Source: Buchnera aphidicola (Meitanaphis flavogallis) | Lineage (GTDB): Bacteria > Pseudomonadota > Gammaproteobacteria > Enterobacterales > Enterobacteriaceae | Assembly: GCA_039830035.1 (NCBI GenBank) | Contig: CP140038.1 | Span: 193,397 to 257,396 of the forward strand | Length of the DNA: 64,000 bases | Direction: 5' to 3' | Shown: piece by piece, positions 1 through 64,000 of the stretch | Position numbering within the stretch: the first letter of the stretch is position 1 | How the letters are laid out: each line of letters begins with the position of its first letter | The notes under the pieces: model-generated | Seen by the model: only the letters and a program-made list of their open reading frames with translations | Database searches by the model: none | What the model was told of the DNA's origin: nothing | Program-made: the position numbers and the translations under genes

Positions 1-1985
1 CGTTTGAACTCACATAAATTAGTTTTTTTAACCATTCCTTGAGCAGTAGCCATAAAAATATTTATGCTATCTTTATATTTTGAAATAGGTAATATGGCTG
101 TTATTCTTTCTTTGGTACTAAGAGGTAAAAGATTAACTATTGGACGTCCGCGAGCATTTCTACTAGCTTCGGGTAATTGATAAACTTTCATCCAATATAT
201 TATTCCTCGGCTAGAAAAACATAATATTGTGTCATGTGTATTAGCTACAAGTAAATTTTCTATAAAATCTTCTTCTTTTGTTTTTGCTGCTGATTTTCCT
301 TTTCCTCCTCTTTTTTGCGCTTCATAAGTAGATAATGGTTGATATTTTACATATCCTGAATGTGATAGAGTAACTACTACATCTTCTCGATTTATCATAT
401 CGGAAATATTGATGTCTTCATAATTTGTAATGATTTGAGTTTTTCTTTTATCTCCAAAACTCTGTTTAACATTTATTAGTTCTTCTTTCATAACGTTAGT
501 AAGCGTTTGGGTATCTTGTAAGATATTTTCTAACATTATACAGGATTCCTTAAATTTTTTATGTTCTGCGATAAGTTTAGAAGATTCTAAATTAGTGAGT
601 TTTTGAAGACGTAGTTCTAGTACTGCATTTACTTGAATGGGAGTAAAAAATAAAGTTTTATCTTTATTGTATTGAGTTTGCATTGAGTATTTTTTTAAAG
701 TATTATTTAGTTCATTGGTTTTTTTAAAACTTTTTGAGTACCAATTTTTTTCAAGTAACAGCTTTTTTGCTTCTGCCAACGATTTTGCGTTTTTAATTAA
801 TGCAATAATTATGTCAATATTTTCTAAAGAGATAATTAATCCTTCAATAACGTGTATTTTATTTTTAATATTTTTTAATTCAAATAAACTACGTCTAGTT
901 ATTATTTTTTTTCGATGAGTTATAAACTCGTTTAAAATATCTTTTAACGACATTATTTTTGGTTGTCCGTTAGACAATGCAACCATGTTAATACCAAAAG
1001 AAACTTGTAATTGAGTTAAAATGTATAATTGATTAAGAATAATTTCTGGTTTTGCTTCTTTCTTTGTATCAATAACTATTCTCATTCCTTCTTTATCTGA
1101 TTCATCACGTAAACCGCTAATACCTTCAATTCTTTTGTCTTTTACTAATTCAGCAATTTTTTCAATTACGCGTGATTTATTTACTTGATATGGTAATTCA
1201 AAAATAATTAGGGATTCTTTTTTCGTTTTTTCTTGAATTTCTATTTTACTTTTGGCTCTGATATGAATTTTACCTCTTCCTGTTTGATATGCTTCTGTAA
1301 TACCTGTACATCCATTAATTATACCTGCGGTAGGAAAATCAGGTCCTGGAATATGTTTCATGAGTTCTTGTAAAGTAATTTGATTATTATCTATAAAAGC
1401 AAGACAACCATTTATTATTTCTGTGATGTTATGAGGAGGAATATTAGTAGCCATACCAACCGCAATACCAGATGAACCATTAATAAGTAAATTAGGTATT
1501 TTTGTAGGAAGTACTTCAGGAATTTTTTCTGTTCCATCATAATTAGGAAAAAATTTTACTGTTTCTTTATCTAAATCACTTAACAATTCATATGCAATTT
1601 TAGACATCCTAATTTCAGTGTATCTCATTGCTGCTGCAGAATCCCCGTCTATTGATCCAAAATTCCCTTGTCCATCAATAAGTGTATATCGCAATGAAAA
1701 AGATTGAGCCATTCGAACTATAGCATCATATACAGCAGTATCTCCATGTGGATGGTATTTTCCAATAACATCACCTACTATTCTAGCTGACTTTTTGTAT
1801 AGTTTATTCCAATTATTACTTAATGTATTCATGGCGAATAATATTCTTCTATGAACAGGTTTTAATCCGTCCCTTACGTCTGGTAAAGCACGTCCGATAA
1901 TAACTGACATAGCATAATCTAAATAAGAATTTTTAAGTTCATCTTCAATGTTGATTTTTATAATTTCTTTTGCAATTTTTTTCAT
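1..1985 (-). CDS. gyrA: DNA gyrase subunit A, N-terminal ~660 codons (3' end lies beyond the window start)
   Basis: Absent from the ORF track because it runs off the window edge. My minus-strand translation from the ATG at 1985-1983 gives [52 protein letters not shown], and later [14 protein letters not shown] (active-site Tyr region). The frame stays open down to position 1. Confidence 0.95.
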
Positions 1986-2416
1986 GATTATATTTATCTT
2001 TGTAATAATGTTTAGGGTAGTAATATTATCACAATAGAAAATTTGATTAATACAAAAATATTATTTTATAAAATTATCAAATTTCTAAGGTTTTGAGAAA
2101 AATATTATTTTTGTTGTTTTGATTATTGAGGAATATGAGTAATATAATAATATTTAAAGGATAAACAATGATCTAAAAAATTTATAATCTATGATAAGTA
2201 ATATATATAGAATATACATTATATTTTTTATGATGATTAGTATCATTTTATATAAATATTATTTTTATATATTTTTTAAAAAAACATTTTAAATATAGAT
2301 TGAAATTGATATAAAATATTGTTTTACGATATCATATGATGTATTCTTTTGTTTAGTAGTATTGTATTAAGTTATGACAACAATGTTATTTTATAATGTA
2401 ATATCACGAGGTTTAT

Positions 2417-3145
2417 ATGAATACTGATGAAAAAAAATTAATAGAAGATTTGTTTTTTCGATTACATCAAACTGAGATTCAATCTCCTAATCGAGATAAT
2501 ATTGCTGAAGAGCTAATTAAAAATTTATTAGAAAAGTATCCAAATTCTCCTTACTATATGGCGCAAACCATATTAGTTCAAGAAACAGCAATAAAGAAAT
2601 TGAATGATAAAGTTTCTGAACTAGAAAGTCATGTTCTTAAAGATAAGAAAGATAAAAAAAATGTATCTATTGGTTTTTTATCAAATTTGTTTGGGACAAA
2701 AAAAAATCAAAGTGTTTCAGAAACATATTCTAATAGTTCTATTAATCCATTACATAATAGAGCTTTTGATTCTAATACTAGTCCTTTTTCTTCACAAACT
2801 CGTTCTGGCACTTTGTCTCAAATAGGAGCTGCTAATAATACAGGAGGATTTTTTAGTGGAGCACTTCAAACTGCTACAGGAGTAGCTGGTGGTGTAGTGA
2901 TGGCGAATATGTTAACGAATCTTTTTCAGAATAAAAAATCTGAAGAAGAGGTAATAAATTCAGCTCATAACGTTGATTCTTCTCATGTAGAATCTAACTC
3001 TATAGATAATGATCCTGCGCATAATCAGTATATTAACTATGATAGAACGAATTCAGACAATCATGTTGAAGAATGTCATCCGTTGAATTGTGATGTTCAT
3101 GATGATAATGATTATGACAATTTTGAAGATGATAATTTTATTTAA
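2417..3145 (+). CDS. DUF2076-family protein of unknown function (COG3416-like)
   Basis: 242 aa ORF with GAGG 8 nt upstream of the ATG. The N-terminus (EKKLIEDLFFRL...SPYYMAQTILVQETAIKKLNDKVSELE) and the Gly-rich segment (GGFFSGALQTATGVAGGVVMANML) match the DUF2076 pattern as I remember it. The C-terminal tail is acidic and rich in His and Cys. Confidence 0.75.
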   Translation: MNTDEKKLIEDLFFRLHQTEIQSPNRDNIAEELIKNLLEKYPNSPYYMAQTILVQETAIKKLNDKVSELESHVLKDKKDKKNVSIGFLSNLFGTKKNQSVSETYSNSSINPLHNRAFDSNTSPFSSQTRSGTLSQIGAANNTGGFFSGALQTATGVAGGVVMANMLTNLFQNKKSEEEVINSAHNVDSSHVESNSIDNDPAHNQYINYDRTNSDNHVEECHPLNCDVHDDNDYDNFEDDNFI

Positions 3146-3192
3146 ATATTTTATATATTCATGTTTATAAATGTTTTATAAAAAATGCATAA

Positions 3193-3223
3193 AACCAGCA
3201 ACGAACTTATTTTTCTGCTGGTT
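3193..3223. terminator. Hairpin terminator between the convergent DUF2076 gene and ahpC
   Basis: The stem aaccagca/tgctggtt is 8 bp, with an inner gaa/ttc extension. On the minus strand it is followed by TTTTATGCATTTTT. It lies 56 nt downstream of the ahpC stop. Confidence 0.6.
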
Positions 3224-3278
3224 CATGTAAATAATTATGTTAGTTTATAAATAAAGGTTATTTAATATTTTTATTATT

Positions 3279-3878
3279 TTATTTTTCACCATATGTATTT
3301 TTTAAATATTGTTTTACTCCATCTGAAGTAGGTTTCATTCCGTGATTTCCTGGTATCCAATTGGCTGGACAAACTTCTCCATACGTTTCGTTAAAATTTA
3401 GTGCATCTATCATTCTTATCATATCTGAAATGTTTCTTCCAAATGGTAAATCATTTATTACTTGATGACGAACTATTCCTTTTTTATCAATGAGAAAAGA
3501 TGCTCTTAGTGCTACACCTAATTTTGGATGTTCAACATTGTATAATTTTTGTATTTCTCTTTTTATGTCAGATATTATTATATATTTTATTTGTCCGATA
3601 CCACCTTGGTTGCGACTAGTTTGACGCCAAGCTTTATGTACATATATTGAATCAATAGATACTCCTATAACTTCCGTATCTCTTTGTGTAAATTCAGAAA
3701 GAGACTTGTCGAATGCTATAATTTCTGAAGGGCATACAAATGTAAAATCCATTGGCCAAAAAAATAGTACTGTAGTTTTTTCATTAATGTGGTTTTTAAA
3801 ATTAAAGCAATCTACAATGTCATTGTTATGTAAAATAGCAGGTGCAGTAAAATCGGGTGCTTGATGTGTTACTAACAT
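3279..3878 (-). CDS. ahpC: Peroxiredoxin (2-Cys AhpC/Tsa family)
   Basis: 199 aa ORF. It has the FFWPMDFTFVCPSEI peroxidatic Cys motif and a C-terminal EVCPANW resolving Cys. Confidence 0.93.
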   Translation of the reverse strand: MLVTHQAPDFTAPAILHNNDIVDCFNFKNHINEKTTVLFFWPMDFTFVCPSEIIAFDKSLSEFTQRDTEVIGVSIDSIYVHKAWRQTSRNQGGIGQIKYIIISDIKREIQKLYNVEHPKLGVALRASFLIDKKGIVRHQVINDLPFGRNISDMIRMIDALNFNETYGEVCPANWIPGNHGMKPTSDGVKQYLKNTYGEK

Positions 3879-4099
3879 ATTTATTTCCTTGATTGAGTGA
3901 TATACTTTATAAAATATAAATTATTTTATTTTAAAAATATTACGCGTTTTACAAAATAGTTTTAAATAATTTTCAATTTTTTAATTTTATGTTTTATTTT
4001 AAATGTTTTTAGATGAATGAAATAGTATAATATAGAAATACAGTGCATAATGTTATTATTATAGTAATGATATTTTTAAAATTGAAGTTTTGATATTTT

Positions 4100-4767
4100 A
4101 TGAGTAATTGTATCATGAATTGGAAAGATGTATTAAAAGAAGAAAAAAAAAATTATATTTTATTAGTATTATTAAAAATCTTGCTAATATCAGACAAACT
4201 AAAATAGTATATCCTCCTAAACATGAGGTATTTAATGCTTTTTCATTAACAAATTTTTCTAATATAAAAGTAGTTATTATTGGTCAAGATCCATATTTTA
4301 AAAAAGGTCAAGCGAATGGATTAGCGTTTTCTGTGCAAAAAAATGTTAAAATTCCTCCCTCTTTAGTTAACATACGAAAAGAATTAGTTAATGATATAGG
4401 TAAAAATTTTTTATTTCAAAGTGGATGTCTTAAAAATTGGGCTCGTCAAGGTGTATTTTTATTAAATTCTGTTTTAACAGTAGAATCAAATAAACCCGGT
4501 TCTCATTTTAAATTAGGATGGGAAAATTTTACTAATAAAGTTATAAAAATTATTAGCGATTATCATACAGGAGTTATTTTTTTGTTATGGGGATCATATG
4601 CTAAAAAAAAAATAGCACATATTTGTATTCGCAAACATCATATTTTATTGGCATCGCATCCATCACCGTTATCATCTTATCACGGTTTTTTTGGATGCCG
4701 CCATTTTTCAAAGACAAATTTTTTATTAAAAAAACAGAATAAAACTCCAATTAATTGGTTTATATGA
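4100..4767 (+). CDS. ung: Uracil-DNA glycosylase, with the frame broken at an A10 tract near the 5' end
   Basis: The track ORF 4108-4767 carries GQDPYFKKGQANGLAFSV and HPSPLS motifs. The conserved Ung N-terminus (MSNCIMNWKDVLKEEKK, compare E. coli MANELTWHDVLAEEKQ) is in a different frame, starting at ATG 4100. The two frames meet at A10 (4143-4152). Confidence 0.85.
4143..4152 (+). repeat. A10 homopolymer at the ung frameshift site
   Basis: Counted directly: gaag + 10 a + ttatat. One extra A (or two fewer) joins the frames to read EEKKKLYFISII. Confidence 0.9.
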
Positions 4768-4854
4768 CTAATTTTATGTTATGCATCATAATATGATGTT
4801 ATATGCGTCATGTATTTTTAAAAATATAACATTTTTATTGTAATTTTTGTTATT

Positions 4855-5424
4855 TTAAATATTGTTTTTTCTTTTTTTTATTTTTACTATGGCTTTTCGT
4901 ATGATCTCTCCTTGACATATATAACCGTCTTTAATGACTGATGAAACATAATAAGTATGAATATCATCTAATTTTTCATTGGATTCAGTTTGATGTAATG
5001 ATGCATTAAATTTTATATTTTTTTGATTTTCTATAGTTAAATTAAATTTTTGAATTGTATCCAATAGTAATTTTAGTGTTAATGTGATTCCTTCTATTAT
5101 TTTATTATGTTTAATATTAAGTTTATATGCAGTATTTTTTATGTTTTTTAAATTATCTAATATGGGAATAAAATTAATGCAAAAATATTGAAATTGCATT
5201 TTTTTTATTTTTTTTATCTTATTGTAAGTATTTTTTTTTATGTTTTCGATTTCAGCTTGTTCTCGTAATTTAATATTTATAATGTTTTTTTTAATGTTAA
5301 GTATTTTTTCGTTCAATTTATTTTCATCTTCAATAGTATTATTTCTATTGTCATTAGCTTCTTTTTTTTTGATATCTATATTATTATTTTTTGTAAAATC
5401 TAAATCTTTATTTTTATTATTCAT
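4855..5424 (-). CDS. grpE: Nucleotide exchange factor GrpE
   Basis: 189 aa ORF. A Lys/Asn-rich N-terminus is followed by a GrpE-like core (ILDNLKNI...EGITLTLKLLLDTIQKF...VIKDGYICQGEIIRKAIV). Confidence 0.9.
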   Translation of the reverse strand: MNNKNKDLDFTKNNNIDIKKKEANDNRNNTIEDENKLNEKILNIKKNIINIKLREQAEIENIKKNTYNKIKKIKKMQFQYFCINFIPILDNLKNIKNTAYKLNIKHNKIIEGITLTLKLLLDTIQKFNLTIENQKNIKFNASLHQTESNEKLDDIHTYYVSSVIKDGYICQGEIIRKAIVKIKKRKNNI

Positions 5425-5468
5425 AAAATTTTTCTCTGCATTTGTTTGAAATATTCCATACTTGTTAA

Positions 5469-5496
5469 GTATGGAGAATCATAATAAATTATTCAA
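5469..5496 (-). promoter_or_regulatory. Candidate sigma-32 (heat-shock) promoter for grpE
   Basis: The minus strand reads gTTGAAT, then 14 nt, then CTCCATAC (consensus CTTGAAA-N13-17-CCCCATnT). It lies about 45-70 nt upstream of the grpE ATG. An 8 bp inverted repeat (5456-5474) overlaps the -10 element. Confidence 0.35.
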
Positions 5497-5547
5497 CATT
5501 ATGTATTAAATAATAATTTATAATTGCATTATAAAGGAACCCATTTC

Positions 5548-6417
5548 GTGAAACAATTTTTTTATTGTATTGGAATAGTAGGTTATCCTCGTCATTTTAG
5601 TGCGTTATCTACACACAAGATGCTATATAATTGGTTAAAAAAAAAAGAATATCATGTTATTGTTGAAGATAAAGTAGCTAATAAATTGGGTTTAGAAGGA
5701 ATAGATGCAGATTCATTACCTAACATTGGTAAACAGTGCGATTTAGTAATAGTGGTAGGCGGAGATGGAAACATGTTGCATGCAGCTCGTATATTGTCTG
5801 CTTATAAAATAAAAATTATTGGTATTAATAGAGGAAATTTGGGTTTTTTAACTGATTTAAATCCTAATACTGCATTAAAGCAGTTGTTATGCGTACTTTC
5901 TGGAGAATATATTCAAGAACGTCGTTTTTTATTAGAAGTAAAAATTATTAAAAAAAATGGATTGTTTTCGATAAGTAAAGCTATTAATGAGATAGTATTG
6001 CATGCTGAGCATGTAGCTCGTATGATAAATTTTGAAGTATATATTAATAATGACTTAGCTTTCTCTCAACGTTCTGATGGTTTAATTATTTCAACTCCTA
6101 CAGGATCTACTGGGTATTCATTGTCGGCTGGGGGTCCTATTTTGGTTGCTTCATTGGATGCAATCGTGTTAGTTCCTATGTTTCCTCATACTTTGTCTTC
6201 TCGTCCTTTAGTAATAAATAATACCAGTACAGTTTGTTTAAAATTTATGGAAACTATATCAGAATTAAGAATTAGTTGTGATAGTCAAATAGTTTTATCA
6301 GTAGAAGAACACGACGTTGTTTTGGTTCAAAAAAGCAATGATTTTTTATTTTTAATACATCCTAAAAATTACAGTTATTTCGAAACCTTAAGTTCTAAGC
6401 TACATTGGTCTAGATAA
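5548..6417 (+). CDS. nadK: NAD kinase
   Basis: Carries the [11 protein letters not shown] motif, and its N-terminus [10 protein letters not shown] aligns with E. coli NadK. The track ORF starts at TTG 5524. I prefer GTG 5548 ([12 protein letters not shown]) because AAGGA lies about 9 nt upstream. Confidence 0.9.
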
Positions 6418-6587
6418 TAGTAATCAATATATAAATGTTTTTTAGTGTGAGTGATAAAATTATTCTTTAGAAGAACATAGTATTTTACGTAGTAAATACA
6501 TACATAAAAACTTAAATACACATTATTAATGTTTGATCGAATAATATGAATTTTTTTTGCATTTAAGATGGGATATTTTAGTATATA

Positions 6588-6944
6588 TGGAGCTGGCGGG
6601 ATTCGAACCCGCGTCCAAAATTTTTACGACTTCAGTACTACATGCTTAGTCTATTATATTTAATTAATCTATAAACGTATAGACACATTATAAATTTTTT
6701 CTTATTATATTTTTTTTTAACGACTAAAATTTATAAGTATAATTTTAATACGCGATCTCTTATTTTTTGATCCTGTTTTCTTTTTAAGAGAAAAAAGAAT
6801 CAGGAAGCTTTAGTTTAACTTATTAAGCTGCTAAAGCGTAGTTGTTATTTTTTGCTACTATATTTTACGGCTTTTATCGAGGCAAACCGTTCCTCGGCAT
6901 GCACTTTAGTTTTCAATAATTTTGTCGAATCCAAAATCAGCCCC
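6588..6944 (-). ncRNA. ssrA: tmRNA (SsrA), one-piece
   Basis: The minus-strand 5' end is GGGGCTGATTTTGGATTCGAC...GTGCATGCCGAGG. The 3' end is GGACGCGGGTTCGAATCCCGCCAGCTCCA. The tag reading frame GCA AAA AAT AAC AAC TAC GCT TTA GCA GCT TAA TAA encodes AKNNNYALAA. Confidence 0.95.
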
Positions 6945-7068
6945 TTTTATTAATTGTATAATAAAAAACAATTATAATCTAGCAATAAATTGTATAAGAA
7001 TTTATGTATAATTTATAAGTTATACAACTTTTAATAATAATTTTAAAATTTATGTAGGAAAAATTAAC

Positions 7069-7416
7069 GTGAGTACTATTAATGTAATTAAAGATCAAAT
7101 TAAAAAAAATCCTGTATTAATCTATATGAAAGGATCACCTGATTCACCTAGTTGTGGTTTTTCTGCTCAAGCTGTTCAAGCATTGTTATCATGTGGTAAA
7201 AAATTTGCATATGTTGATATTCTTGAATACCCAGATATTCGTATTGAGTTGCCAAAGTATGCTAATTGGCCAACTTTTCCGCAATTGTGGATAAATGGAA
7301 ATCTTATAGGAGGTTGCAATATTATTCTAGAGTTGTTTGAAACTGGTAAATTACAAAATTTGGTCACAAAGGCTTTTGACAACATTGCAGTGCCTAATAA
7401 TATATCTAAAGCTTAG
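7069..7416 (+). CDS. grxD: Monothiol glutaredoxin Grx4 family
   Basis: 115 aa ORF with a GTG start. It has the CGFS active site (GSPDSPSCGFS) and WPTFPQLWINGNLIGG. Confidence 0.93.
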   Translation: MSTINVIKDQIKKNPVLIYMKGSPDSPSCGFSAQAVQALLSCGKKFAYVDILEYPDIRIELPKYANWPTFPQLWINGNLIGGCNIILELFETGKLQNLVTKAFDNIAVPNNISKA

Positions 7417-7490
7417 TTTTTGAAATTTTTAAAAGTATTTATATGAGAAATAGTTAAATAATGATTTAATATTTTTAAATAAAATATATG

Positions 7491-8132
7491 TTATCGTTCA
7501 TTATTGGGTGGCCATCCACCCAATTTTTTCCAACGATTAACTATTTCACAAAAGAGGTTAGCTGTTTTTTTTGCGTCGTATATAGCTGAATGTGCTTGGT
7601 TATTGTCAAAGTTTAATCCGATAGCTTTACATGCTTTTGCTAGGACCGTTTGTCCTACAGCTAGACCGCTTAATGTAGCTGTATCGAAAACGGAAAATAA
7701 ATGAAATGGATTATTTTTTATGTTATTTCTTTCAATAGCAGCCATAAGAAAGCTATAATCAAATATTGCATTGTGAGCAACAATAATACCTTTTTTGCAC
7801 TTATTTTTTTTAATTCCTAAGTTAATTAATTGAAACATAGAATTTAACGCTTTATGCTCATTAATAGCATTGCGTAGTGGATTAAATGGATCAATTTTAT
7901 TGAATGCAATGGCGTTAGGATCAATTATTGATCCTATAAAAGGTTTGATATGATAGTGTAAAAAGTGCTCTTGTTTTATCAATCCTGATGAATTCATTTT
8001 TAATGTAATGGCAGCAATTTCTAATAATGCATTAGTTTTTGAGTTAAATCCAGAAGTTTCAATATCTATGATTACAGGATAAAAAGTTCTAAAGCGTTTA
8101 TTTAAAGAATTTTGTTGTTTAATTTTGTACAT
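7491..8132 (-). CDS. rnt: Ribonuclease T
   Basis: 213 aa ORF with DEDDh exonuclease motifs ([34 protein letters not shown]). Confidence 0.92.
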
Positions 8133-8355
8133 TAGATGTCCAGTTTATATTAAAATTTATTTAATTCTTTTCTTGTTTACTGTATAATATCAATTTAAGA
8201 ACGTTTTTATGAAAATAATTAGATAATATAATTTATAACTTTTAATACTATATGAATTGATATAAGATTGTATTTTTTTTTGCAATAACGTCTTAAGTTT
8301 TTTAAAAAATGCGACTGTGATCAAATAATATATTAAGATTTGTAGGATTATCAAA

Positions 8356-8967
8356 ATGAAATATACTTTACCTGTTTTGCCTTATTCTTATAATAGTTTA
8401 GAACCGTATTTAGATGAAAAAACGATGAGAATTCATCATATTAAACATCATCAAGCATATATTAATAATACAAATGATATGCTACATAATAGTAGTTTCA
8501 TAAATTTATCTATTGATACTTTAATTTCTCAATTAGATGTTATAGATGTTAGTAATAAAATAAAGTTACAAAATAATGCTGGTGGACATGCAAATCATAG
8601 TTTATTTTGGACTATTTTAAAACTTGGAACGGTTTTAGAAGGTGATTTAAAAATTGCTATTGAAGATAATTTTGGTTCTATAACCAATTTTAAAGAAGAG
8701 TTTGAAAGAATAGCTGTTAATCATTTCGGTTCTGGTTGGGTTTGGTTAGTAAAAAACAATAAAGAATTATCTATTGTTTCTACTGTTAATCAAAATAGTC
8801 CATTAATGGGACAAAATATATCAGGAGTGTCAGGATTTCCTATCTTATGTTTAGATATTTGGGAACATGCTTATTATTTAAAATATCAAAATAGACGCAT
8901 GGATTATATACGTGCTTTTTGGAACGTAATAAATTGGAATGAAGTGAGTAAGAGATTTAATAGATAA
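8356..8967 (+). CDS. sodA: Superoxide dismutase (Mn type)
   Basis: 203 aa ORF with [27 protein letters not shown] and DIWEHAYYL motifs. Confidence 0.94.
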
Positions 8968-9107
8968 TTGAAACTTAATTTTTTTAACAAGATTTTTCTA
9001 TATAGCTGTATGTATAAACATTTTCATATATTAGTATTTTGAGTATAAATTTTCAAATATAATCAAAATTATTTTATTAAATCGTCTTCTAATTATAATA
9101 TCATGAG

Positions 9108-9698
9108 ATGAATTTGACAAATATTAAATTGATAGTTGGATTAGCTAATCCAATCGTCGTATATGATAAAACTAGGCATAATGTAGGTTCTTGGTTTATT
9201 CAGACCTTAGCTCGTCATCATAATCAAACTCTAAAAGAAGATAAAAAGTTGTTGGGATATACTGGATCTTTTTTTTGTGTTGATTTTAAAGTACGTTTAT
9301 TTATACCCAATGTGTTTATGAATTTAAGTGGAAAGTCTATTTTTATTATTTCTAGGTTTTATCGTATTGCATTAGATGAAATTTTGATTATTCATGATGA
9401 ATTAGATTTAAACCCTGGATGTATTAAATTAAAGTTTGGTTGCGGGCATAATGGCCATAATGGAATAAGAAATATTATTAACGTATGGACAAAAAAAAAC
9501 AATTTTTTAAGAATGCAAATTGGAATTGGTCGTCCTGAAAAAAAGAAAACAGTAGCTGATTTTGTTTTATCTCCGCCCACATTAGAAGAAAAACGTTTAA
9601 TTGAGAAGTCTATATTTCATGCAATATATGCTACTAATTTGTTAATACAAGAAAAAAATGTAAAAATAGCACAAGAGATATTAAAAAATAAGTGTTAA
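9108..9698 (+). CDS. pth: Peptidyl-tRNA hydrolase
   Basis: 196 aa ORF with KLIVGLANP...TRHNVGSW and HDELDL motifs. Confidence 0.92.
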   Translation: MNLTNIKLIVGLANPIVVYDKTRHNVGSWFIQTLARHHNQTLKEDKKLLGYTGSFFCVDFKVRLFIPNVFMNLSGKSIFIISRFYRIALDEILIIHDELDLNPGCIKLKFGCGHNGHNGIRNIINVWTKKNNFLRMQIGIGRPEKKKTVADFVLSPPTLEEKRLIEKSIFHAIYATNLLIQEKNVKIAQEILKNKC

Positions 9699-9776
9699 AT
9701 AAATTATTTCGAACATTTCGAGTACAAATTTTAAAATTTAACATTTTATTTTGAATATAGATAAGGTAAGTTTATT

Positions 9777-10865
9777 ATGAGTTTTAAATGTGGACTAGTA
9801 GGATTACCTAATGTTGGCAAATCAACTATATTTAATAATTTAACAAATTTAACAGTGTCAGCAGATAATTTTCCATTTTGTACCATTAAGCCTAATATTG
9901 GAATGATTTTGGTTTCTGATAGTCGTTTAAATGTTATTGCTAAGTTAGTTAATTCTAACCGTATTATTCCCACTCATATAGAGTTAGTAGATATAGCTGG
10001 ATTGGTAAAGGGTGCTTATAAGGGAGAAGGATTGGGTAATAAATTCTTAAATTATATTAGGCAAACAGATCTGGTTATTCATGTGGTACGTGGATTTAAA
10101 AATAATGAAATTGTCCATATACATGGTCAAGTAAACCCTATTGCAGATATTGAAATAATTAATTTAGAATTGATATTATCTGATCTTGAAATTTGTAAAA
10201 ATAGAATCAAGAAACTTAAAAAAAGTTATCTATTAAACAAAAATACTTTAAATGTGGAAATTGAAATATTATATCGTTGTTTGGATTTTTTAAAAAAAAA
10301 TAAATGTCTAAAATTATTGAATTTAACTCAGGAAGAAATAAACATAATTAGTTATTTAAAGTTTATTACGTTAAAACCAATGATTTATGTTGTTAACATG
10401 AGTATAAATACTAATAATAATGCATGTCTTGAAAAAGTTTATAAATTATCAAAACAAGATAATTCTAACGTATTGTTGGTTTATATGGATGTTATGAACA
10501 ATAATTTTATTCAAAATAATAAAAATAAAGTTTTAAGTAGTTGTAAATTAAATTTAGATGTATCAGGATTAAGTGCTATTTCTAGTTCTGGATACGCTTT
10601 ATTAAACTTAAAAACGTTTTTTACTGTTGGAAAAAAAGAAGTACGTGCATGGACTACTACAAGTGATATTGAAATTTATAAATCAGTAAAATGCATTCAT
10701 ACAGATTTAAGTAAAGGTTTTATTCGAGCTCAAGTTATTTCATATTCTGATTTTATTAAATATGGAGGAGAAAAAAATGTTAAAAAATTTGGAAAAGTTA
10801 GAATGGAAGGAAAAAATTACTATGTAAATGATGGAGATATTATCCATGTTCTATACAAAGTATAA
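9777..10865 (+). CDS. ychF: Ribosome-binding ATPase YchF
   Basis: 362 aa ORF with G1 motif GLVGLPNVGKSTIFN, DIAGLVKGA, and the C-terminal TGS-like FIRAQVISY. Confidence 0.93.
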   Translation: MSFKCGLVGLPNVGKSTIFNNLTNLTVSADNFPFCTIKPNIGMILVSDSRLNVIAKLVNSNRIIPTHIELVDIAGLVKGAYKGEGLGNKFLNYIRQTDLVIHVVRGFKNNEIVHIHGQVNPIADIEIINLELILSDLEICKNRIKKLKKSYLLNKNTLNVEIEILYRCLDFLKKNKCLKLLNLTQEEINIISYLKFITLKPMIYVVNMSINTNNNACLEKVYKLSKQDNSNVLLVYMDVMNNNFIQNNKNKVLSSCKLNLDVSGLSAISSSGYALLNLKTFFTVGKKEVRAWTTTSDIEIYKSVKCIHTDLSKGFIRAQVISYSDFIKYGGEKNVKKFGKVRMEGKNYYVNDGDIIHVLYKV

Positions 10866-10948
10866 ACATATGTTATTGTTTCAAACAATGGGTATTTTAA
10901 AAAATTATTTTAAAAAATTGATAGAGTGTTGTTCTTGTTATTTTTTTT

Positions 10949-10979
10949 GTATATAGAGAAAAATTGTATCTCTATATAC
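10949..10979. terminator. Hairpin terminator between convergent ychF and thrC
   Basis: An 11 bp perfect stem (gtatatagaga/tctctatatac) with a 9 nt loop. A T8 run at 10941-10948 supplies the U-tract for the minus-strand thr operon. Confidence 0.6.
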
Positions 10980-10989
10980 GAATAATGTT

Positions 10990-12282
10990 TTATTTTTGTA
11001 ACAAAAAGTTTTTTAATATAGAAAAGTTGGGATTAATATTATGTGATAATAAAGGTAATTTAATTCGACTTTCTAATTCTATAGGTAAAGGTAAAGTTAT
11101 ATTTAATATTTTTTCTACTGTTTTTTTAAACTTAGATGGATGAGCAGTACCTAAAAATAAACCGAATTCGCTTTCTTTTATTTTATTTTTTAATAAGTAA
11201 TATGCTACTGCTGCATGTGGTTCTGAAATGTAACCTTTCTCTTTAAGTTCTCTTAAACTTTGTTTTGTTAATGAGTCAGATACACTACCAAATCTAAGTT
11301 TTTTTAATGGCCATGATTTTCTTTTATATAGTTCTTCTACTCTTGGCCAATTGTTTGGCTGGCTTATATCCATAGCATTGGATATAGTTGATATAGTATT
11401 TTTAGGTGACCATCTCCCTGTATTAAGAAATCTTGGTATTGTATCATTAGAATTTGTGGAAGCTATAAAATATTTTATAGGAAGTCCTAAAGATTTGGCT
11501 AATAATCCAGCAGTGATATTTCCGAAATTTCCACATGGTACAGATATAACTAGATTTTTCTTTTGTTCATCAGTAATTAAAGAAAATGCTTCAAAATAAT
11601 AGCATATTTGTGCGAATAATCTACTGATATTAATTGAATTTGCAGAATTAAGTCCTATTAATTTTTTGAGTTCATAGTCTTGAAAAGCTTGTTTAACTAA
11701 ATTTTGACACTCGTCGAAACTACCATTAATTGAAATAGTTGTTATATTTTCTCCTAATGTACAAAATAGTTTTTCTTGTAGTTCACTAATCTTTCCTTTA
11801 GGATACAGAATTATGACTCTAACATTTTTCATTTTGTAAAATGCGTGAGCAACTGCTGCTCCTGTATCTCCAGATGTAGCAGTCAAAATAGTTATAATAT
11901 CGTTTTTATTTTTGTTCAAAAAAGAAATAACATTAGCCATAAATCTTGCTCCAAAATCTTTAAAAGCAAGCGTAGGTCCATGAAATAGTTCAAAACAAGC
12001 TATATTTTCTGTAATTGGTACCATAATTGGAGTGATACAGGAAAATGCTGCGTTGATTTGTTCTGATAACTCCGATTTATCAATTTCGTTTCCTATAATA
12101 ATAGAGAGTATTTCACTGCTTCGTTCAAGAAAATTCATTTCTAGTAATTCTGAAAGTTTATTTTTGGAGATTATTGGTAGTTCTTTTGGAAAAAATAATC
12201 CTTGATTTTTTCCTAATCCAAGTGTTACAGCTTCTGAAAAATTAACTTCTTCTCTTATGTGTTTGATATTATAAAGTTTCAT
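10990..12282 (-). CDS. thrC: Threonine synthase
   Basis: 430 aa ORF with FHGPTLAFKDFG (PLP lysine) and TSGDTGAA motifs. Confidence 0.95.
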   Translation of the reverse strand: MKLYNIKHIREEVNFSEAVTLGLGKNQGLFFPKELPIISKNKLSELLEMNFLERSSEILSIIIGNEIDKSELSEQINAAFSCITPIMVPITENIACFELFHGPTLAFKDFGARFMANVISFLNKNKNDIITILTATSGDTGAAVAHAFYKMKNVRVIILYPKGKISELQEKLFCTLGENITTISINGSFDECQNLVKQAFQDYELKKLIGLNSANSINISRLFAQICYYFEAFSLITDEQKKNLVISVPCGNFGNITAGLLAKSLGLPIKYFIASTNSNDTIPRFLNTGRWSPKNTISTISNAMDISQPNNWPRVEELYKRKSWPLKKLRFGSVSDSLTKQSLRELKEKGYISEPHAAVAYYLLKNKIKESEFGLFLGTAHPSKFKKTVEKILNITLPLPIELESRIKLPLLSHNINPNFSILKNFLLQK

Positions 12283-12285
12283 GTA

Positions 12286-13215
12286 TTATCCTATTTGTCG
12301 AGTACCTATGGTATCTAATTTACAAATATGAACAAATCCTTGGTCAGTTTGGAGATAGTTTTTATGAAGCCATGTTTTTATGTTTTTTGCAATTTTTATA
12401 TCATCAGAAATAGCAAAAATTGTTGGGCCTGATCCTGATATTCCAAATCCTATAGATCCTATTTTTTTAATTTCTTTTCGTGTTTTTAAAAAGTTGGGTA
12501 ATAATTTAATTCGATACGGTTCAGCAATAACGTCATTCATGAGCTGCGCGGCTAATTTAGGTTGTTTTGTATATAAAGAATGGATAAACCCGGCTAAATA
12601 ACGACTATGTTTAATACAGATATCTTTACTATATTTTAAAGGTAAAATAGTCCTTGCATCTGCTGTTGTTATTTTTACTCCAGGCCAAGCAATAATCCAT
12701 AACCAGTTTTTAAACATTGGTAATTGTTGGCATATAACGTTTTTTTTATTAATTATTAATTGAAGTCCTCCTAGAAAACAAGGTGCAACATTATCATAGT
12801 GTACGCTACCAGATATTTTCCCTTCTATTTTTCCCATAAGTAGTAGCAGATCAGCTGTTTTAATGGGATTATTAAAATATGTATTTATGGCAATAATAGA
12901 AGCAACAACAGAACAAGCACTAGATCCTAACCCTGATCCAATTGGCATATTTTTTTCCAGGGTTATAGTAATTGGAATGTTTTTTTTTAAAAGTGAACAA
13001 AAATAGGTCCAACATTTCCAAACTATATTTTTGTTAATATTTGTTGGTAGTTGATTTGAAAATGTTCCTTTATTTATTAAATTAAATGTTTTTGAAGGGG
13101 TTATAGTGACAATGTCTCCCAAAAACGATCCATCTATTGGTGCAATGGCAGCACCTAATACGTCAAATCCAACTCCTACATTTCCAATTGACGCAGGAGA
13201 ATAAATTTTTATCAT
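12286..13215 (-). CDS. thrB: Homoserine kinase
   Basis: 309 aa ORF with the GHMP kinase motif [12 protein letters not shown]. It lies 3 nt upstream of thrC. Confidence 0.95.
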
Positions 13216-13232
13216 TATTTATACCCCTTGTT

Positions 13233-15680
13233 TTATAACAATATTCGTAGTATGTCGGAAAACACTCCAGCAGCAGTAACGTTGTTTCCTGCTCCGTATC
13301 CTCTTAATACTAATGGAATTGGTTGATAGTATTTACTATAAAAAGCCAATGCATTTTCTCCATTTTTAATTTCATATAATGGATCTTTTTTATCAACTTC
13401 ATCTAATTTTACTTGACAATATCCTTCTTTTTCAATAATTCCAACAAATCTTAGAGTTTTTCCTGATTTTTTTGTTTTTTCCATTTTTTTGAAAAACATT
13501 TGATCTAATTTTTTTAGTTGTATCATAAAATCATTAGTATTAGAAATGGAGTTAAATTCTTTAGGCAATATAGAATCAATTTTAATATCACTTAATTCTA
13601 ATTTTAGTCCAGTTTCTCGAGCTAATATAAGTAATTTTCGTGCTACGTCTATTCCAGAAAGATCATCTTTTGGATTGGGTTCAGTAAATCCAAGTTTTTG
13701 TGCTTGTTTTGTTGCTTCAGAAAGTGATATGTTATCTTCTAATTTTCCAAAAATAAAAGATAATGATCCTGATAAAATCCCTCTAAAATGTATTAATTTG
13801 TCTCCAGAATGTAATAAATTTTTTAAATTTTCTATTATAGGTAAACCAGCTCCGACATTAGTTTCATATAAAAATTTTTTATTAGCGCATAATGCTGCTA
13901 GTCTGACTTCTTGATAATATTTTAAACTAGATGTATTAGCTTTCTTGTTAGATGTTACTATATTAAATTTATTATTAAGTAATATAGGATATTGATGGGC
14001 TATTTTTTGGTCAGAAGTACAATCTACTAAAATTGGATTAATCAAAGTACTATTTTTAGATATCTGTATTAAATCATTTATTTCAAATGATTGAGTTGAC
14101 ATAGAAAGAGATTGATTCCAACTATTTAAATCAATTCCGTTCATATTTACTAGGAATTTTTTTGAATTCGCGATTCCATATACTCTTAAATCAATATTTT
14201 TCGATTTTAGTGAACATTGTTGCTTATTCAATTGTTGTAATAAAGTAGCTCCTACGCCTCCGACACCAATTAAAAATAATTCAATGATACGATTTTTTTT
14301 GAATAACATGTGATGGATTATCTTAATTCCAGATATAGAAAAAGTGTTTTCTATTACTATTGAAATAGAATGTTTGGATGGTTCTTTTACGATAGCAAAT
14401 ATTTTTGCATTAGTTTTAGATAATGCTGAAAACGTTTTATATAAGATATTTTTTTGTGTTTCTATTCCTGATCCTACAATTGATAGAATAGCTAATTTTT
14501 CTATTATTTGTATTGGCATCAATAGTTTATTGTTTAATTCTAACTGAAATTCATTTTCTAATATATTTCGTGTTTTGTTTGCATGATGTTGAGATATACA
14601 AAAGCTAACGTTCACTTCTGAGAAGGATTGCATGATAAGTATTATTTCAATTTTACTTAAAGACATAGCAGAGAATATTCGAGATATTATGGGTGTCATG
14701 TTGTGTATTCCAGATCCCGATATATTGAACATAGCAATATCATTTAAATGTGCGATTCCTTTGATAGGCATTTTGATATCGTCTGGGTGTTTGCATATTA
14801 TTGTCCCGATAGAATTTGGATTTTCGGTATTTTTAATTAAACATGGAATTTGAAATTTTGAAATAGGAGCAATAGTTCTAGGATGTAATACTTTTGCTCC
14901 GAAATAAGATAATTCCATAGCTTCTTGATATGAAAGGGATTTTAATAATTTAGCGTTTTTTATTATTTTAGGATCGCATGTGTATATTCCATCTACGTCT
15001 GTCCATATTTCGCATACATTCCCTTTTAAGCATACAGACAGAATAGCTGCAGAATAATCAGAACCATTTCGTCCTAAAACAACTAATTGGTTACTTTTAT
15101 TTCCAGCAATAAAACCAGCCATCAATATAATATGGTTTTTAGGGATGTTGATTGCATTAATTCTTTGCGTAGAAGTGTTAATGTCGATAGTAGAATTTAG
15201 ATATTCACCTATTGCTAAAAGACTTTTTACTGGATCAATAATAGTAATTTTGTAAAGCTCAGATTTTAAGATACCATCCATGATGACTATAGATAGTAAT
15301 TCTCCAAAGCAAATTATTTTAGCCCGAATATTATCAGGACATTGATTTAATAAACTTATTCCGTGAAAAATATGTTTGAGTTTTAAAAATTTGTGTTCAA
15401 TAATATCTGTAATTTTTTTATATGGAAAATTACTATTTGTTATATATATATCAGTAGTTATCTTAGAAAAAATGTTTTTTATTATATATATATCTGATTG
15501 TGTATTTTGTTTGTTAATAGCTTTTTCTATTGCATTAATTAAAAGATTAGTAATTTTCTCAGGTGCAGAGAGTACAATAGCTACTTGTTCTTTTTCAAAA
15601 CTTGCTTTAATAATTTTCGATACAGATAAAAATTTTTTTGCATTGGCTAGTGAAGTTCCACCAAATTTAAGTATTTTCAT
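13233..15680 (-). CDS. thrA: Bifunctional aspartokinase I / homoserine dehydrogenase I
   Basis: 815 aa ORF. N-terminus is [13 protein letters not shown], and [10 protein letters not shown] marks the dehydrogenase domain. AGGA lies 11 nt upstream of the ATG. Confidence 0.95.
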
Positions 15681-16613
15681 ATTTACAATATTCCTGAAGA
15701 AAATATATAAGAAAAGCCCACACTTTGCAAAAGAGTAAGCTCTTTTTATGTATATAGCTTAGTTTGAACTAATTTTAAATGCATTTTTTGGAATTAATAT
15801 ATGTATATTTTTGAATAAAAATTGTACATTTTTATTCTTAGGTATATCAATTGTATTTAATGATAATTTTTTAATTTAAAATGTATTGAACTATTGTGAT
15901 AGTGCATGACGAATTTATTATTTAATATATTATCATATCTATAATAAAAATATTTTTTATTTCATGAAATATACAAGACATTTAATTAAATGTTTTTCAT
16001 ATGATAAAAATTTTACTTTTAAAAATATTTTATATTATATGTCTTCAAAATAAAGTTTAAATTTTAATTATTACTAGCGATGTTTCATTGTTGATATTAT
16101 TGTTATAATAAAAAGTAATACAAAAAATAATAGTATGTTTTAGTTTTTTTAATTTTTGTGAATAATTTATAATGAGTTATTAATGTTTAATATAAAATTT
16201 GTTTTTTTTAATGATCTTTTTTAGTTTTAGAAACGATTTTATTTTGAATAAACAACAAAAATTTTGTAAAATTTAGAAAAAATATTTATTTCAAGAATAT
16301 TATAATGATGAGGATATTATTAATTTGGAATTTAATGTGAATAAAATATTAAAATTATATACGCTAAAATTTGCGTCATCTTATATTATGAAACAAGTAT
16401 GAATATTAAAGAGCTAAAATTTGTGTAGATTTTTTTATTAGTTTTTTATTTAAAATAATTTTATAATAAATTATACAATCAATTATATTAAATTATATTA
16501 TTTTTTATATTATAAGTATAATAAAATTAAAATAATTTGGACTTATATAATATGATTTGGGATTTTCTATAAGGATAGAGTATGACTTTCGTGCAATGTT
16601 AACATAGTATTAG

Positions 16614-16640
16614 AGTGAAACGGGTTATGTCCCGTTCACT
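16614..16640. terminator. GC-rich hairpin just downstream of dksA (possible terminator or processing site)
   Basis: The stem agtga(a)acggg / cccgttcact has 10 bp with one bulge and a 6 nt loop. It lies 20 nt beyond the dksA stop. There is no clear U-tract on the dksA strand. Confidence 0.4.
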
Positions 16641-16659
16641 ATAATATTTTATATGAATT

Positions 16660-17115
16660 TTATCCCAATATTTGTTTTTTTCTAATTTCTGCTAATGTTT
16701 TGCAGTCTATACATAAATTAGCAGTAGGTCTTGCTTCTAATCTACGTATTCCAATTTCTACTCCGCATGATTCGCAATATCCAAAATCATTTTCTTCTAC
16801 TTTTTTTAAAGTTTTTTCTATTTTTTCTATTAATTTTCTTTCTCTATCTCGATGGCGCAATTCAAAGCTAAATTCTTCTTCTTGTACAGCACGATCAATG
16901 GGATCTGGAAAATTCGTAGTTTTTTCTTGTATATACAATTTTTTTTTAGGTATATCGTTCTTTAATTGAGTAACCCAAGCAAGAAGAATTTTTTTAAAGT
17001 GATTGATTTGTTTGGTGTTCATATATTTTTCGTTTTTTTTATTTTCATAAGGTTGTACTCCCGCCATAAATAGTATACTCAAGGAAGATACTTTTTTATC
17101 TTTTTCTTTTTGCAT
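16660..17115 (-). CDS. dksA: RNA polymerase-binding transcription factor DksA
   Basis: 151 aa ORF that is near-colinear with E. coli DksA ([28 protein letters not shown], and the [25 protein letters not shown] zinc finger). Confidence 0.96.
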
Positions 17116-17470
17116 GATATATTTCCTATGGATTAATTATATTTAAAACAAAATTATAACTGTATAATTTAAAATAAATATTGTGGATTAAATATATAGA
17201 TTGAATTTTTTTTATTTTCTGATGTTATATAGTTATTACATTTTATACAGTATAATATTGATCTCTTTTTTAACAGTGTTTGTTTTACAGTACGTCGATA
17301 ATATCAAAATATAAATTTATTGTAAATTTTATACTTTTTAAAAAAATAAGTTTATTTCGTGTTTAAAGTAGTTATTTTTTAAATTAAAATAATTATAGAA
17401 ATTAATGAAATGTTAATTTCAAATAAAAGTAGTGTTATGTATCTTTTATTTTAATTTAGGTGATTACTTA

Positions 17471-18289
17471 ATGAAAAAAATAAATAATCGTACAAAAATC
17501 GCATTAGGTATTGAATATCAAGGAAGTAATTATCACGGATGGCAATATCAACAATCGGTATCAAATATTCAAGAAAAATTGGAAATTGCATTATCAATCG
17601 TAGCTAATCATGCAGTAGATATTTATTGCGCAGGACGAACTGATTCTGGTGTGCATAGTACTGAACAAGTAGTTCATTTTTATACTTCTTCTATTAGAAA
17701 GCGTAATTCCTGGATAATCGGAGTAAATCGATATTTACCTAAAGATATTTCTGTATTATGGAAAAAAAAAGTTCCGGAATTTTTTCATGCACGTCATAGT
17801 GCTTTATCTCGTAGATATCGTTATATCATTTATAATTATCAGTGTCGTTCGTCTATCTTTTCAAAAGGATTATATAGTTTTTATAAAAAATTAAATGTAC
17901 TAAAAATGAATCGTGCTGCTAAGTTTTTAATTGGTGAACATGATTTTACTTCGTTTAGAGCAGTAAATTGTCAGTCATGCACACCTATTCGTAGAATTAT
18001 TTCCTTAAAAGTATTTAGCATAAATCGATTAGTGGTTATTGACATTACAGCAAATTCGTTTTTATATCATATGGTTCGCAATATCGTAGGATGTTTAATT
18101 GATATTGGTGTATCTAAGTATAGTGAATATTGGATGAAAGAATTACTATTATCTAGAAACAGAAAATTAGCATCTCCCACAGCTAAACCGGAAGGTTTAT
18201 ATTTAGTTAAAGTTCGGTATCCTAGTATTTTTAATTTGCCGAATACTTCCATCGGTCCTTTTTTTATATGCAAATCAATGTCATATTAA
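17471..18289 (+). CDS. truA: tRNA pseudouridine(38-40) synthase
   Basis: KIALGIEYQGSNYHGWQYQ and CAGRTDSGVHS (catalytic Asp) motifs. I start it at ATG 17471 (AGGTGA 8 nt upstream) rather than the track start at 17432. Confidence 0.92.
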   Translation: MKKINNRTKIALGIEYQGSNYHGWQYQQSVSNIQEKLEIALSIVANHAVDIYCAGRTDSGVHSTEQVVHFYTSSIRKRNSWIIGVNRYLPKDISVLWKKKVPEFFHARHSALSRRYRYIIYNYQCRSSIFSKGLYSFYKKLNVLKMNRAAKFLIGEHDFTSFRAVNCQSCTPIRRIISLKVFSINRLVVIDITANSFLYHMVRNIVGCLIDIGVSKYSEYWMKELLLSRNRKLASPTAKPEGLYLVKVRYPSIFNLPNTSIGPFFICKSMSY

Positions 18290-18527
18290 TGTTGCAAAGG
18301 ATTTTTTTATCAACTTATGTAAAATAATATAAAACTTATGTGTTATTTTGTATGAATTTATGATATTAACTTTTTATGTTTATATGAATGATATATTATT
18401 TTTGGTTTTTATGATAATTTTAATCTGGCATATGATAGTTCTTTTTTAGTGTTAATTTATGTTCTGAAATCAGCATTATTTTGACAATATGTTGAAAGTT
18501 TTATATGTGGTGTAAAGGCTATTGGTA

Positions 18528-20753
18528 ATGTATAAAATTAATATAAGATTAAATGCGATTTTTTTAATAAAGATGTTTTTATTATTATTTTTTTCAATAA
18601 TACTATATGGCTTTTTTTTATATATTAAAATAAGTTTTTTTATTAATGAAAAAATATGGAAGTTACCTGTATTAATATACAGTAGAGTTATTACTTTAGA
18701 ACCTGGAAACCACTATACTAAACAAGAGATGATATCTATATTAAAAGGAATTCGATATAACTATGTATCTGTTTTAAAAACATCTGGAGAGTTTATTGCA
18801 AATAAAAATAGTATAACGTTGATTAGGCGACCTTTTTGCTTTCCTGATGGAAGAGAAGATAAAGTTTATGCTAAATTGTATTTTTCGCGTAATATGTTAA
18901 TAAGAATTAAAAATTTGTCTAATAATCATGATTTTGGCATATTGCGTTTAGATCCTCAGTTAATTACTATGTTAAATTCTCCAAATGGGGAACAACGATT
19001 ATTTTTATCTAGGCAACATTATCCTAAGATGTTAATTGATGCATTGCTGACTGTAGAGGACCGATATTTTTATAATCATGATGGGATCAATATTTATTCT
19101 ATTATCCGTGCTTTTTTAGCTAATATTCATGCTGGTTGCACTATTCAAGGTGGAAGCACTTTAACGCAACAATTGGTAAAAAATTTATTTTTAACTAATA
19201 CTCGATCATTCTGGAGGAAAATTAATGAAGTATATATGGCATTACTTATGGATTGGAAATATAGTAAAGATCAAATTTTAGAGTTGTATTTGAATGAAGT
19301 TTATTTAGGACAAGATGGTAAAAATGCAATTAGAGGATTTCCGTTAGCAAGTTTATATTATTTTGGTCGTCCTATAAATGAACTAAGTTTGGATCAGTAT
19401 GCATTATTAGTTGGTATGATGAAAGGAGCTTCTTTGTATAATCCTTGGAGCAATCCTATTTTATCATTAAATCGACGTAATGTAGTTTTACATATGTTAT
19501 TTAAACAAAACATTATTAACAAAAATTTATATAGTGTTCTTGTAAAAAAATCTTTAAATGTTGAACCTCGAGGTAGTATTTTTTCACCTAAATCTGCGTT
19601 TATACAAATCATTCAAAAAGAATTTAAAGAAAAGTTAGGTAAGGATATTAACAATTTATCAGGAATAAAAATTTTTACTACATTAGATCTCATATCTCAA
19701 ATTTCTGCAGAATATGCTGTAAGAAATATTATACCTATATTAAAGAAAAAAAAACATCTTAAAGATTTAGAAACAGCAATAATTATTATTGATAGAGTTA
19801 ATGGAGAAATTCAAGGTGTGTTGGGTAGTTCTAATCCGGATGTATTAGGATATAATCGAGCAATTCAAGCACGACGTTCAATTGGATCATTATCTAAACC
19901 TATAACATATTTAACTGCTTTAGCTCAGCCAGAGCATTTTAATTTAGGTACTTGGATTGCAGATATACCTATTTCTATAAAATTAAATAATGGAACAATA
20001 TGGAAACCTCAAAATAGTAATTTTAAATTTATGAATAAAGTCATGTTAATTGATGCCTTAAGTTATTCAATTAATGTTCCTACAGTTAATCTTAGCATGA
20101 AATTAGGATTAAAAACATTAGTTAAAACTTGGATAGAATTAGGTTTACATAATAATCAATTATTTGTTAGTCCTTCTATATCTTTGGGATCAATTAATTT
20201 AACTCCTATGGAAGTAGCTAAAATTTTTCAAGTTATAGCTAGCGGTGGAAATAAATCGAATTTGTTTTCTATTCAGTCAGTAATGTCTGAAGATAATATT
20301 ACATTGTACAGTAGTTTACCTCAATCTGAAAGAATAATTTCTAAACAAGCTTCATATTTGACACTATATGCTATGCAATCAGTAGTTAAATACGGTACTG
20401 CAAGACAATTGGGAATGTTATTTAAAGATACTTTTTTAGCGGGTAAAACAGGAACAACAAACAATTTAGTCGATAGTTGGTTCGTTGGTATTGATGGGAA
20501 ACAAGTAGTAATAATTTGGATTGGAAGGGATAATAATGAATCTTCTAAATTTTATGGATCTTCTGGTGCAATGCAAATTTATCGTCATTATTTGCAACTT
20601 CATCAACCTCAACCTCTTATTTTAATACCTCCTACAGATGTAAATTTATTAAGTATCAATTTTGAAGGTAATATAGTATGTAATATTCAATCTAACGATG
20701 TTTATCGTTATTTACCGATATGGAATAAAAATGGAATAGTGTTATGTAATTAG
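18528..20753 (+). CDS. mrcB: Penicillin-binding protein 1B (glycosyltransferase/transpeptidase)
   Basis: Colinear with E. coli PBP1b: EDRYFYNHDGI, GGSTLTQQLVKN, SIGSLSKP (SxxK) and KTGTTNN motifs. The start may be ATG 18528 or TTG 18522. Confidence 0.93.
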   Translation: MYKINIRLNAIFLIKMFLLLFFSIILYGFFLYIKISFFINEKIWKLPVLIYSRVITLEPGNHYTKQEMISILKGIRYNYVSVLKTSGEFIANKNSITLIRRPFCFPDGREDKVYAKLYFSRNMLIRIKNLSNNHDFGILRLDPQLITMLNSPNGEQRLFLSRQHYPKMLIDALLTVEDRYFYNHDGINIYSIIRAFLANIHAGCTIQGGSTLTQQLVKNLFLTNTRSFWRKINEVYMALLMDWKYSKDQILELYLNEVYLGQDGKNAIRGFPLASLYYFGRPINELSLDQYALLVGMMKGASLYNPWSNPILSLNRRNVVLHMLFKQNIINKNLYSVLVKKSLNVEPRGSIFSPKSAFIQIIQKEFKEKLGKDINNLSGIKIFTTLDLISQISAEYAVRNIIPILKKKKHLKDLETAIIIIDRVNGEIQGVLGSSNPDVLGYNRAIQARRSIGSLSKPITYLTALAQPEHFNLGTWIADIPISIKLNNGTIWKPQNSNFKFMNKVMLIDALSYSINVPTVNLSMKLGLKTLVKTWIELGLHNNQLFVSPSISLGSINLTPMEVAKIFQVIASGGNKSNLFSIQSVMSEDNITLYSSLPQSERIISKQASYLTLYAMQSVVKYGTARQLGMLFKDTFLAGKTGTTNNLVDSWFVGIDGKQVVIIWIGRDNNESSKFYGSSGAMQIYRHYLQLHQPQPLILIPPTDVNLLSINFEGNIVCNIQSNDVYRYLPIWNKNGIVLCN

Positions 20754-21005
20754 ATTTTGTTAAAATTATTTAAAGTAATAGTAGATGTTTAATTACAAAA
20801 TATTAAATAAAATATTTGATTGTAAAATAATAATAATCTATTTATTTTTTTATTTGATATGACTTAGTATATTGAAATAATTTTATAATTCGATAACAAA
20901 TAAAATAGTTTGACTTCATTTTATACAATATTTTATGTGGCATTAATAAATTTCATATAAAATATAATGTTTTAATATTCTATTCAAACGTGAGTATAAA
21001 TTAAT

Positions 21006-23522
21006 ATGATAATTAAATTCTTTAGTAAATTATTTAGTAATCGTAATGATCGGATATTAGAACAAATTCAAAAGACAATAGAACGTATTAACAGTTTAGA
21101 AAGTAAATTTTCTAAATTATCAGATACAGAATTACGTAATAAAACTGATTTTTTTCGATACTGTTTGAAAAATGGTTATACATTAAATAGTTTATTATCT
21201 GAATCGTTTTCTGTAGTTAGAGAAGCTAGTAAGCGAGTATTTGGAATGCGTCATTTTGATGTACAATTATTGGGTGGAATTGTATTACACCATAGATGTA
21301 TTGCAGAAATGAGGACAGGAGAAGGGAAGACTTTAACAGCTACGTTGCCAGCATATTTGAATGCTTTAGAAGGAAGAGGTGTTCATATTGTTACTATGAA
21401 TGATTATCTTGCCAAGAGAGACGCTGATAACAATAAGATTTTGTTTAATTTTCTTGGTTTGACAGTTGGTCTCAATATTTCAGGTATGTCTCCTGAATTA
21501 AAACGAATAGCTTATTCTTCTGATATAACATATGGTACTAATAATGAATATAGTTTTGATTATTTAAGAGATAATATGGTGTTCGATAAAAAAGATAGAG
21601 TACAAAGAAGTTTAAATTTTGCATTGATAGATGAAGTTGACTCTATATTAATAGATGAAGCACGTACACCGCTAATAATTTCTAAAGATTTGAAAGATAG
21701 CTCAGAGCTCTATTTTAAAATTAATAAAATTGTGCCTAAATTAAGATCTCAAAAACAAGAAGATTCAGATATATCTTTTGGAATAGGGCATTTTTTTATT
21801 GATGAAAAACAACGTCAAGTTAGTTTGACTGAAAAAGGTTTAATAGAAATTGAACAGTGGTTATTAAAAGAAAACTTGATAAAAAGTGCAGAGTCATTAT
21901 ATTCTTCTAAAAATATTATTTTAATGCATCATGTTATAGCAGCTTTACGCGCTCACAACTTGTTTTTTAAAAATGTAGACTATATTGTTAAAAATAAAAA
22001 TGTAGTTATTGTAGACGAACATACTGGTCGGACTATGGAAGGAAAAAGATGGTCAGATGGTTTGCATCAAGCAATAGAAGCAAAAGAAAAAGTAAAGATA
22101 AAAAGTGAAAGTGAAACATTAGCATCAATTACTTTTCAAAATTATTTTCGATTATATAACAAGTTATCGGGGATGACTGGTACTGCTATTACAGAAGCAT
22201 ATGAGTTACGTTCTATTTATAATTTAGATACGGTTGTTATACCAACGAATCGTCCTATGATACGTAATGATATGCCTGATTTAGTTTATATGACTGAATT
22301 AGAAAAAATAGATGCAATTATAAAAGATATTCAGACATGTATTAAGCGGAATCAACCTGTGTTAGTAGGAACGGTATCTATTAAAAAATCTGAGTTAATT
22401 TCTAAACGCTTAGTACAATTAGGTATTAAACATAATGTTTTAAATGCAAATTTTCATTCTCAGGAAGCAGATATTATTGCTCAAGCAGGAAAATTAAAAG
22501 CAGTTACTATTGCTACTAATATGGCAGGACGAGGTACTGATATAGTATTAGGTGGTAGTTTAGTATTGGACTTCATTAAGAAAAAGATGTTTAATGAGAA
22601 AAGAATACGAGATATTCAAGATGAATGGAAAAAAGAACATGATCTCGTTTTAAAATCTGGTGGATTGCATATAATAGGAACAGAAAGACATGAGTCTAGA
22701 AGAATTGATAATCAATTAAGAGGTCGATCTGGTCGTCAAGGTGATGTTGGTTCTTCTCGATTTTACTTGTCTATGGAAGATTCTTTAATGCGAATTTTTT
22801 CTTCAGACCGCATTATTAGTATCATGAAAGCATTAGGGATAAAACATGGAGAAGCTATTACTCATTCTTTTATTACAAAAGCAATTTCTAATGCTCAAAA
22901 AAAAGTTGAAAATCAAAATTTTGATATTCGTAAACAACTACTAGAATATGATGATATTGCAAATGAACAACGTCGTATTATTTATTATCAAAGAAATTGT
23001 ATAATTGATTCTGAAGACATTAGCGATGTTATTAAAAGAATTTCCTATGATATATTTATTGATGTTATCAACAAATATATAAAAAAAGGTTCTTTGAAAG
23101 AAACATGGAAAACATCTAAATTAGAATTATGTTTGTATAATAATTTTAATTTAGTTTGTCCAATTGTACAATGGTTACACGATGATAATACGCTGTATGA
23201 AGAAGAATTAACTAAAAGAATTTTAAAATTTGCTAATATGAGTTATAGAAGAAAACGGGATTTAGTTGGAACGAAAAATATGAACCAACTTGAAAAATCA
23301 ATAATGATTGAAACGTTAGATATATTTTGGAAAGAGCATTTATCAGCTATGGAATGTTTACGTCAGGGTATTCATTTACGAAGTTACGCACAAAAAGACC
23401 CTAAACAAGAATATAAAAGAGAGTCATTTGTAATGTTTTCTTCTATGTTAAAATTATTGAAACAAGAAGTAGTGTCTATTTTATTTAAAATTAATTTTGT
23501 TAATAAAAATCATCATACATAA
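21006..23522 (+). CDS. secA: Preprotein translocase ATPase SecA
   Basis: 838 aa ORF with [40 protein letters not shown] and [10 protein letters not shown] motifs. It is shorter at the C-terminus than E. coli SecA. Confidence 0.96.
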
Positions 23523-23925
23523 TAGAATTAATCAATATGAATTATATATTTTTCGAATCCAAGATTTATTATAATCAAATGTTAAATTTTAAAGTGATGT
23601 GATTTAAAATTTTTAATTGTTGTTTTCTGTTATTTTTTTTATGTTTTTGAGTTGTTTTTTTATAAAAGTAAATATATACGTATATATTTATAACAAAAAT
23701 TAGTTTAAAACAATAACTCGTTTTTATTATTGTGGTAGTAAAATTAGCATTGTATTTGTAGTGTAAGAATTAGATACATTTTAAAGCACTTTTTTATTAC
23801 TATCAACAATAGCATTTAGCATTTTATATGAAAAAAAGTTATTTTTTATAAAAATGCTTTTATTTAATAATATTTTTTCTTTAAATTATTATGAGAGTAC
23901 ATCGCGATTACATAAAATATTTAAT

Positions 23926-24534
23926 TTAGAAAATTATATTATTAGCTAGTTTAAAATAATATTTGTTTAATTGTTTAACATATATTTTTAAAGATTGTAT
24001 TGTATTAATGTTATATATAATGTCGTCTGCAATTAATAAACGTTCTTGACGAGTAGATTGAGAAGAGATAATAAGTTTCGCTTGAACTTTATTAATTTTG
24101 TCTCGTTTTATAGTTCTCTTTAGTTGTTGTCGTATAGGTACGTCAACTAATAATATTCGATTAGTATATTTGTATAGTTTCATCTCTATTAACAAAGGTA
24201 CTACCCATAGACACCATGGAGATGTAACTTTTTTTATCTCTTTTTTCATAGTATTAATAATTATTGGATGTAATAATTTTTCTAACCATATTTTTTTTGT
24301 TTTACAAGAAAATATATAATTTCTTAAAAGTTTTCGGTTTATTGATCCATCTGTTTTTAAAAATTGAACTCCACAATTTTTTATAATTGTATTTATTACA
24401 ATTTTGTTATTTTCCAAGATATTTCTTGTAATTATGTCAGCATCGATAATTTTTATACCAATATTCTTGAACAAATTTGATATGGTAGTTTTTCCGCTAC
24501 CAATCCCTCCGATAAGAGCTACAATATAAGTCAT
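23926..24534 (-). CDS. coaE: Dephospho-CoA kinase
   Basis: 202 aa ORF with P-loop ALIGGIGSGKTT at the N-terminus. Confidence 0.9.
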   Translation of the reverse strand: MTYIVALIGGIGSGKTTISNLFKNIGIKIIDADIITRNILENNKIVINTIIKNCGVQFLKTDGSINRKLLRNYIFSCKTKKIWLEKLLHPIIINTMKKEIKKVTSPWCLWVVPLLIEMKLYKYTNRILLVDVPIRQQLKRTIKRDKINKVQAKLIISSQSTRQERLLIADDIIYNINTIQSLKIYVKQLNKYYFKLANNIIF

Positions 24535-24674
24535 AAAATTTAATTTTAAAATTTTTTATTTTAAAATTTTTATAAATGAATTTTGTTATGCGATAATGAC
24601 ATTAATTGTAAACTAGTTTTCTTGTTAAGAATAGAGAAAGCATTGTTTTGTGTAAAATTAGAGATTATTAATTT

Positions 24675-25724
24675 ATGCGTATTGAAGAAGATATTAAGTT
24701 AGGATTTAAAGACGTTCTTATTCGCCCAAAACGTTCTATATTACAAAGTCGATCACAAGTGGATCTTACTCGTAGCTTTATTTTTAGAAATTCTAGAAAA
24801 TTATGGACTGGTATTCCTTTAATTGCTGCTAATATGGATACTATAGGTACTTTTAGTATGGTACGAGTATTGTCATTATTTCATATATTAACTGCAGTGC
24901 ACAAATATTATTCATATGCACATTGGAAGCGTTTTGTGCGTAGTATTTCTGATTCAGTATTAAATTACGTGATTGTATCTACTGGAACATCAAAAAAAGA
25001 TTTTATAAAATTGCAGCAAATTTTTTCTTTGTCTCCTAAATTACAGTATATTTGTATAGATGCTGCTAATGGTTATACTGAACATTTTGTTGATTTTTTA
25101 AAAAAAGTACGAGATTGTTTTTCAGAAAAAATTATTTGCGCAGGAAATGTAGTTACTGGAGAAATGGTAGAGGAATTAATTTTATCTGGTGCTGATATAG
25201 TAAAAGTAGGTATAGGTCCTGGATCTGTTTGTACTACACGGATTAAAACAGCTATAGGATATCCGCAATTATCTGCTGTTATTGAATGTTCAGACGCTGC
25301 TCATGGCTTGGGTGGACAAATCATAAGTGATGGTGGTTGTACTGTATCAGGGGATATAGCAAAAGCTTTTGGAGGTGGAGCAGATTTTGTTATGTTAGGT
25401 GGAATGTTAGCAGGACATAATGAATGCGAAGGATCTGTTTTTGAAGAAAATAAAAAAAAATATATGATTTTTTATGGCATGAGCTCTAAATCAGCAATGG
25501 ATCGTTATATAGGAGGCGTAGCCGGATATAAAGCTGTAGAAGGAAAGACAGTAAAATTATTGTTTCGTGGTTCAGTAGATAAAACTATACGCGATGTTTT
25601 GGGAGGTTTGCGTTCTACATGTACTTATGTAGGAGCTGCGAGTTTAAAAGAATTAACAAAACGTACTACGTTTATAAAAGTTTCTGAGCAAGAAAATAAA
25701 ATATTTAATAATCAAGAAATATGA
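24675..25724 (+). CDS. guaC: GMP reductase
   Basis: 349 aa ORF with [35 protein letters not shown] and DGGC motifs. Confidence 0.95.
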
Positions 25725-26107
25725 AATTATTTTTTTAGATAGACTATTGATATGTTTACTAAATTAGTATGCATATAAACAGTTATTTAAGAATTTTTAT
25801 TATTTTAAATATTTTGTTTACAGTTTTTATTATCGTAATGTAAACGTTAAATTAGTAATACATCATTTCAGTAGAGTAGCGTATGTACATTTAATTGTAA
25901 GAATATATTTTTTGATTTTTTAATATGTACTGATTGAACGAGTTAAATGATTTTTAATAAATTTTTTTATTAATAAAATCATTAATTTTTAGATTTTATT
26001 TTTTAAATATTTAATTAGATATATTAATATGTTTTTTTGACAATTACAAAAAAAGAGTAAATTAATTAATTAATAGTTTATATATATAATTAACGAAGGT
26101 GAGGAAT

Positions 26108-28777
26108 ATGACAGAATTGTTGTTCAACGATATCGATCCTATTGAAACAAATGATTGGGTTCAAGGAATTGAATCAGTCATTCGGGAAGAAGGGATTGAA
26201 CGGGCAAATTTTATTGTTCAATCTGTTATCGAAAGGTTAGAACGAGAGAATGTAAAAGTTATGCAATATCACAAGATAATTAGTGATTATATTAATACTA
26301 TACCTGTTTCGGAAGAGCCTATATATCCAGGAGACTTGTTTATAGAACATAAAATATGTTCTGTAATAAGATGGAATGCAATTATGATTGTACTTCGTGC
26401 GTCAAAAAAAAATTTAGATTTAGGTGGTCATTTGTCTTCTTTTCAATCAGCGGCAATGATTTATGAAGTATGTTTCAATCATGTTTTCCGTGCTTATAAT
26501 CAAAAAGATAGTGGAGATTTAGTTTATTTTCAAGGACATATTTCTCCAGGAATTTATTCGCGTGCGTTTGTTGAAGGAAGATTAAATCAAAAGCAATTAG
26601 ATAATTTTAGACAAGAAGTAAATGGAAATGGCCTTCCTTCTTATCCACATCCTAAATGTATGCCTAATTTTTGGCAATTTCCTACAGTATCTATGGGATT
26701 AAGTCCATTATGTGCTATTTATCAAGCAAAATTTTTAAAATATTTGCAAAATAGAAATTTAAAAAATACATCTAATCAAAAAGTATATGCTTTTTTAGGG
26801 GATGGAGAAATGGACGAACCAGAATCTAAAGGAGCTATTTCCATTGCTTTTCGTGAAAAATTAGATAATTTAGTTTTTATTGTGAATTGCAATTTGCAGA
26901 GATTAGATGGTCCAGTAATGGGAAATGGAAAGATTATTAATGAATTAGAAAGTATTTTTAGAGGAGCAGGTTGGGTAGTTATTAAAGTAATTTGGGGTAG
27001 TGCATGGGATAAATTGCTGAAAAAAGATACAACTGGAACATTAATAAAATTAATGAATGAGACTTTAGATGGTGATTATCAAACATTTAAGTCTAAGAAT
27101 GGAGCTTATGTAAGAAAACATTTTTTTGGAAAATATAAAGAAACAATGCACTTAGTAAAGAATATGACTGATGAACAAATTTGGGATTTGAATAGAGGAG
27201 GACATGATTTCAAAAAAATTTATGCGGCTTTTAGAAAAGCTAATAATATCGTTGATAGACCGGTGATAATATTGATACATACTATCAAAGGTTATGGATT
27301 AGGAGATATTGCAGAAGGTAAAAATATTGCTCATCAGTTGAAACAAATTGATGAACAAGTTATACGGAATATTCGTGATAAATTTTGTATTCCGATAGAA
27401 GATAAAGATCTTAGTTCTTTTCCTTATGTTTCTTTTAAGATGGATAGTAAAGAATACAAATATCTTCACGCAAGAAGAAAAAAGTTAGGAGGATATCTTC
27501 CTTTTCGCATTTCTCGCTTTACTGAAAAACTCGAGCTACCAAAATTAAGTGATTTCAATATGCTTTTGATTGAACAAAAAAAAGAGATCTCTACTACAAT
27601 AGCTTTTGTACGTATGTTAAATATTATTTTAAGAATTATTCCTATAAAAAAAAGAATAGTTCCTATTATTGCTGATGAAGCTCGTACGTTTGGCATGGAG
27701 GGATTATTTCGTCAAATAGGAATTTATAATATAAATGGTCAGAAATATATTCCTCAGGATAAAGAACAACTCGCCTATTATAAGGAAGATAGACAAGGTC
27801 AAATTTTGCAAGAAGGAATTAGCGAACTAGGTGCTTTCGCTTCGTGGCTAGCAGCAGCTACTTCTTATAGTACTAACAATTTTCCTATGATTCCTTTTTA
27901 TATTTATTATTCTATATTTGGATTTCAAAGAATAGGTGATATATGTTGGGCGGCAGGAGATCAACAAGCTAGAGGTTTTTTAATAGGTGGAACTTCAGGT
28001 AGAACAACGTTAAATGGAGAAGGTTTACAGCATGGAGATGGTCATAGTCATATTCAGTCATTAACTATACCAAATTGTATATCTTATAATCCTGCTTATT
28101 CGTATGAACTTGCAGTAATTATTCATGATGGATTAAACAGGATGTATGGTGATAAACAAGAAAATATTTATTATTATATTACTACACTTAATGAAAACTA
28201 TATGATGCCTGCTATGCCTATAGGTTCCGAAGAAGGAATTCGTAAAGGAATTTATAAGTTAAAAAGTATAGGACAAACTAAGCTAAAAGTCCAATTATTA
28301 GGATCAGGATCTATTTTACCATGTGTTTGTAAAGCTGCTTTAATATTATTACAAAAATATAATGTAAGTTCAGATATTTATAGTGTTACATCTTTTACTG
28401 AATTAGCTAGAAATGGACAAGATTGCGAACGGTGGAATTTGTTACATCCAGACGATAAAGATAAAAAAGTTCCTTATATTACTAAAATAATGAACAGTTC
28501 ACCAGCTATTGCTGTTACTGACTATATGAAACTCTTTGCTGAACAAGTAAGAGCTTATGTACCTGGGATAAGTTTTCGTGTGTTAGGAACGGATGGATTT
28601 GGACGTTCTGATAGTAGAACAAATTTGCGGAATTATTTTGAAATCAATGAATTTTATATAGTTATTGCTGCTTTAGTAGAATTATCTAAATGTAATACCT
28701 TTGATAAATCAGTGATTACTAATGCTATCGATCAGTTTAAAATTAATGTAAGCAAAGTAAATCCAAGGTTAGCATAG
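26108..28777 (+). CDS. aceE: Pyruvate dehydrogenase E1 component
   Basis: DIDPIETNDWVQGIESVIREEGIERA is colinear with E. coli AceE, and GDGEMDEPES is the ThDP motif. I prefer ATG 26108 (AGGTGAGGA immediately upstream) over the track's GTG 26099. Confidence 0.95.
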   Translation: MTELLFNDIDPIETNDWVQGIESVIREEGIERANFIVQSVIERLERENVKVMQYHKIISDYINTIPVSEEPIYPGDLFIEHKICSVIRWNAIMIVLRASKKNLDLGGHLSSFQSAAMIYEVCFNHVFRAYNQKDSGDLVYFQGHISPGIYSRAFVEGRLNQKQLDNFRQEVNGNGLPSYPHPKCMPNFWQFPTVSMGLSPLCAIYQAKFLKYLQNRNLKNTSNQKVYAFLGDGEMDEPESKGAISIAFREKLDNLVFIVNCNLQRLDGPVMGNGKIINELESIFRGAGWVVIKVIWGSAWDKLLKKDTTGTLIKLMNETLDGDYQTFKSKNGAYVRKHFFGKYKETMHLVKNMTDEQIWDLNRGGHDFKKIYAAFRKANNIVDRPVIILIHTIKGYGLGDIAEGKNIAHQLKQIDEQVIRNIRDKFCIPIEDKDLSSFPYVSFKMDSKEYKYLHARRKKLGGYLPFRISRFTEKLELPKLSDFNMLLIEQKKEISTTIAFVRMLNIILRIIPIKKRIVPIIADEARTFGMEGLFRQIGIYNINGQKYIPQDKEQLAYYKEDRQGQILQEGISELGAFASWLAAATSYSTNNFPMIPFYIYYSIFGFQRIGDICWAAGDQQARGFLIGGTSGRTTLNGEGLQHGDGHSHIQSLTIPNCISYNPAYSYELAVIIHDGLNRMYGDKQENIYYYITTLNENYMMPAMPIGSEEGIRKGIYKLKSIGQTKLKVQLLGSGSILPCVCKAALILLQKYNVSSDIYSVTSFTELARNGQDCERWNLLHPDDKDKKVPYITKIMNSSPAIAVTDYMKLFAEQVRAYVPGISFRVLGTDGFGRSDSRTNLRNYFEINEFYIVIAALVELSKCNTFDKSVITNAIDQFKINVSKVNPRLA

Positions 28778-28785
28778 GAGGCAAC

Positions 28786-30057
28786 ATGGATATTGAAATT
28801 AAAATTCCTGATATTGGAGTGGATGTAGTCGAAGTTATTGAGATTTTAGTTAAAATAGGGGATACGGTAAAAAAGGACGATGCTTTAATAACAGTGGAAG
28901 GGAAAAAAGTATCTATGGAAGTGCCATCTACTCATTTTGGTGTTGTAAAGTCCATCTTAGTAAATATAGGACATAAAGTAAAAACTGGTTCTTCGATTGC
29001 TTTTCTAACATTGTTGGATAATTTTAATATACTGAATGAAAAACAAAATATGTGTTTATATAATACAGAATTTAAAAATAAAACTAATTTTTCTAATCAT
29101 GAAATATTTAAAATATATCGAAATAAAAAAGAAACGTTAGTCCATGCCACTCCTATCATTAGGAGGTTAGCTAGAGAATTAAATGTTAATTTAGATAATG
29201 TGATAGGAAGTGGAAGAAAAGGTCGAATTATCAGAGCAGATATCATGTCATATATTAATAAAGAAGAAATAAAACATAAAGATGACTCTTATATAAAATA
29301 TGATACAAAAAACAATATGAAAAATTTTGTTAAATATGATTCTCATGAGTCTAATGATGTTTCAGAGTTATATTTAACTAATATGCAGGTACAATCTGGT
29401 AAAAATTTATTTAAAAGTTGGTCTATAGTTCCTCATGTAACTCAATTTGATGATGCGGATATTACGGACTTAGAAAAATTCAGAAAAAGCTATAATTCTA
29501 ATTTAGATAATCATAATATTAATTCTAAATTGACTGTATTAGTTTTTGTAATTAAGGTAGTAGCAAAGTCATTAAAAATTTTTCCTAAATTTAATAGTAC
29601 TTTATGTACTAAAATCAAAAAAAAAGTAATATTAAAACAAGATGTTAATATAGGAATTGCAGTGAATTCTAAAAATGGATTGTTAGTTCCTATTATTAAT
29701 AATGCAAATAATAAAAATTTAGTAGAGTTATCAGTTGAATTAACTTCGTTTTCAAAAAAGGCTGAGTTAGGAACTTTAAATATATCACATATGTCAGGTG
29801 GAGGTTTTACTATTTCCAATTTGGGTGGAATTGGTGGTACTGGATTTACGCCTATTATAAATTATCCTGAAGTAGCAATTCTAGGTATGTCTAAAGCTTT
29901 GATAAAACCATTTTGGAATGGTACAGAATTTATACCACGTTTAATGCTTCCGTTGTCTTTGTCTTATGATCATCGTGTTATTGATGGAGTAGAAGCTGTT
30001 TTATTTGTGAATTATGTTAAAAAATTATTGTCTGATATTAGGTTATTATTACTTTGA
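28786..30057 (+). CDS. aceF: Dihydrolipoamide acetyltransferase E2, with a single lipoyl domain
   Basis: 423 aa ORF. It has one lipoyl domain (TVEGKKVSMEVPS), a subunit-binding domain (ATPIIRRLARELNVNL) and the catalytic DHRVIDG motif. Confidence 0.93.
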   Translation: MDIEIKIPDIGVDVVEVIEILVKIGDTVKKDDALITVEGKKVSMEVPSTHFGVVKSILVNIGHKVKTGSSIAFLTLLDNFNILNEKQNMCLYNTEFKNKTNFSNHEIFKIYRNKKETLVHATPIIRRLARELNVNLDNVIGSGRKGRIIRADIMSYINKEEIKHKDDSYIKYDTKNNMKNFVKYDSHESNDVSELYLTNMQVQSGKNLFKSWSIVPHVTQFDDADITDLEKFRKSYNSNLDNHNINSKLTVLVFVIKVVAKSLKIFPKFNSTLCTKIKKKVILKQDVNIGIAVNSKNGLLVPIINNANNKNLVELSVELTSFSKKAELGTLNISHMSGGGFTISNLGGIGGTGFTPIINYPEVAILGMSKALIKPFWNGTEFIPRLMLPLSLSYDHRVIDGVEAVLFVNYVKKLLSDIRLLLL

Positions 30058-30197
30058 ATGTTGGATTTATTATTTTTTTAGATAGCATGTATAATAGCAC
30101 ATGATACTTGGTAACTTGTAATGTTTACTATAGTAAATTAGAAGTTTTGTATTATAATTAAGCTTCATATGATAATCTTTCTAAGATAGGTAAAAAT

Positions 30198-31622
30198 ATG
30201 TCATATAAAAAGATACATACTCAAGTAGTTGTTATTGGATCTGGTCCTTCAGGATATTCTTCTGCGTTTCGATGTTCGGATTTAGGTATAGATACCATTT
30301 TAGTAGAAAGATACACTAATTTAGGTGGAGTATGTCTTAATGTTGGTTGTATACCGTCTAAATCTTTATTACATATTGCTAAAGTGATAAAAGAATCAAG
30401 AAATTTATCTGATTTAGGTGTAAAGTTTGAAGAACCTAAAATCGATATTGATAAAATATGTCAATGGAAAAATAAAGTTATTAGTAATCTTAATTCTGGT
30501 ATAAAAAATCTAGCAAATAAACGTAATGTGAAGGTAATTTTTGGACTTGCCAAATTTTTAAATTCGAATAGTATTCTTATTGAAGGAGAAAAAGAGAATA
30601 TTATTGTTTCTTTTGAAAATATCATTTTGGCAGTAGGTTCTCATGCTAGAAAATTGTCTTATGTTCCTCATAATGATCCGAGAATTTGGAATTCTACTTC
30701 TGCATTGTCTATTCCTAATATACCAAATAATTTATTAATTATTGGTTCAGGAGTAATAGGTTTAGAAATAGCTACTATTTATAGTTCGTTAGGTTCAAAA
30801 GTAGATATTATAGATAGTTCTCATGATTTATTGTCTCATTTAGATAGAGATATTATTAATGTATTTTTTAATTCGATAAGCAAGGATTTTAATATTATTT
30901 TAAATTCTGATATTAGTAAAATTACATCGCATAAAGAAGGTCTTTTAGTTTCTATTAATATCAAAAAAGATAACATTCAAGAAAATAAGTTATATGATGC
31001 TATCTTAGTATCTGTAGGAAGAATACCAAATTTGCATATGTTAGATATTGAAAAAGCAGGACTTAACATTGATGATAATGGATGTCTAAAAGTAGATAAT
31101 AAGTTACGTACAAATGTACCTAATATATATGCTATTGGTGATATTACAGGACAACCGATGTTGGCACATAAAGGTATTCATCAAGGACATATAGTAGCTG
31201 AAATTATTTCTGGTAAAAATCATTTTTTTGATCCCTATGTTATTCCATGTATACTATATACTGATCCGGAAATTGCTTGGGTAGGTATGACAGAGAAAGA
31301 AGCTATTAAAAATAATGTAAAATATGAAGCTGCGGTTTTTCCATGGAAAGCTTTAGGACGAGCCATTTCTTCTAATTATTCTAATGGAATGACTAAGTTA
31401 ATTTTTGATTCACAAACAAATAAAATCGTAGGTGGTTGTATAGTAGGTAATAATGCTGGTGAATTGTTAGGAGAAATTGGATTAGCTATAGAAATGGGGT
31501 GTGATGCAGAAGATATTGCATTAACTATACATGCGCATCCTACTTTATATGAATCCATTAATTTATCGGCTCAAATTTTTCAGGGTACTGTTACTGATTT
31601 AATTAATTCAAAAAAAAATTAA
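30198..31622 (+). CDS. lpdA: Dihydrolipoyl dehydrogenase E3
   Basis: 474 aa ORF with VVVIGSGPSGYS, redox-active GGVCLNVGCIPSK and HAHPTL motifs. Confidence 0.95.
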   Translation: MSYKKIHTQVVVIGSGPSGYSSAFRCSDLGIDTILVERYTNLGGVCLNVGCIPSKSLLHIAKVIKESRNLSDLGVKFEEPKIDIDKICQWKNKVISNLNSGIKNLANKRNVKVIFGLAKFLNSNSILIEGEKENIIVSFENIILAVGSHARKLSYVPHNDPRIWNSTSALSIPNIPNNLLIIGSGVIGLEIATIYSSLGSKVDIIDSSHDLLSHLDRDIINVFFNSISKDFNIILNSDISKITSHKEGLLVSINIKKDNIQENKLYDAILVSVGRIPNLHMLDIEKAGLNIDDNGCLKVDNKLRTNVPNIYAIGDITGQPMLAHKGIHQGHIVAEIISGKNHFFDPYVIPCILYTDPEIAWVGMTEKEAIKNNVKYEAAVFPWKALGRAISSNYSNGMTKLIFDSQTNKIVGGCIVGNNAGELLGEIGLAIEMGCDAEDIALTIHAHPTLYESINLSAQIFQGTVTDLINSKKN

Positions 31623-31824
31623 CATTTTATGATCAATGCATGATGAATTTTTGAAAATTATACAATACAATATATGTTGTATTTTTTCGTGGTGTTCTAA
31701 ATAAATGTACGAATTTTATTGGTTGATATGATGTTTTTAAAATAGAAAATATGTATTATTATATATTTTGTAGTATGAATTAATTTATATTAAGGTATTT
31801 CTTAAAAACTATTTATAATAAAAA

Positions 31825-32556
31825 TTATTCTTCAGTTATTATTTTGTTATATAAGTTTTTTAACATATTTTGGGTAATTTTCGACAAGTTTTTAGATGCT
31901 AAATGAGAAAATTTTTTAAAGTTTGATAAAGCATCGTTATCTGAATAATCGGATATAGATTTAATAATTAAAAGAGGTTTTTTAAATTGATAACAAACTT
32001 GAGCAATCGCTGTTGATTCCATATCTACAGCAATTGCTGTTGGAAACTTTTCTTTTAATGTTTTTTTATATTTTTGCTTATTAATAAATGAGTCTCCGCT
32101 GATTATAAGATTTTTGTTATAGTATGTATTAGATTTTAACATATATATTTCAGTTAATCTTATCATATAATCATTTGTTGAAAACAATTTAGGCAATTTT
32201 TGGATTTGTCCTAATTCATAACCAAAAGCAGTAAGATCAACATCATAATAGCATGTATTATTAGGAAGAATTATACTTCCAGGAACTAGTTTTATATCTA
32301 AACTTCCAGCTGTTCCTACATTGATGATTAAGTCTATTTTATATAAATTTAATAGTATAGCACATGTCACACTAGCTGAAACTTTTCCAACTCCTGATGT
32401 TGTTAATATGATATCTATACAATTTAGTTGTCCTGTATAAAATATTTGACTATGGATTCTCGTCTTTTTTAAATATTTAATTTGTTGACGTAGAAATATG
32501 GTTTCTTCATTTAAAGCGCCAATAATACCAATTTTAATATTTTTTTTAATTTTCAT
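31825..32556 (-). CDS. mtn: 5'-methylthioadenosine/S-adenosylhomocysteine nucleosidase
   Basis: KIGIIGALNEE, NVGTAGS and VDMESTAIAQV motifs. The track ORF extends to TTG 32577; ATG 32556 fits the homologous N-terminus better. Confidence 0.9.
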   Translation of the reverse strand: MKIKKNIKIGIIGALNEETIFLRQQIKYLKKTRIHSQIFYTGQLNCIDIILTTSGVGKVSASVTCAILLNLYKIDLIINVGTAGSLDIKLVPGSIILPNNTCYYDVDLTAFGYELGQIQKLPKLFSTNDYMIRLTEIYMLKSNTYYNKNLIISGDSFINKQKYKKTLKEKFPTAIAVDMESTAIAQVCYQFKKPLLIIKSISDYSDNDALSNFKKFSHLASKNLSKITQNMLKNLYNKIITEE

Positions 32557-32590
32557 TTTGAACTGCGTATTAACCAATAATTATATTCAA

Positions 32591-32935
32591 TCAAATACTA
32601 AATGAAGATCCACAACCACAAGTAGTTTTTGCTGTAGGGTTAAATATAATAAATTTTGAACCATTCAAGTTTTCTTGATAATCTATTTTTCCACCAATCA
32701 AATATTGAAAGCTAATAGGGTCTATTATAACAGAAATTCCTAATTGAGTGACAATTATATCATCTTCATATTGATGTTTGTCAAATTTAAAATTATATTG
32801 AAAACCACTACATCCACCTCCAGTAATGTAAACTCTTAGTTTTAAGTTTGGTATGTTTTTGTTTTTAGTAATATGATCAATTTTTTTAATCGCTGCGTCA
32901 GAAAAAGATAATGATAGTTTAGTTGTACTTATCAT
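32591..32935 (-). CDS. erpA: Iron-sulfur cluster insertion protein ErpA (A-type carrier)
   Basis: 114 aa ORF with GGGCSGFQY and the C-terminal CGCGSSFSI motif. Confidence 0.92.
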
Positions 32936-33112
32936 ATAGTGTCTCCTAGTTTACAAAAATGTTTTAACATTTCTTTTAAAAATGTTAAGATATATAAAAA
33001 AATAAAAGTGTATTTTAATATTTAATTTAAATTTTTGAGTGTATATGTATTTATATCTATTTATATAGGTTTTAATATTTGGATATTATTATTTTAATGC
33101 AATAAAGTATTT

Positions 33113-34279
33113 TCATTTAGGTTTTTTTCTTAAAAAAGTTGGAATATCTAAGTAATCAATATCATTGTTTTGCAATAATTTTTCAGGTTCATGGTTTATT
33201 TTTTCTTTTTTAGATTTTCTGATATATTTATTAGTGTCTGAAAGTTCGTATTGTTTTTTTTCATGATTAAACAGTGATTTTTTTGGATATGTGTGTGTTG
33301 AGAGATATAGATCTATAGATGTTGTTTCCATTCCAATCCCTGTTGCAACTACTGTTACTCGAAGGTTATCGTCCATTTCAGTATCTAGTGATGTACCAAT
33401 TACTACAGTAGCATTATCTGAAGAAAAAGATCGAATAGTGTTTCCCACAGCTTCGAATTCATCTAATCTCATATTAAATCCAGAAGTAATATTTACTAAT
33501 ACTCCTTGAGCACCAGATAAATCAATGTCTTCTAATAATGGACTAGAAATAGCAATCTCTGCTGCTTCTTTAGCTCTATTTTCTCCAGAAGAAATTCCAG
33601 TTCCCATCATAGCGTACCCCATTTCGGACATAACAGTACGTATATCAGCAAAATCTACATTAATTAATCCAGGTTTAGTGATTAATTCTGCTATTCCTTG
33701 CACCGCTCCTTTTAATATATTATTTGCTGAGCTAAATGCATCTAATAAAGAAATACCTTTATTCAATACTTTTAGTAATTTATCGTTTGGAATAGTAATC
33801 AGTGAATCAACGTGTTTTGACAATTCTATTATACCCTGATCAGCATAAGCCATTCTTTTTTTTCCTTCAAAATTGAAAGGTTTTGTTACTACAGCAACTG
33901 TTAATATTCCTAATTCTTTTGTTATTTCTGCAATTACTGGAGCAGCTCCTGTACCTGTTCCGCCACCCATACCAGCTGCTATAAACACCATATCTGCACC
34001 TTCTAATACTAACTTTAAGTTTTCTCTGTCTTCTTCAGCTGCATTTCGTCCTATTGTTGGGTTAGCTCCAGCTCCTAGTCCTTTGGTTATATGACTTCCG
34101 ATTTGTATAGTTTTCCCAACTTCTATTTTTCTTAACGCTTGTGTATCTGTATTGATAGCAAAAAATTCTACTCCTTCAATATGTTCTTTAACCATGTATT
34201 CTACTGCATTACCTCCTCCTCCTCCTATTCCAACTACTCTAATAATTGCATCATTATTGTTTTCTATAGGTTCAAACAT
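33113..34279 (-). CDS. ftsZ: Cell division GTPase FtsZ
   Basis: [42 protein letters not shown], and the C-terminal [12 protein letters not shown] peptide. An alternative upstream ATG at 34309 overlaps the ftsA stop as TAATG. Confidence 0.95.
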
Positions 34280-34308
34280 AAGTTTATATCCATTATCTTT
34301 AGGTATCA

Positions 34309-35565
34309 TTATAGTTCTTTTTTTATCCAGTTATTAACGTACTGAAACCATTTTTTAAAAATATTTTTAGATTCATAGTTTTTTTTATAATTTTTAATGT
34401 GTTCTTTTCCATAGTATAATAATCCTACTGCAGTAGCACAGTTTGTTTCTTCAATGTTGTTTACTAGGCTACTAATTTTTTTTGGTTTACCTATTCTTAT
34501 TGGTATTGTAAAAATTTTTTTAGCGTTTTCTTTAAGATATTTAATGTTGGAAGCTCCACCAGTAAATACTATTCCTGCTCCAAAATTATAATGGTTATTA
34601 GATTTTTTAAGTATCTCTTGTACATTTAAAATTTGTTTATTTATTAAGTTTAATAATTCTGTATATCGTGGTTCAATAACGTCTATCAGAGTGCTTTTTT
34701 TAAATGTTTTAATTAATTTATTATTGGTATTAGATATTTCAATTTGTTCACACTTTTTTGTATTAGAAAGTATGTCAGCCTGCCCGTATTGAATTTTTAT
34801 TGTTTCAGCTTTTATAAAGGGAATATTAAATGCATAAGATATATCATTGGTTACAGTATTTCCAGCGTATGGAATAACACAACTATGTTGTAATACTCCA
34901 TTGGTGTACATAGCGATATCTATTGTTCCGCTACCGATATCTGCTATACAAACTCCCATTTGATATTCATCTTTTGTTAATATTGCTTTTCCAGAAGCTA
35001 GCCCTGAAAAAATAGTATGGTTAACTTGTAGTCCGCATGTTTTTACTGCTTTAATGATATTTTTTTCTATTTCAGTATGACATGTAATTAAGTGAACTTG
35101 TGCTTTTATTCTTTTTCCAGATAATCCAATTGGATTTTTTATACCTACGTGTTGATCAATAGAATATTCTTGCGGAATAATATGTAAAATGTGATGTTCA
35201 TTACGTATTTGTACACATTTTGCTGTGTGTATTACGTTGTTTACATCTTCAATTGTTACTTCATTTTCAGATATAGGAACAATGCCTATTTCGTTTTGAC
35301 AGTTAATATATTTGTTAGATAAAGCTAAATATACGGAAGAGATTTTACAATCAGCCATACTTTCAGCTTGGTTGACAGATTTTTTAATACATTTTATAAT
35401 TGATTTCAAATCATTAATGATACCCTTTTGTATTCCGTATGAAGGACAAATTCCTATTCCAATAACATTAATTATACCATCTATGAGTATTTCTCCTACT
35501 AAAGTAATTACTTTGGTAGTTCCAATTTCAAGTCCAACTATTAAATTTCTATCTCTTTCTTTCAT
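34309..35565 (-). CDS. ftsA: Cell division protein FtsA
   Basis: 418 aa actin-like ATPase ([30 protein letters not shown]). Confidence 0.94.
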
Positions 35566-35586
35566 GTTTGTTTTAGCCTGTATTCA

Positions 35587-36306
35587 TTATTTCCATGCTA
35601 TTGCTATACCTGATTCATATCGTAAATCGATGTATTTTATTTTTTTTCTTTTGATTTTTTCTTCATATTTTAAAGTTTTCCAAATCATCATTAATTTTTT
35701 TAATTGAATAATATTATTTATTTTTCCTAGAGCTATTTCAATGTTGTTTTCAATTAATAGTTTCCATGAATGATAAGGTGTTATCGTAATAGATCTCAAT
35801 ATAACGTTATTTTTATTTAGTACATTTTTTATTTTTTCGTAATTTTTTAAAATTTCTTTTTCGCTATTTTTTGGTCCATAAAAATATGGAATGTTTTTAA
35901 TACTTTGTTTTTTTTTTATAATATGAGATATAATTTCTTTTTTATCTAATATATATTTGTCGTTCCAATATGCTACAGGAATAGTATTTACAATATGGAT
36001 TAGTAATGTATCTGGCCATTGTTTTTGAATTTTAATTTTTTTTATAAAAGTGAATTCTTTTAATTTATTTTTTATAAAAAAATTACATGGGAAAAAAAAA
36101 TTACATGAAGTTTTTAAGGATAAAATAAAATCTTTCATTTCTTTTCTATTTAAATAACTAAATTGTCCTGAAATTATAAAATGAGATAATTTTTTTTTAT
36201 ACCATTGTTTAGATAATTTTATAATTATGAGACTATTAAGTATTATAAAAACAATTAAAGATAATATTATAGTATATCTTAATAAGACTAGTTTTTTTTT
36301 TGACAT
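35587..36306 (-). CDS. ftsQ: Cell division protein FtsQ
   Basis: 239 aa ORF with an N-terminal transmembrane helix and a POTRA region. QKQWPDTLLIHIVNTIPVAYWND aligns with E. coli [20 protein letters not shown]. Its position between ddlB and ftsA also fits. Confidence 0.85.
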   Translation of the reverse strand: MSKKKLVLLRYTIILSLIVFIILNSLIIIKLSKQWYKKKLSHFIISGQFSYLNRKEMKDFILSLKTSCNFFFPCNFFIKNKLKEFTFIKKIKIQKQWPDTLLIHIVNTIPVAYWNDKYILDKKEIISHIIKKKQSIKNIPYFYGPKNSEKEILKNYEKIKNVLNKNNVILRSITITPYHSWKLLIENNIEIALGKINNIIQLKKLMMIWKTLKYEEKIKRKKIKYIDLRYESGIAIAWK

Positions 36307-36347
36307 AATATATATTCGTTTTATGCATAGTTTGGTTTTAAATGTTT

Positions 36348-37268
36348 TTAATTAGCTGATTGTAAAATTTTTAAAATTAACAATTTTAAGGATATTCCAG
36401 CATTTTTAGCAGCTATAGGCATTAAGCTATTTTTAGTCATTCCAGGACACGTATTCATTTCTAATAACCAAAATTTCTCAGCACGATCCATGATTAAATC
36501 AATTCTTCCCCATCCTGTGCATCCAAGGGTATTCCAAGCTATTTTTATTATTTTATTTAATTCTATTTCTTTGTTTCTTTTTAATCCACTTGGACAAAAA
36601 TATTTTGTGTTTTTAGATATATATTTAGATTCGTAATCGTAAAAGTCGTTATTTGAAGATATACGAATAGATGGAAGGATTTTGTTTTCTAAAATTCCTA
36701 CAGAATATTCTGATCCGTATATAAATTTTTCTATGAGTATGTTATTGTCATATTGAAATGCTATCTTACATGCATGATGTAAACATTGATACGAGTGAAC
36801 TAGTGATATTCCGATACTAGATCCTTCAGTGTTAGGTTTAACAATTATAGGTAATCCTAACATAAGAATTTTTTTTCTAAGGTCTTTTTCAGTTATTGTT
36901 TGAAATTTTTTGATATTAATAAAATAACAAGGAACTACAGGTAAATTAGCTCCTTTCCATAGTAATTTGGTTTTTATTTTATCAATTGAAATTGCTGATG
37001 GTAAAATTTTACTTCCTGTATATGCAATTTTTAGATAAGTTAATAATCCTTGTATAGTTCCATCTTCACCTTCCTTTCCATGAAGAGCAATAAATGCTTT
37101 TTTAAATCCCTGATTTGGTAATTGGGTAATAGGAAAGTATTTTGTATCTATGGGATATGCATTTATTTTAGATTTAAATAGATATTTTAATATATTTTCT
37201 CCAGATAATAAGGATATATTTCTTTCTTGCGATGTACCACCAAATAATACGGCTACTTTTTCAATCAT
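36348..37268 (-). CDS. ddlB: D-alanine--D-alanine ligase
   Basis: 306 aa ORF with VAVLFGGTSQERNISLLSG, ALHGKEGEDGTIQGLL and LEMNTCPGMT motifs. Confidence 0.94.
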   Translation of the reverse strand: MIEKVAVLFGGTSQERNISLLSGENILKYLFKSKINAYPIDTKYFPITQLPNQGFKKAFIALHGKEGEDGTIQGLLTYLKIAYTGSKILPSAISIDKIKTKLLWKGANLPVVPCYFINIKKFQTITEKDLRKKILMLGLPIIVKPNTEGSSIGISLVHSYQCLHHACKIAFQYDNNILIEKFIYGSEYSVGILENKILPSIRISSNNDFYDYESKYISKNTKYFCPSGLKRNKEIELNKIIKIAWNTLGCTGWGRIDLIMDRAEKFWLLEMNTCPGMTKNSLMPIAAKNAGISLKLLILKILQSAN

Positions 37269-37273
37269 AATAA

Positions 37274-38719
37274 TTATTTCTTGTTTATTTTTTTAAGTTT
37301 TTTAATAACGTAATTATCTATTATAATGTGTATATTGCCAGCACCTTGTATTAAGAGTACATTGTTTTCTGATAGTTTTTTAACTAATGTTTTGAATATT
37401 TCATTATAATTAGATATTAATGTTACTGATGTTTTTCCACACTTTTTTAGTTCGTTATATAAATCCAAACTATTTGATCCTGAGATGGGATTTTCGTTAG
37501 CTGAGTAAACGTTTAAAAGTAATAATTCATCGATTTTAAGTAGCACTTTTTTAAATTGTTTAAATAGATAATAAGTTCTTGTGTACCTATGAGGTTGAAA
37601 AATCATCACTAATTTTTTATTTGGCCATCCTAATTTAACAGTGTTAATGCTAGCTAAAATTTCGTTAGGATGATGTCCATAATCTTGAATAATGGTAATA
37701 ATATTATGTTCATTAGACGCATTGTATGCTAAAAATTTTCCGCATAGTTCGAATCTCTGTTTAACTCCTTTGAAAGTTTTTAGTGATTCGAGAATATTAA
37801 TGTCACTAATATTTTTTTGAGTAGCGACTGCTATTGCTGCTGCTGCATTGAGAGCGTTATGTTTTCCAGGTATATTCAAAGTTATATTCAAGTTAAGTCG
37901 ATGTTTTCTGATTATTTTAAAATAACTAGAAAATTTTTTTTGTGTGTACTTTTTTATTCGTATGTCAGATTTTATGTGAAATCCATAAGTAATAACATTA
38001 CAACGTATTAATGGAATGATTTTTCTTATGTTTTTATCATCAAAACATATGATAGCTGTTCCGTTAAATGGAAGATTTTGAATAAATTTAATAAATGCTA
38101 GTTTAATATTATTAAATGTTTTGCAATAATTGTCTAGATGATCATTGTCAATGTTTGTTACTACAGCAACAATTGGTCTTAAATATAAAAAAGAAGCATC
38201 GCTTTCGTCTGCTTCTACAATGTAATAAGGGCTTTTTCCTAGTCTAGTATTACTGTTTATTTCTCTTACGTGCCCTCCATTAATGAGAGTCGGATCTAGA
38301 TTACTTTTAAAAAATATGCTGAAAATGATTGCAGAAGTAGTAGTTTTTCCATGTGTTCCAGATACTGCTATTCCATATTTGTATCGTATTATTTCTGCAA
38401 GAATTTTACCTCTTTTTATAACAGGAATATTCAAACTTTTAGCTTGAACGATTTCAGGATTATACGGTGGAATTGCGCTTGATATTACTATTATGTTTGC
38501 ATTTTTAATATTACATTTAGAATGATTAAAAAATATTTTAGCACCTAATTTTTGCAATTTTTTGGTAATATCACTTGATTTCAAATCAGAACCACTTATT
38601 ATGTAGCCGTTTTTTAGTAACGTTTCGGCTATTCCACTCATGCCTATACCACCTATTCCGATAAAATGGATATGATTGACATAACGCGTCTTGGTATTAA
38701 GAAAATTTAGCTGTTTCAT
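37274..38719 (-). CDS. murC: UDP-N-acetylmuramate--L-alanine ligase
   Basis: 481 aa ORF with IHFIGIGGIGMSGIAE and GTHGKTTTSA motifs. Confidence 0.94.
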   Translation of the reverse strand: MKQLNFLNTKTRYVNHIHFIGIGGIGMSGIAETLLKNGYIISGSDLKSSDITKKLQKLGAKIFFNHSKCNIKNANIIVISSAIPPYNPEIVQAKSLNIPVIKRGKILAEIIRYKYGIAVSGTHGKTTTSAIIFSIFFKSNLDPTLINGGHVREINSNTRLGKSPYYIVEADESDASFLYLRPIVAVVTNIDNDHLDNYCKTFNNIKLAFIKFIQNLPFNGTAIICFDDKNIRKIIPLIRCNVITYGFHIKSDIRIKKYTQKKFSSYFKIIRKHRLNLNITLNIPGKHNALNAAAAIAVATQKNISDINILESLKTFKGVKQRFELCGKFLAYNASNEHNIITIIQDYGHHPNEILASINTVKLGWPNKKLVMIFQPHRYTRTYYLFKQFKKVLLKIDELLLLNVYSANENPISGSNSLDLYNELKKCGKTSVTLISNYNEIFKTLVKKLSENNVLLIQGAGNIHIIIDNYVIKKLKKINKK

Positions 38720-38787
38720 TCTACTGTTCTATAACGGTATTATATAAAAATTTTTTATAATTTCTTTTGATAAAAATGAACATGATG

Positions 38788-39849
38788 TTAGTGTATGCGC
38801 ATTGTACTTTCAATTATATCAATAATGTTTTTGACAGGATTAATTTTTGATGAGGAATATAATTTTTTTGCCATAATAGTTATTGTGTTTCGATCTATTT
38901 TGTTTAATATATTAATTATTTTATTAGTACTTAGTAGATCTTGTTCTACTATTATAGCTCCTCCTTGTAATTGTAGTGGATAAGCATTCCAATATTGATG
39001 TTTATCTTTGTGAGGAAAAGGAATAAATATGGCTGGAAGTCCAATGTACTCCAATTCACTTACTGTAAGAGCACCGGAGCGACAAATAGTTAGGTCAGCC
39101 CAGTTATATGCTTCTGCTATATTTTCTATGAAAGAAGTAATTTTATATGGATGTAATTTAAATTTTTTGTAATTGTTTAATGTAAACTGTTTATTTTTTT
39201 TTCCGACTTGGTGCCAAATTATAATTTTTTTCTTTAATTTATGTGCTATTTCAGGTAGCATGGAGTTGAGTGTTTGAGCTCCTTGACTTCCTCCAATAAC
39301 TAATATTCTAAGTGGACCGGTTCTATCTTTAAAACGACAAGTAGGGTTGGGTAGATTTATAATCTCTTTTCTTAATGGATTACCTACTGTAATGGCGTTT
39401 AGTTTTGTTTCTGGAAACGCTTGCATAATTTTAGTTGACAATCGAGACAATATTTTGTTAGATAGCCCCATGACTCTATTTTGTTCGTGGATCAATAGTG
39501 GTATTCTAAAAAAAATAGACATTAAGCCACCAGGAAGAGATATATATCCCCCCATTCCTAGTATTATATTGGGTTTCAGTTGTTTTATAATTATCGTAGT
39601 TTTGTAGCAGGAATGCAATAATTGAAAAAAAAACTTTGTCATGCTAAAAATATTTTTTTTAATTACATTTATATTAATAAATTTAATAGGAATGTGGTTC
39701 TTTAGAATGATTTTGGCTTCAATACGATTAGGTGTACCTATCCAAAATACATCCCATTCTTTTTTTATTAATGTATTAGCAATTATTAGTCCAGGTAGAA
39801 TATGTCCGCAAGTGCCGCCTGCCATAATTATTATCGTTTTTTTCCTCAT
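38788..39849 (-). CDS. murG: Undecaprenyldiphospho-muramoylpentapeptide beta-N-acetylglucosaminyltransferase
   Basis: Carries the MAGGTCGHILPG motif. I prefer ATG 39849, which overlaps the ftsW stop as TAATG; the track starts at TTG 39864. Confidence 0.93.
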   Translation of the reverse strand: MRKKTIIIMAGGTCGHILPGLIIANTLIKKEWDVFWIGTPNRIEAKIILKNHIPIKFININVIKKNIFSMTKFFFQLLHSCYKTTIIIKQLKPNIILGMGGYISLPGGLMSIFFRIPLLIHEQNRVMGLSNKILSRLSTKIMQAFPETKLNAITVGNPLRKEIINLPNPTCRFKDRTGPLRILVIGGSQGAQTLNSMLPEIAHKLKKKIIIWHQVGKKNKQFTLNNYKKFKLHPYKITSFIENIAEAYNWADLTICRSGALTVSELEYIGLPAIFIPFPHKDKHQYWNAYPLQLQGGAIIVEQDLLSTNKIINILNKIDRNTITIMAKKLYSSSKINPVKNIIDIIESTMRIH

Positions 39850-41033
39850 TACAAACCTTGACAAAATTTATTTTTTATTCTTGTTTCAAAGTCTATACGT
39901 AATAATATAGAAATAGCAATAGAAATAATTAATAAACTGGATCCACCATAACTAATGAGTGGTAATGTTAATCCTTTAGTTGGTAATATTCCCACAGTAG
40001 TACCTATGTTAATTAACGTTTGAGATACTAGCCATATTCCAATTGAAAAAGCAAAATAACCGGAAAAAAAATCGTTGTTTTTTAATGCGTTTTTTCCGAT
40101 ATTTATTGCCTTAAAAGAAATAAATAATATCATAGATAATATGATACAAACTCCACAATATCCTAATTCTTCTCCAATAATTGAGAAAATAAAATCAGTA
40201 TGCGCTTCAGGTAAATATTCTAATTTTTGAATAGAATGTCCTAAACCTACTCCAAAAAAATTTCCTCTACCTAAAGCCATCAATGATTGTGTGAGTTGAT
40301 AACCTTTTCCAAATGGATCTTTCCAAGGATTCCAAAATGATAATATTCGTTCACTACGATAAGGTGTAATTATTATTAATAGGATAGTAGTAATGATCCC
40401 TAAAAGTACAATAGGTATAAATTTCCAAATTTGGACTCCTGAAACAAACAATAAAGATAATACAGTTATGAAATATATAGCTACCGTTCCTAAATCAGGT
40501 TCTGTTAATAATAATATCGATATAATACTTATTATTCCTAAAGGTTTTAAAAAACTCCAAAAACTATTCATGATTTCATAACGTTTTTGTGATAAATAAT
40601 TTGATAAATAACAAAAAACAGTAAGTTTAGATAGTTCTCCGGGTTGTATATGTATGAAACTTATTTTTATCCATCTAAAAGAACCATTAATAGGAGTACT
40701 TATTATTAACACGAGTAGTAACATAATGATAGAAATTAAAAGCATTTTGGTACTATAAATTTTCCAAAACATGATAGGAGTTTTAAGAAATATTTTAGTT
40801 AAAAAAAGAACTAATATTAAATATATTATTTCTTTTTTCGTAAAAAATAATAAATCTCCATATATATGACTAGCTATTGGTATAGAAGCAGAAGTTACCA
40901 TAATTAATCCGATTAATAGTAAACTTATAGTACACCATACTAACTGAGAATCGTATAATTTTGGTTCGTAGTGCGTTTTATTTTTTTTTAAAATTTTTTT
41001 TACTGTGTTTAATAATAAATACTTTATTTTCAT
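39849..41033 (-). CDS. ftsW: Peptidoglycan glycosyltransferase / lipid II flippase FtsW (SEDS family)
   Basis: 394 aa polytopic membrane protein (FQPGELSKL-like IQPGELSKL, PEAHTDFIFSIIGEELG, LPLISYGGSS). Its start overlaps the murD stop as ATGA. Confidence 0.93.
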   Translation of the reverse strand: MKIKYLLLNTVKKILKKNKTHYEPKLYDSQLVWCTISLLLIGLIMVTSASIPIASHIYGDLLFFTKKEIIYLILVLFLTKIFLKTPIMFWKIYSTKMLLISIIMLLLVLIISTPINGSFRWIKISFIHIQPGELSKLTVFCYLSNYLSQKRYEIMNSFWSFLKPLGIISIISILLLTEPDLGTVAIYFITVLSLLFVSGVQIWKFIPIVLLGIITTILLIIITPYRSERILSFWNPWKDPFGKGYQLTQSLMALGRGNFFGVGLGHSIQKLEYLPEAHTDFIFSIIGEELGYCGVCIILSMILFISFKAINIGKNALKNNDFFSGYFAFSIGIWLVSQTLINIGTTVGILPTKGLTLPLISYGGSSLLIISIAISILLRIDFETRIKNKFCQGL

Positions 41034-42360
41034 GAATATAGTTCTTCTATTAACTTTACAAAAGTATTACCACGTTCTTCAAAATTAGAAAATTGATCTA
41101 AACTACTACAAGAAGGAGATAATAATACTACATCACCAGATTTTACTATGTTTTTTATAAAATGTATTACGTTTTCTAATGTATTGAAACATATTGATTT
41201 TTTTGGATATAATGAGAAAAGTATTTTTTTACTTCTTCCATAACAATAAATAATTATTTTTTCATCTTTTAAATAAGGTTTTAATAAAGAAAAATTGGCT
41301 AATTTCCCATCTCCTCCTAATATTAATCTTATTTTCCCTTTTACATAAGGTAAAATATTGTTGATTGCTGATTGCGTACTTCCAATGTTTGTAGATTTAG
41401 AGTCATTAATCCATGTTATATTGTTTTTTTTATATGTTAGTTGAAATCTATGAGGTAATCCTAAAAATTCTTTTAATGCTACTAAGCTAGTGTAAATATT
41501 AACTTTTAAAATATGAACTATTGATAAAGCAGATAATGCATTAATATAATTATGTTGACCTGATATAAGTAATTTATCAACATTTAATAATTTTTCTTTG
41601 TTATAGCATAGCCATACATTACGATTTTTTCTACATAGATTATATTCTCCTTTATCAATTCCAAATGTAATGTTAGGTTGTTTTTTAATTTTCGCATTAA
41701 ATGATAAATGGTCTTCTAAATTTAAAATAGATACTTCGGCTTGATTATATATTTTTAACTTATGTTTGACATATTCTGTAATACCTAATGGATATCGATC
41801 CATATGATCTGAACTGATATTAAGTACAGTAGCAACTTTTGCTTTTAAATTCAAAGTAGTTTCTAGCTGAAAACTGGATAATTCTAATATGTATAATTCT
41901 GAGGGATCATTAAGTATATTTAATGCAGGAATTCCTATATTACCACCTACGCGTACTTTAAATCCAGCTAGTTGTAGTATATTTCTTACCATCATAGTCA
42001 CTGTACTTTTTCCATTTGAACCAGTAATAGCAATTATCGGGGTTTTGGTTTCTCTGACAAATAATTCAATATCTCCAATTATTTCAATTTTGTTTTTTTT
42101 GGCATATATTAACGCTGGATGAAATAATTGTATACCAGGACTTGTGATAATTAAATCGGATTCTTGAATCCATGGATAATATATTGAACCTACATGATAT
42201 TGTATATTTTTTAAACATTGTACATTATGGATGTATTTGGGATTTTTGTTAAAGTCCATAATTTTAGGATAAATATTTCGCGATATAAAAAAATGTAGAC
42301 AGGATATGCCTGTTAATCCCATTCCAAATATTAGTATTTTTTTTTATAATAATTATACAT
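41030..42360 (-). CDS. murD: UDP-N-acetylmuramoylalanine--D-glutamate ligase, with the frame broken at an A9 tract in codons 6-8
   Basis: The track ORF (41030-42322) starts mid-motif at MGLTGISC. Upstream in the same frame is KKILIFG, preceded by a stop. A different frame has ATG 42360 (MYNYYKKK), 2 nt after the mraY stop. Joined at A9, the sequence reads MYNYYKKKILIFGMGLTGISC, compare E. coli [21 protein letters not shown]. Confidence 0.85.
42337..42345 (-). repeat. A9 (sense-strand) homopolymer at the murD frameshift site
   Basis: Nine T on the plus strand, counted directly. One extra A restores the frame. Confidence 0.9.
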
Positions 42361-42362
42361 TT

Positions 42363-43442
42363 CTAATTGACCTTAAATATGAAAGAACATCCTAGCAACA
42401 TAAACACTAAAGATATAATCCAAAATCTTACTGCTATTTTTGGTTCTGGGCAACCTTTTAATTCGTAGTGATGATGAATAGGTGTCATTTTGAATATTCT
42501 TTTTTTCTTTAACTTAAAGTATGTAACTTGAATTATGACTGATATAGTTTCAAATATAAAAATTCCACTCATAATAAAAAATATTATTTCTTGGTGTAGT
42601 AGTATTGCTATTATTCCTATCACCCCTCCTAAAGGTAGAGACCCTACATCACCCATAAATATTTGTGCTGGATAGGCATTAAACCATAAAAATCCTAATC
42701 CTGATCCTATAACGGCTGAGCAAAGAATAGTTAATTCTGCAATACTAGGAATATATACAATATTAAAATGTGTTGAATGGTGTAAATTTCCAGAAATAAA
42801 TGATAGTAGATATAATCCTATAGTTATTAAGATGACAGGAACAATAGCTAACCCATCTAATCCGTCTGTTAAATTTACAGCGTTACTAAAACCTATCAAG
42901 ATAATATATGACAAAAATATATGTATTATACCTATGTTTATAACAATATTTTTTTGGATAGGGCATATTAATTGAATTATAAAATTGTTTTTATTGTTAT
43001 AATAAATTAAAATAATAACAAGAATAGTAATTATAGATAAAAAAAATAATTTCCATTGAGGTCGTAAACCTGTAGACGTGTTAAAGTAAATTTTTTTATA
43101 ATCATCTATGAATCCTACTATGCCAAATCCTATTAAAATCATTAGTGCATACCATATGTATATGTTTGATAAATTAGACCATAATAAAGTAGATATAATG
43201 ATAGAAGATAATATAAGTATTCCTCCCATAGTAGGTGTATATTTTTTGTTAATATGTATTTTAGGTCCATTACTTCGAATAGTTTGATACATTTGGTGTT
43301 TTTTTAAAAATTTGATTAGGTATGATCCTACTATTAGAGAAAAAAATAGTGACGTTAGTAAACTAATAATAGAACGATAAATTAAATATGATGTCTTATC
43401 AAAATTTGTGTGAAAATAGTATTTAATAATGAATTCAATCAT
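42363..43442 (-). CDS. mraY: Phospho-N-acetylmuramoyl-pentapeptide transferase
   Basis: MIEFIIKYY...TPTMGGILIL...NAVNLTDGLDGLA...GDVGSLPLGG motifs. ATG 43442 has GAGGAA 8 nt upstream. The track starts at TTG 43457. Confidence 0.94.
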   Translation of the reverse strand: MIEFIIKYYFHTNFDKTSYLIYRSIISLLTSLFFSLIVGSYLIKFLKKHQMYQTIRSNGPKIHINKKYTPTMGGILILSSIIISTLLWSNLSNIYIWYALMILIGFGIVGFIDDYKKIYFNTSTGLRPQWKLFFLSIITILVIILIYYNNKNNFIIQLICPIQKNIVINIGIIHIFLSYIILIGFSNAVNLTDGLDGLAIVPVILITIGLYLLSFISGNLHHSTHFNIVYIPSIAELTILCSAVIGSGLGFLWFNAYPAQIFMGDVGSLPLGGVIGIIAILLHQEIIFFIMSGIFIFETISVIIQVTYFKLKKKRIFKMTPIHHHYELKGCPEPKIAVRFWIISLVFMLLGCSFIFKVN

Positions 43443-44811
43443 AATTACATTCCTCAACTAATTTTTTTACTATTCTTTCTAGATTTTCGCTTCTAGATCC
43501 TTTAATTAAAATTGTAATTTTTTCATACATAAAAATTTTTTTAGTTAAATCTTTAATTAGTGTATTAATATTAGTGTAATGGTTTCCTTTTTTACTATTA
43601 ATACTGATAGATTTACTTAATTTTCCAATGCTCATAACTTCGTTTATATCAGATATGTAAATGACATTACCAATTATTTTATGATACATAGTACTCATTT
43701 TTCCTAATTCAGACATATCACCAGATACAAAAATTTTATATCCAGGCATGTTTTCTAACACTTTAATTGCTACAATCATTGATGCAACATTAGCATTGTA
43801 AGTATCGTTTATAATAGTTTTATGTTGGCTTAGTGTGATAGTTTCTAATCTACCTGAAAGTATTGGAATTTTAGATAATCCGAGTTGAATGCATTGAAGT
43901 GGAATGTTTAATGTTATTGCTATAGCGGCTGCAGCTAGAGCATTAGAAATATTGTGAAATCCAAGCAAAGGCAAATTAACATTTATAACTCCATTCGGAG
44001 AATGTAGAATGAAGGATGAGCCTGTATTATCAATAACGATATTGCTTGCAAAGAATTGACTTTTTTTTTTTATTGAAAACCAAATAATGTTTTGGCTGTT
44101 TATGTTTTTTTTCCATCTTGACCAATGATGACTATCAGCATTAAATATAGCTGTACCAGTTTTAGGTAATGTACAAAGAATTTCTTGTTTTGATTTAGAG
44201 ATTCCTAATAAAGATTTAAATCCATCTAAATGCGAATAATAAATGTTGTTTATTAATGCAATATTAGGATTTGTTAATTTTGTTGCATATAAAATTTCTT
44301 TAGGATGATTAGCTCCTATTTCAATAACAGCATATTTATATGATAGATCAAGATTTAGTAGAGTTAATGGTACTCCAATATTATTGTTAAAATTTTTAAA
44401 GGTAGATAAAGTTTTTCCATAACATTGCAAGATAGAAGTAGTAATTTCTTTTACAGATGTTTTTCCAGAAGATCCAGTTAATGCTATAATACTAGCATTA
44501 CTTTGTTGTCTAATCCAAAATGCTATATTTCCTAGTGCTAAAGTAGTATTTTGCACAACTATTTGTGGTAGCTTGATATCAAGTTTTTTTTCTAATACTA
44601 CTGCTGTAGCTCCTTTTTTCATTGCTGCATAAACGAAATTATGTGCATCGAAATTTTTTCCGATCAAAGCAATAAATAAACATCCTGGAGTAATTGTTCT
44701 TGAATCAGTACTTATAGCATGAAAAATTAAGTTATTTATTTTTACATTATTTTTGTTAAAAAAATAACCTTTTGTGATACGACATATTTGATAAAAAGAT
44801 ATTGGGATCAT
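43435..44811 (-). CDS. murF: UDP-N-acetylmuramoyl-tripeptide--D-alanyl-D-alanine ligase
   Basis: 458 aa ORF with the ALTGSSGKTSVKE P-loop. It is Mur-ligase colinear and contains an in-frame A11 tract (44061-44071). Confidence 0.93.
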   Translation of the reverse strand: MIPISFYQICRITKGYFFNKNNVKINNLIFHAISTDSRTITPGCLFIALIGKNFDAHNFVYAAMKKGATAVVLEKKLDIKLPQIVVQNTTLALGNIAFWIRQQSNASIIALTGSSGKTSVKEITTSILQCYGKTLSTFKNFNNNIGVPLTLLNLDLSYKYAVIEIGANHPKEILYATKLTNPNIALINNIYYSHLDGFKSLLGISKSKQEILCTLPKTGTAIFNADSHHWSRWKKNINSQNIIWFSIKKKSQFFASNIVIDNTGSSFILHSPNGVINVNLPLLGFHNISNALAAAAIAITLNIPLQCIQLGLSKIPILSGRLETITLSQHKTIINDTYNANVASMIVAIKVLENMPGYKIFVSGDMSELGKMSTMYHKIIGNVIYISDINEVMSIGKLSKSISINSKKGNHYTNINTLIKDLTKKIFMYEKITILIKGSRSENLERIVKKLVEECNYD

Positions 44812-44813
44812 AT

Positions 44814-46297
44814 TTATTTTTCCAATAGTTTTTTAATTGTTTCATAGTCAGAAAAATAATAAGTTTTATTTTTTATTATTTGATATTTTTCATGACCTTT
44901 TCCTAATACAACTACACAGTCATTGATGTTAGCATTCATTATGGCAAATTTGATTGCTTGTTTTCGATCCAATATAATATGTATATTTTTTTTATTTTGA
45001 ATGTTTTGTGTGATATCTTTTATAATTTCTTTTGGATTCTCGTTTCTGGGATTGTCATTAGTTAGAACGATTTTATTAGCAATTTTTTCAGAAATCTTTC
45101 CCATTAGGGATCTCTTTAATTTGTCTCTATTTCCTCCGCATCCAAATACACACCATACATTGTGATGATATATTTTACGAATAGTTTGTAATACATTTTT
45201 AAAAGCGTCTTCATTATGTGCATAATCAATGATAATGTTTGGTTTATTTGGAATTTTAAGAGATTGCATTCTTCCAGGAACGGCTATTATATATTCGCAT
45301 ACGTCTATCAAGCAAGATAGTGAAAACCCCAAGTTTAATAATGCCACTAAAGCTAGTAGTAAATTAGTAACGTTAAAGTTTCCAATTAATTGGCTTTTTA
45401 ACAATCCTTTTCCCCAACTAGATTTAAAGTAAATGTAAGTATAATTTGTATTATATATTATACGATATGCGTGTACCCATCGTTTAAATAATGAGTAATT
45501 AAAATTTTTATTTATACTTACGACGATAGTTCTTTTTTTAGATAATTTTTTTGTCCATAGTTTTCCAATATGATTATCTATATTAATTATGAATGTTTTA
45601 ATTTTGTTTTTAGAAAAAAAAGTCCATTTTGCTTTAATATAGTTTTCTATAGTTTTGTGATAGTCTAAGTGGTCTGATGTAATGTTTGTCAAAATTGCCA
45701 TAGAAAAATTTAAATTTGACACTCTATGTTGTATGATTCCATGCGAAGATATTTCCATAGCAATTGTTTTTATATCGTTTATTAACATTTCTTTTAAGAA
45801 TTTTTGTATATTTATAGGAGAATCAGTTGTATTTACAGATGGTTTTAGATCGTTGTAAGTTCCATTCCCTAGACTTCCCATAATTCCTATTCTTTGGTTT
45901 AATAAGTAATTCCATTGAGCAATAATATGAGTCACAGTACTTTTTCCATTAGTTCCAGTGACTCCAATAAGTGTTAATTCTTCATTTACTTCATAATATC
46001 TATTGGATATTTTGGATAAATTTTTAGATAATTTTAAAAAATAAATTACTGGAATGTGTTTATTTTTATATGTTATATGTCCATGATATTCTTTTTTTTT
46101 GTTTCGCAAAGAATAGCTATTGCTCCATTATCAATAGCTTTTTTTATAAATTGTCGTCCATGAAATATATTTCCTTGTAGTGCGCAGAATAAGTTTCCTG
46201 TAGTAACTTTTCGACTATCTGATGCTATTCCAGTTATATTATATGATTGTGTTATATTCATCCAAGGTTGTAATAGGGTTTGTAGGTTATGTTTCAT
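44814..46297 (-). pseudogene. murE: UDP-N-acetylmuramoyl-L-alanyl-D-glutamate--2,6-diaminopimelate ligase, split by a frameshift at an A9 tract (possibly rescued by slippage)
   Basis: Two track ORFs (46073-46297 and 44814-46109) overlap by 37 nt in different frames. The first, MKHNLQTLLQPWM...IASDSRKVTTGNLFCALQG...AIAILCETKKK, matches the MurE N-terminus. The second carries GVTGTNGKST, DNPRNE and the rest. The break is at A9 (46092-46100). Confidence 0.9.
46092..46100 (-). repeat. A9 (sense-strand) homopolymer at the murE frameshift site
   Basis: Nine T on the plus strand between c46091 and g46101. One extra A gives ETKKKEYHGHITYKNKHIPVIYF. Confidence 0.9.
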
Positions 46298-47729
46298 TTT
46301 TACTCCAAAATTTTGTGATGTATTTAATATATAAATAAATTATCAGGTTGAATATTAATAATTTTTAATGCAAAACTCATAATTGTACTAAATACTGGAG
46401 CTGAAATAGTTCCTCCATAGTATTGTCCTGCTCGTGGATCATTAATCATCACAAGCAAAGAAAATTGTGGATTGCTAATTGGAGCAAGTCCTACTGCATA
46501 TGATACGTATCTATTTACGTATTTTCCGTTTGAATTGACTTTTTTTGCAGTACCCGTCTTTACAGCAACTTTATAGCCTTTAATGGCTGCTTTTACTCCT
46601 ACGCCTCCTGGCTGAGTTACTGATTCGAGCATGTTTAATACGATTTTTACTAAAGATTTTGAAAATATTCGTTTTTCGTTGTTTTTGTTATTAGTTTTAA
46701 TAATAGATAATGGTTTGTATAATCCATATCTACCCATAATTGTGTATACGTTAACCAATTGTAGTGGTGTAACCATCAATCCATATCCAAAAGAAAATGT
46801 TACTTTATCTAAGTTAGACCAATGTTTTTTTTTGGGGTAAATTCCTTTTTTTTCTCCTATCAATCCTGAATTTGTCGATTTTCCTAAGCCAAATCTAGAA
46901 TAAATATCAATTAATTCAGATTCTGACATAGATAGTGCTATTTTAGATACACCTGTATTGCTTGATTTTTTCAAAATATCGGTAACTGATAATTGTCTGT
47001 TATATGAAACATCTTTTATTACGTGTTTATCTATTATAAAAGGTGTTGTGTCAATAATAGATTTTGGAGTTATTATTTTTTTTTGCAATGCTTTCATAAT
47101 TACCATTGGTTTAACTGTTGATCCAGGCTCAAATACGTCAGTCACGGCTCTGTTACGAATTAAATCCATAGATACTTTTTTTAAATTATTTGGATTATAT
47201 GTAGGGCTATTGACCATAGCTAGGATTTCTCCAGTTTTAATATTTGTTAAAATAGCCGTTCCAGATTGAGCTTTATGAAAACTAACAGCATGACTTAATT
47301 CGCGATATATAATCGTTTGTAATCTTATGTCTATACTAAGATTTATATTGCGTGGCGCATTTTTTTTAATTAATGAAACATTTTCAATAATGTTTCCAAA
47401 CTTGTCGGTTCTAATTTTTCTTTTACCTGGAGCTCCTTGAAGTATTTTGTTAAAACTCTTTTCTATTCCTTCGATGCCTATTCCATCTGTGTTGGTGAAT
47501 CCAATTAATTGCGAAACTATTTTTCCAGAAGGGTAGTATCGCTTAAAATCTTCAACAATATATACACCTGGTAAGTTTAATTTTTTTATGTATTCTCCAA
47601 TTTCTGGACTAACTTTTCGTGCTAGATATGTAAAACGATTGTTTTTAAAATGATTAATTTTATATATAATTTTTTCTAGAGGAGTGGATAGTACTTTCGA
47701 TAATGCTTTCCACTTTGCATTTATAACTA

Positions 47730-47739
47730 TTTTTTTTTT
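47730..47739 (-). repeat. A10 (sense-strand) homopolymer at the second ftsI frameshift site
   Basis: Ten T on the plus strand. As written, the middle frame ends ...TCA AAA AAA AAA TAG. One extra A continues as ATA GTT ATA AAT GCA AAG TGG. Confidence 0.9.
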
Positions 47740-47988
47740 GAAAAAAATATTTTTGGATCAATACAAATGTTATTCGTAGGTATACTTAGAGCTAATATAT
47801 TTCCTGATCTATCCTTAATAGTTCCTCTTGAATTTGTTTCTACTTGTATTCTTGATGATCTTAAATCACTTTCTTTAATTAGTTGCTTAGTTTTAAATAA
47901 TTGTAATATAGTTATTTTAAGTAAAATTATGATGATAGAAATAGTAATTATACTAAGTAGTGTGATAAGTCGATGATTGAAATAACAG

Positions 47989-47998
47989 TTTTTTTTTT
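47989..47998 (-). repeat. A10 (sense-strand) homopolymer at the first ftsI frameshift site
   Basis: Ten T on the plus strand. The start frame reads CTA AAA AAA AAA CTG and stops 12 codons later. One fewer A reads LKKNCYFNHRLITLL, which includes the transmembrane helix. Confidence 0.9.
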
Positions 47999-48066
47999 AG
48001 ATAACTAAATGGAATGTTGTTGAAAAAATATTTCATGAATTTGTAAATTTCCTATTGTTTCAGTAA

Positions 48067-48381
48067 TTATTGTGAAAAAATATTTTCTTCTAATGGGTTA
48101 ATATAGATCATATTTAATTTTTCTATAGCATTTTTTTCAATTTTTCTATGGGAGGATAATAAGTTTCTTTCTAAAATTAAATTATTCCACTCTATTTCTG
48201 CTTTCTTTTGAATAATATTTAATCGTTCTCCTTGCGCAATTAGTAATCTTGTTTTATGAACTATAGTAACAATTAATATTGAAAAAACTGTAATTATTAC
48301 AAGTAAAATTAATACTTGTTTGTGGATTTTTATAACGTCGTTAAAAATTATTTTAGGTAAATTATAAATGTCATCATTCAT
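48067..48381 (-). CDS. ftsL: Cell division protein FtsL
   Basis: 104 aa ORF with a single transmembrane helix followed by a coiled-coil-like region. It sits between rsmH and ftsI. Confidence 0.85.
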   Translation of the reverse strand: MNDDIYNLPKIIFNDVIKIHKQVLILLVIITVFSILIVTIVHKTRLLIAQGERLNIIQKKAEIEWNNLILERNLLSSHRKIEKNAIEKLNMIYINPLEENIFSQ

Positions 48382-49314
48382 CTATATTTTTTCCGATGTT
48401 CTTAAAATTGCACTACGTGATTTCAGATTGTTTTTAATTTCTTTTTTAGTTGGTATAATTTTATTAATAATTTTTAATGTTGTTTTTTTTAGATTTCTTA
48501 ATTGTATTTCATTAATAGCAATTCCCATAGGAATTAAAGGTGTATTGCTGTTTTTTATAAAAAAATTTTTAACTATACGATCTTCTAATGAATGAAAACT
48601 AATTATTACGAGTCGACCTCCAGAATTTAATAATGTTAACGCATATTTTAAAACTTTCTTAAGTTCGATTAATTCTCGGTTAATATGTATTCTGATAGCT
48701 TGAAAAGTTCTTGTAGCAGAGTGTTTTTTTCTTCTTGGAACAATATTTTTTACGAGATCAGCTAATTCTATGGTTTGAACAATTGGTTTAATTTTTCTTT
48801 GTCTTATGATTTGATTAGCTATTTTTTTTGCAAAACGTTCCTCCCCAAATTCATATAGTACGTTTGTAATTGATTTAATATTGGCTTTCATTAACCATTG
48901 CGATGCTGTTATTCCTATTTTTGGATTCATACGCATATCCAGTGGTCCGTTTAATAAAAAAGAAAATCCTCGATTAGAATTACCAATTTGTATAGATGAT
49001 ACTCCTAAATCTAATAATATTCCATCGACTTTTTTTGTTATATTTTTTTCTTGAAAATGTCGTAAAGCGTTAGAGAAATTATCTGAAATAAAATAGAATC
49101 TATGATCTTGGATTGTAGATGCTATATTGATAGAAAATGGATCTTTATCAATAGCATATAATTTTCCATTTTTGTTTAAATTCTTTAATATTTCTTTTGA
49201 ATGACCTCCGCATCCAAATGTACAATCAATATAAATTCCATTTTTTTTAATATTTAACGATGCAATAGTTTCTTCTTTTAGAACAGGAATATGAGTTAAA
49301 TGTATATTATTCAT
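48382..49314 (-). CDS. rsmH: 16S rRNA (cytosine1402-N4)-methyltransferase
   Basis: 310 aa ORF with HIPVLKEE, DCTFGCGGHS, DLGVSS and SFHSLEDRIVK motifs. Confidence 0.94.
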   Translation of the reverse strand: MNNIHLTHIPVLKEETIASLNIKKNGIYIDCTFGCGGHSKEILKNLNKNGKLYAIDKDPFSINIASTIQDHRFYFISDNFSNALRHFQEKNITKKVDGILLDLGVSSIQIGNSNRGFSFLLNGPLDMRMNPKIGITASQWLMKANIKSITNVLYEFGEERFAKKIANQIIRQRKIKPIVQTIELADLVKNIVPRRKKHSATRTFQAIRIHINRELIELKKVLKYALTLLNSGGRLVIISFHSLEDRIVKNFFIKNSNTPLIPMGIAINEIQLRNLKKTTLKIINKIIPTKKEIKNNLKSRSAILRTSEKI

Positions 49315-49478
49315 AGTTATAATTTAGTACCGCAATGTTCTAATGATGTAATTTGTATATTTTCTATTTTTATTTATATATATGTTTAGAAAAATTAGTA
49401 TAATAAGACAGACATTTTTTAAAAAATGAGTTTTATAATGTTATTTTTTAAATTATCTTCAAATATAAATTATAAACG

Positions 49479-49958
49479 TTAGTTTCTGGAGATACTTATG
49501 ATGCCTGAACGAGAAATTTCAATAATTTCAGATATATCTTGTATGACTGCTAAGTATGAGTCTAATTTATTACTAGTTCCTGATAATTGTACAGTATAAT
49601 GTAAAGATGTAACGTTTACGATTTTTCCTTGAAAAATATCTGTAATATGTTTTAGTTCTTTTCGAATTATACTAGTTGTACTTTTAATTTTAACTAATAT
49701 AATTTCTCGTTCTAAATAATTTTCGTATTCTATTTCGGTAACTTTTAAAACATCAATTAATTTATGTAGTTGTTTTTCGATTTGTTCAATTATTTTTTCG
49801 TCTCCAATCGTTTGTATTGTCATTTTTGATAAAGATGGATCTTCTGTTGGTGCTACAGTAATGCTGTCTATGTTGTATCCGCGTTGTGAAAACAAACCTA
49901 CTACTCTTGATAATGCTCCAGATTCGTTTTCTAATAAAATAGATATAATTCTTTTCAT
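49479..49958 (-). CDS. ilvH: Acetolactate synthase III small (regulatory) subunit
   Basis: 159 aa ORF with the ACT domain start [30 protein letters not shown]. Confidence 0.93.
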
Positions 49959-49963
49959 AAGAT

Positions 49964-51685
49964 TTATTTTTCTTTTTTCCTTAATAGCATATTATTCATC
50001 CCGCCATCTCGAATTTGCATGGGATATACATGTTCTGAAGCATCAATAGCAATATCAACAAAAACTAAATGCCCTTTACTGAGTTCTTCTAGAGATAATT
50101 TTAATTTTTTTTCTAGGTCTTTAGGGTGTTGGATGGAAACTCCTATATGACCATAAGACTCAGCTAATTTTACAAAATTTGGAAGTGATTTCATATAAGA
50201 ATGAGAATGTCGACCTGAATAAATTATATCTTGCCATTGTCTTACCATTCCTAAAGATTTGTTGTTTAAATTCAATATTAATACTGGTAGTTCATATTGC
50301 ATAGCTGTAGATAGTTCTTGAATATTCATTTGGATACTTCCATCTCCAGTTATACAAATAACAATTTCTTTTGGAAATGCTAGCTTAACGCCTAGCGCTG
50401 CTGGTAATCCAAATCCCATAGTTCCTAAACCACCTGAATTAATCCATCTTCTTGGTTTAAAAAAGGGATAATATAATGCTGCAAACATTTGATGTTGTCC
50501 AACGTCTGATGTAACGTAAGCTTTTCCTTGAGTGAGTTTCCAGATCGTTTGAATTACGTTTTGTGGTTTTATATTATTGTTGTCTACATCAAAGTGTAAA
50601 CTATTTATATTTTTCCAATTATGAATTTTTATCCACCACTTTTTTAAACAGCAAAATTCTTGCATAAGTATGTTATTTTTTATGAACTGCAACATTTGTT
50701 TTAAGATATTTTTTGCATTTCCTACAATTGGAACATGTGCAGTAATAGTTTTTGATATAGAAGTAGGATCAATATCAATGTGTATAATTGTTGCATCAGG
50801 ACAATATTTGTTTACATTATTAGTAGTTCTATCATCAAATCTTACTCCAATCGCTAAAATTACATCTGAATGATGCATGGCCATATTAGCTTCGTAGGTG
50901 CCATGCATACCCAACATATGTAGATTTTGGGGGTGGTTTCCAGGAAATGCACCTAAAGCCATTAAAGAAGTGGTAACTGGAATATTAAGTGTTTCTGCAA
51001 GTTCTTTTAATTCTACATGGCTATTAGAACTAATAACTCCACCTCCTATATATATTACAGGTTGTTTTGCTGTTTTTAAAATGTCGATAGCTTTTTTTAT
51101 TTGACCTGGATTTCCTTTAATTATGGGATTGTAAGATCTTATGTTAACTTCTTTAGGCCATATATATGGTTTTTTGTTATTGGAATTGAGAATGTCTTTT
51201 GGAAGATCGATAACGATTGGGCCTGGTCGACCACTAGATGCTAACCAAAACGCTTTCTTAAAAGTGATAGGAATGTCTTCTGTTTTTTTTACTAAAAAAC
51301 TATGTTTGACTATTGGTCTCGAAATTCCTATCATGTCACATTCTTGAAATGCATCATATCCTATTAAAGAAGATGCTACTTGTCCTGATATTATTACTAT
51401 AGGAACAGAATCCATATATGCTGTAGCAATACCTGTTATAGCATTAGTTGCCCCAGGTCCAGAAGTCACTAAAACGACTCCTATCTTTCCAGTAGCTCGT
51501 GCATATCCATCAGCCATATGCATTGCTCCTTGTTCGTGGCGAACTAAAATATGTTGAATTTTTTTAGCGGATTTTAGAGAGTCGTATATATCTAATACTG
51601 CTCCTCCTGGGTATCCGAAAATATGCTCAATGCCTTGGTCAATCAGTGATTGAATAACCATTTCGGATCCTGATAGAATTTCCAT
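49964..51685 (-). CDS. ilvI: Acetolactate synthase III large subunit
   Basis: 573 aa ThDP enzyme ([44 protein letters not shown]). Confidence 0.95.
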
Positions 51686-51851
51686 TTTTTCTCCAATTTT
51701 TATTTTTTGAATATAAATCGATATGTATATATTATTTTTAATATTGAAATGTTTTTGTGTTTATTATCTATTATTATTGTTAGTTTTAATTTTTTTTAAT
51801 GTTATTAAATTGTATAACATAAGATATTGTTATTCAAAAAAATAAATGTTT

Positions 51852-52873
51852 TTAGAAATCTTTTTTTAAAAAAAAATAAAATTTAGGTGAAATCCATGTA
51901 AATAATTTAGATCCGTGTTTTTTTATCAAACACACTGCTAATTTTTCTTTAATAGCTAACTGTTTAGCTTTTTCAAATCCTAATATCATTAATCCTGTAT
52001 CCCATGCATCTGATTCTAATGCTGATTTTGTGATTACACTCACTGAAACTAAATCAGTTTTAGTGGGATACCCTGTAATAGGATCAAGTAAATGCACAAT
52101 TTTTTTTCCTTTTAGATAATAATAATTTCTATAAGTGCCAGATGTACTAATGGCATGATTTTGTAATTTTACAATCATATGGATGTTAATTTTTTTGTCT
52201 GTTGGTTTTTGTATAGCTATTATTTTAGGATTAGAAAAATTGTTTTTACTATGAGTAGTAATTGCTCCTCCAACAGAGATAACAAAATCTTCTATTCCTT
52301 TTTTTATAAGTAGTTCTTTTAAATGATCAGCAATGAAACCTTCTCCTAGCGTAGAAAAATCTAATGTTATTTTTTTTATGTTTTTTTTTAAGTAATATTT
52401 TTTATTTTTTTTAATAAGTTTTATATTTTTTAATCCTGTGAACAACAATGCATTTTTAATTGTTTTCAATTTAGGAATTTTATTTGGAGGTTTTTTTGGC
52501 CCGAAACCCCATATATTGACTAATGTTCCTATAGTAACGTCTAAAGCATAAGATGTTTTTTTTCCTATTAATAATGCTGTTAACATTATTTTGGCAAAGT
52601 TTTTGCTAATATGTTGAGGTTTAGTACCGTAATAGTTATTAAATTTTAAAATTTTAGAATTTTTTTCCCAAAAAGATAATTCTTTGTTATCATAATACAA
52701 TTGTTTATTGATTTCTTTTATTAATTTTTTATTATTCGCGTATGTATTGATAAGATTTATTTGCCATGTTGTTCCCATAGTTTTTCCAGACAAATAAACT
52801 GTTTTTGTTTGCTCTTTTTTATATAAATTTATGTATAGAAATATAAGTAAAAAAAAAATATTCTTAAAAACAT
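51852..52873 (-). CDS. apbE: FAD:protein FMN transferase ApbE, with its likely N-terminal signal/anchor reached only through a T10 frameshift
   Basis: The track ORF (51852-52793, TTG start) carries LSGKTMGTTW, DVTIGTLVNIWGFGP, STLGEGF, SGTYRNYY and DAWDTGLMILG motifs. The same frame is open a further 28 codons upstream (KYVFKNIFFLLIFLYINLYKKEQTKTVY) but has no start codon. ATG 52873 (AGGA 13 nt upstream) is in another frame, and the two frames meet at T10 (52849-52858). Confidence 0.8.
52849..52858 (-). repeat. T10 (sense-strand) homopolymer at the putative apbE N-terminal frameshift
   Basis: Ten A on the plus strand. One extra T gives MFLRIFFFLLIFLYINLYKKEQTKTVYLSGKTMGTTW. Confidence 0.85.
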
Positions 52874-53370
52874 ATTTTCACAATTCCTGTACATACTTTA
52901 AAAAAGTTATATTGATGTGGAATATTCATATGTTTTGGAAGCGAATATAATAAAGTTATTTAATTGAAATTATGTAATTATTGATTACAATGGTTATTGT
53001 ATATTATGCGAGTTTTAATAAAAATTTTCAAAAGTGTTAGTGATATATAAATTTATTTTATACATATTTTTTATGTAAAAGTATTATAATGCATATCATA
53101 TTACTATATCAAATTAAAATAAAAAAATGTAACTGTGTATGCGTATTTTTATATTAATATTATATAAGTTTTATATTTAGATTAATATTTTATGTATGTT
53201 AAAGTTTTTATAGAAAGAAAAACATCGTTGAGTTATATAAAGTATATTTCTAAATTTATAGAGTTCATTGATTTTTCTATTAACATAATTTATTCCATAC
53301 AATTAAGTAAAATATAATAATTTAGTTTTAATTTTATAATACCTAGTATTAATTAAATTATGAGAAAAAA

Positions 53371-54816
53371 ATGAAAATTAAAGAGTTAGTATTACGCATA
53401 GTATCTATATTTACAATTTTAGTTCTAAACTTAGGTTTGTCATGGAATCACCACCAATCATCTTTTCGTGCTATTCCGCGTTTAGAATTTATGAATACCA
53501 GTTTAGCGCCGATGATAGAACGAGTAATGCCTTCTGTTGTAAGCATAAACGTTGAAGGTAGTACTGCTATTCATAGTTCTTATATTCCTCCTCATCGATT
53601 TCGATCTTTTTTTGGGAATATTTTTCCGTTTTGCCAAACAGAATCTTTATTGAAGAATTCTCCGTTATGCCAAGATGATTTTAATGATGATTCTAATCAA
53701 GATAAATTTCGTGCATTAGGATCTGGAGTAATTATTAATTCTAGTAAAGGATATGTGGTTACTAATAATCATGTTGTTGATCATGCTAATAAAATCCAAG
53801 TTCAATTGAGCAACGGTAGTCAGTATAACGCTAAAGTTATTGGTAGAGATGCACGCTTCGATATTGCTTTAATTCAATTAGACGAAATTAAGAATTTAAA
53901 AGAAATACAGATGTCTGATTCGAATTTATTAAAAGTAGGGGATTATGTTGTTGCTATTGGAAATCCTTATGGATTAGGTGAAACTGTCACGTCAGGAATT
54001 ATTTCAGCTTTGAATCGTAGTGGATTAAATATTGAACATTATGAAAATTTTATTCAAACTGACGCAGCTATTAATAGAGGTAATTCTGGAGGAGCATTAA
54101 TTAATTTACAAGGAGAATTAATTGGAATCAATACTGCTATTTTAGCTCCAGATGGTGGAAACATAGGTATAGGATTTGCGATCCCAACTAATATAGTTAA
54201 AAGTTTGACTAATCAGATGATAGCTTATGGTCAAGTTCATCGTAATGAATTAGGAATTATGGGTATTGAACTTAATTCTGATTTAGCAAAAGTAATGAAA
54301 TTAAATGTGCATAGAGGAGCTTTTGTTAGTCGAGTTTTACTAAAATCATCAGCTGATGTTGCAGGGATAAAGCCTGGAGATGTGATCGTTTCTTTAAATA
54401 AAAAACCTGTTTTTAGTTTTTTAGCATTACGTGCTGAAGTAGCTTCTTTGCCGGTAAATACAAAAATGGAGTTAGGTTTATTAAGAAGTGGAAATTTACA
54501 GTCTGTCGTAGTGGAGTTAAAACCGTATATAACAAATAAAGTGTATTCTTCAGATTTATGCCTTGATATAGCAGGAGCTGAATTAAGTGATTTTTACTTA
54601 AATGGACAAAAAAAAGGAATTTATGTTGAATATGTTGAAAAAAATACAGCAGCTTTTCGCATAGGCTTAAGAAAAAACGATATTATCATTGATATTAATA
54701 AAAATCCTATATCTTCTTTAGAAGATTTTCGAAAATTACTCCGTATGAAACCAGAAGCATTAGTTTTTCATGTTAAGCGTGGTAATGAAATGATATATTT
54801 AGTTACGAGAGATTAA
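53371..54816 (+). CDS. degP: Periplasmic serine endoprotease DegP/HtrA
   Basis: 481 aa ORF with a signal-like N-terminus, the catalytic GNSGGAL motif and two PDZ-like regions. Confidence 0.93.
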   Translation: MKIKELVLRIVSIFTILVLNLGLSWNHHQSSFRAIPRLEFMNTSLAPMIERVMPSVVSINVEGSTAIHSSYIPPHRFRSFFGNIFPFCQTESLLKNSPLCQDDFNDDSNQDKFRALGSGVIINSSKGYVVTNNHVVDHANKIQVQLSNGSQYNAKVIGRDARFDIALIQLDEIKNLKEIQMSDSNLLKVGDYVVAIGNPYGLGETVTSGIISALNRSGLNIEHYENFIQTDAAINRGNSGGALINLQGELIGINTAILAPDGGNIGIGFAIPTNIVKSLTNQMIAYGQVHRNELGIMGIELNSDLAKVMKLNVHRGAFVSRVLLKSSADVAGIKPGDVIVSLNKKPVFSFLALRAEVASLPVNTKMELGLLRSGNLQSVVVELKPYITNKVYSSDLCLDIAGAELSDFYLNGQKKGIYVEYVEKNTAAFRIGLRKNDIIIDINKNPISSLEDFRKLLRMKPEALVFHVKRGNEMIYLVTRD

Positions 54817-54824
54817 ATTAGCGT

Positions 54825-54871
54825 AACCTACCTAGAGAAATAATAAATATGTTATATTTTTTAGGTAGGTT
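54825..54871 (+). terminator. Rho-independent terminator of degP
   Basis: A 10 bp stem (aacctaccta/taggtaggtt) followed by tttt. It starts 9 nt after the degP stop. Confidence 0.65.
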
Positions 54872-54921
54872 TTTATTTAAAAAAATTATTAGATTTTTTC
54901 AGAAATGAATTTTATAGAATT

Positions 54922-55746
54922 TTAATTAACATTTCTCAAAATTTTATTAATTTCAGTTTTTTTTAATGTTTTTTCGTCTACATTTTTTACGATAACAGCG
55001 CAGTAGAGATTGTAATCTTTGTTTTTAGATGGCAAACTTCCTGGAACTACTACAGATCCTTTTGGAATTCTTCCATAAGAAATAGTTTTATTTTGTCTAT
55101 CGTAAATTTTAGTACTTTGACCGATATAAACACCCATTGAAATTACTGATCCTGATTCGATAATTACTCCTTCAACAATTTCTGATCTAGCTCCAATAAA
55201 ACAGTTATCTTCAATGATGGTTGGATTGTTTTGTAATGGTTCTAGTACACCTCCTATTCCTACTCCACCTGATAAATGTACGTTTTTTCCTATTTGAGCA
55301 CAAGATCCGACAGTTGCCCATGTGTCTATCATGGTTCCTGAATCAATATATGCTCCGATGTTTATAAAAGAAGGCATTAAAATTGTATTTTTTCCAATAA
55401 AAGCACCATATCTGATTGATGCTGGAGGTACTATTCTTACTTTGTCTCGAAAAAAATGTTTTTCTTGGTATTCAGAATATTTCAATTTAATTTTATCATA
55501 GTATTGTATTTCATTGTTTTTAATAAGATTATTTTTTTTTATACAAAAATAAAGTAAAATAGCTTGCTTTATCCATTGATGAGTAATCCAGTTGTTTTTA
55601 ATTTTTTCTGCAATTCTTAATATTCCTTGGTCTAACATGGATATTACTTGATTAATAGCATTGGTAGTAGTGCTATCAATATTTTTAAAATCAATACTGT
55701 TTTTATTTTCAAATGTATATTTGATTATTTTTTTTAAGTTTGGCAT
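54922..55746 (-). CDS. dapD: 2,3,4,5-tetrahydropyridine-2,6-dicarboxylate N-succinyltransferase
   Basis: 274 aa ORF, the same length as E. coli DapD as I recall it. It has hexapeptide-repeat segments ([40 protein letters not shown]). Confidence 0.94.
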
Positions 55747-55841
55747 ATGTAGTTATAATTTTATTTATGTTTAAGAAACAGTTAATCATTTAAAAATGTA
55801 ACGTAAATAATTAATATTTGATAACTTCTGAAGTTTATATA

Positions 55842-56642
55842 TTAATCGCAATTGTTCAATATCTTTGGTATTTTTTCTTCTTTTTGTATTGTTAGTATTT
55901 CACATCCTTTTTCATTTACTAAAACAGTATGTTCATATTGTGCAGATAAACTGTTGTCTTGCGTTTTTATTGTCCATCCATCATGCATACATTTTACTTG
56001 ACTATCCCCTGCATTGACCATTGGTTCTATCGTAAATGTCATACCTGATTTTAATATTACTTTTTTGTTGTCATAATAATTATGATGTAATATTTGAGGA
56101 TCTTCGTGAAAATTTCTTCCAATTCCATGTCCGCAGTATTCTTTTACTACAGAAAAACTATGTTTTTCTACATGTTTTTGTATTATTATACCAATTTGAT
56201 TAAGTTGTACTCCTGGTTTTATGGCGTATAACGATAAATACAAGCTTTCCAAGGTTACTTTGCATAATAATTTTCCTAGTTGATTGGGTTTTCCTACAAA
56301 AAACATTTTAGATGCGTCTCCATAATATTGATTTTTAATAATTGCAACATCAATATTTATAATATCTCCATTATTTAATTTATCTTTGTGATTAGGAATT
56401 CCATGGCAAACAACGTTGTTAACAGAAATACAAATAGATTTTGGAAATCCATTATACCCTAAACAAGCTGGTTTAGCTTGTTGCTTATTTATTATATAAT
56501 CATGACAAATGGAATCTAATTCTCCTGTAGAAATATTGGGTTCAATATATTGTTCAATCATTTCTAGTACTTCTGCTACAAGTTTTCCTACTACTCGCAT
56601 CTTTTGTATTTCAATTTCATTTTTAATAGAAATAGTAGTCAT
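55842..56642 (-). CDS. map: Methionine aminopeptidase type I
   Basis: 266 aa ORF with VCHGIPN, DVAIIKNQYYGDAS, GHGIG and EHTVLV metal-ligand motifs. Confidence 0.94.
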   Translation of the reverse strand: MTTISIKNEIEIQKMRVVGKLVAEVLEMIEQYIEPNISTGELDSICHDYIINKQQAKPACLGYNGFPKSICISVNNVVCHGIPNHKDKLNNGDIINIDVAIIKNQYYGDASKMFFVGKPNQLGKLLCKVTLESLYLSLYAIKPGVQLNQIGIIIQKHVEKHSFSVVKEYCGHGIGRNFHEDPQILHHNYYDNKKVILKSGMTFTIEPMVNAGDSQVKCMHDGWTIKTQDNSLSAQYEHTVLVNEKGCEILTIQKEEKIPKILNNCD

Positions 56643-56962
56643 AATTTTTTATATGTTTATTTTTTTATAAACATAATTATAAATGTTTTTTGATAAAATA
56701 TATATCATTAGATAATTATATCTTTTAATATAAGTGTTCCTTGTTTAATAAAAAAATTTATTATTTTCATGTTCAGTACTATTTTAAGTATATTTATCTA
56801 TATATGTTATTGTATGGATTGAATTATATTAAAAAACTTCTAATAAATAAGATATGACGTAGAGTACATTTTAAAATATTTTTGCAAGAAATCAGTATGC
56901 AATGGAATTTTTAATACGTCAGGTTATCTGGTTAATTTATTCACATTCGTTTTGGAGTATTT

Positions 56963-57676
56963 ATGTCTGTTATATCGATAAAAGATATGTTAAAAGCAGG
57001 TGTACATTTTGGTCATCAGACTCGTTATTGGAATCCTAAAATGAAATCTTTTATTTTTGGATCAAAAAATAAAGTTCATATTATAAATTTAGAAACAACT
57101 TTATTAATGTTTAATATTGCTTTATCTGAATTAAAAAAGATTATATTAAAAAAAGGAAAAATATTATTTGTAGGTACAAAAAAAGCAGCAAGCGCGATAG
57201 TTAAAAGTTCTGCGATATCTTGTAAACAATTTTATGTCAATCGTCGTTGGTTAGGTGGAATGTTAACAAATTGGAAAACAGTACGTCAATCCATAAAGTT
57301 ATTAAAAGATTTAGAACTACAATCTAAAAATGGGACTTTTAACAAATTGACAAAAAAAGAAGCGTTATTACGTATGCGCGAACTGTCGAAGTTAGAAAAT
57401 AGTTTGGGCGGTATTAAAAATATGGGAAGTTTACCTGACGCATTGTTTGTAATAGACGCGGAGCATGAAAAAATAGCTATAAGAGAAGCAAATAATTTAG
57501 AAATTCCGGTATTTTCTATAGTAGATACTAATTCTAATCCTGATGGGATAGATTTTATTATTCCAGGTAACGATGATGCTATTAGAGCAATCAATTTATA
57601 TCTTAGCATTGTTGTTAAAACTATATTAAAATGTTATTTTCGCGATCAATCGTATGATATAGCATCTAACAACTAA
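56963..57676 (+). CDS. rpsB: 30S ribosomal protein S2
   Basis: 237 aa ORF with [19 protein letters not shown] and WLGGMLTNW motifs. Confidence 0.96.
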
Positions 57677-57704
57677 AATAATAAAATCTATATAAGGATG
57701 TTTA

Positions 57705-58514
57705 ATGAAAAAAATTACTGCACTTTTAGTAAAAAAATTACGTATCCAAACTGGATCAGGAATACTTGATTGTAAAAAAGCGTTGATAGAAACACAAGGA
57801 GATATAGAAAAGTCTGTTGATTTTTTGAGAAAATTAGGTTGTGTAAAAGCGAAACAAAAACAGTCATTTTTTACCTCTTATGGTGTTATATTTATAGGTT
57901 CTAATAATAAATGTGCTGCTATGGTAGAATTAAATTGCGAAACTGATTTTGTTACAAAAGAAGATAGTTTTCTTTCTTTTGGAAGAAATATAATACATCG
58001 TGCTATTACTTTACGAACAAATGATGATTCATCATTACTGAAAACATTATTTGAAGAAGAAAGAGTACATTTAGTCTCAAAATTGAGTGAAAATATTGTT
58101 ATTCGTCGCATAGTAATATTGCATGGAACCAATATTAATAGTTATTTACATCATCGTAGAATTGGTGTTTTAATAAAAACTACATCACAAAGTAATCAAG
58201 CATTAATGAAAAATATTGCTATGCATGTTGCTTCTAGTAAACCTGAATATCTACGACCTGATTTAATTCCTAGTGCTGTTATAGAACGAGAATACAAAAT
58301 ACAACTAGAGTTAGCTATGCAATCTAATAAGCCTGAATCAATTGTAGAAAAGATAGTAAAAGGACGAATGATTAAATTTTCTAATGAAAAATCATTGTTT
58401 GGTCAAAATTTTATTTTTGATCCACAAAAAACCGTGGGTGAAATTGTTATAGAAAATAATATTGATATTGTTTCTTTCGTTCGATTTGAAGTTGGAGAAT
58501 TAATTTGTAAATAG
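57705..58514 (+). CDS. tsf: Elongation factor Ts
   Basis: 269 aa ORF with the N-terminal UBA-like LVKKLRIQTGSGILDCKKALIETQGDIEKSVDFLRK. It lies 28 nt after rpsB. Confidence 0.94.
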   Translation: MKKITALLVKKLRIQTGSGILDCKKALIETQGDIEKSVDFLRKLGCVKAKQKQSFFTSYGVIFIGSNNKCAAMVELNCETDFVTKEDSFLSFGRNIIHRAITLRTNDDSSLLKTLFEEERVHLVSKLSENIVIRRIVILHGTNINSYLHHRRIGVLIKTTSQSNQALMKNIAMHVASSKPEYLRPDLIPSAVIEREYKIQLELAMQSNKPESIVEKIVKGRMIKFSNEKSLFGQNFIFDPQKTVGEIVIENNIDIVSFVRFEVGELICK

Positions 58515-58571
58515 GATTTTATTAACTATAAGGAGCATGTAATTTAAAATACATAATTAATCGTTTTTATA

Positions 58572-58589
58572 AACCGCCTAATGGCGGTT
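58572..58589 (+). terminator. Hairpin terminator after tsf
   Basis: A 7 bp GC-rich stem (aaccgcc taat ggcggtt), 57 nt after the tsf stop. The trailing U-tract is weak. Confidence 0.5.
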
Positions 58590-58666
58590 AATATACTTCT
58601 TTGTTAAAGTAATATAGATTTTGGCAAGCATTATATTCTTAAATTTAATTTAGTAATGAGTTATAC

Positions 58667-59398
58667 ATGAAAAAAAAAAATAATAAAGTATTTAAATTTA
58701 AACGTATATTAATAAAATTGAGTGGTGAATCTTTACAAGGTAGTAACAAATTTGGAGTAGATGTAGATGCATTAAATTGTATTATAAAAGAAATAAAAGA
58801 TATTGCGAATTTAGGGATACAAGTAGGTATTGTTGTCGGTGGAGGAAATATATTTCGAGGAAAGAAATTAAAAAATTTTGGTATTAATAAAATTGTTTCT
58901 GATAATGTAGGTATGTTATCTACTATTATTAATGGATTGATATTGTGTGATTCCATGAAAAAAATGAATCTTAATGCGCATTTAATGTCTTCAATTCCAA
59001 TTGGTTCAATATGCGAAATTTATCACTATGAAAAAGCTATAAATTGGTTGAAAAATAGATATGTAGTAATATTTTCTGGAGGTTTAGGAAATCCATGTTT
59101 TACTACAGATTCAGCAGCTTGTTTACGAGCAATAGAAATAAAAGCTGATATTATTTTAAAAGGCACTAAAGTTAACGGAGTATATTCTAGTGATCCAAAA
59201 AAAAATATTAATCCGGTATTATATAAAACAATAACCTATGATGAAGCATTAACTAAAGAATTGCAAGTTATGGATTTATCTGCTTTTATATTAGCTCGAG
59301 ATCACAAATTGCCAATTTGTATTTTTAATATATATAATCCAGGGATTTTACGCCGGATTGTACAAGGTAAACGAGAAGGAACGTTGATTAAATTTTAG
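58667..59398 (+). CDS. pyrH: UMP kinase
   Basis: 243 aa ORF with RILIKLSGESL and GGGNIFRG motifs. Codons 2-5 are an in-frame A11 tract. Confidence 0.95.
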   Translation: MKKKNNKVFKFKRILIKLSGESLQGSNKFGVDVDALNCIIKEIKDIANLGIQVGIVVGGGNIFRGKKLKNFGINKIVSDNVGMLSTIINGLILCDSMKKMNLNAHLMSSIPIGSICEIYHYEKAINWLKNRYVVIFSGGLGNPCFTTDSAACLRAIEIKADIILKGTKVNGVYSSDPKKNINPVLYKTITYDEALTKELQVMDLSAFILARDHKLPICIFNIYNPGILRRIVQGKREGTLIKF

Positions 59399-59482
59399 TA
59401 ATTTAAACATTACAATATAGATTTTTAAAGATTATATATTTTATATATTAATTTCGTAGATAAATATTTTAAGGGGGCTATT

Positions 59483-60040
59483 ATGGTTGAAAATATTAAA
59501 AAAATTACGATAACAAAAATGGATAATTGTATAACTTTATTTATAAATCATCTTAATACGCTATGCATAACTAGAGCATCTCCCTCTATTTTAAGTTCTA
59601 TTTACATAAATTATTTTGGTAAAAAAGTACAATTGTGTAAAATTTCTAGTATATCTATAGAAAATTTTAATACTTTAAAAATTAATTTATTTGATATTTC
59701 TATTAAAAATGATGTAGAAAAAGCTATTAAAAATTCTGAATTAAACTTAAATCCTATTTCTATAGGAAGTGCTATAAAAATAGTACTTCCTATTTTGACA
59801 GAAGAAAGAAGAAAAAATTATATAAAATTAGCAAAAAGTGTTGCAGAACAAAGTCGAGTATGTGTTAGAAATATTCGTCGTAATGCTAATGATAAAATAA
59901 AGTGTATTTTAAAAGATAAGTTAATTAGTCATGATATAGAACGGAAATTGCAAAACGATATTCAAAACATAACTAATGATTTTATAAAGAAAATTAATCA
60001 AATATTGAAAAACAAAGAAAAAGATTTAATTAAAATATAA
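59483..60040 (+). CDS. frr: Ribosome recycling factor
   Basis: 185 aa ORF with VRNIRRNANDKIK, canonical length and canonical position. Confidence 0.94.
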   Translation: MVENIKKITITKMDNCITLFINHLNTLCITRASPSILSSIYINYFGKKVQLCKISSISIENFNTLKINLFDISIKNDVEKAIKNSELNLNPISIGSAIKIVLPILTEERRKNYIKLAKSVAEQSRVCVRNIRRNANDKIKCILKDKLISHDIERKLQNDIQNITNDFIKKINQILKNKEKDLIKI

Positions 60041-60162
60041 TAAATTTCTTGTATATGCAAATCATATATTTACTATATTGAAATTTCTTAACGTTTATTA
60101 ATTACTTAATTAAAAATATTTTTATTGAATTCATTTTATTTATATAGTATTGGAATGATATC

Positions 60163-61365
60163 ATGAAAAAATTAGCTATTTTAGGTTCTACAGGATCAAT
60201 TGGAGTCAATACTTTATTAATTGTTGAAAGAAATCCTCATTTATTTAAAGTTATTGCTTTGTCTGCACATAAAAATGTTAAGGTAATGACGCAGCAGTGC
60301 GAACTTTTTTCTCCTGAATGGGCTTCTTTAAAAAATATAAAAGCAGCTAAGGAATTAAAAATACAACTTAAAATTAGAAATATTAAAACTCAAGTACTTT
60401 CAGGCAGTAGCGCGGCTTGTAAATTTGCTAGTTTAGAATCGGTAGATTATGTTGTGTCTGCTATTGTTGGTTCTGCAGGTTTAATGTCTACATTACATGC
60501 AGTTAAATCTAGAAAAACAGTATTATTAGCAAATAAAGAGTCTCTGGTAATAGGAAATAGTATTTTGATGAGAGAAGTAGTTAACAATAATGCAATATTA
60601 TTACCTATTGATAGCGAGCACAGTGCTATATTTCAAAGTTTACCTATTGACGTGCAAAAAAGATTGGGATTAGTAAAACTTAGTGAATATGGCATTAAAT
60701 CTATGATTTTAACAGGATCGGGTGGACCTTTTTTAAATTTTCCATTGCATAAACTAAACAATGTTACTCCTCGTCAAGCTTGTGCGCATCCTACTTGGCG
60801 TATGGGAAAAAAAATTTCAGTCGACTCTGCTACTATGATGAATAAAGGATTAGAATATATTGAGGCAAAATTGTTATTTCACGCTTTTGATATTAAAATA
60901 GAATTAGTTATTCATCCTCAATCAATTATTCATTCTATGGTGAGGTATTGCGATGGAAATATAATAGCTAATTTATCGATTAATGATATTAAATTGTCTA
61001 TTTCATATGCTATGTTTTGGCCAGATCGTGTAGTTTCTGGTTTACCTCATTTAGATTTTTCTAAAGTTAAAACGTTATCTTTTTTAGAACCAGATTTTAA
61101 AAAATATCCGTGTTTAAAATTAGCGTTAAATGCATTTTTAAGTGGACATGCTTCTACTATCATATTGAATGCTGCAAATGAAGTTGCTGTTTCTGCATTT
61201 TTATGTTCAAAAATCAAATTCAACGATATTTATAAAATTATTGATTCTACATTAAATTTGTTATCTTTTTCTAATCCTAAAACTTTTAATGAAATATTAG
61301 AAATTGATAAAATAACTCGTATGAGAACACAAAAAATTCTTTCAAATTTTGTAGATAAAATATGA
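60163..61365 (+). CDS. dxr: 1-deoxy-D-xylulose 5-phosphate reductoisomerase
   Basis: 400 aa ORF with LAILGSTGSIG, LANKESLV, PIDSEHSAIFQ and NKGLE motifs. Confidence 0.95.
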   Translation: MKKLAILGSTGSIGVNTLLIVERNPHLFKVIALSAHKNVKVMTQQCELFSPEWASLKNIKAAKELKIQLKIRNIKTQVLSGSSAACKFASLESVDYVVSAIVGSAGLMSTLHAVKSRKTVLLANKESLVIGNSILMREVVNNNAILLPIDSEHSAIFQSLPIDVQKRLGLVKLSEYGIKSMILTGSGGPFLNFPLHKLNNVTPRQACAHPTWRMGKKISVDSATMMNKGLEYIEAKLLFHAFDIKIELVIHPQSIIHSMVRYCDGNIIANLSINDIKLSISYAMFWPDRVVSGLPHLDFSKVKTLSFLEPDFKKYPCLKLALNAFLSGHASTIILNAANEVAVSAFLCSKIKFNDIYKIIDSTLNLLSFSNPKTFNEILEIDKITRMRTQKILSNFVDKI

Positions 61366-61410
61366 CTGCTTGATTATTTTATTCATTTAAATAAGGTTAT
61401 AGCAAGTTTT

Positions 61411-62154
61411 ATGTCATTAAAACACTTTTTAACTATTAATAAAAATTATAAAAATATTTTACCACAACATGTAGCTATCATAATGGATGGTAATGGGAGA
61501 TGGGCTAATAAAAAAGGAAGGCTACGAATTTTTGGTCATCAAGCAGGATTAAGAGCAGTTCGACGTGCTGTATCTTTTTCTCTTTTTTATAAATTAAAAG
61601 TTCTTACTTTATATGCATTTAGCAGTGAGAATTGGAAGAGACCTTTCTTAGAAATTATGGTATTAATGGAGCTATTTTTTAGTGGTTTGCATAACGAAAT
61701 TAATAATTTAAATAAACAAAATATTCGTTTAAAGGTAATCGGCGATATTACAAAGTTTAACTCTGTCCTAAGAAAAAAAATTTGTGCTGTAGAAAAATTA
61801 ACAATAAAAAATGATGGTTTGATATTGAATATTGCAGCTAATTATGGTGGTAAATGGGATATTGTTGAAGCAGTAAAAAAAGTCTTTTTTAGAATTCAAA
61901 AACGTTATTTGTTGATTGACGATATTACTGAATCTACTATTTCTAAATATTTATCTATTAGTAATTGTATTCCTATAGATTTGGTAATTCGTACAGGTGG
62001 TGAATATCGTTTAAGTAATTTCTTTATTTGGCAAATTGCGTATTCGGAATTATACTTTACTAATATATTTTGGCCTGATTTTAATAGAAATATTTTTGAA
62101 AAAGCTATATTTTCGTTTATAAATAGAAAGCGCCGTTTTGGTTCTTTAGATTAA
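61411..62154 (+). CDS. uppS: Di-trans,poly-cis-undecaprenyl-diphosphate synthase
   Basis: 247 aa ORF with HVAIIMDGNGRWA, FSSENWKRP and RTGGEYRLSNFFIWQ motifs. Confidence 0.95.
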   Translation: MSLKHFLTINKNYKNILPQHVAIIMDGNGRWANKKGRLRIFGHQAGLRAVRRAVSFSLFYKLKVLTLYAFSSENWKRPFLEIMVLMELFFSGLHNEINNLNKQNIRLKVIGDITKFNSVLRKKICAVEKLTIKNDGLILNIAANYGGKWDIVEAVKKVFFRIQKRYLLIDDITESTISKYLSISNCIPIDLVIRTGGEYRLSNFFIWQIAYSELYFTNIFWPDFNRNIFEKAIFSFINRKRRFGSLD

Positions 62155-62339
62155 TTATTTTATGTAAGTTATTGTGATTACTGCGATATTAATTTGAATA
62201 TAAAAGTATAATTTTTTATTATGCATGCAAAATTAAAATTTGAATATAATATTTATAAAAAAATATTGTTTAAAATCTTATAAGAATACTTTTTTTATTT
62301 ATAATAGTAACATTATTATGTATTTTTTGTGATTTTTAA

Positions 62340-62798
62340 ATGTGCAAACTGAAACTTAAAGATATTTTAATGTTATTACCTCATCGAAATCCTTTTATTT
62401 TTATTGATAAAATTATAAAATATAAAGAAAAAAAATATATTATTGCAAAAAAATACGTAAAATTAAACGATTTTTTTTTAAAAGGACATTTTCCAAATTT
62501 TCCTGTAGTTCCTGGAGTATTAGTTTTAGAGTCCATATTTCAAACAGCGTGTGTTTTGGCATATAAAAGTACTCCTCAATTATGTAAGAGGGAACTATTT
62601 TATCTTTCTAGTATTGATTGTACTAAATTTAAAAAAAAGATATTTCCAGGCGAAACAATGACAATTTATGTAGATATTATTACTATCCGTACTCATGCTA
62701 TTCGCTTTCAAGGAAATGTATTTGTAAAAAATCGAGTTGTATGCAGTACAAAAATGTCTGTCATGAATGATACAAAATTAAAAAAAAATTTTATTTAA
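62340..62798 (+). CDS. fabZ: 3-hydroxyacyl-[acyl-carrier-protein] dehydratase FabZ
   Basis: 152 aa ORF with LLPHRNPFIFIDKI and GHFPNFPVVPGVLVLES (catalytic His) motifs. Confidence 0.9.
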   Translation: MCKLKLKDILMLLPHRNPFIFIDKIIKYKEKKYIIAKKYVKLNDFFLKGHFPNFPVVPGVLVLESIFQTACVLAYKSTPQLCKRELFYLSSIDCTKFKKKIFPGETMTIYVDIITIRTHAIRFQGNVFVKNRVVCSTKMSVMNDTKLKKNFI

Positions 62799-62819
62799 AT
62801 GTTATATTGGAATGTTGAA

Positions 62820-64000
62820 ATGGCAGATCCAAAATTTATTCATCTTCGAATTCATAGTGATTTTTCTATGATCGATGGATTATCCAAACCTAAATTATTA
62901 GTCAATCGAGTGGCAAAGTTTGGAATGCCTGCGATGGCTATCACAGATTTTAGTAATTTACATGGCGTTATTAAATTTTATCAAGCAGCATTATATAAAG
63001 GAATTAAACCAATTATTGGTGTTGATTTTAATATGTATGTTGATGAATTTTCATTAAATAAATTATCTAAAATTACTTTATTAGCTTCTACTAATACGGG
63101 ATATAGAAACCTAATTCTATTACTTTCTCGAGCATATCATAGTGGATACGATAGTACTATTGGAATAATAATAAAAAAAACATGGTTAATTGAATATCGT
63201 AAAGGTATCATTTTATTGTCAGGTGGTTGTTATGGTGATGTCGGAATCAATATATTGCAAAATAATAAGTTAGCGTTGTATAAAAGTTTATTTTTTTACA
63301 ATAAGTATTTTAAAAATTTTTATTATTTTGAAATTACACGTAATGGAAAATCTAATGAAGAAGAATATATTGATGAAATAAAATGTTTATCTGTAAAAGA
63401 AGGAATACCTTTGGTAGCTACTAATTCTGTTTGTTTTTTAAATGAAAGCGATTTTTCGGTTCATAAAATTCGTGTTTATATTAACCAAAGATATGTAATT
63501 AATAATAAAAAAGTTGAGCATGATTATACATCACAGCAATTTTTAAAAAATGAAGTTCAAATGTTAGAGATATTTTCAGATATTCCTGAATCACTTTCGA
63601 ACAGTGTAGAAATTGCTAAGCGTTGTAATGTAATTTTAAAATTTGATAAACATTTTTTACCAAAATTTCCTATAAGATGTAATAGTATTAATGATTATTT
63701 AGTTATTAAAGCAAAAAAAGGATTATTGAAGCGTCTTATTCATTTATATCCGGATAAAAAAATCCGAGATGCTTGTTTAGATAAATATGTTTCTCGTTTA
63801 TTGTCGGAACTAGACGTGATAAATAAAATGGGATTTCCTGGATATTTTTTAATAGTTATGGAATTTATTAATTGGTCAAAGAAAAATGCAATTCCAGTAG
63901 GCCCAGGAAGGGGATCTGGTGCTGGATCTTTAGTATCATACGCTTTGAACATTACTGAATTAGATCCTTTGCGCTTTGATTTGATATTTGAACGATTTCT
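62820..64000 (+). CDS. dnaE: DNA polymerase III alpha subunit, N-terminal ~393 codons (continues beyond the window end)
   Basis: Absent from the ORF track because there is no stop in the window. My translation from ATG 62820 gives [24 protein letters not shown] (PHP domain), and at the window end [33 protein letters not shown] in the same frame. Confidence 0.95.

Follow-up and report, generated by a model that had tools for sequence, protein, structure and literature searches.

Conserved one-base frameshifts in peptidoglycan genes of Buchnera from a Rhus-gall aphid, probably rescued by RNA polymerase slippage

In aphid Buchnera, cell-wall genes with frameshifts were reported to be rescued by transcriptional slippage on poly(A) tracts (Tamas et al. 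2008, PNAS, as summarized in PMC5009743 and PMC3017870), with corrected transcripts accounting for 12-50% (as cited in PMC5009743) or about 30% (as cited in PMC3017870). Frameshifts in homopolymers of Blochmannia were described, in the accounts given in PMC3017870 and PMC4389277, as ancient and maintained by selection (Wernegreen, Kauppinen & Degnan 2010, MBE). In programmed systems, the frame is changed either by a -1 ribosomal shift at A AAA AAG, as in E. coli dnaX, or by transcriptional realignment, as in Thermus dnaX and IS elements (PMC1088944, PMC5009743). Finally, Buchnera of Aphidini 'lack' murC, murE and murF and yet build a cell wall, as detected by EDA labelling (Smith et al. 2022, PLoS Genet, PMC9116674).

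Here, we describe homopolymer frameshifts in Buchnera aphidicola of the Rhus-gall aphid Meitanaphis flavogallis (CP140038), within a window of 64 kb, the whole stretch of DNA that was analyzed. As in the cases of Tamas et al. summarized in the sources above, the organism group is the same, one-base indels lie in runs of at least 9 A, the genes are otherwise intact and the Buchnera cases involve the cell wall; unlike those cases, the present ones belong to another lineage (Fordini, Melaphidina), lie at other sites, are known from sequence alone, and comprise up to four breaks across three adjacent genes, including ftsI with two corrections of opposite sign. The Blochmannia frameshifts, as presented in PMC3017870, share the interspecies conservation, the undegraded genes with normal rates, and independent events or reversions at one tract (erfK, ytfM), but they affect 4-8 genes per genome with spread functions (dnaX, dnaG, pth and hisH among them), whereas those described here are concentrated in peptidoglycan (PG) genes of the division and cell wall (dcw) cluster. 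The programmed systems employ the same slippery motifs, RNA polymerase slipping on at least 9 A or T and the ribosome on A AAA AAG; however, they yield two useful products at a set ratio and usually carry stimulators, whereas in the present case the corrected product is the only meaningful one, stimulators were not found, and the sites flip in and out of frame among lineages. In the Aphidini, too, Mur-ligase genes are scored as lost or pseudogenized, in a lineage shown to make peptidoglycan still; other compensations, not slippage, were invoked there, and the link to the Aphidini genes is a lead only. The phenomenon is not new, and the present case is best read as a new instance of the type described in Buchnera in 2008 and in Blochmannia in 2010.

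Frame breaks in the 64-kb window

Six homopolymer frame breaks were found in the window: A10 in ung, A9 in murD, A9 in murE, two A10 in ftsI and T10 in apbE. The four in murD, murE and ftsI are real and lie within 41030-48036, where a first-pass annotation had placed them, and its claim that five of the six are repaired by one inserted nucleotide was borne out, the sixth (ftsI tract 1) requiring -1. By itself, the excess of +1 repairs is not significant (binomial p=0.22); it fits the preference for insertions already documented for the RNA polymerase of Buchnera, in whose transcription errors 151 of 157 insertions but only 16 of 57 deletions were located in homopolymers (PMC5574713). Single-base edits of the tracts produce uninterrupted ORFs of 570, 494, 443 and 340 aa. 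Coding A or T runs of at least 9 nt number 38 in the window (33 sense A and 5 sense T), not the thirty or so estimated earlier, and most of them, as annotated, are in frame (32/38); the frame is broken in four of the 10 runs that reach at least 10 nt. The in-frame sense-A runs all encode at least Lys-Lys, and about half, rather than most, encode Lys-Lys-Lys. The remaining dcw genes and mrcB are intact in the window, as had been noted, although the "twelve" genes counted then were eleven by name.

Clustering of the breaks within the window by itself is marginal (p≈0.04-0.05). Breaking tracts make up 4/11 in PG genes compared to 2/27 elsewhere (p=0.047), genes with a break are 3/10 and 2/43, respectively (p=0.041), and a permutation test for at least four of the six breaks falling inside 7 kb gave p=0.046, all three comparisons being post hoc.

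In murD (UDP-MurNAc-L-Ala--D-Glu ligase; 41030..42360, minus strand; start codon 42360-42358), the frame is lost at codons 6-8, in a sense A9 tract (42337..42345, minus strand) where the zero frame reads ATG TAT AAT TAT TAT AAA AAA AAA TAC TAA, and either +1 nt or a -1 ribosomal shift is needed. The five codons between this tract and an internal ATG (ILIFG) are conserved, with mostly synonymous changes, which favours read-through over internal initiation. The repaired MurD of 443 aa matched TIGR01087 in a single stretch (8-439 / 1-440, above the curated cutoff), and the repaired MurE and FtsI likewise each matched their NCBIfam family model from end to end without interruption. The gene for the UDP-MurNAc-tripeptide synthetase, murE (44814..46297, minus strand), is broken at about codon 66, with 65 codons on the N-terminal and 425 on the C-terminal side, by a sense A9 followed by G (46092..46100, minus strand), which needs +1 nt; the repaired protein of 494 aa matched PRK00139.1-1 (3-493 / 2-490, 589 bits against a cutoff of 586).

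The PBP3 transpeptidase gene ftsI (46324..48036, minus strand) is spread over three frames, namely, codons 1-16, an 82-codon segment with a membrane helix and a 467-codon catalytic part. Tract 1, a sense A10 at codons 13-16 (47989..47998, minus strand), needs -1 nt or +2, and tract 2, in the sense strand T7-C-A10 followed by TAG (47730..47747, minus strand), needs +1 nt. The 82-codon frame 3' of tract 1 contains no ATG, GTG or TTG, so that it is readable only via a shift. The repaired FtsI of 570 aa matched PRK15105 (17-567 / 18-568, 754 bits, cutoff 737) and retains the catalytic motifs SxxK, SxN and KTG as STVK, SSN and KTGT. The murF tract (A11, 44061..44071, minus strand) is in frame here, although it is a frameshift hotspot in relatives. 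Outside the PG genes, a sense T10 at the 5' end of apbE (52849..52858, minus strand) needs +1 nt, linking an ATG at 52873 and a signal-peptide-like N-terminus to the main ORF, and the A10 of ung (4143..4152, plus strand) likewise needs +1 nt, which connects the main ORF with the conserved N-terminus, MSNCIMNWKDVLKEEKKK.

Conservation and selection across related Buchnera

Independently assembled Buchnera sequences from Kaburagia and Floraphis (Illumina/SPAdes genomes and Logan assemblies) show unchanged tract lengths, and the breaks in ftsI tract 2, murE, murD and ung are the same in both; murE is broken also in Chaetogeoica and ung in S. peitan, and BBp is intact. The murD A9 is found in L001-L005, L010 and L012, with in-frame alleles in S. 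peitan and, as A7, in BBp and Chaetogeoica. The murE A9 is found in L001-L005; Chaetogeoica, broken at the same place, has A10, and BBp and S. peitan have an interrupted tract that keeps the frame. The A10 of ftsI tract 2 recurs in L001-L005 and L012, Nurudea carries T8A11, exactly the in-frame version, and BBp has no tract at this position; tract 1 is the same A10 in L001-L003 and an in-frame A7 in Floraphis. The A10 and the split of ung are shared with Floraphis (L093) and S. peitan (L094). The murF tract is A10 in L001, L003 and L010 and A9 in L009 and L012, murF being split at about codon 250 in all of these. The 5' end of apbE is variable among relatives, with T10 in L002 and L004 and T11 in L001 and L003; two Kaburagia subspecies are 1 nt apart at both the murF and the apbE tracts, and two Chaetogeoica assemblies differ in apbE. 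The frameshifts are older than the Meitanaphis/Kaburagia/Floraphis split, and the in-frame alleles of sister lineages, along with the differences between Kaburagia subspecies, fit a tract length that flip-flops over time.

Between this genome and Floraphis, the exact length was kept by 5/6 frame-breaking tracts, compared to 4/22 in-frame tracts (p=0.007). Together with the Buchnera precedent, this favours an earlier proposal of slippage-dependent throttling, in which the reduced output may be either adaptive or simply tolerated.

Other breaks occur in murF, mraY, murD and murG of S. peitan and in murE, murF and murG of Nurudea. The 14 control genes are intact in relatives, and ung is the sole non-cell-wall gene with a conserved break. 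With relatives included, about 10 of about 13 frameshift sites fall in PG genes, which make up approximately 33% of the surveyed length (binomial p=0.0015, on a by-eye count that assumes independent sites). The PG clustering becomes convincing only once the related genomes are added. The concentration in cell-envelope functions that had been proposed from the window holds as a lineage-level trend but not as an exclusive one, given that the break in ung, a DNA repair gene, is conserved and equally old; PG genes appear to be the main, not the sole, class that tolerates tract breaks in Buchnera of Rhus-gall aphids.

The dN/dS values of the broken genes were 0.07-0.19, compared to 0.06-0.30 for intact neighbours, and in deep comparisons reached 0.2-0.3 for broken and intact genes alike. 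By gene, the values were 0.09-0.13 for murD against close relatives, 0.16-0.19 for the C-terminal part of murE, 0.07-0.08 (C-terminal part) and 0.08-0.15 (middle segment) for ftsI, and 0.32-0.39 for the stop-free C-terminal part of ung. In the N-terminal 65 codons of murE, dN/dS was raised to 0.44-1.19 in the closest comparisons, a small sample in which the rise continues beyond the tract. No stop codons were present in the broken ORFs, compared to about 12-37 per ORF expected from a neutral AT-biased simulation, and in none of the lineages did the ORFs exceeding 400 codons contain secondary indels or stops.

Slippage rescue and its alternatives

We consider it probable, at roughly 0.78, that these are old, conserved one-base frameshifts in still-functional genes that are rescued by RNA polymerase slippage with a lower output. 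Break positions, conservation, purifying selection and tract conservation were obtained here, and slippage as the means of rescue and the lower protein output are taken from the literature. Expression via slippage is most likely because related species retain the breaks while strong purifying selection acts on the genes. Each break has the form of a ±1 indel in an uninterrupted A9, A10 or T10 run. Under slippage rescue, RNA polymerase would stutter at 9-11 A or T, so that part of the mRNA gains one base or, less often, loses one; the mRNA of altered length would restore the reading frame, unaided ribosome slippage at A AAA AAA or A AAA AAG might contribute, and the outcome would be full-length MurD, MurE and FtsI at lower yield. 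For ftsI, which would require two corrections of opposite sign in each mRNA, the full-length yield could be only a few percent. An in-frame A10-A11 tract would already yield mixed transcripts, and therefore a flip in or out of frame would alter output only few-fold; such a change would be almost neutral where little enzyme is required, and over evolutionary time tract lengths could wander between the in-frame and out-of-frame states. For a tract that has left the frame, selection would maintain the ORF downstream of it as well as the unbroken run on which rescue depends. Against slippage rescue count the low yield to be expected for ftsI, the raised dN/dS at the murE N-terminus, signs of possible decay in some relatives, and the report that no transcription error restoring a reading frame was detected in Buchnera LSR1 (Traverse and Ochman, PMC5574713).

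The other of the two readings offered by the first-pass annotation was relaxed selection with an incipient loss of peptidoglycan synthesis; homopolymer frameshifts would then be the earliest inactivating events. Many PG genes are indeed affected, in sets that differ by lineage (S. peitan, Nurudea), most PG genes have been lost in other Buchnera lineages (PMC11188193, PMC9116674), and the N-terminal aligned segment (HSP) of murG in L012 has two stops, the 5' end of murE in L012 being obscured by Ns; decay in some relatives, such as this murG, is thus possible. However, the comparison of dN/dS in murD, murE and ftsI with neighbours that the annotation had proposed gave values like those of intact genes, also on post-frameshift branches (0.07-0.3), and an omega near 1, multiple stops or indels and motif loss, as expected of a decaying pseudogene, were not observed. 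With breaks that predate the split, at least 12 stops expected and zero found, intact FtsI motifs and slippery tracts preferentially kept, this reading is contradicted and appears largely refuted by the selection tests, which makes incipient pseudogenes very unlikely. It is quite unlikely that replication slippage among the copies of a highly polyploid Buchnera genome keeps a minority in frame, the consensus representing the majority length: the 1-nt differences between Kaburagia subspecies, the apbE difference between Chaetogeoica assemblies and the flipping of tract lengths among lineages agree with this scenario, but the consensus of the ftsI, murE and murD tracts is the same in every clade assembly, and such heterogeneity could supplement RNA-level rescue, not replace it. 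In favour of homopolymer artefacts, the genomes are SPAdes assemblies of skim Illumina NextSeq reads with automatic annotation; such artefacts are nevertheless hardly conceivable because equal lengths were obtained from six or more samples sequenced separately, and again from independent Logan assemblies, most long runs here are in frame, A10 and A11 included, errors would be needed in both directions, and conservation tracks host phylogeny. Assembly error as the cause of the breaks is all but ruled out by recurrence in Kaburagia, Floraphis and, for murE, Chaetogeoica.

Restoration of the frame chiefly at translation, by -1 ribosomal slippage at A AAA AAA or A AAA AAG (U UUU UUU in apbE) rather than by polymerase stuttering, is unlikely as well. 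An X XXY YYZ heptamer is present in the zero frame of murE (A AAA AAG, identical to the E. coli dnaX shift heptamer; motif cited in PMC1851650) and of ftsI tract 2 and murD (A AAA AAA), a -1 ribosomal shift repairs all five breaks that need +1 equally well, and the stop codon that follows soon after ftsI tract 2 and the murD tract could favour P-site slippage. Nonetheless, stimulators were not found: the 60 nt 3' of each tract fold no better than shuffled sequences (z -1.55 to +1.0), and no Shine-Dalgarno-like motif was evident by eye upstream of the tracts. Furthermore, ftsI tract 1 requires the opposite shift, and the Buchnera and Blochmannia publications place the correction at the transcript level. 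A more speculative and rather doubtful extension of slippage rescue is that in Buchnera of Rhus-gall aphids the out-of-frame state of several PG genes is not just tolerated but selectively kept as a hard-wired attenuator keeping murein synthesis low, with ftsI as a double gate (-1 and +1 in one transcript) and the tracts acting as slow 'contingency loci' that retune wall output as host lineages diverge. Were this extension to apply also to the mur ligases counted as 'missing' in Aphidini Buchnera, it would account for the wall that those symbionts still make.

Implications for symbiont cell-wall inventories

Up to 4/9 of the dcw PG genes per genome are 'broken' and yet clearly constrained. Prokka split these genes in the source genomes, the source paper being silent on frameshifts (PMC11188193), and the pipeline of Smith et al. 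discarded frameshifted CDS (PMC9116674); the ability of symbionts to make a cell wall can thus be underestimated in comparative work. The Melaphidina genomes provide a phylogenetic series of in-frame and out-of-frame alleles of ftsI, murE, murF, mraY, murD and murG that is usable to measure how slippage buffers frameshifts, and that could test host control of murein (amiD, ldcA, rlpA) against a low output of symbiont PG enzymes.

Homopolymer runs and frame breaks in the window

The window has a G+C content of 24–29% and carries 53 genes annotated with NCBIfam and Pfam, along with one tmRNA (ssrA, 6585–6944, minus strand; tag peptide AKNNNYALAA). The division and cell wall (dcw) cluster is a minus-strand block bounded by ftsZ (33113) and rsmH (49314). 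The CP140038 genome, that of the Meitanaphis flavogallis Buchnera BMf, was assembled with SPAdes from Illumina NextSeq reads and annotated with Prokka, in a text containing no mention of pseudogenes, frameshifts, murE or ftsI (PMC11188193). In aceF (28786–30057), the match to the E2 acetyltransferase profile begins no earlier than position 209 of 637, pointing to a truncated protein that may have just one lipoyl domain. Between thrA and dksA, about 900 nt (15758–16660) contain no ORF of at least 50 aa, and tblastn of the window gave no match to hpt, which at this position is intact in the Buchnera of Floraphis (177 aa) and present only as a stop-containing remnant in that of Schlechtendalia peitan; the gene has apparently been lost from the window genome.

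Frame breaks were sought by reading the minus strand and by screening all homopolymers in the window. An automatic ORF-merging screen caught only murE and the downstream ftsI tract, together with two further candidates that were false positives at gene junctions, and a second screen was used for breaks at 5′ ends. Exactly six homopolymer-associated frame breaks were found, confirming what the first-pass annotation had observed: an A10 in ung (4143–4152) and, in minus-strand genes, a sense-strand T10 in apbE (52849–52858), an A9 in murD (42337–42345), an A9 in murE (46092–46100) and two A10 runs in ftsI, of which tract 1 (47989–47998) lies near the 5′ end and tract 2 (47730–47739) further downstream. 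The frame is restored by adding one nucleotide (+1) at each tract except ftsI tract 1, where one must be removed (−1). These one-base edits yielded uninterrupted ORFs, and the repaired FtsI, MurE and MurD produced one-stretch NCBIfam alignments that span the break sites with scores above the curated cutoffs; predicted tract-spanning peptides include ...FFSKKKIVINAK... in FtsI and ...CETKKKEYHGH... in MurE. The bias toward +1 that had also been proposed is seen in 5 of the 6 breaks but is not significant alone (p = 0.22).

The window has 38 runs of 9 nt or more in coding sequence, 33 being sense-strand A runs and 32 being in frame, where the A runs code for KKK or xKKN; among runs of at least 10 nt, 4 of 10 are frame-breaking. 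A9 occurs 52 times, a modest excess over the 34 ± 10 expected from dinucleotide shuffling. The longest sense-A run at any gene start is the in-frame A11 directly after the start codon of pyrH (58667–58680; MKKKN...), which is unbroken.

Inheritance and lability of the tracts among related Buchnera

Searches for homologues and for identical proteins gave access to the syntenic dcw region of ~20 kb in these relatives: a close Logan assembly (L001), two Kaburagia subspecies (L002, L003), Floraphis choui (L004, L005), Baizongia (BBp, L006), Chaetogeoica (L007, L008), S. peitan (L009), two Nurudea (L010, L011) and a JGI metagenome contig (L012). A MurF-alignment search of genome contigs gave 80 matches, all to non-Buchnera Gammaproteobacteria, and an FtsI homologue search aimed at Aphidini gave matches from Macrosiphini only.

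The tracts of murD (A9), murE (A9) and ftsI tract 2 (A10) have the same length and the same break in the window genome, L001–L003 and Floraphis; the murE site is also broken in Chaetogeoica, there as an A10, ftsI tract 1 (A10) is common only to the window genome and L001–L003, and BBp has no break anywhere in the compared region. Placed on the host phylogeny (Nurudea, (Melaphis, (Schlechtendalia, (Floraphis, (Meitanaphis + Kaburagia))))) (PMC6395032), this distribution indicates that the breaks were inherited and predate the Floraphis–Kaburagia split. Assembly error was ruled out, given that the samples were sequenced separately and assembled with different assemblers, that tract lengths track phylogeny, that corrections are needed in both directions and that most A10–A11 runs are in frame.

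The relatives carry extra, different breaks, each of which lies in an A or T run of 8–11 nt: in murF (A9), mraY (T9), murG (A10) and internally in murD (A10) in S. peitan; in murE at codon ~31 (A10), murF (A10), murG (A9) and the murD 5′ tract (A9) in Nurudea; in ftsI tract 2, murF, mraY, murG and the murD 5′ tract in the JGI contig; and in murF (A10) in L001 and L003. The genes ilvI, ilvH, rsmH, ftsL, ddlB and murC are unbroken in all lineages, as is ftsW, although its 5′ end may be shorter in Nurudea, and fourteen non-peptidoglycan genes of the control gyrA–dksA region are intact in Floraphis and S. peitan. By a visual count that takes the sites as independent, peptidoglycan genes hold ~10 of ~13 frameshifts on approximately a third of the surveyed length (binomial p = 0.0015). 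The proposed clustering in cell-wall genes thus stands as a lineage trend when the relatives are included, but within the window it is marginal and post hoc (p ≈ 0.04–0.05 in three tests), and it is not exclusive, ung being broken as well.

Between the window genome and Floraphis, exact length is kept at 5 of the 6 frame-breaking tracts versus 4 of the 22 coding tracts of 9 nt or more that are in frame (Fisher p = 0.007; p = 0.0016 without ftsI tract 1, the lone frame-breaking tract that differs, which is younger than that split). In Nurudea, ftsI tract 2 is T8A11, exactly the +1 product, and S. peitan has an in-frame murD 5′ tract. Most labile in the cluster is the murF tract (44061–44071), an in-frame A11 in the window genome and K. 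r. ensigallis that is out of frame (A10 or A9) in L001, K. r. rhusicola, S. peitan, Nurudea and the JGI contig. Such in-frame alleles at the same tracts indicate that tract lengths shift between in-frame and out-of-frame states without loss of the ORFs. The near-identical Kaburagia rhusicola subspecies (L002 vs L003) differ by one base in murF (A11 vs A10) and in apbE (T10 vs T11), which points either to very rapid length changes or to mixed tract lengths within samples that the assembler settled one way in one case and another way in the other. In apbE, a +1 at the T10 would be required to connect the signal-peptide-like start (52849–52873) with the main ORF; in L001–L004 a second short T run just past the ATG varies (T4 vs T5), which makes this assignment of the 5′ end and its frame tentative.

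Selection on the interrupted genes

We estimated dN/dS against close relatives by the Nei–Gojobori method, all divergence compared postdating the frameshifts. Segment-wise values were used for ftsI in place of the full-length value of 0.31 (tblastn, repaired query), an artefact of a mis-framed HSP over codons 16–94. The ratios were 0.07–0.08 for the C-terminal part of ftsI, 0.08–0.15 for its middle segment, 0.09–0.13 for murD and 0.16–0.19 for the C-terminal part of murE, alongside 0.10–0.11 for ilvI, 0.10–0.14 for murC, 0.15–0.18 for murG, 0.19–0.20 for mraY and 0.26–0.30 for ftsQ; the remaining segments gave 0.03–0.31, and in deep comparisons broken and intact genes alike gave 0.2–0.3. The exception is the murE N-terminus (65 codons; 0.44–1.19 in the closest pairs, 0.26 vs Floraphis), where the replacement excess runs on beyond the tract and is attributed to rapid evolution of this domain together with the small sample. 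The ung break is common to the window genome, Floraphis and S. peitan, with dN/dS of 0.32–0.39 and no stops.

In an AT-biased neutral simulation, each ORF was expected to gain ~12 stops at d = 0.125, rising to ~20 at d = 0.25; no lineage carried any. The FtsI motifs STVK, SSN and KTGT are also kept. Judged from these comparisons, the frameshifted murD, murE and ftsI are not decaying, and the suggestion of relaxed selection on, and incipient loss of, peptidoglycan synthesis finds no support in low dN/dS, absent stops and retained motifs.

Two further genes showed features of their own. ftsQ (35587–36306) leads the cluster in dN/dS and holds four in-frame runs of 9 nt or more. It occurs in those Melaphidina (Rhus-gall aphid lineage) loci that reach its position (the window genome and L001–L005), and no tblastn match to it was found in BBp or Chaetogeoica. 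In ung (4100–4767), initiation at the in-frame TTG 4108 is possible, and the resulting protein would open with 15 nonsense residues; in each of the three lineages examined, it is the other frame that encodes the conserved N-terminus (NWKDVL..).

Probable restoration of the reading frame

Low dN/dS, absent stops and length-conserved tracts support the earlier proposal of slippage-dependent expression, in which the frame would be restored in Melaphidina Buchnera by slippage at the homopolymer tracts. Of 157 insertions in Buchnera transcription, 151 are one-base additions within A or T runs, as against 16 of 57 deletions lying in runs (PMC5574713), and this insertion bias offers a natural reason for surviving breaks mostly needing +1. 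Ribosomal −1 slippage could act instead of, or besides, transcriptional slippage: the in-frame reading at murE is A AAA AAG, but stimulatory structures of programmed ribosomal frameshifting were looked for downstream of the tracts and none was found, and ftsI tract 1 requires the opposite shift. Heterogeneity among the genome copies of polyploid Buchnera could contribute. For murD, an internal start at ATG 42322 (430 aa), as assumed by gene callers, was judged less likely because it would drop ILIFG, the conserved first beta-strand of the nucleotide-binding fold, which every lineage keeps in the frame read after the tract. The weakest point of reading these genes as functional through slippage is ftsI, where two opposite corrections on one mRNA would be expected to give very low yield; the segment between its tracts is nonetheless constrained and contains no canonical start codon.

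The frameshifts described here, presumably rescued by slippage, add a further case to a phenomenon already known and are not categorically new; the genomes carrying them were published in 2024, and the breaks were left undescribed by the authors (PMC11188193). A useful if tentative connection is to the Aphidini Buchnera of Smith et al. 2022, scored as lacking murC, murE and murF and still building a wall, in a study that examined Rhopalosiphum maidis by D-amino-acid labelling and whose pipeline dropped frameshifted CDS (PMC9116674). The result bears on annotation practice and on symbiont cell-wall biology.

Follow-up and report, generated by a model that had tools for sequence, protein, structure and literature searches.

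A conserved one-base deficit at an A9 tract in murD of Buchnera from Rhus-gall aphids and its probable rescue by slippage

Slippage-rescued frameshifts are already known in the cell-wall genes of Buchnera. According to PMC5009743 and PMC3017870, Tamas 2008 described frameshifted Buchnera cell-wall genes in which slippage on long poly(A) tracts yielded 12–50% corrected transcripts. Single-base insertions dominate at the A/T runs of Buchnera transcripts, and their increase with the length of the run is exponential (PMC5574713). In the same source, Traverse and Ochman report no frame-restoring transcript error for the Buchnera of A. pisum and give no rate for A9. Runs of nine As or Ts lead to mRNAs with up to 6 extra nucleotides (PMC5009743).

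The murD break described here is probably a further case. It is best read, by analogy, as belonging to the poly(A)-frameshift class already known in Buchnera and Blochmannia, in a new gene. We consider it probable that murD carries an inherited one-base deletion, that its translation starts at an upstream ATG, and that full-length MurD is made through slippage on an A9 tract.

The murD start region and the recovered N-terminus

The source DNA is a stretch of 64,000 nt (the window) from Buchnera aphidicola (Meitanaphis flavogallis), corresponding to positions 193,397–257,396 of contig CP140038.1 in assembly GCA_039830035.1. Coordinates throughout are window positions, and murD and mraY lie on the minus strand. 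In a profile search, the murD ORF at 41030–42322 matched TIGR01087 with 363.7 bits over profile positions 8–440 of 441. When the upstream KKILIFG codons were added, the score rose to 375 bits and the match extended over positions 1–440; the curated equivalog cut-off of 211.95 bits was exceeded. Likewise, PF21799 was matched over positions 1–88 of 88 once the upstream in-frame codons were included, while the ORF beginning at the internal Met14 enters this profile at position 8. PF08245 and PF02875 also match, giving the three-domain architecture of Mur ligases, in which the MurD-like N-terminal domain is complete only with the upstream codons. The repaired MurD shows 48% identity to E. coli-type MurD, with an E-value of 7.5e-134 to PDB 2jff.

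The upstream gene of the operon is mraY (42363–43457; TIGR00445, 389.8 bits), with its TAG stop at 42365–42363. The ancestral murD start codon, ATG, occupies 42358–42360, two nucleotides past this stop, and an ATG is kept 0–2 nt past the mraY stop in 11/11 genus members and in free-living relatives. The last mraY codons, AAG GTC, contain an AAGG (42374–42371), and its distance of 10 nt to the murD ATG matches that in E. coli; the mraY/murD junction of E. coli-type relatives reads GAAGGT, 10 nt and ATG. From the ATG at 42360 the sequence continues TAT AAT TAT TAT AAA AAA AAA TAC TAA, giving MYNYYKKKY and a stop. The TAA closing this unshifted nine-codon frame (42331–42333) lies 8 nt before Met14. 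The body frame reads TAA AAA AAA ATA CTA ATA TTT GGA ATG, i.e. a stop followed by KKILIFG and MGLTG, and this TAA (42344–42346) closes the body frame seven codons upstream of Met14. The frames differ by one base on either side of the A9 tract (42337–42345; T9 on the plus strand), and the break sits inside this long A homopolymer of the sense strand, where A10 would be in frame. Direct reading of the DNA thus bore out two claims of the sequence-only reading: that A9 is one base short and puts the start ATG out of frame with the murD body, and that this ATG stands at the expected operon position and opens a different frame.

The first segment, M Y N Y Y K K K (42337–42360, in the ATG frame), is homologous to MADYQGKK/N of free-living MurD. 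The second, ILIFGMGLTG and onwards (41030–42337, in the body frame, with its stop at 41032–41030), would be joined to it by one re-read or added A, so that the slippage CDS can be written complement(join(41030..42337,42337..42360)). Adding one A to A9 gives a 443-aa MurD that starts MYNYYKKKILIFGMGLTGISC. The N-terminal sequence of the full-length form is MYNYYKKKILIFGMGLTG, the same predicted start being written as MYNYYKKKILIFG or MYNYYKKKILIFGMGLTGISCLHFFISR, and the Lys-C peptide predicted from the repaired N-terminus is ILIFGMGLTGISCLHFFISR. From stop to stop, the body frame spans 436–437 aa in the eight genomes carrying the frameshift (see below). The break at codons 6–9 separates only the start codon and eight residues from the rest, and it resembles a start-site problem and not a split gene.

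The recovered residues fit the MurD fold. The residues KKILIFG fill positions 1–7 of the MurD profiles, and both family profiles begin at position 1 only when they are present. The AlphaFold model of MurD (pLDDT 91) places a strand at residues 3–6, ILIF, corresponding to beta-1 (pLDDT 95). Residues 2–442 of the repaired protein align to residues 2–438 of E. coli MurD in 2jff, and the N-terminus is free of gaps. It had been proposed from the letters alone that KKILIFG completes the N-terminal strand and that the extra-A N-terminus aligns with E. coli MurD residue for residue; the profiles, the model and the alignment agree with both proposals. The model alignment and the survey of N-termini drew on free-living Gammaproteobacteria loci matched by alignment of Buchnera MurD, and the N-terminal strand was present in 80/80 free-living MurD proteins examined. 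Domain 1 of MurD is a five-stranded sheet, and Leu15 and Thr16 of its GLTG loop bind the UMA substrate (PMC9780078). Judging from the alignments and the model, KKILIFG is predicted to be needed for MurD.

Conservation of the break and selection on both frames

The comparison set consisted of 11 members of the genus Buchnera. Eight carry the frameshift, and nine, including S. peitan, form the Rhus-gall-aphid clade, the base of which is a polytomy in the tree. The eight genomes share the ATG, the four codons after it, a run of exactly A9 and the shifted KKILI[FL]G. They are separate de novo Illumina 2x150/SPAdes assemblies. Records of other submitters agree (Melaphis rhois QCI23235.1, 616,452 bp; ANF17002.1, 607,835 bp). 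Truncated MurD calls of 430/435 aa also come from second assemblies of the same species. Comparison with orthologues had been set beforehand as a refuting check on the proposed upstream start. The close relatives do show conserved upstream coding potential, and the E. coli-type MurD N-terminus is seen in relatives.

In S. peitan, a single nucleotide inserted outside the run puts the ATG and the body back in one frame, and its murD has a second break, at an A10 in mid-gene. A +1 slip is needed somewhere in murD in 9/9 Rhus-gall-aphid Buchnera. Whether A9 had a single origin followed by reversion in S. peitan or two separate origins, the tree requires two events. Homopolymer breaks occur in mraY of three relatives, and murD, murE, ftsI and mraY are all broken within the clade; 12 of the 14 candidate homopolymer breaks counted genome-wide need +1. 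The intercontinental split of the host clade is cited as 48–70 Mya, from older work, in PMC3174202. The symbionts of hosts on both continents have kept the run length and the frames on either side of it.

Selection was assessed over the whole 11 x 20 kb region, handled as gene-anchored alignment segments. Across the eight genomes, the dN/dS of the murD body is 0.09–0.28, at or below the values for mraY and ftsW, and no genome has an extra stop or indel within the 430 murD codons. The leader, for which all statistics rest on 29 sites and eight related genomes only, is 90% identical in pairwise comparison, has no indels and always spans 38 nt between the two ATGs, whereas five true spacers show 52–62% identity, 15–45% gaps and lengths varying up to 2.5-fold. 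It has accumulated 0.55 parsimony steps per site, compared with 1.78 in the spacers and 1.46 at third positions of murD (P < 1e-5), and is thus about three times slower than the true spacers. All 16 leader steps are at first or third codon positions of the proposed frames (P = 0.0011). Codons 2–5 took eight steps in 12 sites, with none at a second position (P = 0.001 vs spacers), and leader sites 1–24 took eight steps (P < 1e-5 vs spacers). The A9 tract had no substitution in its nine sites (P = 5e-6 vs spacer A-columns). The changes in the KKILIFG codons were exclusively synonymous or Phe/Leu (eight steps, none at a second position, P = 0.029; 14 sites, P = 6.5e-5 vs spacers). Among the 38 runs of at least 8 in the 20 kb, A9 alone has an identical length in all eight genomes; it is neither interrupted nor resized, while in-frame runs drift over lengths of 2–11.

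These substitution patterns show that the sequences before and after the break are both under purifying selection, each in its own frame. To judge from the aligned genomes, the arrangement is beyond chance, because it recurs in eight of them and has changed far less than neutral sequence.

The start of MurD and the proposed slippage

Automated annotation misses the break, as the sequence-only reading had anticipated, and places the start of MurD at one of two codons in the body frame. One is the ATA (Ile) at 42337–42335, at the 3' edge of the run, which RefSeq/PGAP takes as the start in orthologues (435 aa), including Melaphis rhois and Schlechtendalia-type genomes (WP_261979204.1, WP_267471149.1; MLILGMG...). 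A MurD begun here as (f)M-LIFGMGLTG would keep most of beta-1, with the strand residues L-I-F, and would require no slippage; ATA is moreover allowed in table 11, and the codon is conserved in 9/9 clade members. This conservation is confounded, however, by the fact that the same codon also specifies the strand Ile and that its first A is part of the run. Initiation at ATA is very weak in the bacteria studied, and nothing SD-like is found at a usable distance upstream of it. Such a start would also leave unexplained the conserved ATG, the four codons, the exact 38-nt spacing, the uninterrupted A9 and the insertion by which S. peitan regained the ATG frame, and we regard it as improbable. The insertion matters only if translation begins at the upstream ATG and thereby supports initiation there. 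The other codon is the internal ATG of Met14 (42322–42320), which is the earliest canonical start codon of the open frame and begins the 430-aa GenBank calls (QCI23235.1, ANF17002.1). It might be used by re-initiation after the nine-codon ORF, the stop of which is close enough for the geometry to permit termination-reinitiation. All 11 genus members have Met at this position, where free-living MurD has Leu. Since the in-frame species keep it just as strictly, however, its conservation is no pointer to its use as a start; the in-frame outgroups have Met14 too, which makes it older than the frameshift. With its first residue inside the GxGxTG loop, the 430-aa product would be missing the first strand of domain 1, which both profiles and all of the free-living proteins have, and the only purines upstream are a GGA abutting the ATG. 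If the KKILIFG codons were untranslated, they would not show changes as constrained as those described above. Initiation at Met14 is accordingly a quite improbable account of MurD synthesis.

The two remaining explanations concern the reality of the break and the state of the gene. Homopolymers are a classic site of sequencing error, and A9 might be an assembly under-call of a genomic A10 that keeps murD in frame. We consider this very improbable: the run is exactly A9 in eight separately assembled genomes, Illumina 2x150 reads rarely miscall a 9-mer at consensus depth, in-frame runs of A10–A11 were assembled elsewhere in the window, and the records of other submitters and the second assemblies carry the same truncated calls. 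Examples of in-frame A9–A11 runs in the window lie in murF (44061–44071) and pyrH (58670–58680). Alternatively, murD may be a young pseudogene heading for loss while peptidoglycan synthesis is abandoned. Other dcw genes of the clade are broken at homopolymers (murE, ftsI, mraY in three relatives, and murD a second time in S. peitan), and Lachninae Buchnera have lost their mur genes (PMC11188193). Against this, the murD body has no further stop or indel in eight genomes and a dN/dS like that of its intact neighbours. In addition, the break is shared over hosts separated by the 48–70 Mya split, and the divergence of the spacers indicates that neutral sequence could not have stayed intact for so long. 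Decay of this kind is scarcely credible. On conservation and dN/dS, sequencing error and pseudogene were both set aside, the agreement of the assemblies being strong though indirect support for a break in the DNA itself.

The preferred reading, an inherited deletion with a start at the upstream ATG, would work as follows. Ancestrally, murD would have had an in-frame A10 at codons 6–9, from which one base was lost. Translation would begin at the ancestral ATG, coupled to the mraY stop, and full-length MurD of about 443 aa would arise from the fraction of expression events that gain one A at A9. One route is a backward slip of the RNA polymerase, which would leave an mRNA with A10; the other is a -1 tandem slip of the ribosome on A_AAA_AAA. 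The two routes would give an identical protein. Direct reading places the heptamer aaA_AAA_AAA in phase with the ATG at 42360, and the codon after a -1 slip is ATA. Unshifted events would give only a nine-residue peptide, and the break would be cheap because so little is wasted. From the sequence and by analogy we infer that slippage occurs at A9, how efficient it may be and how it may be divided between transcription and translation; our guess is that transcription takes the larger share, roughly 60:40. No stimulatory RNA structure was found in 126 nt folded around the site (-13.2 kcal/mol, z = +0.69), and 150 of 200 shuffles fold as well. An SD-like element is absent 10–14 nt upstream of the heptamer, the sole AAGG being 25 nt upstream of the run.

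Along with the Traverse and Ochman result and the lack of a stimulator for a -1 ribosomal shift, two further observations count against slippage. A9 is among the shortest runs known to slip efficiently, and ATA and Met14, just downstream in the body frame, could give some product. These two codons are unlikely as the main route and could make a minor contribution.

The one-base deficit may also have been kept by selection as an attenuator that sets a low output of MurD (and dcw), a reading that we hold to be rather doubtful. Two observations speak for it. All nine clade members need a +1 slip, and S. peitan, repaired in the leader, is broken anew at A10. A9 has also remained uninterrupted and of exact length for probably about 50 My or more, although one A restores the frame.

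Throughout this clade of Buchnera, recognition of the break would correct how an essential cell-wall gene is annotated in public records, the product being likely about 443 aa and encoded by a slippage join. In comparative Buchnera genomics, how many peptidoglycan genes are counted as 'intact' or 'lost' hinges on recognising such breaks, as in murD, murE, ftsI and mraY of this clade. The site may also serve as a natural reporter for the shares of RNA-polymerase and ribosomal slippage at A9 in a symbiont, because its run length and both flanking frames have been conserved on two continents since the host split.

Comparison with known slippage systems

The murD break is a well-defined addition to the poly(A) frameshifts of endosymbionts. 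Its likeness to the cases of Tamas 2008 is close: both concern Buchnera and the cell-wall pathway (Mur ligases, dcw), with a single-base deficit in a sense-strand A run, a gene that is otherwise intact and under purifying selection, and a rescue proposed to act via extra As in the transcript. The present case differs in the gene, in the hosts (Rhus-gall aphids, Fordini), in the position of the break at codons 6–9 and in the shortness of the run. In addition, transcript heterogeneity was demonstrated in Tamas 2008, whereas for murD it is predicted from the DNA sequence.

In Blochmannia (Wernegreen et al. 2010; Williams & Wernegreen 2010, PMC3017870), ancient homopolymer frameshifts are kept across species in genes that are not degraded, and they are interpreted as the result of selection on slippage-expressed genes. 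This resembles murD, although the symbiont and the genes are different and, in one lineage, murD additionally shows both a compensating insertion and a fresh break.

Thermus dnaX and Shigella mxiE (PMC5009743) resemble murD in that nine As or Ts are enough for a frame change by RNA polymerase. In those genes the slip gives alternative or regulated products in an intact design, whereas in murD it would repair a deletion, and the shifted product would be the only useful one. At the level of the ribosome, the closest counterpart is E. coli dnaX (A_AAA_AAG): the murD heptamer A_AAA_AAA is likewise phased for a -1 tandem slip by two Lys-tRNAs. It differs from E. coli dnaX in ending in A instead of G and in being without an SD-like element or a downstream stem-loop.

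Frame break and N-terminal strand of murD

Direct reading of the window sequence places both mraY and murD on the minus strand of this genome, which is assembled as a single contig (619,106 bp, 26% G+C). The mraY stop codon TAG lies at 42365-42363, and the murD ATG follows two bases past it at 42360-42358. This ATG opens only a short ORF (TAT AAT TAT TAT AAA AAA AAA TAC TAA after the ATG; MYNYYKKKY*), in which the A run at 42337-42345 contains exactly nine bases. The murD body is one base out of register with the ATG frame: its own frame shows TAA at 42346-42344, then the KKILIFG codons, and then the ATG at 42322, from which it continues as GLTG. The 430-aa ORF from this internal ATG to the stop at 41030 is identified as MurD by TIGR01087 (363.7 bits versus a cut-off of 211.95), with the profile match starting only at position 8 of 441. 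The murD stop and the ftsW start overlap (ATGA) at 41030-41033. One added A fuses the two frames into a 443-aa protein, whose 14th residue (Met14) is the internal Met. The coordinates and translations of the sequence-only reading are all correct, and the joined N-terminus, which it had matched to E. coli MurD, belongs to a gap-free alignment with residues 2-438 of the solved E. coli protein 2jff (E = 7.5e-134). The frame break in murD is thereby confirmed as an observation, and the interpretation that an A9 frameshift cuts the start codon off from the murD body is supported.

When KKILIFG is included, the matches to TIGR01087 (375 bits) and PF21799 (MurD-like_N, covering 1-88 of 88) begin at profile position 1 instead of 8. 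In an AlphaFold model of the window's stop-to-stop murD frame, made with an alignment of 41 free-living MurD sequences (mean pLDDT 91; 95 over residues 1-10), the chain begins with ILIF as its first strand (E3-6), which leads to the GMGLTG loop and a helix (10-20). This strand is encoded in all 80 free-living MurD genes fetched. Domain 1 of MurD consists of a five-stranded sheet and four helices, and Leu15 and Thr16 bind the substrate UDP-MurNAc-L-Ala (PMC9780078); these two residues are located in the loop directly after the first strand. Translated from Met14, MurD would start within this loop, without the first strand. Judging by how such folds are generally built, we infer that the loss would destabilise the domain.

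Conservation of the break and its leader

CP140038 is listed as the Buchnera genome of the Rhus-gall aphid Meitanaphis flavogallis (PMC11188193, Table 1). The A9 break is carried by this genome and by those from Kaburagia rhusicola ensigallis (G005), Meitanaphis elongallis (G010), Melaphis rhois (G007; MurD QCI23235.1 on a 616,452-bp contig), Nurudea yanoniella (G001), Nurudea shiraii (G003), Floraphis choui (G004), and G009, which is probably the S. chinensis Buchnera, sister to that of Schlechtendalia peitan (MurD ANF17002.1, 607,835-bp contig). In all eight, an ATG 0-2 nt past the mraY stop is followed by four codons, a run of exactly nine A's, and an out-of-frame (K)KILI[FL]G-MG[LI]TG. With the added A, 13 residues precede the Met14 position in the Rhus-gall MurD, exactly the E. 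coli length. The outgroup pair, from Chaetogeoica yunlongensis (G006) and G002, presumably the Baizongia pistaciae Buchnera, has an in-frame leader with A7 (M..NYSNKKILIFGMG), and the N-terminus is likewise in frame (MADYQGKKVVIIGLG) in two further Buchnera-like genera and in every free-living relative examined. In the MraY+MurD tree, the nine Rhus-gall genomes (the eight and that of S. peitan, G008) form a clade (support 100/99) with the A7 pair as sister. MurD has Met (ATG; window 42320-42322) at position 14 in all 11 members of the GTDB genus, whereas the other Buchnera genera and every free-living relative examined have Leu there. Because the in-frame outgroups also have Met14, the Leu-to-Met change is older than the frameshift, which may thereby have become easier to tolerate.

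The sequence-only reading implied upstream coding potential in close relatives, and the eight genomes do share a conserved, codon-like leader. As a reference for this leader, which extends from the mraY stop to Met14, we took five true intergenic spacers lying within the same 20 kb of these eight genomes. Pairwise identity was 90% in the leader and 52-62% in the spacers; leader gaps were confined to the 0-2 nt ahead of the ATG, against 15-45% gaps in the spacers; and the length from ATG to ATG was constantly 38 nt, against variable spacer lengths (e.g. 75-190 nt). On the murD tree, the leader required 0.55 parsimony steps per site (16 steps, 29 non-run sites), compared with 1.78 in spacers (ungapped columns), 1.46 at murD third positions, and a mean of 0.92 over all murD positions. 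In resampling, 29 spacer or third-position sites were as unchanged as the leader with P < 1e-5; the corresponding values were 0.001 when only the four codons preceding the run were taken and 6.5e-5 for the 14 sites downstream of it. The nine run positions had no substitutions (P = 5e-6 versus spacer A-columns). None of the 16 steps fell on a second codon position, counted upstream in the ATG frame and downstream in the body frame (P = 0.0011). Downstream of the run, the changes CTA/TTA, ATA/ATT, and GGA/GGG are all synonymous, and TTT/CTT/TTA exchanges Phe and Leu. Among 38 A/T runs of at least 8 in the 20 kb, the murD A9 alone keeps its length throughout the eight genomes. The lengths of ordinary in-frame runs range from 2 to 11, because synonymous changes interrupt them. 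A slippage mechanism needs a run without interruption. These patterns suggest that the leader is coding, with one reading frame before the run and another after it.

Alternative starts and the route of expression

Sequencing error is a very unlikely explanation: each of the 2024 genomes is a separate de novo SPAdes assembly of 2x150 Illumina reads from its own aphid sample, the records for Melaphis rhois and G009 belong to other submissions and have the A9 break, second assemblies of the same species yield the same truncated MurD proteins, and longer in-frame runs (A10, A11) are assembled elsewhere in the region. A dead gene was rejected. The 430 codons past Met14 contain no stop or indel in any of the eight A9 genomes, and pairwise dN/dS among these is equal to or below that of the unbroken neighbours (0.09-0.28 for murD, 0.20-0.36 for mraY, and 0.15-0.22 for ftsW).

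As the sequence-only reading had anticipated, automated annotation misses the break and calls a truncated MurD, of 430 aa from Met14 in GenBank QCI23235.1 and ANF17002.1, and of 435 aa with an MLILGMG start at an ATA codon at the run edge in the RefSeq/PGAP and 2024 records; none of these murD records has a frameshift annotation. Initiation at the ATA codon would retain most of the first strand and is a possible contributor, but it gives no account of the conserved upstream ATG, its codons, their exact spacing, or the unbroken run. Initiation at Met14 is unlikely as the main route, since it likewise fails to account for these features, also leaves the codon-like conservation of KKILIFG without explanation, and uses a Met that is older than the break and seen in the in-frame outgroups. 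The locus is read most simply as having an A10-to-A9 deletion that was inherited and is circumvented when the gene is expressed. RNA polymerase could slip backward on the run to give an A10 mRNA, or a ribosome could make a -1 tandem slip of two Lys-tRNAs on the in-phase heptamer A_AAA_AAA to give the identical protein; unshifted events would yield only the 9-residue peptide. If most ribosomes drop off after this peptide, translational coupling to ftsW may fall too.

Nine A/T in a run suffice for slippage in bacteria, and frameshifted Buchnera cell-wall genes have 12-50% corrected transcripts (Atkins review, PMC5009743). In Buchnera transcriptomes, single-base insertions are nearly confined to A/T runs and increase exponentially with run length (PMC5574713). 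Folding found no stimulatory RNA structure for a -1 slip at the site (z = +0.69), and no SD-like element well placed for such a slip was found at the locus. The poly(A) precedents and the missing ribosomal stimulators lead us to favour transcriptional slippage over the ribosomal -1 slip as the main route, the two being inseparable here. Genome-wide, there are 278 A/T runs of length 9, 56 of length 10, and 6 of length 11; single runs of 26 and 32 also occur. An edit-and-rescan census of the genome gave 14 homology-unvalidated candidate mid-gene breaks at A/T runs of at least 8, 12 of which need +1, an excess that would match the insertion bias of polymerase slippage. Candidate sites on the genome's contig include 21691-21700, 117657-117665, 185758-185768, 373384-373391, 475008-475018, and 617763-617772.

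History of the break and relation to known frameshifts

The murD leader of S. peitan is in frame with A11; by the alignment, one base was inserted three bases ahead of the run and a T was replaced by A. Such a repair is meaningful only with translation starting at the upstream ATG. The same gene (L119) has a second break at a different, mid-gene sense-strand A10, about codon 212 after Met14 (GTT A10 TCATATTACATTCGGG; equivalent of window ~41660-41700; one assembly only), which also needs +1; the window's genome reads in-frame AAAAAACAACCT at this site. Because S. peitan is broken again mid-gene, murD requires a +1 slip at some point in every one of the nine Rhus-gall genomes. The tree joins S. 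peitan to the A9-bearing G009 (support 91/95) and does not resolve the base of the clade, so that a single origin followed by reversal is as parsimonious as two separate origins. Melaphis rhois, from North America, and the Asian genera have the A9 state in common. An age of 48-70 Mya is cited for the Melaphis/Schlechtendalia split (PMC3174202), which, if correct, dates the break to tens of millions of years ago.

Other runs in the dcw cluster were also compared. The most length-conserved in the 20 kb after the murD run are two in ftsI, an A10 at 47730-47739 (lengths 10, 10, 9, 10, 11, 10, 10, 10, and 10 in the nine clade members) and an A9 at 47076-47084 (length 9 in all but one of the nine). 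The murE A9 at 46092-46100 is common to only four of the eight other clade members (three at 9, one at 10). The cluster contains several conserved slippery runs. Read from its start, mraY has in-frame stops from about codon 48 in M. elongallis and from about codon 152 in both Schlechtendalia-type genomes (G009 and G008), and the T run equivalent to 43039-43046 is T8 in the window and T9 in these two. Homopolymer frameshifts in mraY are likely in the three lineages.

Frameshifts conserved between species, with a full-length product made through slippage, have been described (PMC3017870). The murD break, with slippage as its probable bypass, belongs to the known class of slippage-bypassed poly(A)-tract frameshifts of Buchnera and Blochmannia, in which it is distinctive for its extreme N-terminal position, for being conserved very cleanly and deeply, and for being mis-annotated consistently in the public records.

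Follow-up and report, generated by a model that had tools for sequence, protein, structure and literature searches.

The murE gene of Buchnera aphidicola of Meitanaphis flavogallis (BMf) has lost one A (A10 to A9) from a poly(A) tract that encodes a Lys-Lys-Lys loop in domain 1 of MurE, the UDP-MurNAc-L-Ala-D-Glu:meso-DAP ligase; the loss is genuine, fixed and old in evolutionary terms. Comparison with the genes of related symbionts suggests that the gene is probably not dead and that the frameshift is a tolerated one, rescued by slippage at the A9 tract. The original prediction, made from the DNA alone, had described a split murE in need of one extra A; our results extend it in that the frameshift is old and common to sister lineages, in that the gene is under purifying selection, and in that this kind of event is documented in Buchnera cell-wall genes.

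The frame break and its junction

The window, i.e. the whole 64-kb stretch of BMf DNA (CP140038) that was analysed, contains the murE locus at 44814..46297 on the minus strand, where alignment to E. coli MurE and the NCBIfam MurE models reveal a single frameshift. ORF1 (46073..46297, minus strand; read from 46297 to 46073 its translation is MKHNL...AILCETKKKNIMDI, then the stop) has 74 codons, encoding MurE residues 1-69, i.e. most of domain 1, followed by five out-of-frame codons (NIMDI) and a TAA. ORF2 (44814..46109, minus strand; read from 46109 to 44814, LRNKKKEYHGH...GTNGKST...DNPR...LLEK, then the stop) has 431 codons starting from a TTG and corresponds to MurE residues ~67-494, comprising the end of domain 1, the ATP-binding domain 2 with its P-loop, and domain 3. 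The assignment of the 74-residue ORF as the MurE N terminus and of the 431-residue ORF as the remainder of the protein, as originally proposed, is supported by matches to the MurE model NF001123 over positions 2-69 and 65-490, respectively, so the two parts are both homologous to MurE.

ORF1 and ORF2 share 37 nt, with ORF2 in the -1 frame relative to ORF1, so that inserting one A (A10) or deleting two (A7) joins the frames. The A-run is exactly nine bases long (46100..46092 in the direction of reading; 46092..46100 on the minus strand, T9 on the plus strand), and the minus strand reads ...CTT TGC GAA ACA AAA AAA AAG AAT ATC ATG GAC ATA TAA at the break. A switch of frame without encountering a stop is possible over 46076-46127, and homology changes frame within the KKK of the A-run. 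With one extra A the joined MurE has 494 residues and is colinear with E. coli MurE (7b6o residues 5-492, E = 1.4e-123); the junction, for which the predicted segment is TKKKEYHGHITY, is ungapped in this alignment, and the A9 run is, as proposed, the only place at which the two frames can be joined colinearly, between ETKKK and EYHGH. The tract also contains, in the ORF1 frame (phase ACA AAA AAA AAG AAT), an A_AAA_AAG heptamer (46091..46097, minus strand) on which a ribosome might slip to the -1 frame. This heptamer is conserved in BMf, BKre/BKrr and BFm; a -1 slip on it would give the same ETKKK-EYHGH product as insertion of an A.

With respect to family assignment, the NF001123 equivalog score is borderline (520 for ORF2 plus 58 for ORF1, versus a cut-off of 586), and ORF2 alone scores 450 bits against TIGR01085, for which the cut-off is 257. 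The three-domain architecture of the Mur ligases is present, with PF01225 on ORF1 (via a homologous ORF) and both PF08245 and PF02875 on ORF2. ORF2 further contains a P-loop of the GxxGK(T/S) type, GTNGKST, as well as the DNPR motif, in the form LTNDNPRNE. The DNPR motif is associated with DAP specificity in MurE, and in the E. coli enzyme the UDP moiety of the substrate is bound by domain 1. A search of genome contigs with ORF2 returned only distant MurE proteins (31-38% identity), and relatives were gathered via a protein database and exact-protein look-ups.

The genes nearby are full length, including murF, mraY, ftsW, murG, murC and ddlB, all of which had been predicted to be intact, and also murD, ftsQ, ftsA and ftsZ; murE and ftsI are the only split genes within the window. 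Runs of A or T of at least 9 bases number 40 in the 64 kb, such that the murE run is in itself unremarkable; what is distinctive is that a frame break lies inside it.

The A9 tract in other isolates and relatives

Homopolymers are error-prone, and the BMf genome was assembled with SPAdes from Illumina NextSeq short reads (PMC11188193), raising the question of whether the real tract is A10 and murE is intact. We consider this extremely improbable. A second BMf isolate (X2; another study, run and assembler, 36.6-kb contig, depth 42) shows the same A9: over 6 kb it has 4 SNPs relative to the window, and its murE A-run is free of indels. This led us to reject assembly error as the source of the A9. 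A9 recurs in at least 7 further assemblies of related symbionts, i.e. those of Kaburagia (L005, L013, X4-X6), a third, ~92%-identical lineage (X3) and two symbionts of Floraphis (L010, L015). Overall, the tract is A9 in all of the carriers sampled (two BMf isolates, at least 4 Kaburagia-type assemblies, X3 and two Floraphis symbionts) and A10 in none, in agreement with the original reading of its length. Despite the 40 runs of at least 9 bases, the split genes in the window are, moreover, only cell-wall genes.

Orthologues have, as anticipated, an in-frame Lys-Lys-Lys or A-run at the site of the break. In the Nurudea shiraii symbiont the run at this site is A10 and in frame (ETKKKELHG); the sequences in Aphidinae Buchnera and in Aphis aurantii Buchnera are CETKKKDKHG and SETTKKKKHGE, respectively, and the homologous run is interrupted in BMe and BSp. 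In one Aphis aurantii Buchnera genome murE is split at the homologous KKKK (75 + 431 residues), whereas a sibling genome has it intact. In a neighbour-joining tree made from six gene segments (murE, murF in two parts, ftsI, ftsL and mraY) the placement of the Floraphis symbionts has bootstrap support of at most 59%, which is compatible with either a single or a double origin of the A9 shift.

The occurrence of both split and intact murE alleles at the same site in Aphis aurantii Buchnera, along with rapid change in tract length, as at murF, where the tract is A11 in the window versus A10 in the other isolate of the same species, and A11 versus A10 between two Kaburagia subspecies, is also what might be expected if rescue occurred at the DNA level. 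On this proposal, Buchnera, which is highly polyploid, would keep a minority of A10 genome copies in each cell or host via replication slippage, and these would supply MurE, in the manner of phase-variable contingency loci, while the consensus is A9. Contigs produced by an assembler cannot reveal minority alleles; the murE consensus, however, is A9 in every sampled carrier, with no flip to A10, and we regard such a rescue as improbable.

Sequence evolution on both sides of the break and the proposed slippage

ORF2 is under purifying selection as strong as that on its intact neighbours. Between BMf and BKre, both of which carry the murE shift and which have diverged to dS ~0.28, its dN/dS is 0.155 (44 nonsynonymous to 61 synonymous changes; P = 1e-17 against neutrality), compared with 0.15-0.17 for murF and 0.19-0.21 for mraY, and over the first 76 codons past the A-run the value is 0.068. 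No further indels or stops occur in the ~1.3 kb of ORF2, and no second lesion was found over the 1.5 kb of murE in at least 5 carrier genomes. These observations bear on the proposal that murE is a young pseudogene in gall-aphid Buchnera that are losing peptidoglycan synthesis, its ORFs having not yet decayed. Each of ftsI, murE, murF and mraY is broken in several lineages of the clade, the 5' third of murE has been lost in three of them, and the pathway has been lost in Buchnera of other subfamilies (PMC9116674, PMC11188193). Against this stand the strength of selection on ORF2 at a divergence by which both lineages already had the shift, the lack of a second lesion, the full length of the other pathway genes in the window and the persistence of an open ORF1 (neutral P <= 0.02). 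Although the BMf-BKre dN/dS of ORF1 is, by itself, what a pseudogene would show, we consider it quite improbable that murE is one.

ORF1 evolves faster than ORF2, with a dN/dS of 0.5-1.3 on 66 codons. In the BMf-BKre comparison there are 17 nonsynonymous and 4 synonymous differences (dN/dS ~1.2, indistinguishable from 1; Fisher P = 0.0015 versus ORF2), and the N-terminal part of MurE is thus under clearly weaker constraint than the rest. ORF1 is nonetheless open and of equal length in BMf, Kaburagia, X3 and Floraphis. Neutral simulation gave P = 0.0007-0.02 for its staying open in three lineages, its change of ~0.11 per site compares with ~0.23-0.25 expected if neutral, and its differences spare columns that are invariant in relatives (3/14, P = 0.022). 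Its openness in every lineage is hence unlikely under neutrality.

The contrast between the relaxed ORF1 and a value of 0.07 just past the run is consistent with expression of ORF2 alone, whether from the TTG at 46109 or through re-initiation once translation of ORF1 has ended, giving a MurE without domain 1, with ORF1 being a decaying remnant or a leader that delivers ribosomes. In the symbionts of S. chinensis, N. ibofushi and Melaphis rhois the N-terminal ~104 MurE residues are gone and the remaining ORF is kept, such that MurE begins at or just before the P-loop and has no domain 1; this ORF shows no extra nonsynonymous change, its branch dN of ~0.10 being the same as in an intact sister. 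(The BSc-BNi and BFm-BFc pairs, with 2-12 differences in 7 kb, are too close to test constraint after the N-terminal loss or the frameshift.) The TTG (46107..46109, minus strand), which is the sole canonical in-frame start of ORF2 upstream of the P-loop, is present in both BMf and BKre with a GGAG 13 nt upstream, a poor spacing, but is not conserved. The X3 lineage has a TTA in its place, with a TGA after it, and Floraphis lacks the TTG, with a TGA right before the A-run and no ATG, GTG or TTG ahead of the P-loop; without a start there, entry into ORF2 in X3 or Floraphis must be from ORF1. The retention of the ORF1 start, length, stop position and conserved MurE motif columns, the position of the break inside domain 1 rather than at a domain boundary, and the binding of the substrate's UDP moiety by domain 1 in E. 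coli MurE likewise argue against expression of ORF2 alone, which thus seems unlikely.

A related proposal, which we regard as distinctly unlikely, is that the MurE of Melaphidina (gall-aphid) Buchnera is shedding its UDP-binding domain 1, and that a domain-1-less or two-piece MurE is the working enzyme. Three lineages have deleted domain 1 outright, their ORF for domains 2-3 remaining open and apparently under constraint, and in the BMf lineage the A9 shift would uncouple a domain 1 that is near-neutral at the amino-acid level, ORF1 staying open mainly to bring ribosomes to the tract. If this were so, domain shedding would imply that the enzyme recognises its nucleotide substrate in a changed way or that the ligase core has taken on another function.

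Because murE is truly frameshifted and yet the protein appears to be protected on both sides of the break, we infer that read-through by slippage is the most likely explanation. Translation would begin at the ORF1 ATG, and part of the expression events would recover the frame at the tract, giving full-length MurE (...CETKKKEYHGH...). The main route is probably slippage of RNA polymerase on the T9 template, adding one A to give an A10 mRNA in some transcripts; a ribosome in which tRNA-Lys slips by -1 on A_AAA_AAG would give the identical protein, and this route may contribute. Events without a shift would stop 6 codons on, at the TAA (46073-46075). The predicted outcome is less MurE, yet enough for the residual peptidoglycan synthesis of the symbiont. 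Since the tract lies at the site of a loop that varies in length among orthologues, products with other numbers of Lys residues should be tolerated.

Slippage at the tract is consistent with the reported properties of Buchnera transcripts, in which homopolymer runs account for 151 of 157 insertions, and of the insertions made during transcription 80% add a single nucleotide (PMC5574713). The conservation of frameshifts without gene decay is also described in PMC3017870, which cites Wernegreen 2010. The proposed rescue is further supported by other genes: ftsI in BMf, and murF and mraY in relatives, behave like murE. The ftsI tracts lie at 47730-47739 and 47989-47998. The ftsI segment between two A10 frameshifts has a dN/dS of 0.092, Nurudea murE, which has a different A10 shift, has a dN/dS of ~0.12 on both sides at dS ~1.4, and the remaining breaks in ftsI, murF and mraY are all in A or T runs. 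Several points count against slippage rescue. An equal need for both halves of MurE would not predict the faster evolution of ORF1; the loss of the N-terminal ~104 residues in three lineages implies that domain 1 may be dispensable in the clade; stimulators of programmed ribosomal frameshifting were looked for and not found; and the peptidoglycan genes of the clade are clearly error-tolerant, as genes in early erosion would also be.

Implications and comparison with known systems

Homopolymer frameshifts in cell-wall genes persist long under purifying selection, and this matters for how genomes are read, because frameshifted genes are usually dropped as pseudogenes by annotation pipelines and in comparative studies. 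Such dropping would wrongly strip murE and ftsI, and in relatives murF and mraY, from the inferred metabolism of a whole Buchnera clade. Aphidini Buchnera that were scored as lacking murC, murE and murF still make cell walls, and frameshifted coding sequences had been removed before scoring in that study (PMC9116674); the murE result bears on this puzzle in that the Aphis aurantii Buchnera gene is split at exactly the same site. The genomes compared here (11 genomes from 10 taxa, several tracts, with states flipping between isolates) constitute a natural and well-controlled series.

Among known systems, phase-variable contingency loci are similar in that the murF tract length toggles between close isolates. 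They differ in that all carriers are fixed for A9 at murE, and in that an obligate, clonal and vertically inherited symbiont has no obvious benefit from on/off switching.

The dnaX system shares with murE the same A_AAA_AAG heptamer in the zero frame, and a -1 slip on it would give the right MurE continuation. In dnaX the shift lets an intact gene encode an additional, shorter product, whereas in murE a slip would mend a broken gene. The 62 nt downstream form no stable stem-loop or pseudoknot (MFE -2.4 kcal/mol, z = +0.36), with no conserved fold in BKre or BFm, and we have therefore rejected a stimulated programmed -1 frameshift. Nor is there a Shine-Dalgarno-like stimulator ~10 nt upstream of the heptamer, the nearest GGAG (46126..46123) being 25 nt from it.

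The closer comparisons are with endosymbionts. Tamas et al. 2008 (PNAS; summaries in PMC5009743 and PMC3017870) reported poly(A)-tract frameshifts in cell-wall genes of Buchnera and in genes of Blochmannia that are rescued by slippage in transcription. BMf murE resembles these cases in its organism group, in the cell-wall class of the gene and in its lesion, with one base inserted or deleted within an A-run of at least 9 and the ORF otherwise intact. It differs in that its hosts are Eriosomatinae (Fordini gall aphids), in that its upstream part is visibly less constrained than its downstream part, and in that slippage was measured by Tamas et al., whereas we infer it here. The genome paper on M. 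flavogallis Buchnera (PMC11188193) does not mention the murE frameshift.

In Blochmannia, ancient homopolymer frameshifts have been kept by selection (Wernegreen, Kauppinen & Degnan 2010, MBE, as cited in PMC3017870). The murE frameshift is similarly conserved between diverged lineages, being common to BMf, Kaburagia and X3 (dS ~0.28) and occurring in Floraphis as well, in a gene that is otherwise undegraded and whose coding sequence is under purifying selection. A difference from Blochmannia is that the tree is compatible both with one shift shared by Floraphis and Meitanaphis/Kaburagia and with two separate shifts. Several hallmarks of the cases described by Tamas and Wernegreen, namely an indel in a run of about 9 or more bases, a colinear gene, a fixed and shared shift, and purifying selection downstream, are found in murE; upstream of the shift a dN/dS of 0.5-1.3 stands beside an ORF that stays open, changes at less than half the neutral rate and spares conserved columns. 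Because the mechanism is already established conceptually, the finding is confirmatory rather than surprising: BMf murE adds a further case to a phenomenon that is already known (Tamas 2008; Wernegreen 2010), with slippage at the A9 tract as its probable mechanism.

The murE junction and its distribution

On the minus strand of the window, murE lies in two overlapping frames that meet at a run of exactly nine A residues (46100..46092; ...ATT CTT TGC GAA ACA AAA AAA AAG AAT ATC ATG GAC ATA TAA...). The 74-codon upstream piece, ORF1 (46297..46073, minus strand; MKHNL...AILCETKKKNIMDI, then stop), matches the NCBIfam MurE equivalog model over positions 2-69, and the 431-codon downstream piece, ORF2 (46109..44814, minus strand; LRNKKKEYHGH...GTNGKST...DNPR...LLEK, then stop), whose frame is -1 relative to that of ORF1, covers positions 65-490; the original prediction that they are the MurE N terminus and the remainder of the enzyme, with its GTNGKST motif, is thus borne out. 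A frame switch is possible only within the stop-free interval 46076-46127, and homology crosses frames inside Lys-Lys-Lys. Addition of one A to the run (or removal of two) gives ...CETKKKEYHGH... across the junction, and the joined product of 494 residues aligns end-to-end with E. coli MurE (E = 1.4e-123), gap-free at the junction, in agreement with the A9 run as the proposed place of colinear joining. Full length in the window are murF, mraY, murD, ftsW, murG, murC, ddlB, ftsQ, ftsA and ftsZ, including all six flanking genes previously described as intact (murF, mraY, ftsW, murG, murC and ddlB).

The genome of this symbiont, that of the Rhus gall aphid Meitanaphis flavogallis (BMf, CP140038), appeared with 15 sister genomes (BMC Biol 2024, PMC11188193), all 16 being Illumina NextSeq / SPAdes assemblies, in a paper that makes no mention of murE, frameshifts or pseudogenes. 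A 36.6-kb contig from another run and study (X2, depth 42) spans 43000-49000 and differs from the window by four SNPs, and is therefore from an independent isolate; its murE run has no indel relative to the window. The out-of-frame A9 is also present in the two symbionts from Kaburagia rhusicola (L005, L013), in three further Kaburagia-type assemblies (X4-X6), in a third lineage of ~92% identity (X3) and in both Floraphis symbionts (L010, L015). An A10 in independent data, the result that could have overturned the prediction, was looked for and A9 was found, and the same A9 in X2 and related assemblies rules out assembly error as the source of the break. Within the window there are 40 A/T runs of at least nine bases, and only murE and ftsI are split. 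In a further run, X1, 100% of the sampled 45600-46600 words were indexed, with only spurious 20-25-nt contig pieces on 43000-49000. In a neighbour-joining tree of six gene segments from this locus (murE, murF in two parts, ftsI, ftsL and mraY), the position of Floraphis has bootstrap support of 59% or lower, and its shift may be shared by descent with that of the window or have arisen separately.

The tract site is a Lys-rich loop of variable length among orthologues. In the orthologue comparison that had been proposed, the site holds an in-frame A10 in the Nurudea shiraii symbiont (ETKKKELHG) and Lys-Lys-Lys in Aphidinae Buchnera (CETKKKDKHG); in the M. elongallis and S. peitan symbionts the tract is interrupted and in frame (ETKQIKYHG and ETKQKYHG, respectively). 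The ancestral tract was most likely an in-frame A10, with one A lost in the window's lineage. The site is a recurrent frameshift hot spot. One Aphis aurantii Buchnera genome has an intact murE (P0137; 506 aa, ...SETTKKKKHGE...), whereas in a sibling genome (P0136/P0097) the gene is broken at the homologous KKKK into pieces of 75 and 431 aa. A 2022 study (PMC9116674), which removed frameshifted CDS before scoring, counted murC, murE and murF as absent from Aphidini Buchnera, yet found these symbionts to build cell walls; slippage rescue, which is not discussed there, could explain this discrepancy.

Constraint on the two pieces and access to ORF2

Selection was assessed by pairwise Nei-Gojobori dN/dS on codon alignments. 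Between BMf and a Kaburagia symbiont (BKre), both with the shift and separated by a dS of about 0.28, ORF2 has a dN/dS of 0.155 (44 N : 61 S; P = 1e-17 versus neutral), with 0.068 for the first 76 codons after the run; the values for intact murF and mraY are 0.15-0.17 and 0.19-0.21. The ORF2 values argue strongly that its frame is translated. For ORF1, dN/dS is about 1.2 (17 N : 4 S, small counts) in the same comparison and about 0.5 in comparisons with X3 (also small counts), and its substitution pattern differs significantly from that of ORF2 (Fisher P = 0.0015). The ORF1 ATG, length and stop are nevertheless kept in all carriers, and its change, ~0.11 per site, compares with a neutral expectation of 0.23-0.25. 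In neutral simulations calibrated on local synonymous divergence, ORF1 stayed open in all three lineages in only 0.07-2% of cases, and its differences seldom fall at columns invariant in relatives (3/14, P = 0.022). ORF1 thus appears not to be free to drift, despite weaker constraint than on ORF2.

The main biological rival to readthrough, that ORF2 is expressed independently or that the enzyme works without domain 1, draws on the clearly weaker constraint on the N-terminal 66 codons than on the remainder of murE in the group of BMf, Kaburagia and X3, and on the symbionts of S. chinensis, N. ibofushi and Melaphis rhois, which have no recognisable N-terminal ~104 residues (L011 2724-3001; also L014 and L012) and keep the remaining 384-392 codons open, with nonsynonymous change on the S. 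chinensis branch no faster than in the intact sister. In the gall-aphid Buchnera clade, the importance of domain 1 may be declining. The replacing spacer in L011 contains a perfect 24-nt inverted repeat (2783-2806 / 2871-2894) with a 64-nt loop. We consider this rival improbable, however, because the sole canonical ORF2 start before the P-loop, TTG at 46109, is missing elsewhere: in X3 it is replaced by TTA followed immediately by a TGA stop, and in Floraphis TGA lies immediately 5' of the run, with no ATG, GTG or TTG between run and P-loop. In both, ORF2 can apparently be reached only from ORF1, at the tract, and the simplest reading is that the window's ORF2 would be entered likewise.

Entry at the tract could occur by RNA-polymerase slippage, which would add one A to the murE transcript and yield full-length MurE, or by a -1 ribosomal slip on A_AAA_AAG, which would yield an identical protein. 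This heptamer, in the ORF1 phase, is that of dnaX. No upstream Shine-Dalgarno-like element or downstream hairpin was found around it, and a ribosomal slip would therefore make at most an unstimulated contribution. The window also has a tmRNA gene (6588-6944, minus strand; tag peptide AKNNNYALAA), whose product can free ribosomes that stall on messages with a frameshift or a truncation. In Buchnera transcripts, 151/157 insertions fall in A/T runs, and 80% of transcription insertions add one nucleotide (PMC5574713).

Homopolymer breaks across the clade

In ftsI, the first shift (47989-47998, minus strand) is an A10 after MKYFFNNIPFSYLKKK that requires one base fewer, and the second (47730-47739, minus strand; T7-C-A10), found in 8/10 taxa, requires one base more; full-length FtsI would require two independent slips. 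The dN/dS values of 0.092 for the 84 codons between the shifts and 0.08 for the C-terminal part (BMf versus Kaburagia) indicate continuing selection on all three pieces. The murF A11 tract (44061-44071; T11 on the plus strand) is in frame in the window; in X2, of the same species and with four SNPs in 6 kb, it is A10 and murF is split. Two Kaburagia subspecies differ here, one with A10 and the other with A11, and six further gall-aphid Buchnera taxa have an out-of-frame A9 or A10; the length of the tract flips on very short timescales. In the Kaburagia r. ensigallis symbiont (L005 4293-4353), loss of the murE stop extends the ORF by 19 codons into the murF start (450 versus 431 aa). mraY, intact in the window, is split at poly(T) in three relatives (L006 5925-5990, T11; L008 6215-6280, T9; L011 5915-5980, T9). 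In two Nurudea symbionts (L007, L009), which differ from each other by a dS of about 0.7-1.4, murE is shifted at another place, an A10 close to residue 35 (codons ~32-36); this is a second, independent frameshift, with dN/dS about 0.12 on both sides.

The window's murE frameshift is real, fixed and old, and the gene appears to be still under selection; readthrough by slippage at the A9 tract best explains these features. All breaks observed (ftsI, murE, murF, mraY) are in homopolymers, with the flanking coding sequence conserved, and carry the signature attributed to Tamas 2008 and Wernegreen 2010 in the citing account of PMC3017870. For frameshifted Buchnera cell-wall genes, the summary of Tamas 2008 in PMC5009743 gives RNA-polymerase slippage with 12-50% corrected transcripts. 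The murE case is a well-supported further example of this known phenomenon rather than a new kind of system.

Follow-up and report, generated by a model that had tools for sequence, protein, structure and literature searches.

A doubly frameshifted ftsI gene under purifying selection in Buchnera of gall aphids and its probable correction by slippage at poly(A) tracts

The ftsI locus and its two A10 tracts

The window analysed here is a 64-kb stretch of the genome of Buchnera aphidicola of Meitanaphis flavogallis (CP140038; Illumina NextSeq reads, SPAdes assembly). Frame translation places its ftsI (PBP3) gene at positions 46324–48036 of the minus strand, on which all ftsI features given below also lie. 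The gene spans 1713 nt, a multiple of three, and is interrupted by two frameshifts; the NCBI record annotates only a 297-aa fragment of it. It is located between ftsL and murE, and the order rsmH-ftsL-ftsI-murE-murF-mraY is shared by the window and every related locus. The cluster has further interruptions: murE in the window, and murF and mraY in relatives. A Shine-Dalgarno-like AGGAAA (48048–48053), 11 nt upstream of the ATG, is the putative ribosome-binding sequence of ftsI, and an ATAGGAA motif is also found upstream of the ftsI ATG in related loci.

The FtsI reading is split into three colinear segments. Segment 1 (47999–48036; the ATG and codons 1–13, MKYFFNNIPFSYL) is in the start-codon frame and runs into tract 1, a sense-strand A10 at 47989–47998 (gene nt 39–48), where A9 or A12 restores the frame. 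Uncorrected, the ATG frame closes after 27 codons at a TAG (47953–47955). Segment 2 (47740–47988, about 83 codons) is in frame +1 and encodes the cytoplasmic end, the transmembrane helix LITLLSIITISIIIILL (47919–47969, a hydrophobic stretch by reading) and the start of the PBP_dimer domain. It ends at tract 2, a second sense-strand A10 at 47730–47739 (gene nt 298–307), where A11 or A8 restores the frame. A T7 run (47741–47747) adjoins tract 2 as part of a composite slippery region, and a TAG (47727–47729) closes frame +1 right after it. Segment 3 (46324–47729), 468 codons plus stop, returns to the ATG frame and encodes the rest of the PBP_dimer domain and the transpeptidase domain, with the motifs STVK (SxxK; 47110–47121), SSN (SxN; 46957–46965) and KTGTA (KTG; 46546–46560).

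Frame +1 is open only over nt 41–307 (89 codons), starting after a TAA that is made of one T and the first two A's of tract 1, and the ATG frame reopens from nt 280 to the stop codon (477 codons). The first frame switch is hence confined to nt 41–81 (41–63 in Kaburagia), an interval of 23–41 nt that holds an A10, and the second to nt 280–307, a 28-nt interval that also holds one. The 64-kb window has only eight A/T runs of exactly 10 and two of 11. With so few such runs, and with both switches confined to short intervals that contain them, the coincidence of the frame switches with A10 tracts is not attributable to chance. At the second site, the T7 run (47747–47741) could in principle also be the place of a +1 correction, besides the A10. 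Beyond the two frameshifts we found no further stop, indel or other lesion in ftsI. An earlier note on this DNA had described two opposite-sign frameshifts lying exactly on these A10 tracts in a gene otherwise intact in three colinear segments, and frame translation bears out both statements.

If tract 1 is read as A9 (or A12) and tract 2 as A11 (or A8), translation yields a single protein of 570 aa. The A9 plus A11 product scores 754.1 bits against the NCBIfam FtsI model NF011685 (cut-off 737), and the match is a single stretch of residues 17–567 versus profile positions 18–568. Two Pfam domains are recognized, PBP_dimer (PF03717) at residues 69–220, which spans junction 2, and Transpeptidase (PF00905) at residues 259–553. 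The alignment to E. coli FtsI (PBP3; 7onw) is gap-free for residues 50–567 versus 27–544, across junction 2, and the preservation of STVK, SSN and KTGTA reported in the earlier note is confirmed by their alignment with the E. coli motifs. Hydrophobicity points to LITLLSIITISIIIILL as the single N-terminal membrane anchor; it lies in segment 2, has an Arg ahead of it and is conserved in relatives. On all sequence characters of the FtsI family, ftsI is predicted to encode the septal peptidoglycan transpeptidase PBP3. The product would be one fused polypeptide, since the PBP_dimer domain extends across junction 2 and the membrane anchor is found in segment 2 alone. The junction peptides proposed earlier, LKKNCYFNHR and SKKKIVINAK, are the correct ones for the A9 and A11 products, respectively; A12 at tract 1 would give LKKKNCYFNHR. 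A further diagnostic peptide of corrected FtsI is IFFSKKKIVINAK.

Tract states in related symbionts

The earlier note had suggested a comparison of the same locus in sister strains. We found the same A10/A10 state in Buchnera of Kaburagia rhusicola rhusicola, of K. r. ensigallis and in the Logan assembly of SRR32023170. Together with CP140038, four of four Meitanaphis/Kaburagia genomes, representing three lineages, carry A10/A10 in a 1713-nt ftsI with zero indels and zero stops. The double-frameshift lineages differ by 85–109 substitutions in ftsI (dS 0.19–0.26), while the two Kaburagia symbionts differ by only 4. In Kaburagia, a CGA to AGA change creates an earlier TAG at codon 22 of the ATG frame; the change is synonymous in the FtsI frame (+1).

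Outside the Meitanaphis/Kaburagia clade, the site of tract 1 has A7, A9 or no run and is in frame. Of 10 Melaphidina loci, 9 have A10 at tract 2 and 8 are frameshifted there, the frameshift being also present in symbionts of Floraphis choui and Nurudea shiraii (the latter also in three Logan runs) and in a JGI relative. In these three the reading frame downstream of tract 2 is open for 477–493 codons. In N. yanoniella tract 2 is A11 and in frame in two samples. The S. peitan locus is in frame via a longer T run (T10C), most relatives having T8 beside tract 2. Neither site has a run in the outgroup Baizongia. The A10 at site 2 would have arisen in the ancestor of Rhus-gall-aphid (Melaphidina) Buchnera and been out of frame in most lineages since, and the site-1 frameshift would go back to the last ancestor shared by the Meitanaphis and Kaburagia symbionts. 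By parsimony, the tract-2 frameshift is either one ancient event followed by two restorations or at least three independent frameshifts, each scenario taking about three events. A contig search of GTDB representative genomes with the repaired FtsI returned only distant matches, in a Sipalinus symbiont and in a Dependentiae bin, as the source genome is not among the GTDB representatives, and metagenome contigs scanned with a degenerate ftsI pattern gave no match.

The shared tract lengths bear on whether the frameshifts are sequencing or assembly artefacts, with a true ftsI of A9 (or A12) and A11. Runs of 10 are the contexts most prone to error, and A12 and A11 could be compressed to A10. However, the lengths are identical in four independent samples processed by two assembly pipelines from Illumina data, the NCBI genomes among them being SPAdes assemblies of NextSeq reads. 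Moreover, A11 was resolved in murF in the window and at tract 2 in N. yanoniella, and the A10 of N. shiraii recurs in four assemblies (one NCBI and three Logan). Run lengths are not forced to 10, as in-frame A11 (murF, 44061–44071) and in-frame A10 (ftsQ) runs occur in the same window. An artefact, which the earlier note had listed among its explanations, is therefore very unlikely.

The frameshifts might instead be real in the consensus and corrected at the level of DNA, with a minority of chromosome copies in the highly polyploid Buchnera carrying in-frame tracts produced by replication slippage. Homopolymers often change in length in the DNA of this clade. For the run in murF, the window and K. 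r. ensigallis have A11, K. r. rhusicola and N. yanoniella have A10, and N. shiraii has A9, so that the two Kaburagia symbionts differ in it despite only four ftsI substitutions between them. Single-base indel polymorphism within Buchnera samples has also been described (PMC3164680). However, two rare length variants would have to coincide on one chromosome for both tracts to be corrected, the consensus is A10/A10 in 4 of 4 assemblies, and any in-frame alleles that conferred an advantage would be expected to have swept through one or more of the three lineages. We consider this source of functional FtsI quite unlikely.

Selection on ftsI while frameshifted

Among the three double-frameshift lineages, ftsI read in the FtsI frames has a dN/dS of 0.068–0.090 (P-value 1e–29 to 1e–32); comparisons with M. 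flavogallis give 79–81 synonymous versus 27–30 non-synonymous changes. Segments 2 and 3 are each constrained. For segment 2, which is out of frame, dN/dS is 0.055–0.155 (P-value 3e–4 to 4e–8) across these lineages, and for segment 3 it is 0.072–0.082 (P-value 1e–22 to 1e–26). Reading in the wrong frame gave 1.5–1.7 for segment 3 and 0.45–0.54 for segment 2, with no significant synonymous excess. Among intact neighbours, the values are 0.07 for ilvH, 0.10–0.14 for ftsL, 0.17–0.19 for rsmH and 0.19–0.20 for mraY. Hence, ftsI is under purifying selection in its FtsI frames while frameshifted, and the selection is about as strong as that on intact neighbours. Segment 2, read in its own frame, is still homologous to FtsI and constrained, which rules out a "compensated frameshift" with a scrambled middle part.

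Given these values, it is extremely unlikely that ftsI is a genuine pseudogene in the process of being lost. Such a reading could draw on the two frameshifts in ftsI, on the interruption of dcw neighbours (murE and, in relatives, murF and mraY) and on the 297-aa annotation. Against it stand a dN/dS of 0.07–0.09 maintained while frameshifted over a dS of about 0.2–0.26, intact motifs, and zero stops or indels in four genomes. In a decaying gene dN/dS would be near 1 and stops or indels would be added; none were, and in a neutral simulation all three ftsI segments stay open in only 1.9% of runs. The very recent double inactivation envisaged in the earlier note does not hold either, both frameshifts being common to four genomes of three lineages with dS of 0.19–0.26 and dN/dS of 0.07–0.09.

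Segment 1, 38 nt long, is too short to show constraint. It differs from the SRR32023170 assembly by one substitution in 38 nt, against 3–11% in spacers, and the comparison has no power on whether ATG 48036 remains the start. One could propose that only tract 2 needs correction, with translation starting at an ATC, ATA or ATT codon in frame +1 past tract 1 and the 15-residue N-terminus being dispensable. The extreme N-terminus is indeed the least conserved part of FtsI among relatives, the low divergence of segment 1 is uninformative as to constraint, and constraint is similarly relaxed in murE ahead of its frameshift (dN/dS 0.43–1.08). However, frame +1 ahead of the transmembrane helix lacks ATG, GTG and TTG codons and any Shine-Dalgarno-like sequence, while AGGAAA and ATG 48036 are retained. 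Initiation at ATH codons is very inefficient, and starts past the Arg at codon 22 would lose the positive charge that orients the helix. Internal initiation is thus distinctly improbable. The N-terminus expected from ATG 48036 is MKYFFNNIPFSYLKK, and the N-terminal peptide MKYFFNNIPFSYLK would discriminate between the two starts.

Probable correction of the reading frame

Continuing selection in the FtsI frames leads us to infer that the frame is corrected. Overall, we suggest that ftsI is probably a functional gene maintained by selection, and that its two genuine frameshifts are phenotypically corrected at the homopolymers, most plausibly by RNA-polymerase slippage. Low-level expression through slippage on poly(A), as in Buchnera and Blochmannia, was one of the options in the earlier note and is the one favoured by the comparative data. 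RNA polymerase would slip on the A/T runs and produce a mixed pool of ftsI mRNAs. Full FtsI of 570–571 aa would be encoded by those transcripts in which tract 1 has become A9 or A12 and tract 2 either has become A11 or is compensated by one additional U in the neighbouring U run; the remaining ones would give short peptides, for example of 27 residues from the uncorrected transcript. If slippage at the two tracts is independent, the yield would be approximately the product of two slippage frequencies, and a low yield would be tolerable if FtsI is needed in small amounts.

At the sequence level, ftsI resembles slippage-rescued endosymbiont genes in that its frameshifts lie in A/T runs of about 9 nt or more (here A10), are conserved between diverged lineages and are accompanied by continuing selection. 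In the cases of Tamas et al. 2008 (PNAS 105:14934; as cited in PMC5009743, PMC3164680 and PMC3017870), transcriptional slippage rescues genes that are frameshifted in poly(A) tracts, namely cell-wall genes of Buchnera and a histidine gene of Blochmannia. As quoted in PMC5009743, 12–50% of transcripts of such genes are corrected; the figure quoted in PMC3017870 is about 30%. Like ftsI, those cases concern an insect endosymbiont with a GC content near 26%, a cell-envelope (dcw) gene whose reading frame is otherwise intact, a frameshift lying precisely on a long A run of the sense strand, and rescue expected from a mixed mRNA pool. Unlike them, ftsI needs two serial corrections of opposite sign, one of which is a deletion or a +2 insertion. 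Two such corrections in series within one essential gene would be the unusual feature of this locus, and ftsI is not named in any of the papers searched.

Several observations count against slippage. Tract 1 needs a –1 deletion or a +2 insertion. Among transcription errors of Buchnera at homopolymers, insertions are far commoner than deletions, such runs holding 151 of 157 insertions and 16 of 57 deletions (PMC5574713). In the same study the transcription indel rate rises exponentially with run length up to 11 nt, and no transcription error restoring a reading frame was found. For E. coli RNA polymerase, A runs are reported to be less prone to slippage than T runs (PMC6260861). Two events predict a yield of a few percent or less, which sits oddly beside a constraint of neighbour strength. 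Finally, both tracts have stayed out of frame in all three lineages, and simple rescue should favour reversion.

Correction could alternatively be translational, with ribosomes sliding on the A runs of a uniform A10/A10 mRNA by +1 (or –2) at tract 1 and by –1 at tract 2. The evidence of selection fits ribosomal correction equally well. Both tracts are perfect slippery sequences of the X XXY YYZ type (A AAA AAA), so that tRNA-Lys can re-pair in any frame. The frame +1 stop directly downstream of tract 2 (TAG in Meitanaphis/Kaburagia, TAA in Floraphis) could slow decoding, and "corrective" ribosomal frameshifting in organelles and endosymbionts has been discussed (PMC5009743). However, N. shiraii and the JGI relative do not share this stop. 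RNA folding downstream of the tracts (MFE z –0.7 and –1.7) is no different from shuffled sequences or from other A≥9 runs, and direct reading revealed no Shine-Dalgarno-like stimulator upstream of either tract. The experimental precedent published for Buchnera is transcriptional (PMC5009743, PMC3164680). Ribosomal correction is therefore possible, if unlikely. Programmed ribosomal frameshifting in dnaX (–1 on A AAA AAG) and prfB (+1) is similar in that a slippery lysine-codon run is used and the product depends on a change of frame. However, ftsI has no stimulatory Shine-Dalgarno sequence or RNA structure and has two sites of opposite sign. Unlike the dnaX and prfB sites, the ftsI sites are limited to a small clade; they are absent from the outgroup Baizongia, and N. 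yanoniella and S. peitan are in frame.

Rather unlikely, in our view, is a further possibility, namely that the frameshifted state is itself selected. The two serial tracts would then act as a multiplicative attenuator, or tunable valve, that keeps the FtsI dose very low. Slippage depends on polymerase speed and NTP supply, and such an attenuator could thereby couple symbiont division to host-controlled physiology. The unreverted tracts in three lineages, the concentration of frameshifts in dcw genes here and in Aphidinae Buchnera, and the similar constraint on ftsI and its intact neighbours are all compatible with it. If so, the tracts in murE, murF and mraY would act likewise, and poly(A) frameshifts would replace the lost transcriptional regulation of the dcw cluster.

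Slippage rescue of otherwise sound genes, the reading that we prefer, has parallels in other systems. In Blochmannia, selection has maintained ancient frameshifts at homopolymers (Wernegreen, Kauppinen & Degnan 2010, Mol Biol Evol 27:833, as presented in PMC3017870). There, as here, frameshifts are conserved between species, the gene is otherwise undegraded and function is deduced from conservation. The symbiont and the genes differ, and in our case the doubly frameshifted gene itself has a dN/dS of about 0.08. In that literature, genes with a single frameshift are the only ones regarded as potentially functional (PMC3017870). In Aphidinae Buchnera, homopolymeric frameshifts recur in murF, murE and mraY (Degnan et al. 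2011, PMC3164680), where they are scored as independent inactivations, with regulation mentioned as a possibility. The gene cluster and the kind of lesion are the same in our data (murE in the window, murF and mraY in relatives), but here a direct test of selection shows that ftsI is constrained. The interrupted tssM of Citrobacter rodentium, as reported in PMC4256274, is rescued by transcriptional frameshifting demonstrated experimentally. It is likewise a prematurely interrupted chromosomal gene but, unlike ftsI, has a single site and belongs to a free-living pathogen.

Studies of peptidoglycan metabolism in Buchnera drop frameshifted coding sequences as pseudogenes (PMC9116674), the endosymbiont literature admits only genes with a single indel as potentially intact (PMC3017870), and the NCBI record has just the 297-aa fragment. 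Under any of these rules, the septal transpeptidase would count as lost throughout a clade in which ftsI is strongly selected. That ftsI is constrained as tightly as its neighbours although it needs two corrections, including one in the less favoured direction, bears on the limits of phenotypic rescue. Either very little FtsI suffices, or slippage in the symbiont is far more efficient than genome-wide measurements of error suggest. Tracts 1 and 2 are separated by just 249 nt, so that one read can cover and phase both, and the joint frequency and independence of the two corrections are thereby directly measurable. Natural in-frame controls exist in sister taxa, namely N. yanoniella with its A11 and S. 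peitan.

Frame organization of ftsI and the repaired protein

The ftsI gene, which encodes the septal peptidoglycan transpeptidase PBP3, extends on the minus strand from ATG 48036 to a stop codon at 46324; its 1713 nt are divisible by three. Translation in the ATG frame gives MKYFFNNIPFSYLKKK before TAG is met at 47955-47953. Frame +1 is closed up to a TAA composed of one T and the two opening A's of tract 1, a run of ten sense-strand A's read at 47989-47998 (gene nt 39-48). After this TAA it stays open for 89 codons, which include the transmembrane helix LITLLSIITISIIIILL as well as the beginning of the periplasmic domain, and it ends at TAG 47729-47727 right behind tract 2, a second sense-strand A10 run (47730-47739, gene nt 298-307) separated from the first by 249 nt. 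The ATG frame reopens at nt 280 and continues for 477 codons to the gene end. Each frame switch falls in a short interval that includes a long A run; the second interval (nt 280-307) also includes a T7 run abutting the A10, and the slippery region there is hence a composite T7-8/A10. The window has 26.4% GC and only eight A/T runs of exactly 10 nt and two of 11 nt in its 64 kb.

Loss of one A (or gain of two) at tract 1 combined with gain of one A (or loss of two) at tract 2 yields a single protein of 570 aa. Frames, coordinates and repaired product agree exactly with the earlier note, which had described two opposite-sign frameshifts on A10 tracts, and the STVK, SSN and KTGTA motifs that it listed as preserved are all present in the repaired protein. 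The latter matches NCBIfam FtsI as a single stretch over both junctions (754.1 bits; curated threshold, 737 bits). Pfam PBP_dimer covers residues 69-220, across junction 2, and Transpeptidase covers residues 259-553; residues 50-567 align without gaps to E. coli PBP3 (7onw). The nearest proteins belong to Buchnera aphidicola of Rhus-gall aphids (Melaphidina) and are likewise FtsI. As predicted from these matches, repair gives a complete FtsI.

The only FtsI entry in the public annotation of this genome, XBC43506.1 ('penicillin-binding transpeptidase domain-containing protein'), is identical to the 297-aa ORF that starts at an internal ATG (46324..47217, minus strand). Annotated FtsI is 369 aa long in Kaburagia records and 455 aa in Floraphis; databases therefore store truncated FtsI for the whole clade. 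The genome paper makes no mention of ftsI, pseudogenes or frameshifts (PMC11188193). Usual practice would throw away a doubly frameshifted gene such as ftsI: genes counted as intact in PMC3017870 are single-indel ones only, and CDS with frameshifts were taken out in PMC9116674.

Shared frameshifts and purifying selection

The comparison with sister strains called for in the earlier note was run on orthologous loci from a close relative (L003, Logan assembly of SRR32023170), Kaburagia rhusicola rhusicola (L012), K. r. ensigallis (L013), Floraphis choui (L004), Schlechtendalia peitan (L005), two Nurudea yanoniella samples (L006, L007), N. shiraii (L014) and three Logan runs (L008-L010), a relative from a JGI metagenome (L011), and Buchnera of Baizongia pistaciae as outgroup (L015). 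In the window, L003, L012 and L013 alike, ftsI is 1713 nt long, both tracts are A10 and the gene is free of indels. Hence, the double frameshift is older than their split (dS 0.19-0.26), and 85-109 ftsI substitutions separate the three deeper lineages. The contig of the window, CP140038 (Buchnera of Meitanaphis flavogallis), and companion genomes were assembled with SPAdes from Illumina NextSeq (2 x 150) reads (PMC11188193). An assembly artefact at homopolymers, one of the explanations in the earlier note, is left as a very unlikely one: four independent samples and two pipelines give the same tract lengths, the window resolves an in-frame A11 (murF, 44061-44071) and in-frame A10 runs (ftsQ), and A10 versus A11 at tract 2 is reproducible across samples within species.

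Among the double-frameshift lineages, that is, since their divergence, dN/dS is 0.068-0.090 for ftsI overall (P 1e-29 to 1e-32), 0.055-0.155 for segment 2, between the tracts (P 3e-4 to 4e-8), and 0.072-0.082 for segment 3, after tract 2 (P 1e-22 to 1e-26). Intact neighbours score 0.07 (ilvH), 0.10-0.14 (ftsL), 0.17-0.19 (rsmH) and 0.19-0.20 (mraY). In wrong frames dN/dS is 1.5-1.7 for segment 3 and 0.45-0.54 for segment 2, and the synonymous excess is significant in neither. The window differs from L003 by 79 synonymous and 30 non-synonymous ftsI changes, and dN/dS is 0.09-0.19 against every relative. In neutral simulations with the observed substitution spectrum, all three segments stay stop-free in just 1.9% of cases. 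A CGA>AGA change in Kaburagia is silent in frame +1 (Arg), whereas the ATG frame gains a TAG at codon 22; the change therefore shows the frame read and narrows the first shift interval to nt 41-63. Overall, the double frameshift is a real finding, and the sequence comparisons indicate that the gene is retained over substantial divergence under constraint equal to that on intact neighbours. The recent double inactivation considered in the earlier note is excluded by the common A10/A10 state and dN/dS of about 0.08, as is a decaying pseudogene; on these grounds we give the pseudogene reading next to no credence. A classic compensated frameshift pair is also excluded, because the middle segment, read in its own frame, is still homologous to FtsI and still constrained.

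In Baizongia, ftsI is in frame and the homopolymer is absent at both sites. Tract 2 is A10 in 9/10 Melaphidina loci and frameshifted in 8/10 (the Meitanaphis/Kaburagia clade, F. choui, N. shiraii, L008 and L011), each carrier having an open downstream continuation of 477-493 codons. The site is in frame as T8A11 in both N. yanoniella samples and, owing to a longer T run, as T10C-A10 in S. peitan. On a neighbour-joining tree, three independent frameshifts are about as costly as a single ancient one followed by two restorations; under either history the tract-2 site toggles while ftsI stays constrained. Only the Meitanaphis/Kaburagia clade is shifted at tract 1; in relatives this site holds A7, A9 or no run.

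Possible routes of frame correction

We infer that translation covers segments 2 and 3, each in its FtsI frame. Frame +1 offers segment 2 no ATG, GTG or TTG start, the membrane anchor is confined to segment 2, and PBP_dimer spans junction 2; the functional product would therefore be one fused polypeptide that arises by frame change at both homopolymers. Inefficient initiation at a downstream non-canonical codon would bypass tract 1 only and is rather unlikely. RNA-polymerase slippage on both A runs, suggested in the earlier note by analogy with Buchnera and Blochmannia, is consistent with the constraint and the shared frameshifts; it is the best-supported candidate and probably the main route. 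An aphid endosymbiont's cell-wall genes with frameshifts have 12-50% of their transcripts corrected at long poly(A) (Tamas et al. 2008, as relayed in PMC5009743), and PMC3017870 gives about 30%. Longer runs, up to 11 nt, bring exponentially higher transcription indel rates in Buchnera (PMC5574713). Slippage is disfavoured at tract 1, where correction takes a deletion or a +2 insertion, since insertions dominate at Buchnera homopolymers; the same genome-wide transcription-error study also saw zero frame-restoring errors (PMC5574713). Doubly corrected transcripts are expected to make up a few percent at best.

Ribosomes sliding on the A runs could also correct the frame, which we regard as a lesser possibility. 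Neither a stimulatory RNA structure nor an SD-like element, as in programmed ribosomal frameshifting, was found at the ftsI tracts, which argues against correction of the programmed type. A programmed cassette is rejected on this absence together with the lack of conservation across orthologues. Heteroplasmy, with tract lengths varying among the many chromosome copies, is likewise improbable.

Judging by sequence, the ftsI case belongs with a class already described from endosymbionts, homopolymeric frameshifts that slippage rescues or that are tolerated. Similar to such genes, its frameshifts lie in long A runs of an otherwise intact ORF and are kept between lineages under continuing purifying selection. 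Experimentally, slippage-rescued genes are defined by a mixed mRNA pool and full-length protein, and ftsI is a putative member of the group. New relative to the literature searched are ftsI as the affected gene and two opposite-sign corrections in series in one gene that has kept neighbour-level constraint over substantial divergence. The mechanism class is established, but that a gene under strong selection should require it twice is unexpected, and ftsI offers a clean natural system to gauge the reach of phenotypic frame correction. A single read can phase both tracts, and sister taxa supply natural in-frame controls.

Other homopolymer runs in the window

The murE gene (46297..44814, minus strand) has a frameshift at a sense-strand A9 run (46092-46100) where A10 is needed; the split into 74 and about 430 codons is also present in L003, L012, L013 and Floraphis. 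Downstream of the run dN/dS is 0.15-0.19. Selection on the upstream 74 codons seems relaxed (0.43-1.08, indistinguishable from neutral), and the N-terminal domain may therefore by now be separate from the rest. In murF (44811..43435, minus strand), the run at 44061-44071 is an in-frame A11 in the window and K. r. ensigallis, a frameshifted A10 in N. yanoniella and in K. r. rhusicola, which is near-identical to K. r. ensigallis, and A9 in N. shiraii. The window and L003 differ there by a 1-nt indel, and L003 murF is split too. This tract toggles very fast in a gene that is otherwise open. The mraY gene is split at a T9 run in S. peitan and the JGI relative and is intact in the window (364 codons). 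Together, these splits show that homopolymer frameshifts of this clade occur preferentially in genes of the dcw cell-envelope cluster. The same preference is reported for Aphidinae Buchnera, and murF, murE and mraY of other Buchnera have recurrent homopolymeric frameshifts (PMC3164680).

The uracil-DNA glycosylase gene ung (plus strand, ATG about 4100 to 4767) has a frameshift on an A10 run at 4143-4152, with MSNCIMNWKDVLKEEKK in one frame and the continuation LYFISIIKNLANIRQTKIVYPPKHEVFNAF in another. Both presumably match E. coli Ung, and the repaired product matches Pfam UDG. With the two ftsI tracts, 3/8 A10 runs in the window are thus frameshift sites. An ORF at 36306..35587 (minus strand), probably ftsQ by position, has in-frame sense A10 runs at 35908-35917 and 36292-36301, one directly behind the start (ATG TCA AAA AAA AAA); they can serve as internal controls and might become frameshift sites in future. 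A tmRNA gene (6588-6944, minus strand; tag peptide AKNNNYALAA) is relevant because uncorrected frameshifted transcripts yield truncated peptides needing clearance. Finally, an A11 run at 58670-58680 (plus strand) lies directly behind the ATG of the ORF 58667..59398 and is in frame as assembled.
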